64,000 nucleotides of DNA from Mytilus californianus (taxonomy: Eukaryota). The notes under the pieces are model-generated. The model saw only the letters and a program-made list of their open reading frames with translations, did no database searches and was not told the DNA's origin. Every line of letters begins with the position of its first letter. The stretch's first letter is position 1. Below, piece by piece: positions 1 through 64,000 of the stretch. The position numbers and the translations under genes were made by a program. Location: contig NW_026262745.1 in NCBI RefSeq assembly GCF_021869535.1, positions 12,524,001 to 12,588,000 on the forward strand, given 5' to 3'.

Positions 1-47
1 TATTACTCCGAATTATCATCCTGCCAAAAACAATATCGACACAATAA

Positions 48-308
48 TTACTTGCACTGAACAACTCCTCTGTTCATTAATGGACCTTCTTTGAATAAGA
101 ACAGTGCTGGCCAAACGACAAAATCTAATATATCGCCATCTTTAGTGTAAGGTTTGAAGTAAGTCTTGTCTATGTTGTTTATCGCACTGTCAAATTGCAA
201 ATACATTTCTGGTGACTTTATCCTCATGTAAAAACACATTTCAATACACCGCTGTATGTAGTTAGTACATATTGATATACTACTGTCTTTTGATTTTGCA
301 GAAAGCAC
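48..308 (-). CDS. Mieap-like gene, terminal exon
   Basis: Acceptor AG at 310-309; VLSAK...VVWPALFLFKEGPLMNRGVVQCK; TAA at 50-48. Confidence 0.85.
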   Translation of the reverse strand: MLSAKSKDSSISICTNYIQRCIEMCFYMRIKSPEMYLQFDSAINNIDKTYFKPYTKDGDILDFVVWPALFLFKEGPLMNRGVVQCK

Positions 309-3300
309 CTAGAAAATGAGAAACTATATTCTATCTAATTTGGAAATTTCATAGTAGAATGTGTTGGTATTTTTTAACTTTATTCATTGCATCCAAACAT
401 TCGCCTTTGAGCGTTACTGATGTAGGTAAATCCAGAAAAGCGCTTCGGACCCTTAACCTTTATATAGTGCTGTTTGCATTTTTTGTAAAATACGACTTTT
501 TGTCGATGATAAATGAAACGTCTGGAGCAAATAATGACTTACTTTTCACACGACGGTCGTTTATTTCTACTCTGACAGTTTTACTAATAAAAAAATAATT
601 GAACCGTGATATTTTTTTAATGGGCATTAAACAACTTGTTTTTTTAATTTTTAGCCAATTAACTAAGGATTAATTTACCTTTTCGATTTCTCTTTGCAAA
701 TGATGAATGACACAAGAAGATATCGAAACCAAAAACTCTAAAATACGACTACGAGGACATTGCTGAAAGTACAAAGAAACTACAAAAGTAACGCAAGAAA
801 AATAGTACAATAATTAAGCATTCAAATGCTTAAATCCCATCAGTTCTTGATCAAGATACGATTTTACATTAACTGCAATATCATTGCAATCACTAAGAAG
901 TCTTATTTCACGATTAGAGTTTTATTCAAGTTTAAACTTTGTCTATGGTGTAAAGGAAGGGTTCACAATTATTTTTCCAATTAACAATAAAATGACTAAA
1001 ACAAACTGTTTAAACTTAGTCTATAGTGTAAAGTTAGGGCTCACAATTCATTTTTCCAATTAACAATAAAAGGACTAAAACAAACAGTTTAAACTTAGTC
1101 TACAGTGAAAAGTTAGGGTTCATAATTTATTTTTCGAATTAACAATAAAAGGACTAAAACAAACTGTTTAAACTTAGTCTATAGTGTAAAGTTAGGGTTC
1201 ACAATTTATTTTTCCAATTAACAATAAAAGGACTAAAACAAACTGTTTAAACTTAGTCTATAGTGTAAAGTTAGGGTTCACAATTTATTTTTCCAATTAA
1301 CAATAAAAGGACTAAAACAAACTGTTTAAACTTAGTCTATAGTGTAAAGTTAGGGTTCACAATTTATTTTTCCAATTAACAATAAAAGGACTAAAACAAA
1401 CAGTTTAAACTTAGTCTACAGTGAAAAGTTAGGGTTCATAATTTATTTTTCGAATTAACAATAAAAGGACTAAAACAAACTGTTTAAACTTAGTCTATAG
1501 TGTAAAGTTAGGGTTCACAATTTATTTTTCCAATTAACAATAAAAGGACTAAAACAAACTGTTTAAACTTAGTCTATAGTGTAAAGTTAGGGTTCACAAT
1601 TTATTTTTCCAATTAACAATAAAAGGACTAAAACAAACAGTTTAAACTTAGTCTACAGTGAAAAGTTAGGGTTCATAATTTATTTTTCGAATTAACAATA
1701 AAAGGACTAAAACAAACTGTTTAAACTTAGTCTATAGTGTAAAGTTAGGGTTCACAATTTATTTTTCCAATTAACAATAAAAGGACTAAAACAAACTGTT
1801 TAAACTTAGTCTATAGTGTAAAGTTAGGGTTCACAATTTATTTTTCCAATTAACAATAAAAGTACTAAAACAAATAGTTTAAACTTAGTCTATAGTGTAA
1901 AGTTAGGGTTCACAATTTTTTTTTCTAATTAACAATAAAGGGACAAAAAACAAACATTTTTCAAAATTCATGTTCAAAATCTACATTTTCATGCACATTA
2001 GAAACCGTAAAATGTAAATAATGTAAAACCATGTACATAATGTTATCTTCATTTCATTGTTTATTAATTTGCATATACAAGGTAATAAATCATAATAGAA
2101 CGGCTGAGCACAAAAATCACTTGTTAAACATACCTGGTTGCAGACAAACCATTCCTGAATGTGACTAGAGAATTTACCAACCTGGTCTAATGTTTCTTCA
2201 TATATAACCTGAAATGTTTAAATCATTATTATTTTGCATCCAATAGTTTGAAAGTTTGAGTAATAAGTCAATATCATTTGTGCAATCAACTACTAGTATT
2301 TGAGAATAATGTTGAAAATAAATTGTGACTTAAAGATCTTTTGTTAGTGTCTGAAGTCCCTCATCAAGTTATGTCTTCTTCCACAGCTGATGCTTGTAGC
2401 TGATATAAAAAAATGTTCGTTTCTCTCCTGGATATTCATTGGATTAAATAATTTTTGATTCATTTGGTAATTCATTTGGTACATTAAGACAAATTTTCGC
2501 TAGCCAAGTGTTACAATCCTATCACCTTCCCTTCACTCCACGAGACGATTGGAGAGGACCGGATCGTACCCCCTTTGATTGCGAAGATGGGTTTTATTCT
2601 ACAGTCTGGTTTATTTTTCACTAGTTACATGTAATGCACATGAATACAATTTACCATTATTGTAGAATGTTTCGAGCTTTCATCCCAGGCATTTATTTTG
2701 CGCTAAAATAAATACAATAAAATATAAAACTGAATTAAATATATACGGATTCCTCGAAAGGACAAGTTTCATTTATTCCGTGGTCTTGGTAAGTTAGTAG
2801 TACCTTCAAGAGATTTAAAAGGATATCAACTGCGCTTTGTTCATCTAGTTTCTCATCTTTTGACTGCAGACCAGTAAAAGCATCTAGCCATTCGTTGTCA
2901 TATATATCACCAAGCATTTCAGCTAGCTTCTGTGGTCTGTTTGGATCATTTAGATTAGTAATTTGGGGATTGTTCTCTTGTAACTGCTTCCCCATCAATT
3001 CACTCAATCTGAAATATGTTTTGATATTATATTCTTATTTGAATTATATATAATTGCTACTAGAATCTTAAAGGAAACGTTGCTCTTGCTTTTTCTACAA
3101 ATGCTTGTATGTTTAAGTTTGTCATCTTATATAGGATCTTGGACTGTTCGTTTTTAAATGTTCGAATCATAAGGGTAATTTTTGAAGAATAATTCAAAAA
3201 TTATAGCTTTTATAGTAGTAGATGGTCCATAGTACACTCATCATAGATACTAGGAATAAGATTTTGTACACCGGACGCGCGTTTCATCTAAAAAAGCCTG

Positions 3301-6200
3301 ATCCGTGAAGCTCGAATGAAAAATGCTAAAAAGGCCAAATAAAATACGAAGTTCAAGAGCATTGAGCCATGTTAGTATACTCTAGGGCGTTAATACATTC
3401 TTAACAGTGCCAGTATTCCAGGTTTTAGAAATGGAGTAGACCTATACAATGCAGACTATACGACAAGGTTAGATATAATCTCAAACTTAGCAGGAAGAAA
3501 CTCACCGTAATACAAGCTCGTTCTTTTCTTGATGACACTGTATAAGATCTTTTTTACAATCTTCTAACTCTCTTTTCAAACTGAAAAAAAGTAGTATTTT
3601 ATAAGTTGTATCAAGAATAAAACTGAATTCGTGAAACTAGTGTTCTATGAACACATAATTGCCACCTAGTATTGGCTATGCCATATAATTAATAAATTCT
3701 TAGTTAATAAATGATTGACTCTAAGCTTCTCTGACAAGGCTGAAATTGTGAAAATACATTTGGTTACATCTACTAACGGATTGTACCTCTATGGCTTACC
3801 TAACGCTCCGGCTGGTCGTTCCGAAGGAAGGTCATTTAGAAAAGAGTTCGAACTGAACAAATTCGGTATATTTGATTTAGAATTTTTATGACGTAAAAAC
3901 ATAACCCACAAACATGCGCCAAGTTACAACACAATTAGTCCTAATCAATAAAGGTTCTAACCTATCTATTGTCACTTGCGTATCTTCATGATGAACTTGT
4001 TTGTCTGTTCTTTGATCTCTTGTTTGACCTTTTAATGTCTCGCTAAAAAAAGTCTAAATGTTGTGAAAAATAAATTCAAAATAACAATGATACAAATGTT
4101 AAAAGGCTCGAGAAAATAAACTATGGTCGTTTAATATCAAATGTTTTTTAAATTTTCAACTGATTTTGATATTTAAAATCTGTTAATAATAGTTTAAAAA
4201 ATAAATACAGAATGTGTTCATGGGACACAGATGATGCCCCCTGTTTGCATATAACGTTATAAAGAGTTTTTGTATGAACATATACTTTACTTTTATGCAC
4301 ACCTTTTTATTTTTATGAACATATTTTTAGGAAAATTGCAACGGTTGACACGCCATAATCAAATTTTACATTTTCACATGTCGGAAAGTAAAGCATTATT
4401 GTACCTCTTCTTACCTATAGCAATTGCCTGGAATTTGTGTGGGTCAACCGTCTTTAATTTTTAATGAAATAATTATATTTGTGCTTCATTTAAAAGAGAG
4501 GCGAAAGATATCAAGGGAATATTCAAACTCATAAGTCAATAACAAACTGACAGCGCCATGACAAAAAACGAAAAACGACGAAAAGACAATCCACAGTATA
4601 CAAAACACAACACAGAAAACTAAAGACTGAACAACACGAAACCAACTAAAATCCTGGTTGATCTCAGGTTGCAACTCCGTCGGGCAATATTGAATTCATA
4701 GGTGGTTTTAGCTTTGCTGTTGAGGCTTTTTGGGAAAGTTCCCGTAAGTTTTAAATTTTAAGTTTTGAACTTTAATCTTCGAGCATTGTTATTTTTGGAA
4801 ACATTGGTCACAAACACGAACGGAATTGCAGAATACATTTTTGATTTTATAAAAAACGCACCCACACCAAATTTTAAATAGATTTTTATAGTTTGAACCT
4901 GACAAGGACAAAATATCCTAATCAGTATCAATACATGAGCAAGTTTAAAACCAGAAAATACCGCAGTGTCATTTGAAATAAAACCACATTTAAATTAAGC
5001 TTTAGTATGAAGCTTGCTGTACCACTTTGGTCTCAGTTACTAAAATATTTCCAATCGATCACATGTTCTTTTCAGGTTCTAATAAATAATTTCAAAGAAT
5101 AGAAGCAGAGAGACATAAACAAAAGGCATACATAAATGTATTGATAATGATTTACCTCCAAATCGAAGTCGCTGTTACGTTGTTGCAATCGGCTCTTTTT
5201 TTCTTTTTACTGAAAAAAATAGTGTGATTCATGAAAAATACTCATATTCTAGAGAATGATTTCAAAGTATTTAGGGTACCTCCTTAGTAGAATTTCCGTT
5301 TTGTTTTTCGGTTGTTCAAGGTTCATTCTTTTTGTAAAGTAAGCTCATAAACAATAATTATGAGTGTTAGTGTTGATTTACCCGAATTGGTCAAATCCAA
5401 ATGCTGATCGAGGCATCAGACAGAAGTTTTGTTATGCCCATTCACAGAAACGCCTAACCACAAAATGTTTAGAAATGGTGAATTATGTTGCACATTCTAG
5501 TATACGTTAATTAAAAATTGATATTGAATATTATTTTTAATCAGTAAAGCTCAATTGCATACAAATGAGGTTTTGTTCGTCATGTTTACATCATCTTTAA
5601 AATCACTTTTAAAATCCCGTTCTCTTGTCATCGAATTTGATCTAACGAATTAGTCTTACAATATCGCGGGGTTTGTTCTTACAAGAGTAACACGACGGGT
5701 GCCACATATGGAGCTTAATCTGCTTACCCTTCTGGAGCATCCGAGATCACCTCCGCTTTTTGATAGGGTTCGTGTTACTCAGTTGTTTGTTTTCTATGTT
5801 GTGTTTTGTGTAGTGTTGTTAATCTTTTCGTCGTTTTTCATTTTTTGCCATGGCATTGTCAGTTTGTTATCGTCTTTGGTATCTTTCGCCTCTTTTCTTA
5901 AGTAATTGTTATTTGTGCTGCACATGTTTCAGCATTTTTTCATTACTTTTGATTTTGCAGAATTTCATTTTCTTATCCCTCTCTAGTGTACCAAACGTTT
6001 GGCTTTGAAATGTTTTGAAGAACGTTAATGTAGTAAAAAAAACAACATATCTATAATAAAACAATTATGTGCTAAACTTTGAACAGTTATACAAACCGTG
6101 AAAAACAACACCAGTATGTATATTCCATGTCTTCTTCTGGATTTATTTGTCTTTCATAATTCGAACATTCAGCAACATTGTACGTTTTTCGTCTTCCCAT
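48..6200 (-). CDS. Multi-exon gene, mitochondria-eating protein (Mieap/SPATA18) C-terminal-domain-like; possibly disrupted
   Basis: Exons 6112-6200, 5156-5209, 3980-4042, 3800-3852, 3506-3580, 2804-3008, 2134-2208, 48-308. Motifs EKNELVLRLSELMG, NNPQITNLNDPNRPQKLAEMLGDIYDNEWLDAF and RCIEMCFYM...DILDFVVWPALFLFKEGPLMNRGVVQ match the expanded bivalve Mieap-like family as I recall it. One phase break (3800 to 3580) is unresolved. Confidence 0.65.
411..452 (+). ncRNA. Degenerate minimal type I hammerhead ribozyme motif (AAGCGCTT family)
   Basis: gcgtta-CTGATGT-aggtaaatcca-GAA-AAGCGCTT-C-ggaccc; core A9 changed to U and stem I weakened. Confidence 0.6.
868..942 (-). pseudogene. Possible phase-0/0 exon of the Mieap-like gene carrying an in-frame TAA
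   Basis: Acceptor cttcctttacaccatag, reads TKFKLE*NSNREIRLLSDCNDIAVN, donor gtaaaa; stop at 924-922. Confidence 0.3.
931..1945. repeat. 79-bp minisatellite, about 12-13 copies, intronic
   Basis: Unit aaagttagggttcacaatttatttttccaattaacaataaaaggactaaaacaaactgtttaaacttagtctatagtgt; aagttaggg at 1031 and 1110 (79 apart). Confidence 0.97.
2134..2208 (-). CDS. Mieap-like gene, internal exon
   Basis: tttcag|VIYEETLDQVGKFSSHIQEWFVCNQ|gtatgt, 75 nt, phase 0/0. Confidence 0.7.
2804..3008 (-). CDS. Mieap-like gene, conserved exon
   Basis: tttcag|A-LSELMGKQLQENNPQ...LLNLLK|gtacta, 205 nt, phase 2/0. Confidence 0.9.
3235..3370 (-). mobile_element. Retrozyme/Penelope-associated dispersed repeat (family C) with degenerate hammerhead at 3268-3311
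   Basis: Same sequence as 7050-7335 and 14050-14185; minus strand gcttca-CGGATCA-ggcttttttagat-GAA-ACGCGCGT-C-cggtgt. Confidence 0.7.
3506..3580 (-). CDS. Mieap-like gene, coiled-coil exon
   Basis: tttttcag|LKRELEDCKKDLIQCHQEKNELVLR|gtgagt, phase 2/2, joins the next exon in frame. Confidence 0.8.
3800..3852 (-). CDS. Mieap-like gene, candidate small exon
   Basis: ttgttcag|SNSFLNDLPSERPAGAL-G|gtaagc; ends in phase 1, which does not match the next exon. Confidence 0.45.
3980..4042 (-). CDS. Mieap-like gene, candidate exon with GC donor
   Basis: ttttttag|ETLKGQTRDQRTDKQVHHEDT|gcaagt, phase 2/2. Confidence 0.55.
4490..4675 (-). mobile_element. Dispersed repeat family B (3' tail of a Penelope-like element)
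   Basis: Matches 5640-5905, 6770-6985, 22150-22705, 32085-32290 and 58340-58680; at 57.8-58.9 kb this family is contiguous with PLE RT C-terminal coding remnants. Confidence 0.7.
5156..5209 (-). CDS. Mieap-like gene, candidate exon
   Basis: tttttcag|KKKKRADCNNVTATSIW-AG|gtaaat, 54 nt, phase 2/2. Confidence 0.5.
5640..5905 (+). mobile_element. Dispersed repeat family B copy
   Basis: gagtaacacgacgggtgccacatatggagc...cttacccttctggagcat...gtcagtttgttatcg. Confidence 0.75.
6112..6200 (-). CDS. Mieap-like gene, candidate first coding exon
   Basis: tttttatag|T-ATG: MGRRKTYNVAECSNYERQINPEEDMEYTY; weak donor gtgttg, phase 2. Confidence 0.4.
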
Positions 6201-6769
6201 ACTATAAAAACACTACTTTGATGTAAATAACATGCAGTATAATGTTTCCCATGCGTATAGCATTCTGATTCTTCAGTAACATACATACATGGTTCGTTCT
6301 CTCTAATTTCTAGGCGAATTTAGGTTTATTCATTTTTGGCAAATCCAAAACATATAACTACATGTACCATTATTATCCATGGAAGTCTTATAGTTAACTG
6401 CCATAACAAAAGTAGAAAAAAGCAAGTTTACTTAACGTTTCAATTTTTGTAATTGAATTATGATAATAACTGGATTCTACAAATACAGTTCTGACTGGGT
6501 ATGTGTATGTGAACACAGGGTATACTTCTACTCTCGAAGCATTTGATGTCAAATCCAATTCATATGTAAGTGTATGCTACCTAGCGTTTGTTATTAATGT
6601 TATTTGAACACACCTTATCTTTTATATTAGTTGTTTCTTGATAATGTTCTGAGATTTTTCCAGCTATAGTCGATTTCAACTTTACTACTTGCAATTGTCG
6701 TAGCCACAATCACGTCTTCTTTCTTCGTTTATGACATTATCTATTGCTATCACCAGAGTTTCCTTGTCA

Positions 6770-6985
6770 TTAGCAACACAACATATATGCTACATGTGGA
6801 GAAGAATTTTCTTGCTTTCAAGAGCACATGAGTTCATCCCTTGTTTCTGTTAGGGTTTTATTTGCTCTATGTTTAATTTTCTGTGTAATGTGTTGTATGT
6901 TTTTTCATGTATGTTTTTGCCATTTTGTTTTCTTTTTTTCTTCGCCTTATGGTTTGCGATTACCCCTAGGTATCTTTTTACCATT
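6770..6985 (+). mobile_element. Dispersed repeat family B copy (degenerate)
   Basis: gctacatgtggagaag...agagcacatgagttcatccc...ttttgccattttg. Confidence 0.6.
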
Positions 6986-7049
6986 TTAATTGATTGTTTT
7001 GATGGCAAATTTCCAAAATGCTGTCCTGCAAATCACAATTTCTGTTATT

Positions 7050-7335
7050 AAAAAACCTCATCATAGATACCAAGCTATAATTTTGTACGTCAGACGCGCG
7101 TTTCGTCTACAAAAGACGCACCAGGGACGCCCGAATAAAAAAAGTTAAAAGGTAAAAAATGAACGATGTTGAAAAGCATTGAGTACTTGAAATTCCAAAA
7201 CTTTTGCCAAATGCAGCTAAGGTAATCTTTTCCTGGTGTACAAAATGTATTTCGAACAATACAGAGTTTTGAAAACAGTTAATGTATAAATATGACCATA
7301 TCAATGATATTTCATGTCAACACCGAAGTGCTGAC
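7050..7335 (-). mobile_element. Retrozyme/Penelope-associated repeat (family C) with degenerate hammerhead at 7087-7130
   Basis: Minus strand gcgtcc-CTGGTGC-gtcttttgtagac-GAA-ACGCGCGT-C-tgacgt. Confidence 0.75.
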
Positions 7336-8145
7336 TAATTACCCATCATGACGATACTACTTTCTCTTATTTTGTTTTACCAAATTACAGCATATTTGTT
7401 TTTATATTTTTCATGGAAATAAAAACTTAAGCTACCCATATCAGTGTGCACAACATATGATTCTGTTACCATCGTAACCAAAGGTTTAAAGATTGAAAAA
7501 TACTAAACTTTTGAGAGTATTAAGACAAAAGCAACCTAAACAGAAACAGCAACCTCATCTATGAGGAGCTTTGCCCTTCAATGAATTAACTATTTATTGT
7601 CAAGAAAATATTCCTCAGAGTTTAAATTCTTTAGTCCCAAGTGTATCATCAGCCCAATAGCCAGTACTTCGATACTGGCATGACAATATGGATATTGTTT
7701 GGTTTAAATTTTATAATCCTTGTAAAAAGTAAAATAACAAAAATACCGAACGCCAAGGAAAATTCAAAACAGAAATTTCTGTATCAAATGGCATTTTCAA
7801 AAGCTCAAACACATCAAACGAATGGAAAACAACTGTCATATTCCTGACTTGGTACAGGCATTTCCTTATGTAGAAAATGGTGGATTAAACCTGGTTTTAT
7901 AGCTAGCTTAACCTCTCAATGAGAATAAAAAGAGAGACGAAAGAAACCAAAGGGATATTCAAGTACAAAAGTTAAAAACAAATCAACAATGCATTGGCAA
8001 AAAACGAAAAACGTCAAAATATAAAGGAATTCATTGCCCTGGTGCATATATTCAATTCCTTGCCGAGTTTGATTTACTTTTGGTCCTTTTGATCAGCTCT
8101 TTTACGTTTATATTAGATTTTCAACTTTCAATATTTGTGCATCGA

Positions 8146-8189
8146 GCATAACTGAAGAGACATTGATTATCGAAATGCGTATCTGGTGC
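8146..8189 (+). ncRNA. Minimal type I hammerhead ribozyme motif with intact catalytic core (ATGCGCAT-type)
   Basis: gcataa-CTGAAGA-gacattgattatc-GAA-ATGCGTAT-C(8183)-tggtgc; CUGANGA and GAAA boxes and an AUC triplet are present; single mismatches in stems I and II. Confidence 0.7.
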
Positions 8190-8889
8190 AGCACAATCCC
8201 TCAATGGTATTTTAACACTGTTTAGCTGCACCTTTCGATTTATACCTGTTATTTCAGCGTTTCAGATTTTGTGATGGGTTTCGGATTTCCAAATAGTCTT
8301 GTCTCAGGCGGTGGTGGCATTGTTTTTCTAAATGTGCCTCTTATGCCTAAAATTGTCCCCGTTTATTGAAATCACAGGGTACATGTATCTATTTTTACTT
8401 CATTAAACGAATGTTCATGTAGTGTTAAGTTGTAAAAATACGTCAACATGTGCATGTACGAGTCGTATTCTCGTTGCAATTTGGTAATTTTATATGGTTC
8501 ATTAATTCTGTTTATTCACTGTCTATCCTGTGTTGAAGTTTGTATCAATTATTATAAAGATATTTTTTGCATTCATTTGTCTTTTAAATCATTGTTTTCT
8601 TTCGGCGTAATGTTTAAAATTTCATAAAAAAAATCGGAAAATTTATGGAACTATGTTTTGCAATTAAGTAGCCATTAATACGCCAATTGAAATACCAGAG
8701 TAAACATTTTTGAAACGCTTGCATATTTCAGTCGGTCAGTGTATGTCTTTTACAAGTTATCTCGATACGCGTCATAGTGATATAGGAACGATGATGTGTT
8801 TGTATTGACAGTTGCATATACATGTTATCAGGTTTCACATGGGATTGACGGTGTTTTGAAACAAAACTTTACAAAATAAAAATAAGAGA

Positions 8890-9230
8890 ACTAAGCGTTA
8901 TGATTGCCAATGAAACAGCTATTAAGATGAGAAAAAAGGACGAGCATGTAATCAGAAATAGGTCATCATACGGCCTTCAACAATTATAAAACAAGTACAG
9001 TAAAGTAAAATATATACAAAGCATTTATATACGATAGAAAAAAAATTCATGAAAACCAGCGGCCAGATTACAGGCTCCTGAATCGGCACAGGCACATACA
9101 GACAGTTACATAAGATTAAATATACGTTTGAGTGCTCAACTGAACCCCACTGAATTGAGACAGTGGTGTAACATTACAACCTACAAATGAACTGTAAAAT
9201 TCAGTTGGAAAAGGATTGATTCATCAGATC
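8890..9230 (+). mobile_element. Dispersed repeat family A copy
   Basis: tatgattgccaatgaaacagct...ggccttcaac...acaggctcctga; matches 26228-26690. Confidence 0.65.
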
Positions 9231-9714
9231 GGAAAAAAATACAAACATAACTATCCAAAAGACAAAAGACATTAAATAATGATATAAGTGTTATTGTAGT
9301 TACCCAAAGTTAGTTCAAAGCCATTGGAAACTTATAAATACACAATTTCCTCCAGAATGATATATCAATCAGTACACATTCAACTGATTTAGCGTAAAGC
9401 CGTCATATAATTTATATTCAACCAATAAAATAGTTTAGTGTTCAACCCATAACTCTAAATAGTTCCAATCATTTTAGAAAATATCAGTAGGGATACTGAA
9501 AATTTTGACGAAGCTGATAAAGTTTTATAAAAACATCACAGCTTTTTCAAAGAATATTTCATAATAAAAAGTCATATGTAAATTTTGTTAAGGGCTAACG
9601 AAAGAACTAGCAGGAAAAACGATTTCTTCGGTATCATCCGATCAGTAGGCTAACTTTTAAGTAATCACATGATTTGAAATAAGGATTACATGATACATTA
9701 ACTTATAATAGATA

Positions 9715-9975
9715 TAATGACTTCTAATGAGACATCTATCCACCTGAGATCAAAGAATGAACATGTAAACAACTATATGTCACTGTACGGCCTTCAACAG
9801 TGAACAAAAACATACCATATAGTAAGGTGTCGAAGGTACCGTTTTGACTAAATGTGAAACTATTAAATAGTGAAAAACAACAGCCTGATTTATGCTAAAA
9901 ACAATTAACGGAAAACAAATATGGCAGACAGCAACCAACAAACAACTACTGCATAACAGGTTCCTGACTTCTGAT
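9715..9975 (+). mobile_element. Dispersed repeat family A copy
   Basis: aatgagacatctatccac...tacggccttcaacagtg...ggttcctgact. Confidence 0.65.
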
Positions 9976-10265
9976 AGACATACTCAAAATTTGGGAAGCT
10001 AAGGTTGCACTTGCCAATGAAATAGTTAATCTGAACAGTTTTGCTTTTTTATTTATAGAAATAAGGAGATGTTGGGTGATTGTTAAGTGAGACAACTGTT
10101 ATATGAAACTGAATTAAACTTAATTAAAATTATTTGTTGGTATGACATTTTTTTCTTCAATGATTCGTTTCTGAATACATTCTTTTTAACTTTTGTGTAG
10201 GTTTTGGATTTAATGGCCCAACGGCTTTAAGATCACATTTCATAAACTTTAGGTGTTATGAGTAC

Positions 10266-10428
10266 CTGCATGATAACAGTATATCTAGAACAGCCAGATT
10301 GGAATCGTTTTAAAAATAACTTAATTTCAGCATTTCTATCAGTTAACTTTCTTACTGGTGGTATCCCATATAAAGTACAAGCCGGTGAATATTGTACGTA
10401 ATCAACAGTATCAAAATTATTAGGCATA
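10266..10428 (-). other. Orphan exon-like segment
   Basis: ttctgtaag|T-MPNNFDTVDYVQYSPACTLYGIPPVRKLTDRNAEIKLFLKRFQSGCSRYTVIMQ|gtactc; not linked to any gene. Confidence 0.3.
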
Positions 10429-11038
10429 CTTACAGAATGAAACGGATTAATGACATATGTCTATCTGTTTCTAAAAGGACCTATACAAAAAAGTAGTTCA
10501 AAGATAAGTAACTGCATGCAGATAAAAAAATCCTGAATTGCAGGTTTAATAATTGATAAAATTGGTTTAGAATTCTTTTCTATTATCAGTTGTAATTTTA
10601 CTGATTGTGACATGTTGACTGAGGGCAAATTCGCATGGCGGGTGATGCATACATAGCAGGAGATGCTTACTCAGTAGACGCACACGGGCATGCTCCTTTT
10701 GAAGTTCATGTGATTTCCTCAGCTTTTATTTGTTATCTTAATTTGTCTCTTCCTAATCGATTTACGAGATTTGAACATCAGTAAACTTCTGTCGCCTTAA
10801 TCTATTACTATTTTAAACATTTTAAACAACAATAATAAATTTTCAGAGGATAGTTATCGATAAAATTATGTAAAGGAATATTGCTAAACTGAAAGGAATC
10901 GGACACAAGATTGACAGATTTCAAAGGGATTTTCCCAATTTTATAAATATTCGAGCAAATAAACTTCAGCAATACTTATATATATATACAATTATAACCA
11001 TGTGGAAATCAATACAACTTTATTTATAGCAATTGAAA

Positions 11039-11250
11039 CCATACATATGTAGACATGCACTATAAAGCAAGTCAGATTTCGAAAGTTTTTAGAACTGAAG
11101 TATCGCATGTACCAAAAAAGATTTTTTTTTAAAGTGAAAACTATTTTTAACAACTTAACGCCATACATATGTGCACATGCATAATAAAGAAAAAACCAAT
11201 TCATGGAGTTCTTTGAACTGAAATATTGCATGTGCCAAAAACGATTAAAA
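11039..11250. repeat. Degenerate two-copy tandem duplication, about 122 bp
   Basis: ccatacatatgt(a/g)(g/c)acatgca...gaactgaa...gcatgt(a/g)ccaaaaa at 11039 and 11161. Confidence 0.55.
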
Positions 11251-12174
11251 AAAGAAAGAGAGCAAATCATTAAAAAAAATGAAATACACTGATATGAAAA
11301 GAGACACGGGTTTACGACAATGAATCAGCAATCCAAGTTTTAAAACGTTTTCCTGGAATCATCATCAGTGTAAGCATATAAACGAGGGGAAAGACTGAAA
11401 TTAAATTAAACTGCTGTATGATAAGATAAATAGAGGAGGTGAAAGTCATACGACCAACTATTGTATGATCAAAATAGAAGACGAATTTTGAAACTATTTC
11501 CAAAATTCTATGGCAGATAAACACATAAATAGTTATCTAATTTGTTGTTTCACTCTTTTGTTTAAATGTAACTTTTACTCTATATTCGATTTCGAATTTA
11601 CAGAAATAAATTAGACCTGGTTTTTAATTTTATACATTTATAACATGGGTTATGGACGACCCTGCTATAACAAATATTCTGGGGAGTAGCTCACAGTATA
11701 AGTAAATAAAACATTAGTTCGGATACCAAATGTTATATTAATTCAAGTTCAAATACAACTACAAGTATTGTTAAACACAGTATAAATCATACATGTAAAT
11801 ACACGGCAAAATCCAGTATAAATGTTTTGTTCACTAACGGGTTTCCGTATAACTATAAATTCGACGTCCGTGCCTTAGTCTGTCGGGTTCCCAACTAAAG
11901 GTCACACTAAATCTTAATTGAACTATCTACTACATGTAATATTACATCGTTAGCTATAAACCAACAAAATACAAAAGCTCTGTAAGTGTTAAGATAACAA
12001 ACTTATCGTTAAAGTATTTAGACAATAGACAATGACAAACGGATTATAAGGTGCGTAATTTCAAAAACGAAGTAATTAGCACATACATGTAGTAAAAGTC
12101 TTTTGAGATTAAAATGAGTGACATGAAAGAAAACAGAAGAATTATCTGAAAGATAAGTAATAGTTATACACCGA

Positions 12175-12250
12175 GGGATAGGTGTGTCTGGATAAGAAAC
12201 CCCGTCGGCCGGAGGCCAGAGGGGTTTCTTATCCAGACACACCGTATCCC
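12175..12250. repeat. Perfect 23-bp inverted repeat, probable centre of a palindromic MITE
   Basis: ggtgtgtctggataagaaacccc (12181-12203) and ggggtttcttatccagacacacc (12221-12243) around a 17-nt GC-rich loop. Confidence 0.85.
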
Positions 12251-14049
12251 GAGTAACTAACTTACACCCCATTCATAATTAAATGAAATAAATGAATCTA
12301 AAAGTTTCAATATTTTCACACTTAAAGTAAATGGACACTATCACTTGTCACACATCAATCATTCCAAAATGTTTTATAGATTTTCGATTTATTTTCCAAA
12401 CCTGCTTTGGAGTGTATCAGAACGATTCGTGTAAGTTCTCAGCTTTCAATTCCTTTATGCTCGAAATCAACTTTGTTAAATATGTGATATTGCATGATCT
12501 GAACTATATTTTGCCATAGTATAAAAATCATATCTTTACCGGACACAGCAAACTAAAGTTCGTTTAGCTCAATTTTGAAAGGTATCTGTATTTATTTGGT
12601 AAATATTTTTTTTAAGTATAACTAAGTCCTTTTTTTCGTTTATCTACTTTGTACTATATTTTTCTTTTATTTATACAAAAGCTGAACAGTTTTAAACAAC
12701 AATTTAATCTATGGTGTTTGGACTTTTCCTCTTTTTTTTTTAAATAATACTATAGTTCACACAAAATGATAAAAATTTATTAAAATGTTCTATCGCGATT
12801 TACAAGTGTATTGGTGAGACATTAAAACCGATGTAATGAAATCAATCATCATCGTTTTATGAGTTTCACATATGTTTAACACTTCACAGTATTCTGGTTG
12901 TCCGATATTGTAACGACGTCTGATGGCCCAAGTCTGTGTCGGTAATTTCCATGTTTTCTATATGGACTACAACATTCTCTGACGTCCGATGACCCCAACA
13001 AGTCACCGTAAAAGGCTAGCATACGCCAGAACTTTCTCGAACGATTTTCTGATTGCCCATCTCATCTAATACTTCTAACGTTACAGAGTTAGATTTGAAC
13101 TATTTCAAAAGTGAGAATAGAATTTCTTTATTTACATGGTTTAAGAATGTAAAAGACTATCATAAAGACTAGTTTACAATCAGAACACTAAAGAGACAAT
13201 GATTAAACTTCATTGGTCAATTGAATATTGTCAGATTGTGTTTTTTTATCTGACTTGTATTTATAATGTGATGGCAAAGTTGTGTAATAAATTCAAGTTT
13301 CATTTTATAGGCAGTCTGTTTTCCGACATGACTCATATTGTATACAAATGTTATAAATCTATCATTAATGAACTTTATCAATTTTATCCTTCTGAATAAT
13401 ACACACACATACACACAAATACACGAATAACTTTCATTTAAAAATAACATAAAAGAGGGGCGGAAGGTACCAAACATATCCATTGATGGATAGTTGCCAT
13501 GATTATCAGGATCAAATATATTATAGTATGTTTAACCATATGGATACACAAGTTATACAAAGAACATTTAGTATAAGTAAGGAAGTTCACTGAAGAACGT
13601 CATTGAAATAAAAGAAAAACCGATAAACACTTACTTGTGCACTTTAAATCCAACAGGGAAGTAATAAACAGTAACAGGTGGAAAATACTATTTATATCTA
13701 AGTTCATTGTGACTATTTTATGTAATAATAGATAAAAAAAATCGTTATATACTGTATGTATTCTTTAATAAGTTTGCCTACTTGTATCATATGACCATGA
13801 AGTATATCTTAGGAAAAGATAACATGTCTATATACGTCACACGGGTAATATTAATCATAGTGCACTGAGAAGTAGTGCCTCTTGTATTCATTCAAGGTTT
13901 AAGCACTCCGATTCATCTTACATAATTTTCTTAAACCTTGATGTCATTTAACATTATTACTTCTAAGACATTTTTAGATGAACCATAAGTACACTTTTTG
14001 ATACTTCTAGAAACATTTCCTCTGAATTATTTATGTTTAATATTTGGGT

Positions 14050-14185
14050 CGGCAATGCTCTTCAACTTCGTACTTTATTTGGCCTTTTTGAACTTTTCTT
14101 TATTCGAGCGTCACCGATGAGTCTTTTGTAGACGAAACGCGCATCTGGCGTTCAAAATTTTAAACCTGGTAACTATGATGAGTTT
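14050..14185 (+). mobile_element. Retrozyme/Penelope-associated repeat (family C) with hammerhead at 14108-14151
   Basis: gcgtca-CCGATGA-gtcttttgtagac-GAA-ACGCGCAT-C-tggcgt; core U4 changed to C. Confidence 0.75.
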
Positions 14186-14639
14186 ATGTTACTTCAAGTT
14201 ATCCTAATGAGGCAATAGTGAGTTTAGTATACATAACCATGATAATGGTATATCTACCTATAATATTTATTTGTGGTCTATGTCAATTAAGTTTCTTATA
14301 GACCATTTTTTGTGAAAGTATTTGAAAATTCGGTATTCTTTATCAAATTTTATAAATCTCCTCTGTTTTGTGCACCTTAGTTTGCCATGTTTGCAGAACA
14401 ACTGTAAACAAGAACTAACTTGGCAAAATGACAAAAAAAATTTTCTTCTGTATCTAACGATTATTTTTTGTTTGAAATTTTAATACACTTATGATTTTAA
14501 CACAAGACTTGATGAAACATGTTATAAGAATAAAGTTACTTCCATTGGTTATGCGACGCTTGTTTGTCGCAACATGCGCCAGCTTATAGCAAAATTCTGA
14601 AGATATTTTTTTTCCACTAGTGTGTATTAGACATGTACA

Positions 14640-14840
14640 TAGTCAGCGAAAGCAAATTCTTAACAGCGGTTTGCTACCTGACCGTATATATGATCTATAT
14701 GCATCTATAAAGCAGATATTCCATTATGGGCAACCAACTCGTGATGGCGTCCGTAAAATTTTCGAGGGGATATTTGTAACTTCACCACTGACATGGAATA
14801 GCTTCCTTGTATGTAGCAACTCCCTATATGTATCACAATT
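14640..14840 (-). mobile_element. Short Penelope-like RT C-terminal remnant
   Basis: aaaattttcgaggggat...aacttcacc...gcttccttgtatgtagcaac resembles 58710-58785. Confidence 0.5.
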
Positions 14841-15469
14841 GCCAATTATAAGCCTTCAATTAATTTATATATAAACATATGTGGTATGAAATATCTTCAA
14901 CTTAATTTTCATTCATTTATACAAGGAATATATTTTATTTTATTTATCTAATCTTAAATTTGTACCGAAATATTTTATTATAAAATACATGTATATACCA
15001 AATTGTATATCTGAATTGTTTTTGTAGCAGTTCAGTGTTTCTGTTGTTCCGTTGTTTTCCTCTTATGGTTGATGTGTTTCCCTCGGTTTTAGTTTGTGAC
15101 CAGGATTTGATTTTGCTTAATCGATTTATGACTATTGCACATCGGTATACTACTATTGCCTTTATAGATATATTTCTATATAAAAAATAGCAACCAATGT
15201 TTATCGAAATTAATAAACCACATAAACATATATTACAGAGTGAGTTAGATAATGCTACATTTTGGGCTAATTAACCAGCTTTCATTAACTGCGAGTATGT
15301 TCAGATCAGTCCCTTTTGTCTTTCAGTTTACTTGTTTGTTGATGTTTTATGCTTTGTATCGATCTGATTTTCAAATGAATTTTATAATAGAAAAACAAAG
15401 GATATGGGGTATTCATCCATAACACAAAATCAGTACATGCACAGCAAAAATAATATAGATAATTTACAT

Positions 15470-15615
15470 TCTGTCATGTCGGAGCTTTTTATAGCTTGCT
15501 ATGCGGCATTGGTTTTGTTCGTTGTTGAGGGTCGTACGGTGACCTACAGTTGGTAACGTCTACGTCATTTTGTCTCTGTTGAGTGGCAGTCATACTATAT
15601 CTTCTTGTTTTTATA
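15470..15615 (-). mobile_element. Dispersed repeat family A copy
   Basis: Reverse complement of the family A 5' part (ttttatagcttgctatgcgg...gttgagggtcgtacggtgacc). Confidence 0.65.
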
Positions 15616-15797
15616 TATAGCTGGTGTTTTAGTTCATGATTCGAACTCCTTACCTACACTTGAAAATTTAGGGTTGCATAGAAATTTCTGACATTCCCAG
15701 TACACAAAGAAGACAATAGGGTATATGCAAAACGTCTATACTTATTTTCTTCAAGAGAAATGTATAATGAATCATGAAATAATGATGTTTATAGTTA

Positions 15798-16810
15798 TTA
15801 AAATTGAGAATGGAAACGGGCAATGTGTCAAAGAGACAACAACTCGACCAAAGAGCAGAATACAGCTCAAGGCCACCAATGGGTCTTCAACACGGCGAGA
15901 AAATCCCGCACCCGGAGGCCCCAAAACAAAAATTGTATACTGGTTCAGAGAAAATGGACGTCACACTAAACTGCGAAACATATAAATGAACCAAAATAAA
16001 AAAAAAACAAAAATAAAAACACACAAAACTTACAAAGGCCAGAGGTTCTTTACTTGGGACAAGAGCAAAAATGCAGCGGGGTTAAACATGTTTTATGAGG
16101 TCTCAACCCTCCCCCTATACCTCTAGTCAATGAAGAATAAACAAACACGCAGCAATACGCACAGTAAAACTCAGTTCAAAAGAAGTCCGAGTCCGATGTT
16201 AGAATAGGTAACAGAAGAAACTAAGCAAAATGACAATGATCAACATAAATTAACAAAGGACTACTAGCAGTTGCTGACATGCCAGCTCCTGACCTCAATT
16301 AAACTGATTGAAAGAGTATGTCTTCATCATATGAAAATCAAGTATAATCCCTCCCGTTAGGGATTTACTGTCATACCATCATAAAATATACATATATGCC
16401 ATTTTAATGACCTGACAACAGTATCCCTTCTGAATAAGTCTGTTTAAAGGTTTGGTTATCTTTTGCGGTGAATGACGACATTTTTCTGCTTTATATAGAA
16501 TATTACCATAAAAGATGGGATGTGAAATACCTGAACGTATAAGATGTCTGCACGTTGATTTATATTTACGAATGATGTCCTTGTACCGATGATAAAATTT
16601 AGTAAATGTTTTGACAAGCTTGTGATATTGAAAACCCTGGTGTAATAATTTTTCAGTAATACAGAGATTTCTTTCGTTAAAATCAAATACGTTGTTACAT
16701 ACACGGGCGAATCGAACAAGTTGAGATATATAAACACTATAAGATGGTGACAAGGGAACGTCACCATCTGCAAACGGCCCGTTAAAGATATAGATATCAA
16801 GATCTAGGAA
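15798..16810 (-). mobile_element. 5'-truncated Penelope-like retroelement remnant (post-RT helical domain plus 3' region)
   Basis: ORF 16379-16753 (DGDVP)LSPSYSVYISQLVRFARVCNNVFDFNERNLCITEKLLHQGFQYHKLVKTFTKFYHRY...GISHPIFYGNILYKA. Confidence 0.85.
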
Positions 16811-16984
16811 AGGGCAGTGTTCATTGCTAGGAACCAGACATGATTACATATACTCTTTATTATTGTGCACATTTTAATCTTCCTCTTTCTTGACCTGCTT
16901 TCTGCTAGATTACCACATGGCATTATGTGAGACTTCTGTAAAGCTTTAATCAAAATTCTTGCCGCATCTTTATCTTAACTACTT

Positions 16985-17693
16985 TCAAAATTGGCTTATT
17001 GTTAGAACATTCTGATACTGTAGCTCGGTTATTTCTTCTGTTTCTAGTGCTAAATCTAAATTGTCCTGTTGAGTGCAATTAGTTTTATTTGAAGGCAGAA
17101 TATATTGGTTTTCGTCGTCAACCATACTACCATTATTCAGTAAGTATTCATTATTAGCCTTATCGCTGGCCTCTAATTTATCTTCTGTTTCGACCTTTAA
17201 CGTGGCGTCTACAGCTTTGTAATTATTGTACTTTTCTTCAAAATCCTTTTCTGAAGAGGCTTCTTTTATTTTTTCTTTGTTCGTATAGTGCGCGAAATCG
17301 AATGTAGGTGAACTCATCTGTTGATATAGTTCTGTGTTTTCAGTTGTGCCAGTTTCGATGTAATCGTATGTTTTGCTTGATGTTTTCTGTGAAGAATTTT
17401 CAGCCATACTATGATAATAACTACTTTCTTGATTTTGGTCATCAACATATCTTTCATTTTTTTCTTGAGTTGGATCTTTGACATATCTTTCATTTCGACT
17501 AGAACTTTCATCGCAATTTTCCACGTGACGAAATGAATCAAATGATGCATCGTTATAAGATCTAACATTGATATTGTCAATATAATCATACTCCTGGCCT
17601 TGCTGAATTTCGTCAAATTTCTGTATATTGTCCATTTTCATTTTTTCCCAAGGCATACTGCTTTTTCTCTGGTTTTGTCGTTTTCTAAATAAA
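16985..17693 (-). CDS. D8C receptor gene, cytoplasmic terminal exon
   Basis: gctttag|T-LFRKRQNQRKSSMPWEK...LQYQNVLTISQF*, 709 nt, phase 2. Confidence 0.85.
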
Positions 17694-20600
17694 CTAAAGC
17701 AAAAAATAAATAGAGATATTGATGTTACACAATGTTCGTCCTGTGAGGTTTAGTTAAGACACAATATATACTTCCGATTTCAGATACACGTATTTTTGAA
17801 CATAAAATTACTGTCATGACATATTCTCGAGATCAAAGGTATAGGAAGTAAAAAATATTAAAACGTCGAAAAATATCAATCCCAAACGAGCTTCTACATA
17901 AATCTGCTTTTGGTAAACTTTGCCTGAGTAAGACGCATCCTTCGTTCTAGAGATATTACGTAATTCACAAAATCATTAAAATCACGTCGAAACACGGACT
18001 GTCGTAAGGGCGAAATCCTCGTGGACAGACAGTGTATCAGAAGTACAGATAAAGTGTAAGTTATATCACCATAATGGTTTCTGGATGACAAGCATGCTTT
18101 GTATTAAAGGCTGTACATCTTAGAGGGACATTAATATCAGTCATTAATACAGTAGAAGTTTTGTTTTAAATGTGACTGTTTTTCCTGTCCAGCTTAAGAT
18201 GTTTGCTGTTTGGTTTTTTTTTGTTTGTTAATAAAGTAGCTTAATATTGTTTTGTTTAGCTGTCTCAACTTCAAGTCACCTTTTCAAACCTTGACCATTA
18301 ATAGCACATAAATCTAACTAAATTGAATTATTTGTTTTAAATTTAATTTCCCAAACTAACAATTTACAGCAGTCAACTAAAAAAAGGGATGTTTCCTTTC
18401 CAGTGTTACTTTAGTTCCTAATATTACGTAAAATAAATTTAGTTTTAGTATAAGGTATAATAGTTGCTTTTATTTATGTTTCTATGGAATACAAAATTTC
18501 GTCTGACTTCTTTTACTTAATGTAATGAAAACATTTTACAGCAGTCAAGTTTAAAACTGGATTTTTCATTTCAATTGCTACTTTAGGTCTTTCCGTTTTA
18601 TAAAGAAATTTAGTTCCAGTATAGATAATAATAATACTTACTTTTATATATTTTCTATAGAATCTATAAAGTTTCGTCCAACTTCGTTTACTTACCAACA
18701 CAATACAATCATACCGATGACACAAACAACAGCAAGTGTCACACAAACACAGACAACAATAACCAAACCCATATTTGTGCTGATAGATACTATAATAATA
18801 ATAAGAACAATAATCAGTATAAATATACATTTGATGCTTAAAAAAATTCGTTAGAGAAAAGTTAACTATCATTTGTAATTAAGTACTGCATATGTTTGTT
18901 AGAGTTCATCTATATGGAAGCATCAATATCGTTTAAGGTTTTAAACCAGCGAAATATGCTAGTTTTTTTTTTTTAAATAATTTATGAACTGTTAATTTTT
19001 CAACGTTTTAAATATTGATAATATCTTCACTATCTTTGGTAAAACTATGAAAAACAAATTCTATTTTTATTCCCAGTCAATCGGTTTAGGAAGTCGAAAA
19101 AAATCATATCTGCACATCTACAAAAAAAACCGTAAATATAAAGGATTTTTAAATTTTCCGTTTATTGCGTTCTTTCTAAAATTTAATTATAAGGAAGTCA
19201 GTATAGCAGTATAGTAATGCAGAATTTTCCTACATGATTTTCTTTTTTTCCTTTTTGAGTTCCTTCTTTTTCTTTTTTAAATATTTCGCTGCTATCAATT
19301 TGTTACTATATTTATCAATTATTTTTATTAGTATTATTATTACCATCATTTTGAATAGAACCAGGCTTCAAAGTTGTCATATCTGTACTCCTATGTACTT
19401 CTTCAGTTGTAACTTTTTTGTTATTAAAGCCTTCAGAGTTTGATGTTATATGTTCGCTGCTTGGTAAAGTTTTAATATTGTTTACTTCTGATGTCACTAG
19501 TAAATTTTCAGTACTTTTAGTCATACTTTCAGTTGTTTGATCGTCGACATCAGATGTATTTTCTTCTCTTGTTAATTTAGTGCTGAGACTATTACTAAGC
19601 ATTGTAGTAGAAGAAGCTTTGGGACTTATAATCTCTCTCCATGTTAGTGTTGTGAATGTAACTGTTGATGTTAACTCAGTGTTTCTAGTGGTTGCCAAGT
19701 CATTGTTTGCAACGGTGCCAATCGTTACAGATGATTCGCCGTTGTAAGTTGTGTTTGTGTGTGTAGAGGTTACTCCGGAATCTGTAATCTTCTCCAATCC
19801 TGTGTTATCAGTGAGTGCTGTGACTGTAGAATCAGTAGATGTTAACAGTGATGTGAAACCAGCAGTCGTTGTCATCTCAACACCAACAGAAACCGGTAAT
19901 GTTGATGTTTTATCCTCAACCTTTCGTGATCTTGATACTGTATTTTCAAAGTCTGGCATAGCTGTACTTTGAAGAAAAGACATTCCTGAAATATAGTATG
20001 AAGAGTGTGGGAAATAGTTGTTATGTGCATCTATGAACAGAAAAAGAAAAAAAAAACAGAAAATAATCATATTCAAATTATATACTTATATTCGTCGTTG
20101 AATTTGTAAAAACCGTTGAGCACTAAAGATGGTTAAATATTTAGTATGTGTCGTCACAATAAAAAGAAAATTATTCATATTTTATTTGGATAAGATTTCC
20201 CTTTGACTCACCTAATGACGCCATAACCGTTTGATCTGATGTCGTTGTTTCTTTCGGAATGTCACCTTTTAGAATAAAAAAAAATTGACGAAAATAGACA
20301 AAGGCAATAAGCAAGATTTTATTACATAATATCTTGACCACATCTTTTTTTTTAATTCAGTATAATGATCAATTTAAGCTATTGTGTTATCATAATTTGT
20401 TAAAACTAAAATCACATATAGAATGTAGTAAAACTAATCAAAGTTCTGTATGAGTTGTTTCCCTTTTTGTATGTAATTAGCTTTAAAAATCTCAGGTTCA
20501 CAAGAACCTGGTGGTCAATCATACTGAAACACACGAAATCAAAAATTATGGACAACGTCCTTAATAAGTTTTTGATATTTAATACTAGACTTGACAAACA

Positions 20601-21881
20601 CACCTTAAGTACAATGTTAGAAAACTAAAAAAAAAATCTTCTTATTTATCAGTCTTCGCCACATTATTATTATAGCTACAATTTGAATATAGCTACAATT
20701 TGAATTGCATAATAAAAAACCCTGGTACTTTGTTTCCAGAAAAATTACGTTTAAATTTGTCACCATATATATTGTAAATATATACACGACGCTTAATACT
20801 GTGTTATAATTCCATTGTCTGACAATATATTTACATGTCCAAGTTTCTCACGTTACAAGTCCATAACTTACCAAAGCAGAATGCAGAGCTTGATGGTACA
20901 CCACTCGTGTCTAAATAATAAACTCTGAAGTCTCCACAGTTCTTGATTTTTATGGTTAAATTATAACTTGAGTCACAACAACTATCACTTACGCTAAGCT
21001 TACATACAGATCTCACTACTTCTCCGTCACTAACGGCTGGTATGTTTCCTTAAATTTGAAAAAGAAAACAAAAAGTCAATTAGTGTAGTAGAAGTCCATT
21101 TATTCATTGAACAAGAAATTAACCATATATCTCTGCGTCGTGTTAACCCTTTTTGAAATATAAGTTCATCCAAACGAGAGTGGGTAAAATTAGTGTCTTG
21201 TCGACTCGATTGTCAATCTATGTTTGATGTAAAGTACAGGTAGAACCTTTAATGTGACTCCAGCTTCTAGAATATTAACAGCACATTTTGATATGAAGTT
21301 AATATACAATAGCATCGAGTGTACCTTCAACAGCAAACAGCTATTAATTCCATACACCAATAGTATGAAGTGATATCCAATACTAAAGCAGTGAACTATT
21401 TCCGGTAACTGTAGCAAGCCATTATAGTGTAGCAATAACAGCTGTTATAATTATCATTGGTAACCGTTAAAAGGCAGTTAAGCGAAATAGCTGTAAAAGT
21501 ATACTAGATATATTAAAGATATCCAATACTAAAGCAGTGAACTATTTCCGGTAACTGTAGCAAGCCATTATAGTGTAGCAATAACAGCTGTTATAATTAT
21601 CATTGGTAACCGTTAAAAGGCAGTTAAGCGAAATAGCTGTAAAAGTATACTAGATATATTAAAGAATTGTATTTTACCATTCAGCCATATGGGAAACGTA
21701 GTTCCACAACGCATAAAGGGTGGACATTCTCTAGTCATGTCTGTACCTGCTGTAAGGTTAGCTCTATACCACCCTGTAATCAAACGATCATCTGAAATAG
21801 CAGAACCAGAACTTCCTAGGAGTGGTGATCTTGTTTCTTCCTTCTGGCCTTCCAAAATCACATAGTTTGTGCATGGTTCGC
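16985..21881 (-). CDS. Type I membrane protein: UMOD/GP2/OIT3-like D8C domain, Ser/Thr-rich mucin stalk, TM helix, Tyr-motif cytoplasmic tail; signal-peptide exon not identified
   Basis: Six phase-compatible exons 21678-21881, 20872-21048, 20212-20265, 19344-20030, 18696-18789, 16985-17693. D8C motifs GWYR, CGTTFPIWLNG, VC...CC...IKNCGDFRVYYL...AFCFG; TM MGLVIVVCVCVTLAVVCVIGMIVLCCLF followed by RKR. Confidence 0.85.
18696..18789 (-). CDS. D8C receptor gene, transmembrane exon
   Basis: ttatag|SISTNMGLVIVVCVCVTLAVVCVIGMIVLC-TG|gtaagt, phase 1/2. Confidence 0.9.
19344..20030 (-). CDS. D8C receptor gene, mucin-like stalk exon
   Basis: 687-nt Thr/Ser-rich open exon, phase 1/1, donor gtaata; an alternative tatatttcag acceptor lies about 45 nt further in. 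Confidence 0.85.
20212..20265 (-). CDS. D8C receptor gene, linker exon
   Basis: ttctaaaag|GDIPKETTTSDQTVMASL|gtgagt, phase 1/1. Confidence 0.8.
   Translation of the reverse strand: MTFRKKQRHQIKRLWRH
20872..21048 (-). CDS. D8C domain, second half
   Basis: GNIPAVSDGEVVRSVCKLSVSDSCCDSSYNLTIKIKNCGDFRVYYLDTSGVPSSSAFCF-G|gtaagt. Confidence 0.92.
21372..21663. repeat. Tandem duplication of 146 bp, apparently identical copies, intronic
   Basis: gatatccaatactaaagcagtg... starts at 21372 and 21518. Confidence 0.95.
21678..21881 (-). CDS. D8C domain, first half
   Basis: aaaccag|EPCTNYVILEGQKEETRSPLLGSSGSAISDDRLITGWYRANLTAGTDMTRECPPFMRCGTTFPIWLN-G|gtaaaa. Confidence 0.92.
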
Positions 21882-22149
21882 CTGGTTTGAAACAGGAAAT
21901 ATTTCAAACATATATTATAAAACTATAAATTTAAACATGCAGTTTTGGAACATTCGTACCGCATAAACAATGAATAAATTAAAATATTTTGAATACAAAA
22001 ATTGATTTTCATTACTTGCCTGTGCTGCTAACCTCTGAATAAGATTAATTGAAGAGCTCGTATAAACAGCTGTCGTCGTAGCTAAATTTCCGAACTATTT
22101 TTTGGATTGCGATATCACCAAATGCGACTTATCACTGATTTTTACATGC

Positions 22150-22705
22150 CATGAGCATCATGACGGGTGTCTCTAGTGGAGTAGGATCTACTTACACTTC
22201 GTAAGGACCTGATTCCCCCCCCCCCCCCCCCAGTTTAAGGTTGAGTTCGTGTTGCTAAGTCTTTAGTTTTCTGTGATGTGTTTTGCAGAATTGTTTGTCT
22301 TTTCGCCGTATGTGCTGTTGGCCATGATATTGTCTTTTCGCCGTATGTGCTGTTGGCCATGATATTGTCTTTTCGCCGTATGTGCTGTTGGCCATGATAT
22401 TGTCTTTTCGCCGTATGTGCTGTTGGCCATGATATTGTCTTTTCGCCGTATGTGCTGTTGGCCATGATATTGTCTTTTCGCCGTATGTGCTGTTGGCCAT
22501 GATATTGTCTTTTCGCCGTATGTGCTGTTGGCCATGATATTGTCTTTTCGCCTTATGTGCTGTTGGCCATGAGATTGTCTTTTCGTCGTATGTGCTGTTG
22601 GCCATGATATTGTCTTTTCGCCTTATGTGCTGTTGGCCATGATATTGTCTTTTCGCCGTATGTGCTGTTGGCCATGATATTGTCTGTTTTTTCGACTTAC
22701 GGTTT
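22150..22705 (+). mobile_element. Dispersed repeat family B copy with an internal minisatellite expansion
   Basis: catgacgggtgtctctagtggagtaggatc...cttagttttctgtgatgtg flanks match family B. Confidence 0.7.
22295..22685. repeat. 35-bp minisatellite, about 11 copies
   Basis: Unit ttgtcttttcgccgtatgtgctgttggccatgata, starts at 22295, 22330 and onward. Confidence 0.97.
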
Positions 22706-24071
22706 TTGATCTATCTATCTATGCGCCTAAAGTGCAGACAATACCTCATATATACAGGCATTCCATATTATTTAAATATGTTTCGTGTAATTTTTTTAGT
22801 TAATAAAACAGAAGAAGAGTGTCCTTGATTTCAGTATCTGAAATACAGTAATTTGAGCGTCGATCGGACTACTGTACTCGTTCAATTAATTTCTATAGAC
22901 AGATTGAGTGACAAATATAACTCTGTGACCGATTCTATGTATATAAATTTTTAATTACATTGAGATGCGATCAAGTCTCTGATATCAAAAATGTTTAAAC
23001 AATTAATCAAATTGAACAAGGCAGTAAAACTTTGAAGTTTTTTTTGTCTTTTGTTTTTTTTATTTGCTTAGTTAAAATACAGCTTTAAAACAATACAACT
23101 TGACATGACATTTCTTGTAGCTATATATATTGAAGGACCAAATAGTTTTAGCATTTTTATAAATATACACCTGTTCGAAAGAAATGAACCTTTGAAAGAG
23201 CTTAAAATTAAAACTTACTTTTCGAAATAGTAATTTGTCCAGCAAATATAAATAAAACAATACTCGTAATAGAACTAGCTTTATTTCCCATAACTCATCA
23301 AACGAGCTAAATATGATTACATCATAATTATAATTTGGTACTACATTTTTTGTACTTCCTTCAAAGTGTGGTTTTTACAAAGGACATCAAATTCAAAACA
23401 TGATTGCATATGAACTATATAATATGAAAGTATACAAAACACAAGGAAGGAATTCTTTTCAAATTTTATACTTTTTGTGCTCTTACGGAATTTTACTCAT
23501 CATATGTGTAAAAAATTTAATAATAAATCAAATGAAATCATCCATGAAATTTTATGTATCTTACAAACATATTAAAGTTAGGATCAATTACAAAATTAAG
23601 GGAAAAATATTCCACATGTTTGTTGAGAGTACATTGACCATACCCGAAATAAACGGAGCAGTATTTGGGACAGGAATTTACACAGTCACTACTAACCGCC
23701 CGTTACGACAACTCTTTTGAGCTTTTCAGACACGAGCAGCCAATATCTATATCAGATTTAACATTTGCTCTTTTCACTTGGTTTATTTACCCCCTCTTTT
23801 TTCATACACATCAAAGTAAAGATACCGTAGAAATTGTTCAAAGTTTGATTTTCAATAATTTCAATACAATTGCTCACAGACCCACACGTATTGAACAAAA
23901 TTCAGGGACTATGTATTGCTTTCTTCAGCAAATAAGTTTTACTTCAAAAGAAGGATTAGTATTTTTTAACAGGCCCAACTTTTACCAAAAAATATAATGT
24001 CGGTTTCATGTTCATGAATTGAAATTACATTTACATATTTCTTTTTAAATCAGTAAGTCAAATATCCATAG

Positions 24072-24172
24072 GTCTATTTTTAACGACTCTAAAGCAAGTA
24101 TCGCAAGAACATTCGCTAATTAAAACGGATGTCAATAAGCGCATTACGCGGTTTCTGGAATTGCCTTTAGAT
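24072..24172 (+). other. Candidate upstream exon of the unrecognised plus-strand gene
   Basis: ccatag|GLFLTTLKQVSQEHSLIKTDVNKRITRFLELPLD|gtatcc; phase 1/0, not directly joinable to 27680. Confidence 0.3.
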
Positions 24173-24559
24173 GTATCCAGTTGTTTGATAAAAAAAAACA
24201 CCACACAAACTAAGGTCATTTATATCTTGGACATAATATATGTTCCCAGATTATACCTAAGGGTGTTGAAAACAAATTGAATGGTTTATGGACTGAAAAT
24301 TACAGAAAAAGTATATCATGTAAATAGTATACCAATGCCGAAGCACTGGCTACTATGTGGATGGTGTCAACGGTGACTGATAAACAACCATCAGATGTGC
24401 CGATCCAGTAGTAGCAAAAAAGTATGAAATCGATTTTCTTTTACCTTATTCAACAGAAGTCTTGATATGATGCATTTTAAAAAGCACAATCAGTTTATCA
24501 TAAGTAATGTATTCGAGGTTTTTAAATCGAGTATTCACAGACTATTAAATTCAGAGGGG

Positions 24560-24965
24560 CTTTTGTGTTTGTGTTAGGGTTTTTATGTGCTTTGATCGAT
24601 ATGATGAGTTAAGCCCATTTCAGCTGATTTTTAAAGTTTGTTATTATGTCGTACTGTTACACCACTGTTCCAGGTTAAAAAAAGGAGGGTACCTGTCCCT
24701 AGTCAGGAGCCTGTAATTCAGTGATTGTCGTTTGTTGCTGTATATCATATTAGTTTTTCGTTCATTGTTTTGTATAAAAAAGTTTTCCCGTTTGAATTGT
24801 TTGAATTGTTTTAGAATTGTCATTTCGGTGCCTTTTATAGCTTACTATGCGGTATAGGTTTTGCTCATTGTTGAAAGCCGTTCGGTGACCTATAATTGTT
24901 AAATTCTATGTCATTTGGTCTCTAGTGGAGAGTTGTCTCGTTGGCCATCATACCACATCTTATTT
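24560..24965 (-). mobile_element. Dispersed repeat family A copy
   Basis: Reverse complement of 26228-26690. Confidence 0.75.
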
Positions 24966-25625
24966 TTACAACTTATATAAAAATGTTAGTTTTTATTTGT
25001 ACTTTACCGTGTAAAATCGAATATTCCGTAAAACATTGTTTTATTTTAAATGAATGTTTGTGTGTTATTATAGCGATAGTGTTTGTTCGACTTTGTTGTG
25101 TGAAATGCGAAAGTTCTAATGTCATGCACGCTGTTAGTTGCGGAATCGTAACTCTAATGGTCCTTATTATGATTTATGCTTTGTGCGGGCCATTGTCCGC
25201 AAGTTGTTAAAAACTGAGCTAACACAATTTATGTTGCAAGGCGTGGACCATTACATCAACAAATCATGTAACGTCACAATATTGGTATAAAGTTACAAAC
25301 GTGTCTATGGGAAACGTTATTGACTGCAGTGAAGTTGTTCTTTCCAGTAGCTCTGTGTGTTTCTGCTGTCAAAATGACTTCGTATGAACTGTTCAACCCC
25401 GATTCCATTGAATTTAAAAAGAGACAGTAAGTAAACGCATCTAATTCCAAATTTACCCCTGTTGATATCAGTCTCTTAAAAGCAAAGTTGAAACAAACTG
25501 GCCAAATAAAAATGAGTATCAAAATATCGTGAAAACAAAATTTATAAACAAAACACATTTTTCTGAGAGAAACTTTGGTTTTCTTTCATAACCTTTCATA
25601 GTTCTGTATATCTTGCGTATTATTC

Positions 25626-25899
25626 AGGAGACAACCATTTAATATTCTGAGGCGGTGGGTCAGGAGGATTTTCTGCGAATTGACTATTCGACTTTCATCT
25701 GTTGCTTATCTTACCGCGGTTTTTTATTTATTTCATATATTTTCACTTTTGTGTACAATTGTTTCCTACATCTTTTATTGCAGCATATTCATAATCATAT
25801 ACATCCAGTGTTGGGCAAGATTATTTATTTTCAGCTTTTACCAGGCAAGGATATTCATTTTCAAAATCATCCTTCCCAGAAAATCAAATGGTTTTCCCC
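25626..25899. mobile_element. Degenerate Harbinger/Tourist-like MITE related to 37525-37825
   Basis: Imperfect TIRs ggagacaaccatttaatattctg versus reverse complement of the right end ggggaaaaccatttgattttctg. Confidence 0.55.
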
Positions 25900-26227
25900 G
25901 TACAAATCTTTGGTCTCTGATGTATATAAACTGAAATACAGAAACACGTGTGGTTTTGTACAACTGAGGTTTACTCTTGAAATGGTTTGCGACTGTGCAG
26001 CTTGGTCTCAATTTTGCGCATGGTTATCGTTCGGGGTTACCCTATGGTGTAAATATTCCTTGTTAACTAAATATCACATGTTTATATGTTGATAGAAATC
26101 ATTGCATAGCTCAATTCCGTAGTATTTTGTATTTCATTTTCTCTAATTCTGCATGAAATCATTGGTGAAACAGATTGTACCCCTTTACCTCGTTGGTTAC
26201 AATATTTATCTCTCCATAGTTTAAATA

Positions 26228-26690
26228 GAAATAAGAAGATGTGGTATGAATGCCAATAAGACAACTCTCCATCCAAGTCACAATGTGTAAAAAGTAAACA
26301 ATTATAGGTCAAAGTACGGCCTTCAACACGGTGCCATGGCTCACACCGAACAGCAAGCTATAAAGGGCCCCAAAATGAATAGTGTATTTAACAATTCAAA
26401 CAGGAAAACCAACGGTCTAATCAATATAAAAAAACGAGAAATACTAAAGAACCACATCAACAAACGACAACCACTGAAACAGGTTCCTGACTTACGACAG
26501 GTGCAAACAAATGCAGCGGATTTAAACGTTTTTTAACAGGCGCCAACCGTCACCCTAACCTGAAATAGTAGTGTAACATTACAACATAGAAAGACAGACT
26601 ATAAAATATCAATTGAAATGACTTAACTCAATCAAAAGACATATTAACAAAAACAAGTAAACATACACTGAACGAATAAATGTGATCTAT
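26228..26690 (+). mobile_element. Dispersed repeat family A, near-full copy
   Basis: aaataagaagatgtggtatgaatgccaataagacaactctcc...ggccttcaacac...caggttcctgactt; at least nine relatives in the window. Confidence 0.8.
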
Positions 26691-26699
26691 GACACAATG

Positions 26700-27490
26700 T
26701 CAAAAAGACAACTAGCAGTGAAAATTTATCGTCATACTAAAAACTTATCAAAGGTGGTACATATTAAAAATAGTGAGACGAGATATAACACAAAATAAGT
26801 AATCATTGAATAACAAAAATGCATTACAAATTGTGTAACAGGTCAAATTAACACGAAAGTACGATTTGAGAGTACTCGCAGTTACTGAAAGCTAGTTAAA
26901 AGCCAAAAACAATAATTAAAAATCATGCATCAGAGACTAAAATCAACTAAAAAACTTCCCAGGGATTTAGTGTTTTAACGCCATGGACAGTCAAAGAAGA
27001 CATGACTTGTGCAATGCAGTAGGATAGTTTGGATTTAACCTTATAATAAATATGTATAATGTTACATATAGATAAAGCAATCTCTATATAGAAAATGAAC
27101 GTGGAGGTGTATTTATACATCCAAAAACCCATTCAAAAAGAATACAAATTTAGTTATGTTTTAATTTGTTGATGACAAAATCGATATTTGTGCCAATGTA
27201 AACAATATTCAAAGATCTTATTACAGCATGGGTTTAAAGGTTCGATGAGTTTACACGAATCACATAGTGATTCCCGCGCTTTTAGTACAATATTACCGTA
27301 AAATTTAGGATGTGAAATACCGTTTTTTCTACAGGTACGGCCAAATTTACTAACCAAATCTTTGTATCTATGAAAGAATTTAGTAAAAGTTTTAAGTAAT
27401 TTATGGTAACGAAATCCCTGACTTAATAATTTACCAGTGATGCATAAAATCTATGACATCAAAACACACACGGGGATTACGAACGAGTTG
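26700..27490 (-). mobile_element. Penelope-like element remnant (3' part)
   Basis: ORF 27154-27357 GISHPKFYGNIVLKA resembles 16379-16753. Confidence 0.7.
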
Positions 27491-27679
27491 GGATATTTAA
27501 ACACCGTATGATGGAGCCAATGTTCATTTTTCAAAATACTTTGCGCATTTTAAAGATTTAACTGTCTCAAGCGGATAAATATTGTTATCAAAATGTAGTG
27601 TGGTAGAATATATATTTACTAGTATCAGACTTTGAAATTTGTTACTTCGTATCATGTATTAATTATTCTTTCTATACAG

Positions 27680-27810
27680 TTTAACAGATCTGACTTTCTG
27701 GAAACATTATGCTGAGGAGAAAGCAGCATACCATGATTTATTATCAAAGAAAATATTAAAGGCGACCAATGAATACAGGAAGAAGTTAGTGAAGATAGAC
27801 GGCTACAAAG
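27680..27810 (+). CDS. Uncharacterised gene exon
   Basis: ctatacag|LTDLTFWKHYAEEKAAYHDLLSKKILKATNEYRKKLVKIDGYK-G|gtttga. Confidence 0.8.
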
Positions 27811-29934
27811 GTTTGAACATATTAGAAAATATCATAATTGTTTTCATCAGCTTTTGACAAGTTGGCTCATATTTACTCATTATGAATTTGAACACGTATT
27901 ATGTATCTGATTCAATAAACAAGTGTTCTGCACGAGATGGTTTTCAATGATTCTCATTATATAGATAATCGGTTATATGCACTGCGCAATAGCAATATCA
28001 GACAAGTTTTTGTTACATCAATTTTCTTTACAAAAATTTAAATGGTTTTCAGAGACTTGAATTATAATAAAAGTAAAAAAAAAACCTGCTGTACTATAAT
28101 GGTACGTTATTTCTATTATCAAAGCGTAAAGAAATAATTCACTGGTATATAAGAAACCTGAAAAAAGTATTTCCCTCACCGTAGTTTTTGCCCCTTTGTT
28201 GCAAATTCTTCATTTAAAAAATATCATTCACGAACAAATTCTATTGATTTTTAGATTTTCCATTATTGAAATCATTTGAGGCAGCTATGACACGTGATGA
28301 AATACAAGCAGAAGAACTGCGATCTGTTGCTTCAAGTTTCTCTTGCCTTAGTAGAGATTTACAAAGGTAAAATATCATTCGTTTGTCTTCTTTTCACGTA
28401 CTTTTGTTTCTCCGATCTTTCTCAACTTTTATCTGAAGCATTTCAAAGAGCTGTTTTACGTGCATTGCGTATTGTAAAAAAACAGTTTTTTCTACCAAAA
28501 TAACTAGCAAAAGATGATTGTTTGTTTATATAATGTTTAGTATACATTGTAGCATGCTTTCGTTTTCAGTGAAATAGACAGTATATCTACATCAGAATAT
28601 GAAAAAGAAGCAGCTGCTTTTAGAAAGCTAGTAAAGATACATTCCAAGGCTTTAAGAGAAACAGAATCTGACAGAGATGTAAGTTCATCAATATATTTCT
28701 TTAATATTGTAAGCTCATAAACATGTCAATCAGGCAGTGAGTGCTATTTTTGTACATAACAACAAAATGCATCTGTCGCTTATTTAAAATTTCTATTTTT
28801 AGTGAATGACCAGAGAGTATCAAGCAAACTTTGGCGTAATAATTGAAGTGATTAACTTAAACAGCATTGTTGTAACCCTCAGAACTCTACTGACATAGCA
28901 GTTGTCGCATGCTATTTTGAGTACCCTAAATGGCCATAAGTATGTAATTTAAATTTGATTTCAGAAAATTAACCATGTTGCATTTAAACTAGAAAGAATG
29001 GTTACAAATCCTTGCAAAAATGAAAAGTACAATTCCATAAAACAGCTACTAGACAGCACAATTGCTCGTTACAATACCAACAAAGAAGGCGAACTGCTTC
29101 TTCGGGCAAAAATCATTTCGGTAAGTATGTAGTTTATCTAGTCACCTACATACCACACCCCTCCCCCTTTTCAATCTACATCCCACAAGACACACACATA
29201 CAAACTATAATAACTATAAGCGTAGTTTATAAATAGTATTTGGAAAGATATATAAAAAGCCTTATTTTGCTTTTTTCTGAACCCGAAAAAGTATTCAGAT
29301 TTCAAAATGAGTGACGAAATTTCATTAAAAAAAATGGATAATTGCAAATATATATGAATCAATTTCATACATATCGGTAAACGGATGCACAAACGAAAAT
29401 AATTTTCACACCATCTTCACAACGAACTAAACAACAAGTCAACAACAACAAAAATAAATTAAAAGCAACGGATGTCAAAGCAGGTGAAAAGAAAAAAATA
29501 TCATCAATGATGCGAACACTTAAATCGAATGGTCTTAATATTTTTTGATTAATTAAGGGTTGGTGCAGTTGATGTTATAACAACTCATTTTATAAAACTA
29601 ATTTTCTTTAAAAATAACTTAATTCAGAAATCTGAGGAGCTGAAGAAATTATGGAAGGAAGAAGAGAAAGAAAGGCTTGATGTTCTACTGAAGGGATGGA
29701 AACATTGTTTAACTGCTGAAAATCAGGTAAAACATAAACATCAAGGTCATGGAGACAGAGCATTGAAGATTGCTGACAATATTTATAATGAAGATGTTTG
29801 TACTGAATTGGCTGATATGAGAGTGTCGCCTTTTAAATACAGAGATTTCGAGGTAATTATAATTAATGTTACCCCTTTAAATGACTTTAATTACATTCTG
29901 AAACAAAACACTTTTATGTTTGTCAATAACATAA

Positions 29935-29994
<60 letters not shown>

Positions 29995-32829
29995 AGTAAA
30001 GTTCCTTTTTATTTATGCAGTGTTCATTCTTCAAGTACCGAAATGTTTTGTCTTTTTTTCGGACGAGTAAGATTTGTATCAGATTCTTACACGTAAATGA
30101 AACCATGTTAATTTTAGGATAGTTCTAAACTAGTAAACAAAGCAGCAAAACATTTGGATATGGGTGAAATGTTGAATACCACAGAAGAAACTGCAAAATT
30201 ACATGACGGTAAATCGCGGTGCAAGTCAACAGTTGGTACAAATGACAAAAGGAACAACACAGAGGACAAACACTGTAAATCATTGACATTACTCCAAACA
30301 CCACGTACCAATACATCACGTGAAAATAATCGAGCAGCTACACTTCCGGCACGTGAAAGACGTAAAACGAATCGTCGAAGGGATAGACAGCTAGCACATT
30401 CATGTGATAAAGATGACAGTCAATATGAGATAAATCGATGTCGCCAACCAAAAAAGAGCCACGCACATGCAACCTACCATCCAGATGAACTACGGCATAC
30501 AGAGATCCAGGATTTATCTAAAGATGACAACAATACGGGCAATGATGAGAACCTCTCTGATTTGGGAGATAAACGATTAAAAAATGGTTAGTGCACAATT
30601 TCCCATACTTTTTCTGATTTCAATTTAAGATCTTTGACCAAAATTCACAAGGCTAAATTGTTTATTTCATTACTGTGTATGCATATGATGTATATCTATC
30701 TATATATATATACGACCCTATAGTTGTGAATAAGGAGTGCATGTGCTACATATCTTTTAAATTTCTCTGTTAAAAATTAAAGTATAAGAATTGTAGTTTC
30801 AAAATTTGTAATAAAAAAAATATTATTGGTATATTGCTTATAATCTTTTATTTTTTTTACCACTAAAATCTAGGTAAGGCTAAAAAGGGGATAGAATCTG
30901 GAGATGGCATAAAAACCACAAAATACAGCAAGAAGAAAGTATATGCGCGAGTAATACCACAAATGAGACAGACAGAAGATACAGGACATGTTGTTCCCCA
31001 TCATGATGATTCCAATGAAGGTTTGTTTCTTCGTCTTTTTTCTTTTTTTTTTATTATCTTGGAATACATTAGACAATAGTTCGATAAAATTTACAATTAC
31101 ATTGGACTAATAAAAGTCTTAGAGTGGATTTTTAACGTAGAAATCAGAGGACTTTGGAAAAACCTTTAGAATGTCATATATCTCATATGTACATTGTAGC
31201 TAAGTACATTAACAATGTCAAAATACCATGCTCATTAAGTTAGTACTGTTGTATGAAATCGTATTGCTCAGTTTCAAAATTAATTGTAAATCAAGAACCA
31301 CACCTAGCTTTACAATTATTGATTGTCATTTTATTATATGAATTTTATAATTAACTTAATTTTTTATTGTCATGTGGCCATCTTCAGTTCGTTGCCTTTT
31401 TCTTTCACGAAAACTTCTGATCATTTCTACATTTGTAGCATGATTCAAATCAAAGTTAAGAGCACAAAGTGCTGGAAAGACTGTTTACTCTTGCAATTTC
31501 AGTTTCCATTGAATCCTCTGATGATGATTCAACCTTCACAGATAGTGGGAGTGTGGCATCAACAGACCATTTTTCATTTGTAGAACGCGAAGGCGTTACT
31601 GCTGAAGCAACAGCTACAAACATAAAGGGACATTTAGTACCACCCCCTGACAGCGCAACCTTTTCTTATTTGTCCGCATTTGAGATACTCGATTTAAGAG
31701 AAGTTTCTACTCGACGGCTTAATGTTTATCTCCACTTAATCGCTACTGAAATGTATAAGAACAACGACCATGGCACGTTTTCTTTAAAGAAAGGTATTTG
31801 AAAACAAATATATAATATATATAGTGCATATAATAATTGATTCATTTTAAAGACGGAAAGGCTGTATTCTGTAGGTCTAATCGTTATGTTTCGCACTTAT
31901 AAACAGTAATTTAGCAAATGTTTTCAATGAAAGCTTAGAATCATATATTACCCTGACATAATATTAGTTAAACCGCAAATACTTCTGAAATAAGGATAGC
32001 TCCGAGCAAAAGGGAAGTGGGTGAGATTGATAAATGTAAATTATAAAATTGAAGGTGTAAAGAATGCTAAAGTTAGTGCTTACATGCAAACATGTGTTGG
32101 GTTCGTATTGCTTAGCCTTTTGAGTTTTACGATTTCTTTGCAGCGATTTGTAGACATGTCTTTTCGTCGATTTTCGTGGGTTTTTGTTGCCATGATTTTA
32201 TCGGCATCGGTATCTCTTCGACTTGCGAATTTTGATTGTCCCTAGGACTTAATATTAATTCCCATATCGTCTTTTTGGTATCTTCAGCCTCTATTTCTAT
32301 AATTTCTATCTTGTCTGATTACATGAAATTCTGTCACAGCTAAATATAAAATGAGGGGATGTGGTATTAATGTGCCAATGAGACATCCATCCACAAGAGA
32401 CGAACGTACTTATATGTTAGCAACTATAATAATATGTAACCGTACGGCCTTCGGCAATGAACGAAACATTAACATAAAAAATATGTATTCATTTACTTTT
32501 GGTGAACTAAATAGTATCTTTTGGTAAATAATCATTAAAATAACACATAAAGTATGCATCACAACTATGAACTTTTTTCCACGAGACTTCACGATACCGA
32601 ATGTAGGGGTTACGTTTGACAGCCATATGTTGATGTTTTTTCTGCTCTTTTTTATATAGGAGAATCTGTAATTATAATGCAAACTCCAACCACAGACGGC
32701 CTGGCGTTCGGATATAAGAAAATTCGGCTTAAAACTAAGAAGAAATACGGCCTTTTCCCAGTATATTTAACAAAAATTGACTATTCTGTAGATCAGAATC
32801 TTGAAAATGTATTAAGAATTAAACAATAA
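27680..32829 (+). CDS. Uncharacterised spliced protein-coding gene, 5' end missing; helical N-terminal part, low-complexity middle, short conserved-looking C-terminal part
   Basis: Eight GT/AG exons, all phase-compatible with no stops: 27680-27810, 28255-28366, 28570-28678, 28965-29120, 29628-29852, 30118-30586, 31503-31793, 32792-32829 (TAA overlapping AATAAA). No domain recognised. Confidence 0.8.
28255..28366 (+). CDS. Uncharacterised gene exon
   Basis: ttttag|DFPLLKSFEAAMTRDEIQAEELRSVASSFSCLSRDLQ-AG|gtaaaa. Confidence 0.8.
28570..28678 (+). CDS. Uncharacterised gene exon
   Basis: ttttcag|EIDSISTSEYEKEAAAFRKLVKIHSKALRETESDRD|gtaagt. Confidence 0.85.
28965..29120 (+). CDS. Uncharacterised gene exon
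   Basis: atttcag|KINHVAFKLERMVTNPCKNEKYNSIKQLLDSTIARYNTNKEGELLLRAKIIS|gtaagt. Confidence 0.85.
29628..29852 (+). CDS. Uncharacterised gene exon
   Basis: aattcag|KSEELKKLWKEEEKERLDVLLKGWKHC...RVSPFKYRDFE|gtaatt, 225 nt. Confidence 0.85.
29939..29992. repeat. (AT)n microsatellite, about 27 units
   Basis: Uninterrupted AT run. Confidence 0.98.
30118..30586 (+). CDS. Uncharacterised gene, large low-complexity exon
   Basis: attttag|DSSKLVNKAAKHLDMGEM...DKRLKN-G|gttagt; covers ORF 30154-30591. Confidence 0.8.
31503..31793 (+). CDS. Uncharacterised gene exon
   Basis: gcaatttcag|SIESSDDDSTF...YLSAFEILDLREVSTRRLNVYLHLIATEMYKNNDHGTFSLKK-G|gtattt. Confidence 0.8.
32085..32290 (+). mobile_element. 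Dispersed repeat family B copy
   Basis: ttgttgggttcgtattgcttagcctttt...gttgccatgattttatcgg...cgacttgcgaattttgattgtcc. Confidence 0.6.
32345..32470 (+). mobile_element. Dispersed repeat family A 5' fragment
   Basis: ggggatgtggtattaatgtgccaatgagacatccatcc...ccgtacggccttcggcaatg. Confidence 0.6.
32792..32829 (+). CDS. Uncharacterised gene, candidate terminal exon
   Basis: ctattctgtag|DQNLENVLRIKQ*, phase 1 matches the previous exon. Confidence 0.5.
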
Positions 32830-33130
32830 AATCAAGTTTTATCTTTATTTTCTGCATAATATTGCTGTATTTTTTTATATCAACAAAAGATACGATTTAA
32901 GTTGCAGAAAATAATTATGACCATATGTTATCTCTCTCTCAGAAGTTTAAGTTGTGCATGGAAAAAGAAAAAAAGTTTTATATCGTCTTTCTTGATGCAA
33001 CATTCTTCAGATATTTTTAGAGTTGGGTTAAAACTCCCTCAAGCAAAGTTGGGCTACGTTAGTTTTGGCTTTTTTGTCCTTCTTGGTCATAAAGCTACTA
33101 ACGTTTAAACGTAAACACGTATAGGTTTGA

Positions 33131-33172
33131 GCGTTCCGGATGAAGGTTGATCCAGAAAAGTACTTCGGACGC
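33131..33172 (+). ncRNA. Minimal type I hammerhead ribozyme motif (AAGTACTT variant), core U4 changed to G
   Basis: gcgttc-CGGATGA-aggttgatcca-GAA-AAGTACTT-C-ggacgc; stem I gcgttc/ggacgc fully paired. Confidence 0.7.
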
Positions 33173-33197
33173 ACTAAATTTATAAAGTGACAATTTT

Positions 33198-33400
33198 TCG
33201 AAAGGTTTCAATTTTACGGTAAATAAACACATTAAGGAGTTTCGGAAGGTTTCAGTTTTACGGTAAATAAGCCCATAACGGAGTATCAGATGGTTTCTGT
33301 ATTACAGTAAATAAACACACAAAGGAGGATCGAAAATTTTCAAGATTACGATAAAAACACATAGCTGAGTATCGAAAGGTTTCATTGTTGACAGATGACG
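33198..33400. repeat. Degenerate ~44-bp tandem repeat, about 4.5 copies
   Basis: ttcgaaaggtttcaattttacggtaaataaacacattaaggagt and variants. Confidence 0.75.
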
Positions 33401-33477
33401 GTAATTTGAGGTTCCGTTCAAAAGCTCCCAAGCCGAATCATTTTATACTGAATCACCTACTATTTCATCATCATATT

Positions 33478-33735
33478 AATAGAAAAACAAAGGATATGGG
33501 GTATCCATCCATGACACAAAATCAGTACATGCACAGCAAAAAAACACAAAGAGCAAAGGAACAGCGCTTTTATTGTTGTTCTTCCTTTCAAAGTCACAGT
33601 GAAGCCTTAAAGACGGATAAAAAACCTCCCACCTCACTGCAAGTTTGAGACGGCTCCTAGCCCCGGTTTGAGTGGATTTCGTTGCAAAATTATTGGGATA
33701 GACTTTGTAAGATGTATCACCACCAAATTGGTCCG
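33478..33735 (+). repeat. Dispersed repeat family G (other copies 15385-15450 plus, 45000-45262 minus)
   Basis: All three copies share the end aatagaaaaacaaaggatatggggtat...cagta(c/t)atgcacagcaaaaa. Confidence 0.8.
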
Positions 33736-35174
33736 TTTTAGTGTTCTGAAGTACTATAAAGTTATCAGTATTCACAAAACTACTTTTATTGAGTTCAAGG
33801 TCAGCTGAACTTTGCAAAGCGCCGTCATGTTTTCTTACATAATAATATTCTTACATAAAACATATAAAGTTGACTTATCATTTATACTAACTGAGATACT
33901 GACCTCGTCATTGAAACTTGACATGTGAACCATAAATCGAGATCAAGGTAACGGTTAACTTTGTCGGGCAGAAAGAAACACACTTTTCTGCTTCTACGGA
34001 CAAAAGATACTCGACCTTTACTTGTAGAAAATGAGACACTTACATTATCACAAAAGCAATGTTTACCAATTAACAATAAAAACAGGGTCATAATCAGGCT
34101 TAAACTTCTAGACGGACGAGTAAACCTTACACTGATTCTAGGAAAAAACTAGTGCCTATAACACTAATTGAAAAATTCACAGAATAAAAATTAGAGGCTC
34201 CAAGCCGAATGACAATTTCAGCTATGTTAATTTATTTGTAGATCTTATTTTGCTTATCATTTTTTATATTACAGTTTTTACTCTATCTACTATAGTTTCA
34301 GCCAAAAATCGCAAAAATGGTATAGTGGTCTTTTCAATGGCAATCAATCATATTATAAGTCGATTGACTGACTTGACTTATTTGTATACATATATCTTAT
34401 TTTGCCGATCATTTTTGCAATTTATAGTTTCTCTCTATCTACTATAGTTTCCACAAAAACAGGTAAAAATAGTCATGAAAGGGCAATAACTTCTGTTAGG
34501 AATCGACTACCGATTTCAGCTATGTTAATCATATCTGTAGATCTAATTTTGCTCATCATTTGCTGCTTCCATCTATCTACCATCGTTTCCGTACCACAAA
34601 GTGTAACAAGAGTACACACGATGAAATGTCTCTCCTGCTTTACTTATAACTGAATTTATGTTGAAAGTCTGTAATATGAAGGTTTTGCTACAAGCATTAT
34701 ATACACTTATTCATTATCAATGATCCATGAAAATGTTGTCAATGTTAAATGAACCACAGACAGACATGTACAATCATTACATAAACCAAATATAGTTGTC
34801 CGATTGCTCATAGTTCCCGGAAAACAGACCAAACAACATAAACTTAACATTGACCAATGAACCTTGAAATAGGTCAAGGTCATATGAACCCTGCCAGACT
34901 GACATGTACACCTTACAATCATTCCATACAACAAATATAGTTGACATATTGCTTGTAGAATCTGATAAACTAACACAAGAGTACACTTGCTGAAATGTCT
35001 CGCCTTCTTTACTTATCATGATTGAATTTTTGTTGAAAGTGATGAAGGGTTTACTATAATTTTTCAAAAAATTTAACATTATCAATGATCATTGTAAATG
35101 GGGTCAAGGTCAATTAAACCCTTGCTAGACACCTTACATATAGAAAACCAATTGCTAACTGTATTCGAGAAACA

Positions 35175-36666
35175 TGTCACCGGGGAAACTGGGTGACTTG
35201 TAGGGTTGTGTGTAACAAGAGCCTGACTGAATGGCCTCTTGTTACTGAAACTGTGTGATGTACCTGATCACACAACGAACGATTGCTGTGAATAGCAATG
35301 AGAACTTTGGCACTGAAACTCTGGTGAAAACTAACTCTTGAGACTCTGGAACTAGCGATGAATAAATCAATAATTCAGCATGGATACTTTTATTACAGAT
35401 GGACTGTGTTCAGTGTAAAGTCCTGAGTCCAAATCTTGCTTATCAAAATTATAAATAAGTATTTATACACAATTGAAGTGACAAGAATAAACATAACAAA
35501 TAACAATTAATTTGAGTAATATTGTTCACTGTCAAGAATTAAACTATTTTTAGAACTTGAAGAATAAAGTTAATTTACTAATCTGATTATGATATTTAAA
35601 AATATATAATAATGAAAAAGGTATAATGTCACTAATTAGCTAATAGAATAAAACATGTCACTCAATGTCCAAACTGAGAATTAAATTGCATATCAAAGCA
35701 TGTTGATTTTAAGTCCTGGATATTAAATGTAAATAGAAACGAAAACATGAATTAAAAAGAAATTATGAAACACAGAGAATTAAAGTCCAAAATATCAAAA
35801 TTGAGAATTTTATATTAGAGTCCAAAATAATAAACGAAGCTGCATTTTCCTCTGTCACATATGCCTCTCCTCCCAATTAAGTCCGTCCTCGGACTTGGCA
35901 CTATCTAAATCGGCCTCCTCTGCGGTTGTTATAGTGTCTGTTGTTATAGTTTGGTCGCTGTTGGTTTTGGCTGGAAGACAACATGTCACCGGGGAAATAG
36001 GTGACTTGTAGGGTTGTGTGTAACAAGAGCCTGACTGAATGGCCTCTTGTTACTGAAACTGTGTGATGTACCTGATCACACAACGAACGATTGCTGTGAA
36101 TAGCAATGAGAACTTTGGCACTGAAACTCTGGTGAAAACTAACTCTTGAGACTCTGGAACTAGCGATGAATAAATCAATAATTCAGCATGGATACTTTTA
36201 TTACAGATGGACTGTGTTCAGTGTAAAGTCCTGAGTCCAAATCTTGCTTATCAAAATTATAAATAAGTATTTATACACAATTGAAGTGACAAGAATAAAC
36301 ATAACAAATAACAATTAATTTGAGTAATATTGTTCACTGTCAAGAATTAAACTATTTTTAGAACTTGAAGAATAAAGTTAATTTACTAATCTGATTATGA
36401 TATTTAAAAATATATAATAATGAAAAAGGTATAATGTCACTAATTAGCTAATAGAATAAAACATGTCACTCAATGTCCAAACTGAGAATTAAATTGCATA
36501 TCAAAGCATGTTGATTTTAAGTCCTGGATATTAAATGTAAATAGAAACGAAACATGAATTAAAAAGAAATTATGAAACACAGAGAATTAAAGTCCAAAAT
36601 ATCAAAATTGAGAATTTTATATTAGAGTCCAAAATAATAAACGAAGCTGCATTTTCCTCTGTCACA
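35175..36666 (-). mobile_element. Miniature Gypsy-like LTR retroelement: two near-identical LTRs and a 124-bp core
   Basis: LTRs 35175-35859 (685 bp) and 35984-36666 (683 bp) with TG...CA ends; AACA TSD at 35171-35174 and 36667-36670. Minus-strand core encodes QNQQRPNYNNRHYNNRRGGRFR* then PPT GGGAGGAGAGG next to the 3' LTR; no TGG-type PBS. Confidence 0.92.
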
Positions 36667-37524
36667 AACAGACCTAATTACGAAAATTGAAAATTGACCA
36701 ATGAACCATGAAAATGAGGTCAAGGTCAAGGTCAGATGAACCATGCCAGACAACATGTACATCATTACATACACCAAATATAGTTGACCTATTGCTTACA
36801 GTATATATATATGAAAAACACAAAAAATCATGAAAACTTAACATTGATTATAATGAACCATGAAAATGATGTCAAGGTCAGATAAACCCTGTCAGACAGA
36901 CATGTACACCTTACAATCATCCCATGCACCAAATATAGTTGACCTGTTGCTAATAGTATCCGAGACCAAGTAAACTTAACCTTGATCACTACTCCATAAA
37001 ATGAGGTCAAGGTCCTTAGTCAGGTAAATCCTGTCTGACGGACATGTAGACCTTGCAAGGAACCATCATACCAAATATAGTTATCCTATTACTCATAGTA
37101 AGTGAGAAATGTACATTACAAACATAAAAAATTCAAGCAGTCGCTTAACCATGAAAATGAGGTTAAGGACAATGGACATATGCCCGATGGAAACTTCGCA
37201 ACATAAGGCATCTGCATTCAAGGTATGAAGCAACCACGACTTCTACCTTCTGATATATGAAGCCTTAACAAGTAGTTTACGCCATTGGGTTACCCCAAAA
37301 ACTTAACATTGACCATTGACCAATGAACAATGAAAATGGGGTTAAGGTCATATGAACCCTGCCAAACAAACAACTACACCTTATAATAATTCTATACACC
37401 AAATCAAATTGACCTATTGCTTATAGTATCTGATAAACTGACAAAACATATATAATAAAACATTCACTGAATCATGAAAATGAGGTCAAGGATAATGGAC
37501 ATGTGACACATGGAAAATTCGTAA

Positions 37525-37825
37525 GAGAGCTGCCATTTGATTTTTATGGGGGGGGGGGGGGGGGGCGTCTAGGATGAAACATTTTGTCCTGCCTTTTTTT
37601 TTTAGTTGTAATCTCTGTCCTCTGTCCTGCCTTTTTATTTTTCACTCTATTCGGTCCTGCCTTTTTTTTTTTCATTTATCCTGACTTTTTGTTACATAAA
37701 TTGACATCCTGCCTTTTTTTTTTGCAAAGTGTCTCATCCTGCCTTTTTTTTCACTCAAAACTCCTGTCCTGCCTATTTTTTTCAAATTTCATCCCACCCC
37801 CCCATAAAATCAAATGGTAGCTCCC
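37525..37825. mobile_element. PIF/Harbinger (Tourist-like) MITE
   Basis: TIRs gagagctgccatttgatttttatgggg and ccccataaaatcaaatggtagctccc; TAA TSD at 37522-37524 and 37826-37828; the rejoined flanks match the uninterrupted host repeat near 37190. Confidence 0.9.
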
Positions 37826-38629
37826 TAACATGAGGTATCTGCATACAAGGCATAAAGCATCCAGGTCTTCTAGCTTCTGAAATATAAAGCTATATAAAAA
37901 TAGTTTGTGCTGCCGCCACTGTTGCTGGATTGAAATCCCTATGTCTCTCATTCAGTCACAGCTGGCAAGACAAAAATCCATTAAGGAGTCGGCTGACGAT
38001 TTTGGCTTTGTTGGCTTATTTGTAGATCTTGTACCGCAGATCAGTTTTGCTATTATAGTTTCTGTTTATCTTCAAATATTTACAGGATAGTAGCCAAAAT
38101 AAAATAAAATCGTCATTTAAGTCTTAATGGGCAATAACTCCTGTAAAGAGCCTGACAAATTGGTCAAACTTGACAGATGGCAATTCTGGTCATTCTGAAT
38201 ATTTCTGCCTCTTTTAAATATTCTATTTCTATAATGACTTCCGAGATAATAGAAAATACTTACCGGTACAATTTATCCCTATGTTCTACTTTTAGCCTTG
38301 ACAGCCATATTGGTTGACAGACAGGATCATCAGACACATAAAAAAAATAGATACCAAACCAATTTTTTTGGCTAATCATGGTTAAAATTAGACACTAAGT
38401 TTCTTCCAAATAGTCTTCTTTTTTTTGGAAGAGGAGGGGGGGGGGGGGGTATTGGGTGTCAAAAAAGAGTCAAGGTAAATCCACAATAAATGGAATTATC
38501 GAGCTATGAAATTAAAAGGTTTATATCAAAGTTAACATTGGTGCAGGATAAGCATCTCAATATCTCCCATCTTGCAAAGAATGCAAGACAAAAAATTAGG
38601 AATTTCTTTCTTAGGTGTACACTTGCTTT

Positions 38630-41175
38630 AAATGATGTACCTTATTCTGATACATAAATGGAAATTCATAAATGAAGTATTAGACTTTTTCAACTTTGGA
38701 CCCTCTATAAAACATTAGATAAGGACCTTTTACACAAATATAAGCTCATCAGTATCCCAAAACTGTTTTCTGTCAGATTTCTTTGAGATCCAAAGAGGCT
38801 GTAGACAAGGGGATCCATTATCACCTTACATTTTTCTTTTATGTGCTGAAATTCTAGGAATTTTAATCAGAAAGAACAAAGAAATTAAAGGAATTAAAAT
38901 TGATGACACCGAATATCTTATCTCCCAATACGCAGATGACACATCAATAATACTTGACAGTACTCCCAAATCTCTAAATGCATCTCTTCGCTTACTACAA
39001 AAATATAAAAAATAATATGTCTGGTCATCATATGAACTTGGACAAAACAAAGGTGGTGTGGATAGGCAAAAAAAAATATAGTCAAGACACCATGTGTATA
39101 AAATGGGGATTGGAATGGGGTTCCAGTAGGTTTACATTACTAGGAATAAGCTTTTCTGTCAATTTGCATGAAATGGAATTGTTGAACTATGGTCCAAGAA
39201 TTAAGGAAATTGAGAATATAATAAAAATTTGGTCTAAATAAACATTAACACCAGTTGGAAAAAATAACAATCATCAAGACACTAATTATCTCAAAATTGA
39301 ACCATCTGTTTTTAACATTACAAGCACCATGCAAAAATACTAACTGACAAAATTTATTCATTTATTTGGGAAAACAAACCTGACAAGATAAAAAGAGAAA
39401 TATTATGTTCTGAACACAAATTAGGAGGGCTGAAAATGATAGATATTGACAAATATATGAAAGGATTGAAACTAACATGGATTAGACGGTTGTTGAAAAA
39501 CAACCCAAAACTAAATAAGCTACTAGAAAGTAGTGAAAAAAATCAGTATTGAAAACCTAGTTTATTTAGGCCTAACAAAAAGATGTAAAAACCCTTTTTG
39601 GGAAGAGGTCTTTAAAGCTTGGACAGATTTACAAATAAATTTACACCAAAAAATGAAGACGAGTTTGTATCAGATTCACTCTGGAATAATGAAAATATTA
39701 AAATAGGAACAACATCTATTTTCTATAAAGACTGGGCAGATAAAAGGATCTTTTTGATAAATGATCTATTAAACGATGAGGGAAAATTAATGACTTTTCA
39801 ACAATTCCAAAACATTTATAAAATTAAGTCAAACTTTCTTACTTATAATGGGGTAATTTCATCAATAAAATCATATAATAAAGCTCTCAAGAAAGATATA
39901 TCCATAAACAATCTTAATAAAACACAAGGACCAATTATTCCAAATAATATAAGAATATTTTTTTTATCAAAAAAAGGCTCCAAGTTATGTATAATGTTCT
40001 ATTAGAAAAAAACAGTACTAAACTTAACTGTGAAGACAAATGGTCCTTAACACTGAACAAAAATTTTGATTGGAAAACCGTGCATAGTATGTCTTTTTAC
40101 TCCACAAAAAGCTCAAAACTTCAATGGTTCCAGTATAGAATCTTACACAAATAAATTTTTATTTAAAATAAAAATAAAACAAAGCGATAAAGGTACTTTC
40201 TGCAATGAATTTACCAAAGATATTGAACACATATTTTGGACATGCCATAAAATAGCAGATCTGTGGATAAGACTCGGTGACTGGATTTATAACCAAACAC
40301 AAAATTGAAATAATTATCCCGTTTAACATGGATATAATTTTATTCGGAAATTTAGGAAAAACAGAAAATAATAATAAAATAAAAAATTTAATAATACTAT
40401 TATCAAAATTCTTTATTTATAGAACAAAACTGTGTGAAAATCAAGTCAGTTTTGCAGGGCTGAAAAATTATCTAAAAGAAAATCTAATACTAGAAAAGAA
40501 TGTATTTCTTAAAACAAAGCCTCTTCACATTGCCAACCTCTACTGGGACACCTGGCTTCCATTACTAGAATAATTTACACTTAACAAATTAGCATTACCC
40601 TATGTAATGTTACTGTGTATATTGTTTTAGCCTTCTCCACACCACCATATATGTTTTATTTAATATATTGTTATATGTTTGTTTATTGTTTTTTGTTCTT
40701 GTTTTGTGCCTAAAACCACATGTATGTTTTTTAATATCTATTTTGTGTTTGTATGATTTTTTTACAATGAAAAACCAACTTTGCCAAATTTATTTAATGC
40801 AAAGTATTGAAAAAATATCTCAAGATACATGCTAGATTTGACCAAAATACTGCTGCCAAAAATCCAAATTTCAGTGATTTTTTTTTTCTAGGTTTATTTT
40901 TTTTTGTTTTTATTTATTTATTATTTTCTCTTCTCTTCTCTCTTTTCTTTCTTTATGAAATAAAATTCTCTCTTTATTGAACAATATGGAAATAATGGAT
41001 ACATAATAATATAGTGTATATATTTTATAATTTAGAATACTAACAATTACTAACTATTTTCTATCTAAATATACAATCTAATGTTTAACGAGGCTGGGAT
41101 AAGGTACCAGTATTTCTGTATCCAACTTACAAATGTGAAAGTTTTCAATAAAGTATAACGATTTAAAAAAAAATA
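38630..41175 (+). mobile_element. 5'-truncated, degenerate L1/Tx1-clade LINE (RT, C-terminal zinc knuckle, 3' UTR, A-rich tail)
   Basis: EIQRGCRQGDPLSPYIFLLCAEILG, ISQYADDTS (38921-38947), NLDKTKVVWIG, KITIIKTLIISKLNHLF, TFCNE..KDIEHIFWTC; frameshifts and stops; aataaa and A-run near 41150-41180. Confidence 0.92.
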
Positions 41176-41551
41176 AAAATAATTTAGGAAAAAACGTTTT
41201 CACAGTATCGGAGAAAAAAGACATAATCATGAAAATGGGGTCAACGAAGTTAGATGAATCCTAACAGATTGACATTAACATCTAAGTTACAATCATTTAT
41301 ACATCAAATAAAGTTAACCTAAATAGATTGTTTATAGTCTGTGAGAAACAGACCTTATCACAAAACGTCCTCAGGCAGTGACATCAGTCCATCCCTAACT
41401 AATACACTGAATTAATACTCTGAAATTAAAATTAAATGTAATTTCAACTTATACCAGGAATTTTCAATGGCTGACAGATGCGATACATGTACAGTGCATC
41501 TAGGATTTACTAGCTGAATTGTACAAGCCATAAAATATTTTGGATATAATG

Positions 41552-41789
41552 ATTGATTAATTGAATGGGGTTTAACACCATTTTCAGTACTATTGGCTAT
41601 TTCATGGCGATCAGTTAATATTGGTGGAGGAAGCTGGAGAGAACCATGAGGTGGAAAACTGACAATCTTAGTCAATTAAGATTGGAGTCGAATGCACCTG
41701 CCACATGCTGGATTTGAACTCACCTCAATGATGACAGGCTAGTGATACAATAGTTGAACTACTTAGACCACTTGGCAACCGAGGTCCCT
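41552..41789 (-). mobile_element. tRNA-derived SINE
   Basis: Minus-strand A box TTGCCAAGTGG (41778-41768) and B box GAGTTCAAATCC (41721-41710); a headless copy lies at about 45606-45735. Confidence 0.8.
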
Positions 41790-42011
41790 GGATATGATAT
41801 AGCAAGACAGTAACTATGCTAACCTCTAGAATCTAGATGTCATTTTGTTTTTGTGTCCTTAGGTTACTGTCTCACTGAAATTTACCCCATCATGCCTTTT
41901 ATTCATACTTTCATTACTGTCAAGTTTCTCAGCACAACTAGAGGCCAGTTGTATTTTAATTAAGCCTGCACTTGTAACTTGCTAACTGTATGTGTGCTAC
42001 ATTGTACAACA

Positions 42012-42220
42012 TGTATATTGATTACATGTATCTCCCATCAAATCAAAAGTGCATTGTATATTGATTACATGTATCCCCCATCAAATCAAAAGTGCATTGT
42101 ATATTTATTAAATGTATCTCCCATCAAATCAAAAGTACATTGTATATTGATTACATGTATCCCCCATCAAATCAAAAGTGCATTGTATATTGATTACATG
42201 TATCTCCCATCAAATCAAAA
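42012..42220. repeat. 43-bp minisatellite, about 5 copies
   Basis: cattgtatattgattacatgtatc(t/c)cccatcaaatcaaaagtg at 42052, 42095 and onward. Confidence 0.95.
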
Positions 42221-42551
42221 GAGGGGTTCCTACAGTAGTTTCAGATCATGGAGATATTAATTTTAGATAGGATGAAGTACTCAATCCGACATTTAATGCT
42301 TTTGTCACTTATATCATTCCATACCATATGACAATACCAAATAGTGCAAAAATACATGAATCACAAATATAATCTCCATTTTGATATCTGGGGGTTGTTT
42401 AAATAGGCATCTATGAATGACAGTTGTTCCACAGGAGTGTTTAAAATGTATGCACAATAGATGAAATACCAAAAAGATGTAAAAGACTAAATAAGAGAAA
42501 TTGATAAGTTTTAATAATCTTGTTAATTTTTATCATTCTATAAGTAGATCA

Positions 42552-42956
42552 TTAATACCAATCTTTCCTTTTACCACCCATGGCTTTATCTCCAAAATAT
42601 CTATGTTCTTTCTTATCTTGATTATATTCATAAACATGTTCAGGAGTAAAAAATTCTGAATTAATATCCCAATTATCCAATTTATTCCTGGCATGTTTTC
42701 GCAGTTCAAGAAAATCCATCTCCCAGATATTTAATTTTGGTTCTTTATCTATTGTTATAGAATCTTCAGTCACTGGTTCCAATTTTTTCTTCACAATAAA
42801 TTCCCCATTGTCTTGTAAAATACAGTGTTCAAAATCTTCTTCTGTTTCAGGTAATCCATATGGAAATGTTATTGGTGTGATTTTGATCATATGTGCCACT
42901 GATTTTAAGTCCTTGTTTACACTTGGTGTATTCTTCAGTACAACTTTCTTAAACAA
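42552..42956 (-). CDS. MRPL30: MRPL30 terminal exon
   Basis: ttttag|LFKKVVLKNTPSVNKDLK...GGKRKDWY*. Confidence 0.95.
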   Translation of the reverse strand: MFKKVVLKNTPSVNKDLKSVAHMIKITPITFPYGLPETEEDFEHCILQDNGEFIVKKKLEPVTEDSITIDKEPKLNIWEMDFLELRKHARNKLDNWDINSEFFTPEHVYEYNQDKKEHRYFGDKAMGGKRKDWY

Positions 42957-45900
42957 CTAAAATATAAAACATGGATGTAATCTCATGTGGAATAGGTTCC
43001 CAGTTACAGGATACCAGTCCAGTACCCACGAATGAAGTACCTTAATAAATCTACTATCTTTTAAATGGGATATTGTACTGAGATGAAAATGATTTCAAGA
43101 TGCCTAAATTTGTAGTATATCTAAAAGGTATTCATTAAACTTTCAACTTCTGTTAAATTTTAAGTGATTCTGAAATGTATAGGGTGGATGATTGTCTGAG
43201 TAAATGGTCCAAATTTTATTTTCGATTTTAACCTGGAAGTTAATAAAATGACCCTATCAATACTCAAAACAGTATTGCTCTCTCAAATGCCGGTCATGAC
43301 CCTTCGAGAATTCTCAAAGAAACAATGAAGGGGGCTAATATTACAAGAAAGTTATTGACATTTTTAAGTCTAATATAGGGAATAAAAAATCTACCCCTCA
43401 GTTTTGATAAAATTGCATTGAAGTAATGGGGGAAATAATAAGGTCCCCGTTCCATGTGTCAGAATCTAATCATGCTAATGAAGAGCATTATGGGTAATAT
43501 CATTGTTCATAAACTTTTATAAATAAAAACATATCATTGGTTGAATACTTATTAATTTTGAAAATTGTAAGGATTATTTTTTTTGGGTACACTTCTGAAT
43601 CTTTGAATTTAAGATGACACTACTTCTAGTTCAATGAACAAATTACAGTTACCTAAAAGAACATGCATGTTAAGTATTTTTGTATAATTTAAGATATGAG
43701 ATAGATATCCCTATAGCAATGTATGTAATATTTACCATGGAATTGGAATGTAACAAAAACTTAGTGTACAATATTCTGTCAAATTACACTATTGAAATAT
43801 AGCTTAAAATTATTGACGTCATCATTGACAAAAATATGTTTAAAACAGTTTTTCAATTAATTAATTGTTGCTTGCTTTCCTTCCAGTAGCTAATATTTCA
43901 TGCATGTTAAGAACAAGAACAAATTAACAATGAATACAATGAGTAGGTCTTGTAATAGAGGTCAACCAGCATGACCAAGATGAAGGGTGGGAAATTTATA
44001 AATGCATTGGAAAATGATGGATATCATGGATATTAGATAGGGACATAATTTTAGCCTTGCATCAGGCCACCTACAGACCCCCTCAGAGTTGTTGCTAGCG
44101 TTCTTTAATGTACATGTTTATTGAATCTTCTAATCACCTTTGTGAACCTTATGTCCATACATGCACATTCATATACATGTATATCTATTTTTACAATGAC
44201 ATGTGCAAACTCAAATCGAAATTCAAAGATGACTTGAGGCCAATGAGTGGCTAGGTAAGATGATAAAAGAACTAAAAGACCTTATATGAATGGTCTTATT
44301 TAAAATGGATTATAGCACTTCTAGGACTAGGTTTTAACTACCTTTATATCTAGTCCATATTTTTCACATATTTCTTTCTCCCAGTATGGTCTTCCTGATA
44401 AATCTTTCATCCTCTGTACCATATGAAGCTTTGAAACTTCTTGCTCTTTTTTTACTCTTTCTTCTCTCCCCTGATGTCTCTCTACAATTGGTGTAGCCCA
44501 TGAAAAGTCTTCATCAATCACAGCCTGCTTGATACTCTTTCTATGTCTCACTTGACCTAAATTTAATTTTGGTAAACATCTAAGCAAGACAGATACCTAG
44601 AAACAAAAATATATCTTTTCAAATTTTGTACTGCTAGCTATAGTTATCAATTATTTTGTATCTAATTTATATAAGATAAACAATTAAAAATAAAATCAAA
44701 CATTAGAAGTGTTCCAGCTTGAATAGAAGGGCAGAAGTGTGCTGCTAGTTGTCTGAAAAGGCACTTTAGCACAATCAACCAGATAATTAGGGCACTGTTG
44801 GACAGTGTAAATGATCTTGAATATTGCAAGGCTCAACTGGTGGACTATAGTTGTATTTTAATCTTTAGAAATTTTTGTGTTCTTGATCTGATACCTTAAT
44901 TACTAAAATGTATGCTACATAGTTTAAGATTTACACCTGTGGATAGGAACTATTTTGTTTTAAATATGTATTATTTTCTGTATGTGATCTTTTTTGACCC
45001 GGCCCGATTAGGTGGTGTTACATCTTACAAAGTCTATCCAAATTATTTTTGCAAAGAATTCTGCTCAAGCCAGTGCTAGGGGTCGTCTTAAACTTGAAGT
45101 GAGGTGAGAGTTTTTGCTCTATGTTGAAGGCCTCACTGTGACTTTGAGATGAAGAACAGCAATAAAAGTGCTGTTCCTTTGCTTTTAGTGTGTTTTTTTT
45201 GCTGTGCATATACTGATTTTGTGTCATGCTTGGATACCCCATATCCTTTGTTTTTCTATTGATGTTGATTCCAGTAAGAATTTCTTATCACATTATCATA
45301 CCATTAACATGATTAGTCCTACAATAATTTTATCTCGTTTACATTTTCTCTAAAATACAAATTAATTTTAAATCTATAAATTTCAATTGAAAAATTTTTG
45401 TGACCTCGTGATCATGATGATATACCCCAAAATGAAAATAATGTCACATCATTGGTTGAATTTCCATTGTTTACAGACATTTTTAACCAATCACAATGAC
45501 ATGTTTTGGTGTACACTTTTGAAAATTTTACCTAGAATGCATTAGATTCTGAAACGTCAAATTCCCAAATGAGTTTTTTTTAAATAAAATCAAAATATGA
45601 TTGTTGGTGTTTATCTCCACTTTATGCACTTTTGGCTATATTGTGGTGGTAAGTTTTTAATGGTGGAGGACCACCGACCATCAGCAGGAAAACTGACAAT
45701 CCTAGTAAATTACAATATAACATTGGAGTCGAGCATAAGTAAACAAACACGCAAAATACACTCGATAAACCAATTGCCTTCAGGAATCTGTCTAACATTA
45801 TCAACCATGTAGGTGATATATCTACCTGTATAATAGGTGATAATATGTAAACATAGTAATTTGTATGAGGATCTAAATGGGTAAGGAATAACCACTAATT

Positions 45901-48900
45901 CATAAATTGGTGGATTAATTGAGATATAATCCACTGTTTGACATAGTGAGATAGACCAATTGAGGTATATAATGCAGTTTTATCACAAAACTTTTAAAAG
46001 ATATTCGAGTATCTTTTTGCTCATATACCATGTTAAGTAGTTAAGCTTTGACAAGTTCTTATTGGTGACATGTAATTGCATCTGACTTCCTGTTCTGCAT
46101 TTTGTGAGAATGTGGATTATACCTCAATTGAGGTATAATCCACTAATTGATGGATATTCACGAATGGTTTCCTTAAGTCTGCATCAGTTCCAACTTTAAG
46201 AATTGTTAGTCGAAATGGATAGGAATAGACTGTGTAACAAAAATAAGATTTAATAGATAAAAACTCATAATTTATAAGTAGGAAAAGGAGGGTCATTTTA
46301 GTTTTTAGGTTTATATAACAAAATGCAGCACGAAGTGTCAGAATCAATTACATGTCATCAGTAAGTGGTCATCCAAGAATGTTATGGTAAATACAAAAAG
46401 ATGCTCTAATATCTTAAAAAAAATTTTAGTATAAAAACTGCATTATACCTCAATTGGTGTATCTCATTATATGTCAAATGGTGGATTATACCTGAATTGA
46501 GGTATAATCCATCAATTAATGGTTATTCCTGACCTGCTGAACGAATTCTAGTCACTTTTGCACCCAGTATAGTAAATTCAGCACCTAATCAAATCTGGAC
46601 CTGGTTAATTCGGCACCCAAGGCAGTTATTTCGGTACCCATGATTAATATATATATGTTTTGCAAGTAAACTATTGAAGACTCTGTTTTTTTCAATTTTT
46701 TTTAAGATATGTTCGCTCGAGGTATCACTATATACAACTGTACATTAGTTTAAACATATTTTTTTGTTTGAAAAGGACACACAGATTAGCAAAAAGTTTT
46801 TCAACTTAGTATTAGTAACATCTTCTCCAAACTGTACAACATCAAACAGCAAACAACTGATTATTTTTCATTGTGTCTTGTAACTGCTTAATTACATGCA
46901 CAGGATGATTTTTTAACGTGGATTTAATCAATCTCTGCAATTGTACATTGTACGTTTTGCAAAAAAAACAAAAAATAAAACAAAAAAAAAACTATTCTCC
47001 CCATACCTCAAATAAAAAAAAAAAGGGAAAAGGTCAAAAACATTTGGTGCCAAATTGACTAACCAAATGCCGAAATGACTTTAAATAGGTGCCGATTTGA
47101 CTTTTTCTTTGGGTGCCGATTTAACTTGTACCCTGCTCAGAGGCTGCTGTCAATGTCAGTGCTGAACGGGAGCGTCTTTTTACCACAGAACACCACAGAA
47201 TACCACAGAACACTACAGAACACCACACAATACCACAGAACACCCAAAATTTACCACAGAACTTCGAAATAATAATACTTCAGACATTATTATCGTGCTA
47301 TTGTTAATTCTTTTTATAATTTGACATTCATTATTCAAATAAAATTTATTTTTCTATTTAGGGTGGACTCATTAACGCTACGCCCCCAACTGAATGGCCA
47401 ATATAAATTGGGATCATACCGAAAACCCTTAGCTATTCAAACCATAATATATTTATATTTGTGACATTTATATTTTAAATACATTTTAATCTTTTTTGTA
47501 ATCTTAATTCATTTTTGAAAATGTTTAGATACATTAAGTAATTATTTGTTAAATTTATTTTGTTTTACCAGGTGTTTTTTTTTGTCACTTTTTTATGAAT
47601 TCTATGTTAAGAGTTGTTACAATAAATAATCAAAATGGTTAATGTAACATTTTATTGAAGTTGTTGTCAACAAATAATTAAACTTTATTAAAGTGATTAA
47701 TGAAGTTATTTGTTAAGCTGATATCTAGAGTTGTTCAAACAATTGGCGAATGTGTGTACATCAAAGTTTTCTCCATTTATAGAGTTATATATAAAACTTC
47801 AATAAGATATCTAATTAAAAGTTGTTGTAGGACAGTAATATTTGAGTTGACTTATAACATATTATAAGTGTGCCTTGTTAATTGTCAATTAAAAGTTCAA
47901 GCTCGATGACTGTTTTTGGAATCTTATGTTGTGTGTGTATCTTCTCCAATCATTTAACAATATTTCGGATTTTTACCAAATTTTGTATGCATTTAGAAAT
48001 CGTTGAACTGAGCATTTACATATATATTCTATATTTTTTAGTCCAAAATTAATGTTGACCATAGCAAGTTCACCGACACAATTAAAGTACCGAAATTTAA
48101 TTAGATAAACCAATTTTGACACTTGTGGTAATCACCAATTAACATGTCATTTAAATTATCACACCTGAGACATCAAATACATTTAATTAAATTATCTTAT
48201 ATAATCAGGTGGCAGCTAGAATCCAAACAATGAAGAATTTTGTAAATATTCAATTATTAATGAAATATATATTATGTTAAATAGAATGTTGAAAGCAGTC
48301 TTCCTGATCTAATTATTGTCTAGTCATTTCAAGAATAAAATTTTTATGATAATAAAAATTCAAGATTAAAATGTGAACCGATGATCACCATCATTTTAGT
48401 TGGAAAATTAAAATCATTGTCTTATAGGTTTATTAATTTCACAGAATAAATAGTTACATATGAGATCTTTCTTAATTTCACGAAAAAATTTTGTAAAGCA
48501 AAAGAGTTATTAACACTTTTTATCGATCAGTTCAATATATTCAAAGCGTATATTGATCAGCGATTGAGAAAACCGTACAGTAATTTTTTTGTTGCTAAAA
48601 ACTGTTTTTTTAAATGTTTATTTTAGATTTTCATTATTACAATGCATTAGTTTAGTGTCTCAAAGGTCTCCAAATGTAAACAAAATATGGAAAATAACAA
48701 AAAAGTTATGATCATTTTTATCTCATCCAGTCTGGGACTGTTAGTATAATAGTCCCATATCCAGTCAATCATCATGTCATTGGTGTAACCCGAATTAAAG
48801 AAATAATATAATTCGGAATTATTAGATTTGCGTTTTATAAAGTAATTTTACTGTTCTGTGGCATATTTCAGTAGTTTTGTTGTTATTTGTGTAGTTCTGT

Positions 48901-49145
48901 GGTATATTTTGAGTGTTCTGTGGTATTCTGTGGTGTTCTGTGGTAAAAAGACGTTCCGGTGCTGAACAGCTTCATGAAAATTATATGGATTCCTCTTTCA
49001 CGTATTCAGAGGTAACAACTGGCTTTAAAAATACATGCATCTGTACGAATGGCGAAAGTTTAAAAGCTTATTGACGAGCCAAGTTTCTACTGTGGTATAT
49101 AATTGTATCGTAGCAAAACAATCATACTTTTGTGAAGTTTGACAT
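42552..49145 (-). CDS. MRPL30: 39S ribosomal protein L30, mitochondrial (about 225 aa)
   Basis: Exons 49128-49145 (MSNFTK|gtatga), 44342-44596 and 42552-42956, all phase 0; KLHMVQRMKDLSGRPYWEK..KYGL...VVLKNTPSVNKDLKSVAHMIKITPITFPYGLP is the uL30m signature. Confidence 0.93.
44342..44596 (-). CDS. MRPL30: MRPL30 exon 2
   Basis: tgtttctag|VSVLLRCLPKLNLGQVRHRK...RPYWEKEICEKYGLDIK|gtagtt. Confidence 0.95.
45905..46515. mobile_element. MITE with ~85-bp imperfect TIRs and internal palindromes
   Basis: 45905-45985 is the imperfect reverse complement of 46430-46515; perfect 32-bp palindrome gtggattatacctcaattgaggtataatccac at 46112-46143. Confidence 0.75.
46539..47130. mobile_element. Probable Mutator-like MITE with ggcacc/ggtgcc subterminal repeats
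   Basis: Repeated (t/c)ggcacc motifs on the left and ggtgccg motifs on the right; TSD only approximate (cctgctgaa versus cctgctcag). Confidence 0.45.
47168..48958. mobile_element. Non-autonomous Mutator-like (MULE) element
   Basis: TIR gga(g/a)cgtctttttaccacagaacaccacagaataccacagaacac at both ends; 9-bp TSD gtgctgaac at 47159-47167 and 48959-48967. Confidence 0.9.
49128..49145 (-). CDS. MRPL30: MRPL30 first coding exon (MSNFTK)
   Basis: aaacATG...AAA|gtatga, phase 0, yields a presequence-like N-terminus when joined to exon 2. Confidence 0.7.
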
Positions 49146-49158
49146 GTTTCGTCTCTGG

Positions 49159-49167
49159 ACCGGAAAT
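49159..49167. promoter_or_regulatory. ETS/GABP-like motif ACCGGAAAT just upstream of the MRPL30 ATG
   Basis: Near-consensus ACCGGAAGT, 14 nt from the start codon; functional role is inference. Confidence 0.3.
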
Positions 49168-49309
49168 ATGTGTTGCTACAGTAAATACAGAACATTCAGG
49201 AAACAACTCCGATTATCCGTGATAATAAAGTTTACGATCTTAGGATCAGGATCAGGACGGGGAACTCCAAAGCAGTCTGCCTACTAAATATAAGTGGAAA
49301 ACATTAGTG

Positions 49310-51667
49310 AATTTTAAAATGTCAAATTATTGGAATAATGCTCTTCAAATTGACACAGTCCAAAAGACATCACTTAAATATCTAGCTATAATGGAAAGCC
49401 GCATATCTCCTACACCACATTGCAACATGTTCGAAAAGGTTTAATTAAAAGTAGGATGATGACACGAACGTATACACTACAAGCTGATCGGCATAAATTC
49501 AGCAGATAGGAAATTACTCCAACTTGTCAAATGTGCAACCAAGAACCAGAAGCTTTCATGTCGATCCGGCCCCACGTCGATCCGGCCCAACGTCGATCCG
49601 GCCCATATTTAAAGTCGATCCGGCCCAATAAAAAAATATATTTATAAGGAATAAAAATAAAGATATATATTAATTGTAATTCATAAATGTTTATGAGTTT
49701 TATTATAATGTAAAAGATGTACGGTAAAAAAAATTGGCCTTTGACAAATATTTTCTTTAGATGAGTTTAAAACAACTATGTTGATTATGTGTTCATTACA
49801 ACTTTTCAAGATTATTGGGTATAATTATAATAAAAACGTATATAATTGAATTTAGTACAATCAACAGACATCAACATTAATCAGCAGTAATTAGCATTTC
49901 TTTCAATCAGTTGACTGTGATCTTAACAAGTCTTTCATCCTGTGTAATAACAAATAGTTACATACACAAGTGCGTCTGGTAGATGAACAGAGTCTTGCCC
50001 GTTGGCAACGCACCAAGTATCAACGGTCACAGGGACGCCTCTCTTCACTATGGGAGCAACTTCAAGACGGTACCATCACCACCTCCTTCTTCCTTCGTGC
50101 CGTCGGACACATGTACGACATTCCTGTGCCAGACCCAGAACCAGAAGAAGACACTGACAGCGAGTGATTTAATTGACATTGAGTGAACTGTATGACTTGT
50201 GTTATGTTAGTGCATATGTGGCTACAATCTATATGTTTATATAACATTTATTTATTAAATGCTTAATGAGTATTCTTTATGTTTAGAATAATAAAGTGCG
50301 TTTGTTCTTGGTGAGCTAATCAAATTGAACAATTATAGTGCTGTTAGTTGTTCTATAATATATATTATATATGTACTGCGTATGATATTTACTGTATATG
50401 TTATTGTAGTGCTGTAAGTGTGACCCCTTTTATATTATGCGAGTGACAGTGTAACTGTTAGTGTAAATGATTTAAGAGTTATATATATTTATGTGAGTGT
50501 CAGAGATAGTGTGTTTGTTAGTGTGTATGAATTTATTGTTATATTATAGTAGTGCTGATATTATATTTTAGAGAGTGAAAAGGTGCATTCAGTGTAACTA
50601 TTTTGTTATTATCTTGCAGTAAAGAATATTGGATACTCATATAACTTGTTTTTTATCTACATACTATTCAAAATATTGTCAACTTTAAAAAAATATATTG
50701 ACTATATTCGATATTACAAAAAAAAACGTGTGTTATAGAAACCTTTGATGTTACCTGAAAAAAATACAATTAATTATTATAAGACATAACGCCAAACAAA
50801 AGATCAAACTATAAAGACCTTGTTGATTACGTAACTTTAATCAATCAGGATTTGATTGAATTATATAAGTGATTACGAGTGGCATTACCTTAGTTCACAA
50901 TCATTAGACAATTGTTGAATAAACAATTAAACCAATTATAGACTAATGATTTGATTAAACAAACCATTATGATGTAGGGACGGATCGACGTGGGCCGGAT
51001 CGACTTGGGGCCGGATCGGTTTGGGGACGGAACGACCGGATACCGAACCAGAAGACCTTATTCATATGCTTACTAGTACCTGCTCAGCATTAAGTGAGAC
51101 AAGAAAAGAAACTTTCAACCCGATAAAAACTTATGTAACCAAATTCATTGGAGAAATGAAGTGGAAAGAGACATTCATTGATAGACATAAAATTACAGTC
51201 CTTATAATTGACTGTACAAACTTCACATATATATTCAGTGAAAGCAAGCTCAAAGTCAAAATAGAAGAACTAGAAATGCTCACAAGTGATATGTGCTACA
51301 AGATGCATAACTCGAGACTAAAACTGATAAGTGTTTAATGGCTGTTGACAATTATCACTCAACTTAGATACTTAAAGTCTATTTTAGATTTTAGCAAGTG
51401 TATATATATTCACGGAGTGTGTACATAGTTAAAGACTTTTTATCCATATTACCCTCAAAAGAGGGGTGTTCCTAACAGAGGAAGCTTATACGAAGAAAAG
51501 AAGAAGGACGATTACATAACATAGTTTGACAACAAATTTCATGTGATAAGGACCTAGAGATGGTTTTAAAATGAATAGACCCATTTTACAAAGATTTATT
51601 GCAACATCTTCCCAAGTCTTTAAGCTTTCTAGCAGGTAGAGATAATCAGGACAGGAAGAAGAAGAAT
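49310..51667 (+). mobile_element. 3' fragment of a non-LTR retrotransposon (zinc-knuckle region, GAA-repeat tail), split by a MULE
   Basis: 49310-49551 reads ...IKSRMMTRTYTLQADRHKFSR*EITPTCQMCNQEPE and continues at 51045 as EPEDLIHMLTSTCSALSETRK; gaagaagaagaa at about 51655-51666. Confidence 0.8.
49552..51044 (+). mobile_element. Deleted Mutator-like element retaining a transposase C-terminal remnant
   Basis: 9-bp TSD gaaccagaa at 49543-49551 and 51045-51053; subterminal gtcgatccggccc repeats inverted at both ends; 49970-50167 encodes RLVDEQSLARWQRTKYQRSQGRLSSLWEQLQDGTITTSFFLRAVGH, like the tail of MULE transposases. Confidence 0.85.
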
Positions 51668-51940
51668 ATTTGAATATGTGTTTCTTTTCTTTTCAAGCAT
51701 AGATCATTGTACACTATACAAATCCTTGATTGTATATCATTAGATACATGTCTAAAAAGCACAGGCACTTGTTTTTATCCATAGGGAGGTCGACTTCTAT
51801 TAAAGATGCTTAGTTGACGATAGAAAAAAGTGCCTGTAGGCTGTACTAAAAAGCCTAAGAATTTGACACCATGCATATGCATGCTTGGCTCAGGCATCCC
51901 TCTTGCCAAACTACAATAAAAATAGGCTGCAGACCATATG

Positions 51941-53353
51941 CAGTCAGGGGACTTACTTAAATGAGTGTTTTTTTAAATCACTGATTCAAGTAACATTGTG
52001 TCCACAAATGTTGGAAGTAAGAGTTGTCTTTCTTTAATAATCACCTATTTAAGTAGTACAAATAAATAGGTGGGTCTTTTCACCACCGAACACTACCGCA
52101 CACCACCGAATACTGCCGAACACCCCAAAAAACACCAACCACTTAGAAAAAAAGTGATATTATACAATAAAACAATAAAATCACGTATAATTGAATCAAT
52201 TTTTAGATTTTTATGTGCATCATTTTTATGTTAAAGTCGATAATCAATATAATGAAAAACGTCTTGGGAATCATCACTATTTTTCCTGGATTACATTGTG
52301 TGTATAATATATATTTCAAATAAAATTCAAATATATTCATAATTAGTAATCAGTTCAAGTATTTATCTTCGATCTCTGTTTATTGGTTAGATTTTGATAT
52401 TGTCTCTTTTCTTATTATATTTATCATGTTTATTGGTACAGATATTTTATAGAAGAAGAAAAAATGAAAAAAATAAATATTTGAGGTGTCCAATGGCAGT
52501 GGTGGTTTGCGGAGTTGTGGTCTTATAAGACTCTCCTTTTCTGTTCGATGTAGATATTTGGTCTCTTAATCTTATTATTTGATGAAGTAATAACTTAAAT
52601 ATTATATTTAGGTGACATTTATAACGATAAAAGATAAAAAAAAAAAAAATTGGGGTGTTCGGTGGTGTTCGGCAGTGTTGTTCGGTGGTGAAAAGACCTA
52701 CCGCAAATAAATTAATAGACTAAGTGATATAATTTTATTGTAGCTTTAAATATACAATACTAATGATCCAGGGACTAATTATGTTGCTAAAATTATCAGA
52801 ACCAACATCTGTGTTGATAGGATGACCGGTCATGTCAGGTTATGACCTTGTACTGAATCTCGGATAATGACATGAAAAATCACTTAAGTATCATACCTCT
52901 ATTTTCTTAAAAAAAATCACTTCTTTAAGTATTATTTTAATTACCCCCATTAATTTCAACACCCCGAACAGTGAAATTTTGATCGTGAACAGTAAAATTT
53001 TATTACATAATCTGTTAGATGAAACCTTGAATTTTACAGGAAAATTACTCCCACTGCTGGGAAAAATCTGTTAAGAAAATATCAGTTCATTATTTAAAGC
53101 CTTTATTATAGTATTTTTTCAACAAATATAGAATTTACAGCTAAATGATTGCATCAAAGGCATAAACCTTGCTATTTAAAAGAAGAAAAGCCCGCCTTCA
53201 TTTTTTCCAATTTTACTTATAATAAGATATAATCTAAACCTATATGTTTAAAATTTTGGTAAAACTACAAAATCACAATTTGTGATAATATTTCAAATTT
53301 GCTACTTAAATAAGTGATCTTTAAATCATTTATTTCAGTAAGTCCCCTGACTG
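51941..53353. mobile_element. TIR element with CAG termini and an apparent 5-bp TSD; superfamily uncertain
   Basis: TIR cagtcaggggacttact 17/17 at both ends (21/22 extended); atatg at 51936-51940 and 53354-53358. Confidence 0.75.
52068..52703. mobile_element. Mutator-like MITE nested in the 5-bp-TSD element
   Basis: TIR ggt(g/a)ggtcttttcaccaccgaaca...; 9-bp TSD caaataaat at 52059-52067 and 52704-52712. Confidence 0.88.
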
Positions 53354-53844
53354 ATATGTAATATAACAAATCCGGGTCCGTGGGCTTAAAAATGTTCGCT
53401 CCGTTTCATGTTCCCACCCTGGGTCTGTTTGTGCCCTACATGATGTTCGCACCCTGGAACATATATATATAATTCTGCTTATTTAGTGTTGTATTACAGC
53501 TTTCAAATGTTGATATATATATATACCATATTTAGACCCCACTACCAAGAAATTAGTTTAGCATGCACACGTATAAAAATTGCGGTTTTTATCCAACGCA
53601 ATCATAGGTTTGAACGTTGTTTTCAATTTAGACTTGTTTATATTTTTTCGTTTGGGCTTGTATTATATTTGCCTTTGGGTTTATATAATCCGTTCATCCT
53701 ATTTCGACTCTTCAAAATTCAAGAGTCAATCCTAAATTGAGGTAAATTATATGGCCTTCCAAATACCGTTTCGAATCCTAACATCACTGAAGAGACATAT
53801 ATACCATATATATATATATATAAACATTTTTTCTTTATGATATA

Positions 53845-54150
53845 AATATAAGGAGTTGTCATATGATTACCAATGAGACAACTATCCACCAAAGTTCAAG
53901 TGAAGTGGATGTAAGCAATTACAGGCAACCGTATGGCCTTCAATAATAAGAAAATCCCATACCATATAGTCCGCTATAAAAGTCCCTGACATGAAATATA
54001 TGAAACAATTCAATAGAGAAAACTTGCAACGATCTAATTTATTACAAAACTATTTACGAAAAACAATTATCACAGACATGAAACAACAACAACCACTGAA
54101 CTACAAGCTCCTGACTTGGAACAGGGTAAGGCACATAAAGAATATGGCGT
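53845..54150 (+). mobile_element. Dispersed repeat family A copy
   Basis: ataaggagttgtcatatgattaccaatgagacaactatccacc...ggccttcaat...gctcctgacttgg. Confidence 0.75.
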
Positions 54151-55414
54151 GATTAAAGATATGTTCTAAAGATGATATAGATGTGCAAAGCTACAATGTA
54201 TGTCATGAAGAATCGCTGTAATTTCTAATATCACAAAAGCCAAGGACTTAGCTATAGGGGTTCTACAATTATCCAGTTCTTAGAATACAAATGTTATGTA
54301 ATATGTCTATCTTATTATCATTCAGAGGTGCAAATGAGAACTAAAATGAAATGGTTATTTGTTTTCTAACATTATGTGACATAACCATGATAACTGGAAA
54401 AGTTTATCATAAAAGTAACCAAAGGAAGTTATAAGTTTGGCCTTTCAAGGGACATAACGTATTAATTCTAAAAAATCTTGTGAATGATTCTAGCTGACTA
54501 ATGTTTTAGCTATATTCCTGATTCAGGGTCAATTTCCTCAGAAAAGTAATTTAATATTAATTTCTTTATAATAAGTATGACTCTGATCTACAGACAATGA
54601 CAGATAATGATGAAAGTTTAAATTTAATATCCAAATGGTGTTACAGTGTTATTTAGAGTCCATCATCATTCTTAACTTACATCGTATACATGGAAAATTA
54701 TTTATAATTCAGAGAGGGGAAGTGTCTGTTATTTACCATATTTAATCACAAATGGAGAAATACCACAGTACCAATTTTAAAGTAATGCTATGACCTTGCC
54801 AGATAATTAAATACACAACCTCTGTTACCACAGAGGCAGTTATCTAAATAAGTTATAGAGGAATGACAATTTGTCAGTGTATTCATTGGCAACAATTCAA
54901 GAGGTTTATTATTACAAAAATTTGTCACCTAAACCTTTATTTAATGCATACATGGCTTGGCAAAGTACGGATAAAGAAACCTTCAAGTCATGCATACAGG
55001 AATGCTGTTTGTATATTATTCCACTGTTTAAACATATTGATAGTTTATTCAATATTTGATTGGTTGAGACTATCCCACGTGTCATTGAACAAATCTTCAT
55101 ATTCCATTCTGAGGATCATATTCCCCTCTGAAATGTCGGGATTACTTCGTGCGAAGTTACGCACGGTTAATGTACATAACGTTTTGAACTTCTTATTCTT
55201 CTTAAAATAGCGATAGCAAAAATCATTATCATGTTCACATTTATTTCAGACGATAAAACAAAAAGACTTATAATTAGATTTTGATCCTTACTGTTTATCA
55301 GTGGGTATGTCGTGTTTAGTTTGACTTACAAAAACAAGCGGATAAGAAAAAAAATGTATGCAAAATAATATTTAATGTATTGATAGTAAACAAAGCAAAG
55401 GCAGTGGAATAAAA

Positions 55415-55558
55415 CATTCATTTCCCTTTGCCTCGGGAGATATGAAGATTTGTTCACCCTCGAAAAATCATATTTCCCTCGGGCAGAGCCCTCGTGAAAT
55501 ATGAATATTCTTGGGTGAACAAATCTTCATATCTCCCTCCGACACGGGAAATAAATGT
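55415..55558. repeat. Nested palindrome, probable MITE core
   Basis: Perfect 25-bp arms gggagatatgaagatttgttcaccc (55435-55459) and gggtgaacaaatcttcatatctccc (55513-55537), with inner and outer stems. Confidence 0.85.
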
Positions 55559-55709
55559 GTATTGTTCATTGGTCACTTATATACATGTACATCTGGACAC
55601 ATTTTTGATAATATTTTAGGCCTGCATGAGAGAATTTGAGTTCAGTGTTGATAGCAGAACTTAATTTGTTTGTTCCTATTAAATAATTCTCAACATTTAT
55701 AGACTATAC

Positions 55710-55865
55710 ATATGTACAATTTAGAGCTTGACATATTGTATAGACACTATAGGTGTCTATTGTTGAAGACTGTATATATGTCACTTTTATTGTCCTTAAG
55801 ACGTCTTTTGGTTATTTTTGTTATTGGGTTGCTGTCTCATCGACATATACTTAACATCTCCTTTT
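55710..55865 (-). mobile_element. Dispersed repeat family A copy
   Basis: ctattgttgaagactgta...gttgctgtctcatcgacatatacttaacatctccttttatt. Confidence 0.6.
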
Positions 55866-56079
55866 ATTCAAAATCACCAAACAATTCTGTACCATAATAT
55901 ATTTTACATGCAAAAGTGATTCATTGTTAATTATAGCTAACACATTGATGCAGCTTAAAGTCAAAATACAATTAAATCTTATATACATTTAAGTAAAACT
56001 ATGGAGGTGACCATATAAGGCTAAAGCTATTGTTTGTAATAGCTCTATTTATTCTATTTACATGATATATTTTATGCAG

Positions 56080-56269
56080 ATTCTCTACAAGTAATACTTG
56101 CAGTCAAAAACAGAAATGGAGCTACTTCCAGGGTCCTAGTGATGCACCATTGTTAGGAGTAACCATTGGTCAGGGATTGGAACAGAGAGCTGATTTAAAT
56201 CCTGATAAAGAAGCTGTTATCTTCTCTACTGGAAATGTCAGGAAAACATTCAGTCAGCTATTAGAAGAG
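56080..56269 (+). CDS. ACSF2: ACSF2 exon
   Basis: ttatgcag|FSTSNT...[19 protein letters not shown]...KTFSQLLEE|gtattt. Confidence 0.92.
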
Positions 56270-59200
56270 GTATTTTTAATGAACAGTGTACATTTTAATT
56301 ACAAAGAGGTATTTTTAATGAACAGTGTACATTTTAATTACAATGAGGTATTTTTAATGAACAGTGTACATTTTAATTACAATGAGGTATTTTTAATGAA
56401 CAGTTCACATTTTAATTACAATGAAAAAGACAACCAGGAAGTACCTAGGCTATAATTTGAGAGATTTCCAATACTATATAAAGTAAGTGATGATGTCCTT
56501 TTATAATGGTGCTACTTGTATAACAATATTTTAAATTGTAGGGAAAACTTCAGATGGAAGAGAACAAAATTGAACCTCCATGAATTGTCGAAGTCTATAC
56601 AAGGGAAATAGGAGAGTTAGAATTTCCTGTATTTATCAAGAAAAAAATACTATTCACTGTCAATCATTTACTATTTAAGAAAATTCAACTTTAGATTGAA
56701 GATATTTATCAAAACCACTGATTTAATTAGATCCAAACATACTATGAAGCATCCCTTAGTAGCTATAAAATAGGATGATGCAAATTTCACCATTGATATA
56801 ATTAATTAATTAAACATAGTGGAAAGCAACACTGATCATTTACCTCAAAGTATTACAGTCCTTTAGAACAAAATATGGGGAAATTGATATTTAAATTGTT
56901 TCCTATCAGTAATGTCTTTGATGCTCCAGAAAATGTTATTATTTTGCTTTATTTTTAAGACAGACCAACTTGCAGCAGGATTGTTAGAGCTTGGTATTAA
57001 ACGAGGAGACAGAGTAGGAATATGGGGACCAAACTCCGTAGAATGGAGTCTGACACAGTATGCCACAGCTAGGGCTGGAATTATACTGGTATTTTATGTT
57101 ACAAATTTTATTTAATTTCTTTAATAAAATATCATTTTCTTCAATGTACTCTGGAATAATAATTTGATTTAAAAGAAATGTGGAGTATACATCAATAAGA
57201 CAACAAGAAGAGAAATAATAAAAAGACATAAAGAGGAAAAAACTGATAGTTTACAACAATAAACAGGTGTTTAACTCTAATCACATATGTTGCATTTTTT
57301 ATATTGATGGTTTAAAAAAAAAATAAAAAAAAAAAAAATATACAAATTGTTTTTTCTAAGGTTTTTTATTTTGCTTGATGTAATTTACACTTTTCAAAAA
57401 AGAAATGGATACATGTTTGAAATTAAAATTTTAATATCATAAATTATTTATCATAGTATATATAGGTTATTAGAACCCTTGTCATAGGTTGAGAATAATA
57501 ATAATCCACTAGCTTTATCATCAAAATTCTTATGAATATAGATGCTAATAATGAACATTTTGCATCAATTCAAAACTTCACTCATCAAATTTCTGTGGCG
57601 TAGCAAAGCCATTTTTAAGTGTACGCACGAACCTCGGCGAGGGATCTGAAGGCCCTCAGCGGCCCCAGGGCAGAGCACCTCCAGGTAGTGGTCGAAACTC
57701 CTGGAAGCTCACACGTTATCATGAAAAAGATACCGGTACGTACCGGCCATTTCTGTCATTCAAAATTCATCAATAGCAACATACTTGGTTGGTTGAGAAC
57801 AAAACTTTACTACATACAGATGATTTCAGCTTCCCAGTTGTGCACTTTTCATTTCTATGTAGCAACATTCCTGTAGAACCTGCATATGAGTTTATATCTC
57901 CCAGTTGATACGTTATTTCAGATCTTGCATTTCCTATCATGATTTCCTTGAATGAGGTTGCTACGTACAAGGAAGCTATCAAACCAAGAGTTTCAATTGG
58001 TGAAGTTAAAAGCATCCCTTCGAAATTTTTTAAGATCGCTATCACAAGTTGGTTTCACAGATGACGACGGACATGTTCCATTGTTGTAACCGCAGTTCTG
58101 TCCTCTTTTCCTCGAATTTGACCTACCGAATTAAACTTATCACCAAGTGTTTACTTATATGAGCAACACGACGGGTGCCACAAGTTTTAATTTTGTTGTC
58201 AATTGATTGACTGGTTTACCCAACATCTCCTTTTGAACATATTCTAAAGCATCTGGTTTGGACATTTTTTTCTAAAACAAAGGACAATTAGATTCCAAAT
58301 CAACACACTGAAATCAACATGAAAAAAATCCAAATCCAATACAAAAAGAGAGGCTAAATATACCAAAGGTATATTCAAACTCATCAGTTGAAAACAAACT
58401 GACATTGCCATTCAAAAGATGAAATACATCGAAAAGACAAACAGTACATAAAAGACAACATAGAAAACTAAAGACTAGGCAATACGAACCCCACCTAAAA
58501 CCGGGAGTGAACTCAGGTGCTCCAGAAGGGTAAGCATATCCTGTTTATCATGTGGCACCCACCGTGTTGCTCATTTAGATAAACACTTGGTGATAAGTCT
58601 AATTCAGTAGATCAAATTCGAGGAAAAGAGGACGGAACTGCGGTTACAACAATGGAACATGTCCGTCGTCATCTGTGAAATAGTCAACCAACTCGTGATA
58701 GTGATCTTAAAATTTTTCGAAGGGATGCTTTCAACTTCACCACTTGAAACTCTTGGTTTGATAGCTTCCTTGTACGTAGCAACCTCATTCAAGGAAATCA
58801 TGATAGGAAATGCAAGTTCTGAAATATCTTATCAACTGGGAGATATATACTCATATGCAGGTTCTACAGGAATGTTGCTACATAGAAATGAAAAGTGCAC
58901 AACTTGGAAGCTGAAATCATCTGTATGTAGTAAAGTATTGTTCTCAACCAAGTATGTTGCTATTGATGAATTTTGAATGACAGAAATGGTATCTTTTTCA
59001 TGATAACGTGTGAGCTTCCAGGAGTTTCGCCAACTACCCGGAGGTGCTCTGCCCTGGGGCCGTTGTCTGCCTTCAGATCCCTTGCCGAGGTTCAGGCGTA
59101 CACTTAAAAACGGCTTTGCCAGCCACTTAATTTGGATCAAAATAGTACTCCCTCAAAAATTCATGTGCACGCCCTGGCGTTTTGACGTAAACGTAGCTAC

Positions 59201-62200
59201 GCGCCTTTACTTACAAGTCCATTGAGGTTTTTTAGATAAACCTGTTTTGTAAGTCTGATAATGTTATACTTTCACACAGCACAATGGTCGACCATGCTAT
59301 ATCAGAACTTGGTCTTTTGTATTTTTGCTAAATTACATATGTTCAATTGAAAAGTGACAGCAATCTTTAAATGTGCATATTTCCTTTTAAATCATTCTTT
59401 CTTTTCAGGTTAATATTAACCCATTATACAGACCTGATGAACTACAGTATGCTTTAGAAAAGGTACTAAATTTTGAGTTAAGTTGCGATCAGAATAATAA
59501 TGGTGATTGAAAAAAGTCATTACTTCGGAAACCATTCACGTGTTAAAAAAGTTGTCAATTCTATTTTGATTTTACTTAAGGTAGATAAACTGTATATACT
59601 GCCATCTTGGATTGAAAAATAGCAATTCACAATCAGCCTAGTTCTTTGCTTAAATCTGCAAATTTTAAGACATATTGACAATTAATGTGTGAAACTGTTT
59701 ATTTGAATAAAGAAAAATAAGTGATTTATTGCATTATTTAGACTGTTTTAGCAAATACAAAATATTTGAGTTTGTTTGAATCAAATTTTTATTTTAGCTA
59801 CTTTTAAAAGGGGAAATAACTCAAAGGGTAAAATTCTTATAAAGGATTGATAAAATTTTTTTCATTTTTATACGCCCGTTTACAGGACCTATTATGGTAT
59901 ACCGCTGTCTGTCCGTCCGTCCGTCCATCCGTACTCAACATGTCGGACAATAACTCAAAAACGCTTTAACCAATTTGCATGAAACTTTGGTGAATTGTTT
60001 ATATCTATTAATGTGAGCTCCCTTTTTTATTTTTATAAATTTTAGATTTTATGTTTCCGAGTTGTGGGGTTTTATTCATTAAAAAAGGGGGATTTCCCAG
60101 TTTTCGGACAATTACTCAAAAAAGCTTTTGAGCAGTTTTTCATGAAACTTTGGTGACTGGTTTATATCTATTGAAAAAGCGATGGGCGTATCATGCTCGC
60201 ATGGCACAGCTGTTTATTTACTTGAAGCAAGAAAACAAGTTCAGTGACACCATTTTTTCTTTTTAATTTTCTTAAAGCATATGATATAATGTATCTGCTC
60301 ACATTTCATTTCAAAATTCTATCTCATAGATTTCTATTTATTCACAAAAAAGTATTTTTTCATGAATAATCTATACAAATTTGGGTAATTTTGCACGACT
60401 TGTAGCTTGAAAAATAGCACGGCGACCCATACTTTTAATTATATTTTTGAAAAAAAGCATGGTATGATCTACATTTTGGCAAATTATATGAAAATACTGA
60501 TGGTCCACCTTAAAGCTATATACCTTGTAATTAGTTTTCCTTAATAATGTCTTAATGGATTTTTTGCTTCATTGACAGAATCTGGTACTGATGACAGATC
60601 TTTGACCGTCTCTGTTATATTTATTCACAACTTTTCTAGACTCAGGGCAGTTCAAAGTTTGACTTATTGTATAGACACTTACTATTTTACTATTGTTGAA
60701 GTTCTTGCCATGACCTCTAAACATCTTTTCGTGTTGGGTTGATGTCATATTGATGTATATATGAATTTTGAGAATAGAATGTTTCTTCTTAGATCAATAT
60801 AATGTCATATCTTTAAATATGTATTTACAAAATAGTCACTATTTTATTCAATAGGTTGGATGTAAGGCTTTAATAATGGCAGAAGAGTGGAAAGGTCAAA
60901 ATTATTATGACATTGTTTTCCAACTGGTGCCTGAATTAGCCAGGGCAGACAGTGATGATCACATTAAAAGTCACTTGTAGGTACCAGTAAAGGAGAGTTT
61001 ACAATTTGAATTTATAAAATAAGAAAGTTAACATAATTGAGATTGATGAACTGTTTATTGGAGCAATATGCTTTTTTAGCCATTGATCATTACAGAAGTT
61101 AAAATGTCGTACCGCTACATAAATGTAACTTTTGATTATCTGGAAACTTTAAAATTATTGCATAAGTTATAATATATTATAAAAAAGATGTAGTTTGATA
61201 GCCAATGAGACAACTATTCACCAAAGACAAAAGAACAAGGATGTAAATTACAATAGTCCACTGTATGGCCTTTAACAATGAGCATAATCCTTATCTATAG
61301 TAAGCTATAAAGACCTTGAGATAGCAAAATGTGTAACAATTAAAATGGCAAAACATGATCATTTAAGCTCATAGCATTTACTGAAAAGCAATTATTCTAA
61401 GCAGTAATCAATGACAACCACTGCACTGTTGGCTCCTGGCTTGGGACAGACACATAAAGAGTGTAGCTGTGTTAATCGTGTTTGTGAGTACTCAACCCTC
61501 CCTCAGGCTAGGTACAGTGGTGTATCAGTACAACATTATAGAACAAACTATAAAAATAAGTTGAAAATGGTGTGACTCATCAGATCAGTATAAAGCACAA
61601 AAAACAACTAACAAAATAACAAAACTACTGATATAAGAATACTCAAAGCTACTTGAAGCTAGTTAAAATCCCAATTTCAACTGATCAATTGCCTGGATTA
61701 GAAACATACATTTTACAACTTTTGCATAAGGAAGTAGCTCATTATTATGAATAGGAAAACTAGTTGGAAGCGATATTCTGCCTTTCACATAGTTATTTCT
61801 TTCAATGTTTTTTTTCGCAGGTTGCCTGACCTGAAAAGAGTTATAATGATGGGGGATAAACAGTATCAGTAAGTGATTATAAGAACATTAATTGATACAT
61901 GACATACAAGAATACTCCCATTTTGGAAAAGAATAATATTGCTGATCTTGATTTTGAAAGACACTATAATTCAAAAAACGGTGTAAATTGCATCTACAGA
62001 GTTGACCAATCAATTACTTACGATAGAGTCTTTGAACTTGTTTTTTGTATACAGATCATGTATTTCCACATATGCAAAGATAAATGCTATATGAAACAGT
62101 TGTGCATATATGAAATACAACTGAAAATATTCAAACAATCCACTTTGCAGTTATGGGCAACCATAATATAAACCAGAATGCATAATTTTTGCAGATTATT

Positions 62201-63502
62201 AAAGATTTTTGTTAATGGTGAAATTTTGTTGTGAATTATGTTATATCATTGACTATTTACTTGTCTAAACTCAGGTTGTTTTAGAGCTTGTTGTAATGTT
62301 TCAATGTTTGTTTGTCATTGGAAGTTATAAGTATAGTGAACTCCAGATGTTTAATAATTTTTGTTTACTTATATTATTACATGTTGCTTTTTCATTAATA
62401 TGAACCCTTTATGTTTTTGTTGAAAAGTTTCTTGTCATCAAATTTGGCTGATAAAGTTAACAGTAATAGTTAATTCATACAGTTCCAATTTTCACTCATC
62501 TACTGAAACTGACTTAAAAATGCATCAATTCATGAATAGATCTACCTTAAAAAGAAAATCTAGCAAGTTACTCCATATATTTTAGTACATTGTACATGTA
62601 AATACATGATTCAGGATAAATGTGAGTAAAATTAAGGTATTTCTTCAGAGGAGCACTGAAATTCTCGGATGTAATGGAGGCTGCTACCAATAAACGTAGA
62701 ACAGAAATATTAGATTTACAGTCCAAACTACAGTTTGATGACCCAATCAATATACAGTTTACATCTGTAAGTAATATTTATTTCTGATCATTTAACAATA
62801 CACAAAAAAAGAACAGGAAAAATAGAACTTCCACAGTTTAGAACTATCAATTGTTTAGTATAACATGAAATAAAGCATCTTTGAAGGAAAAAAAAAACAA
62901 TTATTTTATCTTTTACAGGGAACTACAGGAACACCCAAGGGAGCCACATTGTCACATCATAATATTATGAATAACAGCTATTTTACTGGACACATACTTG
63001 GATATCATGAAATGGTAATACAACATTAACTTGGGGAGAATAATGAAAACTACAAAAACAAATATGTACATTGATTTTATAATGGTATCATGTTTTTATG
63101 ATGTGCAAATTAATTTTTCTTGCACAATTTACCTTTTCAAAGATGCAAGATTCTATGAACTTTCAAGAGGAAGTTGTAAACTTACTGAATATTCAGTTAG
63201 CTATAGGGATCTTAGAAATAGAATTTTGGTACAAAAAGCACTTGGTTACCTATAGCCCAATTATTATTCTTTAAATTAAAATATTTTATTCATAAATATT
63301 AAGTATAATATAATTTCCATGCACATAACATACACTATGTTTTATGATTTTAGGAAACTAGAATTTGTATACCAGTTCCTTTGTACCATTGTTTTGGTAT
63401 GGTGGTAGGAAGTCTACAGATGGTGACACATGGATCCACATGTGTATTCCCCTCACCAGGATTTGATGCAGGGACTACTCTTCAGTCTGTCAGCAAGGAA
63501 AG
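56080..63502 (+). CDS. ACSF2: Medium-chain acyl-CoA ligase ACSF2, mitochondrial; partial (exon 1 not found, continues beyond the window)
   Basis: Exons 56080-56269, 56960-57088, 59409-59462, 60855-60976, 61821-61868, 62649-62766, 62919-63014, 63354-63502, all phase-compatible; [22 protein letters not shown]-binding [27 protein letters not shown] and [12 protein letters not shown]. Confidence 0.95.
56267..56422. repeat. 39-bp tandem repeat, 4 copies, containing the ACSF2 5' splice site
   Basis: gaggtatttttaatgaacagtgtacattttaattacaa(a/t); GT at 56270, 56309, 56348 and 56387. Confidence 0.95.
56960..57088 (+). CDS. ACSF2: ACSF2 exon
   Basis: ttttaag|[43 protein letters not shown]|gtattt. Confidence 0.95.
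57595..59125. mobile_element. Large inverted repeat (foldback): ~580-bp composite arms of MITE end, Penelope RT remnant and family B tail
   Basis: 57595-58180 is the imperfect reverse complement of 58552-59125; the arms contain a degraded FLCSNIP..PAY...HDFLE...[11 protein letters not shown] signature. Confidence 0.9.
59409..59462 (+). CDS. ACSF2: ACSF2 exon
   Basis: cttttcag|[18 protein letters not shown]|gtacta. Confidence 0.95.
59866..60215 (+). mobile_element. pearl/DINE-1-like non-autonomous Helentron (HINE)
   Basis: tttttatacgcccg start, (gtcc)n tract near 59910-59930, gggcgtat near 60185-60192 complementary to the 5' end. Confidence 0.75.
60855..60976 (+). CDS. ACSF2: ACSF2 exon
   Basis: ttcaatag|[18 protein letters not shown]...HIKSH-TT|gtaggt. 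Confidence 0.93.
61180..61590 (+). mobile_element. Dispersed repeat family A copy
   Basis: aaaagatgtagtttgatagccaatgagacaactattcacc...ggcctttaacaatgagc...ggctcctggcttgggacag. Confidence 0.75.
61821..61868 (+). CDS. ACSF2: ACSF2 exon
   Basis: tttcgcag|[18 protein letters not shown]|gtaagt. Confidence 0.93.
62649..62766 (+). CDS. ACSF2: ACSF2 exon
   Basis: ttcttcag|GALKFSDVM...[13 protein letters not shown]|gtaagt. Confidence 0.95.
62919..63014 (+). CDS. ACSF2: ACSF2 exon (AMP-binding motif)
   Basis: ttttacag|[32 protein letters not shown]|gtaata. Confidence 0.96.
63354..63502 (+). CDS. ACSF2: ACSF2 exon
   Basis: attttag|[51 protein letters not shown]|gtttgt. Confidence 0.96.
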
Positions 63503-63691
63503 GTTTGTCAGTGTATTATACAATAAGAAGGATGTTCATGAAAGAATCATGTAAAGTTTGCTCTTCAGATAATGATAAAATCTTCTAACCAGTTTTAAGA
63601 TTGCAAATTTGCCCTCCGAAGACTAGTGTATTAGTGGAGGTTTCAAATCTTCATCTTATCTTTAAATCACCTTTATTTTGTCCAATATTAC

Positions 63692-63975
63692 TTTTTATGC
63701 CCCACCTACGATAGTAGAGGGGCATTATATTTTTCGGTCTGTGCGTCCGTTCGTCAGTCCGTCCGTCTGTCACGCTTCAGGTAAAGTTTTTGGTCAAGGT
63801 AGTTTTTGATGAAGTTGAAGTCCAATCAACTTGAAACTTAGTACACATGTTCCCTATGATATGATCTTTCTAATTGTAATGCCAAATTAGAGTTTTGACC
63901 CCAATTTCATGGTCCACTGAACATAGAAAATGATAGTGCAAGTGGGGCATCCGTGTACTATGGATACATTCTTAT
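63692..63975 (+). mobile_element. pearl/DINE-1-like HINE
   Basis: tttttatgccccacc start, gtccgt-type microsatellite, ggggcatccgtgtactatggatacattctt end with a 3' stem-loop. Confidence 0.75.
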
Positions 63976-64000
63976 TTCACCTAAAATACTGTGAAGAGAA

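What the first reader, a model, noticed from the sequence alone, without database searches (positions are those of the whole stretch)
35171..36670. Tiny two-LTR element with no PBS and AACA at all three LTR junctions
Seen: 685- and 683-bp LTRs differing only by a few bases, so the structure is very young. The 124-bp core is only the last ~25 codons of a pol-like ORF plus a PPT. The TSD AACA flanks the element, and AACA also lies immediately inside (35980-35983), so the right LTR looks like a solo LTR with its own TSD. An LTR-initiated ORF (35901-36083, minus) runs in frame into the pol tail. Inference: either a solo LTR extended by microhomology-primed copying of PPT plus LTR from a full-length donor, an auto-integration product, or a new PBS-less miniature LTR family. 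A 4-bp coincidence cannot be excluded.
Basis: partly seen in the sequence, partly recalled or inferred. Interest (0 to 1): 0.7.

Follow-up and report, generated by a model that had tools for sequence, protein, structure and literature searches.

The report
Shrunken copy of mussel LTR retrotransposon
This is one recently inserted copy of a 2.4-kb jumping element of a mussel-type genome that has lost 874 bases, including its likely priming site, probably through a DNA-repair slip guided by a short sequence match, so it is likely a dead end rather than a new kind of mobile element.

Summary
The structure is real: LTRs 35175-35859 and 35984-36666 (one substitution, two 1-bp indels), a 124-bp core, and AACA at 35171, 35980 and 36667. 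It is not a new miniature family. The genome holds at least 13 relatives with the same LTRs around a 990-1002-bp internal region (PBS-like site, one 282-aa zinc-knuckle/coiled-coil ORF, PPT; no pol). The core is the PPT-side 124 bp of that region; 874 bp with the PBS-like site are missing. The junction occurs once in 1.65 Gb. The inner AACA is family-encoded (9 of 13 relatives read AACATGT there). The outer AACA pair is a true TSD: two public runs show the empty site with one AACA, two others show the flank-LTR junction. The breakpoint shares 7 nt (AACATGT) with this copy's own TSD-LTR junction but only 3 nt with the native junction. This favours a post-insertion repair switch (about 0.6) over a plain deletion with a chance 4-bp match (about 0.2). 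The 'pol tail' is the end of the gag-like ORF. Side result: 4 of 12 two-LTR copies carry the PBS-side ATC in place of TSD letters. The scan's notes held nothing like it. Ordinary dead-end derivative; low interest.

The parts
35171..35174 (.). Target-site duplication, left copy (AACA)
   Evidence: empty allele with a single AACA in runs X4 and X5
35175..35859 (-). LTR, 685 bp (3' LTR in the element's sense); carries the family state at all three sites where the two LTRs differ
35860..35874 (-). Polypurine tract next to the 3' LTR (role inferred from position and composition)
   Evidence: the same LTR-PPT junction at 23 places in the genome with at most 1 mismatch
35860..35983 (-). 124-bp core = PPT-side end of the family's ~998-bp internal region; 1 difference from the nearest relative (L057, G000:C143:54.82 Mb)
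35901..35984 (-). Last 27 codons and stop of the family's zinc-knuckle/coiled-coil ORF (not pol)
35980..35986 (+). Deletion junction; AACATGT is family-encoded at this place and also equals TSD plus LTR start at 35171-35177; 874 bp with the PBS-like site are missing here
35984..36666 (-). LTR, 683 bp (5' LTR in the element's sense); holds both derived changes, one 14-16 bp from the junction
36667..36670 (.). Target-site duplication, right copy (AACA)

Best explanation
This is a single, internally deleted copy of a young 2.37-kb non-autonomous LTR retrotransposon family: it sits in a true AACA target-site duplication and lacks 874 bp including the PBS-like site, which were likely lost after insertion by a repair event that used a 7-nt match between the element's interior and its own TSD-LTR junction. 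Shown: the parent family, the 874-bp gap, the family-encoded inner AACA, the true TSD, the unique junction and the 7-nt match. Inferred steps: (1) a full-length copy inserted, making AACA-LTR-internal-LTR-AACA; (2) after a break near the PBS-side LTR, repair synthesis used the other LTR (same molecule, sister, or a solo-LTR allele of this site) as template and ran a few bases past the LTR end into the TSD; (3) this end, reading ...GACATGTT in sense, re-annealed at the only ACATGTT of the interior and dropped 874 bp. Without a PBS the product would not prime reverse transcription, so it is likely immobile. Confidence that it is a one-off deletion derivative is about 0.9; the figure below is for that together with the TSD-guided mechanism.
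For: Parent family: 13 internal regions of 990-1002 bp read out of 14 loci tried, each starting with the core; PBS-LTR junction at 14 places; 282-aa ORF with 34 homologues, all named ones from Mytilus, best 84% identity. Junction unique: 1 match with at most 1 mismatch in 1.65 Gb; 1 of 24 core matches runs into an LTR at this point. TSD real: empty allele in 2 of 4 runs laid. No AACA among 13 other perfect 4-bp TSDs, so target preference does not explain it. Microhomology: 7 nt with the left junction, 3 nt with the native PBS-side junction. Crude count: this join is 1 of 55 runs of 7 nt or more shared by interior and TSD+LTR, against 1 of 9732 runs of 3 nt or more shared by interior and right LTR, about 180:1 per event before priors. 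Same lineage for core and LTRs: nearest core (1 difference) and nearest LTR (13 substitutions) are the same element, and both LTRs share 4 private columns. In-family hint that the two junctions exchange letters: 4 of 12 two-LTR copies have the PBS-side ATC at the host-side junction (p about 3e-5 against base composition, noticed after the fact).
Against: A two-switch event is rarer a priori than a plain deletion, and the native junction also resembles the breakpoint imperfectly (CAACATGT vs CAATCTGT, 6 of 8). No full-length or solo allele of this site was seen: X1 and X2 carry the flank-LTR junction (28 and 29 nt into the LTR, no differences, short of the tool's 31-nt bridging rule) but their inner form is unknown. 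The change near the junction lies in a stretch that varies in about 10 of 35 other LTRs, so it is a weak repair scar. LTR-LTR identity does not separate the models: 6 of 9 other pairs differ by 0-3 substitutions. The ATC cases may come from ligation of the unprocessed cDNA overhang at integration instead. No raw reads of the assembled individual were available.
Confidence: 0.6

Rival explanations
1. Plain post-insertion deletion between the internal TGT and the TGT that starts the right LTR; the AACA before it equals the TSD by chance.
For: Needs one step only; 3 exact nt and 6 of 8 imperfect nt are shared with the native junction. The interior has 31-37 TGT sites, and for 17% of random TSDs some TSD+TGT exists in it (2 of 12 observed TSDs).
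Against: Needs a 0.6-0.9% coincidence and a break exactly at the LTR edge; 1 of 9732 possible joins of 3 nt or more against 1 of 55 for the 7-nt route.
Confidence: 0.2
2. Deletion made during reverse transcription (plus-strand transfer at the 3-nt ACA match instead of the PBS), then normal integration of the short cDNA; the TSD match is chance.
For: Explains the exact LTR edge and near-identical LTRs. The family does yield integrated copies without a full PBS: G000:C165:43.64 Mb has identical LTRs, a CAAG TSD and only 4 nt of the PBS around a foreign poly(A)-ended insert. Microsimilarity-driven RT switches are documented (PMC5131818, passages).
Against: Still needs the 0.9% TSD coincidence; strong-stop DNA would be expected to keep the GAT spacer (own reasoning), which is absent.
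Confidence: 0.07
3. A solo LTR at this site was extended by copying core plus LTR from a full-length donor elsewhere or from cDNA.
For: Uses the same 7-nt match; solo LTRs are common (9 among the 30 best LTR loci); integrase-independent insertion at existing copies is known for Tf1 (PMC11042837, abstract).
Against: Both LTRs share 4 columns absent from 35 other LTRs, one 41 bp from the core; no assembled copy has the core's T35952.
Confidence: 0.05
4. Assembly artefact: a collapsed or chimeric full-length element.
For: No public contig listed bridges the inner junction; two of the three LTR differences are 1-bp losses beside short A runs.
Against: The join is base-exact at a biological boundary with microhomology; both the flank and the insertion are seen in other animals; contigs drop rare variants, so a missing low-depth link between repeats proves nothing.
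Confidence: 0.04
5. Auto-integration circle (LTR end joined to internal DNA by integrase) later recombined into a solo LTR at this site.
For: Explains the exact LTR edge; one internal-LTR-internal copy exists at G000:C88:122.96 Mb.
Against: Needs the ACA match, the AACA match and a second step; no AACA preference among 13 other TSDs.
Confidence: 0.02
6. A new PBS-less miniature LTR family that moves in this form.
For: Two intact LTRs, PPT and TSD are present; PBS-less TRIMs are reported in bivalves (PMC6934838, passages).
Against: One junction in the genome; none in the metagenome collection (weak); no exact complement of the first 6-12 core bases in the LTR for self-priming; it is the parent minus one block.
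Confidence: 0.02

Closest known systems
TRIMs, including biv-TRIM of bivalves (PMC6934838, passages) and Helenus (PMC10886601, abstract and section 3.6)
   Same: Two terminal repeats around a short non-coding interior with a PPT; 4-bp TSD as in animal Helenus; biv-TRIM also lacks a typical PBS.
   Different: TRIMs are under 1000 bp with 100-250-bp repeats and form multi-copy families; this is 1492 bp with ~684-bp LTRs, single copy, no tRNA gene found in L001 by ARAGORN, and it derives from a parent that has a PBS-like site.
TR-GAG type non-autonomous LTR retrotransposons (PMC8704663, passages): resemblance of the 2.37-kb parent
   Same: Two LTRs, PBS-like site, PPT and a single ORF without pol.
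   Different: Described in plants; the mussel ORF has only sub-threshold zf-CCHC matches and a coiled coil, no capsid domain was detected, so 'gag-like' is an inference.
Gypsy/Metaviridae LTR retrotransposons of bivalves (likely mobiliser)
   Same: TG...CA ends, 4-bp TSD, TGG-starting PBS-like site after a 3-nt spacer; animal elements with 4-bp TSD are tied to Gypsy in PMC10886601.
   Different: No RT, RNase H or integrase; no autonomous partner was found.
Microhomology-mediated internal deletion derivatives of transposons (PMC3814204, passages)
   Same: Miniaturisation at a 6-8-nt microhomology, with possible template switching during gap repair.
   Different: Those are DNA transposons whose derivatives stay mobile; here part of the match comes from the host TSD and the product lacks its priming site.

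Membership tests
TRIM | Total length under about 1 kb, terminal repeats 100-250 bp | tested here: not met
   1492 bp, LTRs 685 and 683 bp; definition from PMC6934838 passage
TRIM | PBS at the start of the interior | tested here: not met
   No TGG in the first 30 nt of the core in sense
TRIM | PPT before the 3' repeat | tested here: met
   35860-35874; conserved junction at 23 places
TRIM | Multiple copies of the same short structure with different TSDs | tested here: not met
   1 junction in the assembly; other individuals not resolved
Mytilus 2.37-kb non-autonomous LTR family (found here) | Same LTR | tested here: met
   39 other matches at 91-98% among 40 scored of 183 candidates, counting the window's second LTR apart: 38 outside the window
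Mytilus 2.37-kb non-autonomous LTR family (found here) | Same internal region next to the PPT | tested here: met
   Core differs by 1-3 nt from 8 of 13 internal regions
Mytilus 2.37-kb non-autonomous LTR family (found here) | 4-bp TSD | tested here: met
   AACA, empty site seen; 6 of 12 two-LTR copies and 8 of 9 solo LTRs have perfect 4-bp TSDs
TR-GAG (for the parent) | Single ORF that is a Gag | tested here: inconclusive
   zf-CCHC E=0.004, below the curated cut-off; no capsid family; sources call homologues CCHC-type domain proteins
Gypsy/Metaviridae (for the parent) | RT/integrase phylogeny and domain order | not testable with these tools
   The parent has no pol; no autonomous partner found
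Gypsy/Metaviridae (for the parent) | PBS complementary to a host tRNA 3' end | tested here: inconclusive
   GAT+TGG-starting site conserved at 14 places; no tRNA gene in 17 of the 23 one-mismatch loci checked; the other 6 not fetched
Troyka | CG...CG ends and 3-bp TSD | tested here: not met
   TG...CA ends, 4-bp TSD; definition from PMC12440569 abstract

The most novel reading that the evidence does not exclude
In this young family the host-side and PBS-side LTR junctions routinely swap letters during repair or integration: the host TSD can be carried inward and choose where the element is cut down (this copy), and the PBS-side ATC can be carried outward and overwrite the TSD (4 of 12 two-LTR copies). 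The insertion site's own sequence would then steer the birth of miniature two-LTR derivatives.
Probability: 0.3. Interest if true: 0.4.

Novelty: new member of a known kind. Interest (0 to 1): 0.2.

Why it matters
As a deletion derivative it matters little: such copies are routine. It is a clean case in which an apparent third TSD is donor sequence, a trap for annotators who would call a solo LTR or a TRIM here. If the TSD-guided mechanism holds and recurs, it would give a testable rule for where LTR elements shrink, and the ATC-overwritten TSDs would mean that TSD-based LTR finders miss about a third of two-LTR copies of this family. The parent family is young and polymorphic between animals, so it could serve as a marker.

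Tried and rejected
Junction pattern in metagenome contigs: 0 matches; uninformative, as the collection may not hold the family. Laying contigs of 4 runs on 35860-37300: swamped by a very abundant flank repeat; no listed piece bridges the inner junction, and the window's letters at 35897 and 35952 were not seen in any of the 4 runs, but contigs drop rare variants, so this says nothing on the allele form. LTR-LTR versus nearest-neighbour divergence as a test for LTR homogenisation: does not discriminate. Search for an autonomous partner: longer homologues of the ORF are 6 gene-model fusions without RT or integrase families; three stretches at diverged PPT-LTR junctions hold only diverged LTR and internal pieces. 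Cognate tRNA for the PBS-like site: not found. Self-priming of the PBS-less form: only exact complements were tested, none found. Integrase preference for AACA: rejected (0 of 13 other perfect TSDs). LTR-initiated ORF as a new gene: no ATG before the junction, no Pfam match, in-frame chance 1 in 3. Earlier findings: none by sequence; one unrelated note by place. Six paper searches listed no description of this family or of TSD-guided LTR deletion in titles or abstract starts; Repbase and Dfam could not be searched and no supplements were read, so the family may already be catalogued.

Full report
Observation. Two LTRs with TGT...ACA ends lie at 35175-35859 (685 bp) and 35984-36666 (683 bp); they differ by one substitution and two 1-bp indels, all three derived on the right LTR. 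The core is 124 bp, and AACA stands at 35171, 35980 and 36667. The element reads on the minus strand: the PPT is at 35860-35874, and no TGG follows the sense 5' LTR. The flanks are copies of a very abundant host repeat.

Parent family. The LTR has 40 scored matches out of 183 candidates in the window's own genome, 38 of them outside the window at 91-98% identity. Many come in pairs about 1.69 kb apart. From 14 loci tried, 13 internal regions of 990-1002 bp were read out. Each has a 3-nt spacer and a TGG-starting PBS-like site, one ORF and the PPT. The ORF is 282 aa in L012, has only sub-threshold zinc-knuckle matches and a coiled-coil-like part, and no RT, RNase H or integrase match. Its 34 homologues of similar length carry Mytilus names where named, so the genome is inferred to be a mussel. 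No autonomous partner was found. The parent is thus a 2.37-kb non-autonomous LTR element; that it is mobilised by a Gypsy element is inferred from its TG...CA ends and 4-bp TSD (PMC10886601, section 3.6).

What the small element is. The core equals the PPT-side 124 bp of the internal region, with one difference from the nearest relative, and 874 bp are missing. The 'pol tail' is the last 27 codons of the family ORF. The frame that runs in from the LTR has no ATG before the junction and no Pfam match. Of 24 core matches only the window's runs into an LTR at this point; 12 of the other 23 read ...GAAGACAACA followed by TGT and more internal sequence. The junction 22-mer occurs once in 1.65 Gb with up to one mismatch. 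So the inner AACA is family-encoded and the short form has not multiplied in this assembly. Core and LTRs have the same nearest relative (G000:C143:54.82 Mb), and both LTRs share 4 columns absent from 35 other LTRs, which points to descent from one insertion.

The TSD is real and the insertion is polymorphic. Of 4 runs laid on 35050-35230, X4 and X5 have a contig that follows the flank to 35174 and continues with the right flank, i.e. the empty site with one AACA. X1 and X2 have contigs that run from the flank 28 and 29 nt into the LTR without a difference; this is short of the tool's 31-nt bridging rule. Whether X1 and X2 carry the short, full-length or solo form could not be told. Family TSDs are 4 bp: perfect in 6 of 12 two-LTR copies with both ends in hand and in 8 of 9 solo LTRs, and none of the 13 other perfect ones is AACA.

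Mechanism. The breakpoint in the interior shares 7 exact nt (AACATGT) with this copy's TSD plus LTR start, and 3 exact nt (6 of 8 imperfect) with the native PBS-side junction. AACATGT occurs once in the interior, in 9 of 13 relatives. AACA is 0.88% of host 4-mers; some TSD+TGT would exist in the interior for 17% of random TSDs; this join is 1 of 55 runs of 7 nt or more between interior and TSD+LTR, against 1 of 9732 runs of 3 nt or more between interior and right LTR. These uniform counts give about 180:1 for a TSD-guided join per event; plain deletions are more common a priori, so I put the TSD-guided route at 0.6 and the plain deletion at 0.2. The inferred route is repair of a break near the PBS-side LTR using the other LTR as template, a short overshoot into the TSD, and re-annealing at the internal match. 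Microhomology of 6-8 nt with template switching has been proposed for DNA-transposon miniaturisation (PMC3814204, passages). A reverse-transcription origin (0.07), a solo LTR extended from an outside donor (0.05), assembly error (0.04), auto-integration (0.02) and a new mobile family (0.02) remain.

Results against or neutral. No allele series was seen at this site. The complex change 14-16 bp from the junction lies in a stretch that varies in about 10 of 35 other LTRs, and 6 of 9 other LTR pairs also differ by only 0-3 substitutions, so neither marks the event. The family makes integrated copies without a full PBS by another route: the copy at G000:C165:43.64 Mb has identical LTRs, a CAAG TSD, 4 nt of the PBS and a poly(A)-ended insert from a different repeat family, much like RT template-switch chimeras (PMC5131818, passages).

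Side result. In 4 of 12 two-LTR copies the host-side junction ends in ATC, the spacer of the PBS-side junction, and the TSD is broken (TATC/GTAT, GATC/GATG, CATC/CTTA, TATC/TATG); p is about 3e-5 against base composition, noticed after the fact; 0 of 9 solo LTRs show it. This may be ligation of the unprocessed cDNA overhang or the mirror image of the repair slip proposed above; not resolved.

Comparison and verdict. It fails the TRIM tests of size, PBS and copy number (PMC6934838, passages) and the Troyka ends (PMC12440569, abstract). The parent resembles TR-GAG elements (PMC8704663, passages), with Gag identity unproven. Six paper searches listed no description of this family, but repeat libraries and supplements were not seen. 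Earlier scan notes gave nothing related. Verdict: a real, young, polymorphic, probably immobile deletion derivative; new member of a known kind; interest 0.2.

Noticed in passing
L011/L013 = G000:C165:43642168-43644817: Two identical family LTRs with a CAAG TSD enclose 1265 bp that are not the family interior: spacer plus 4 nt of the PBS, then an AT-rich sequence found in at least 5 other near-full copies (88-97%), AATAAA, a poly(A) of about 43 nt not present in the one source copy whose 3' end was printed (L120), then TA and the LTR with no PPT. Looks like capture of another repeat's polyadenylated RNA during reverse transcription.
   Followed up: partly
L005/L007, L008/L006, L012/L010, L066 (G000:C110:112.75 Mb, C46:25.87 Mb, C88:127.62 Mb, C143:72.62 Mb): 4 of 12 two-LTR copies have ATC, the PBS-side spacer, at the host-side junction and a broken TSD; three have LTRs differing by 0-2 substitutions, so decay does not explain it.
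   Followed up: partly
L023, L058, L069: Three more diverged copies all have CTAA just before the left LTR; possible target preference or shared history, not tested.
   Followed up: no
L071 = G000:C88:122957614-122958972: One LTR flanked by internal sequence on both sides (positions 540-998, LTR, 1-232): a permuted or tandem-derived remnant.
   Followed up: partly
L050-L053 = G000:C165:13.21-13.24 Mb: Four diverged copies (LTR about 72-74%, core 79-83%) clustered within 30 kb in both orientations.
   Followed up: partly
window:33800-37500 outside the element: The element sits in a cluster of a very abundant repeat with units of about 145-330 bp; summed contig depth up to 10^5-10^6 in four runs. 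Not identified.
   Followed up: no
window:57603-59119: Long inverted repeat (arms of 130-266 nt, 92-95% complementary), foldback- or MITE-like.
   Followed up: no
window:811-2058, 22225-22793, 42012-42226, 56228-56422: Tandem arrays of 79, 35, 43 and 39 bp; the 39-bp array lies in an open frame whose start looks like an acyl-CoA synthetase exon (recalled resemblance; Pfam did not confirm).
   Followed up: no
P0017, P0029, P0031, P0032, P0034, P0036-P0041: The family ORF is fused into several Mytilus gene models with unrelated domains (tetraspanin, esterase, ankyrin, transporter), probably mis-annotated insertions in introns.
   Followed up: no
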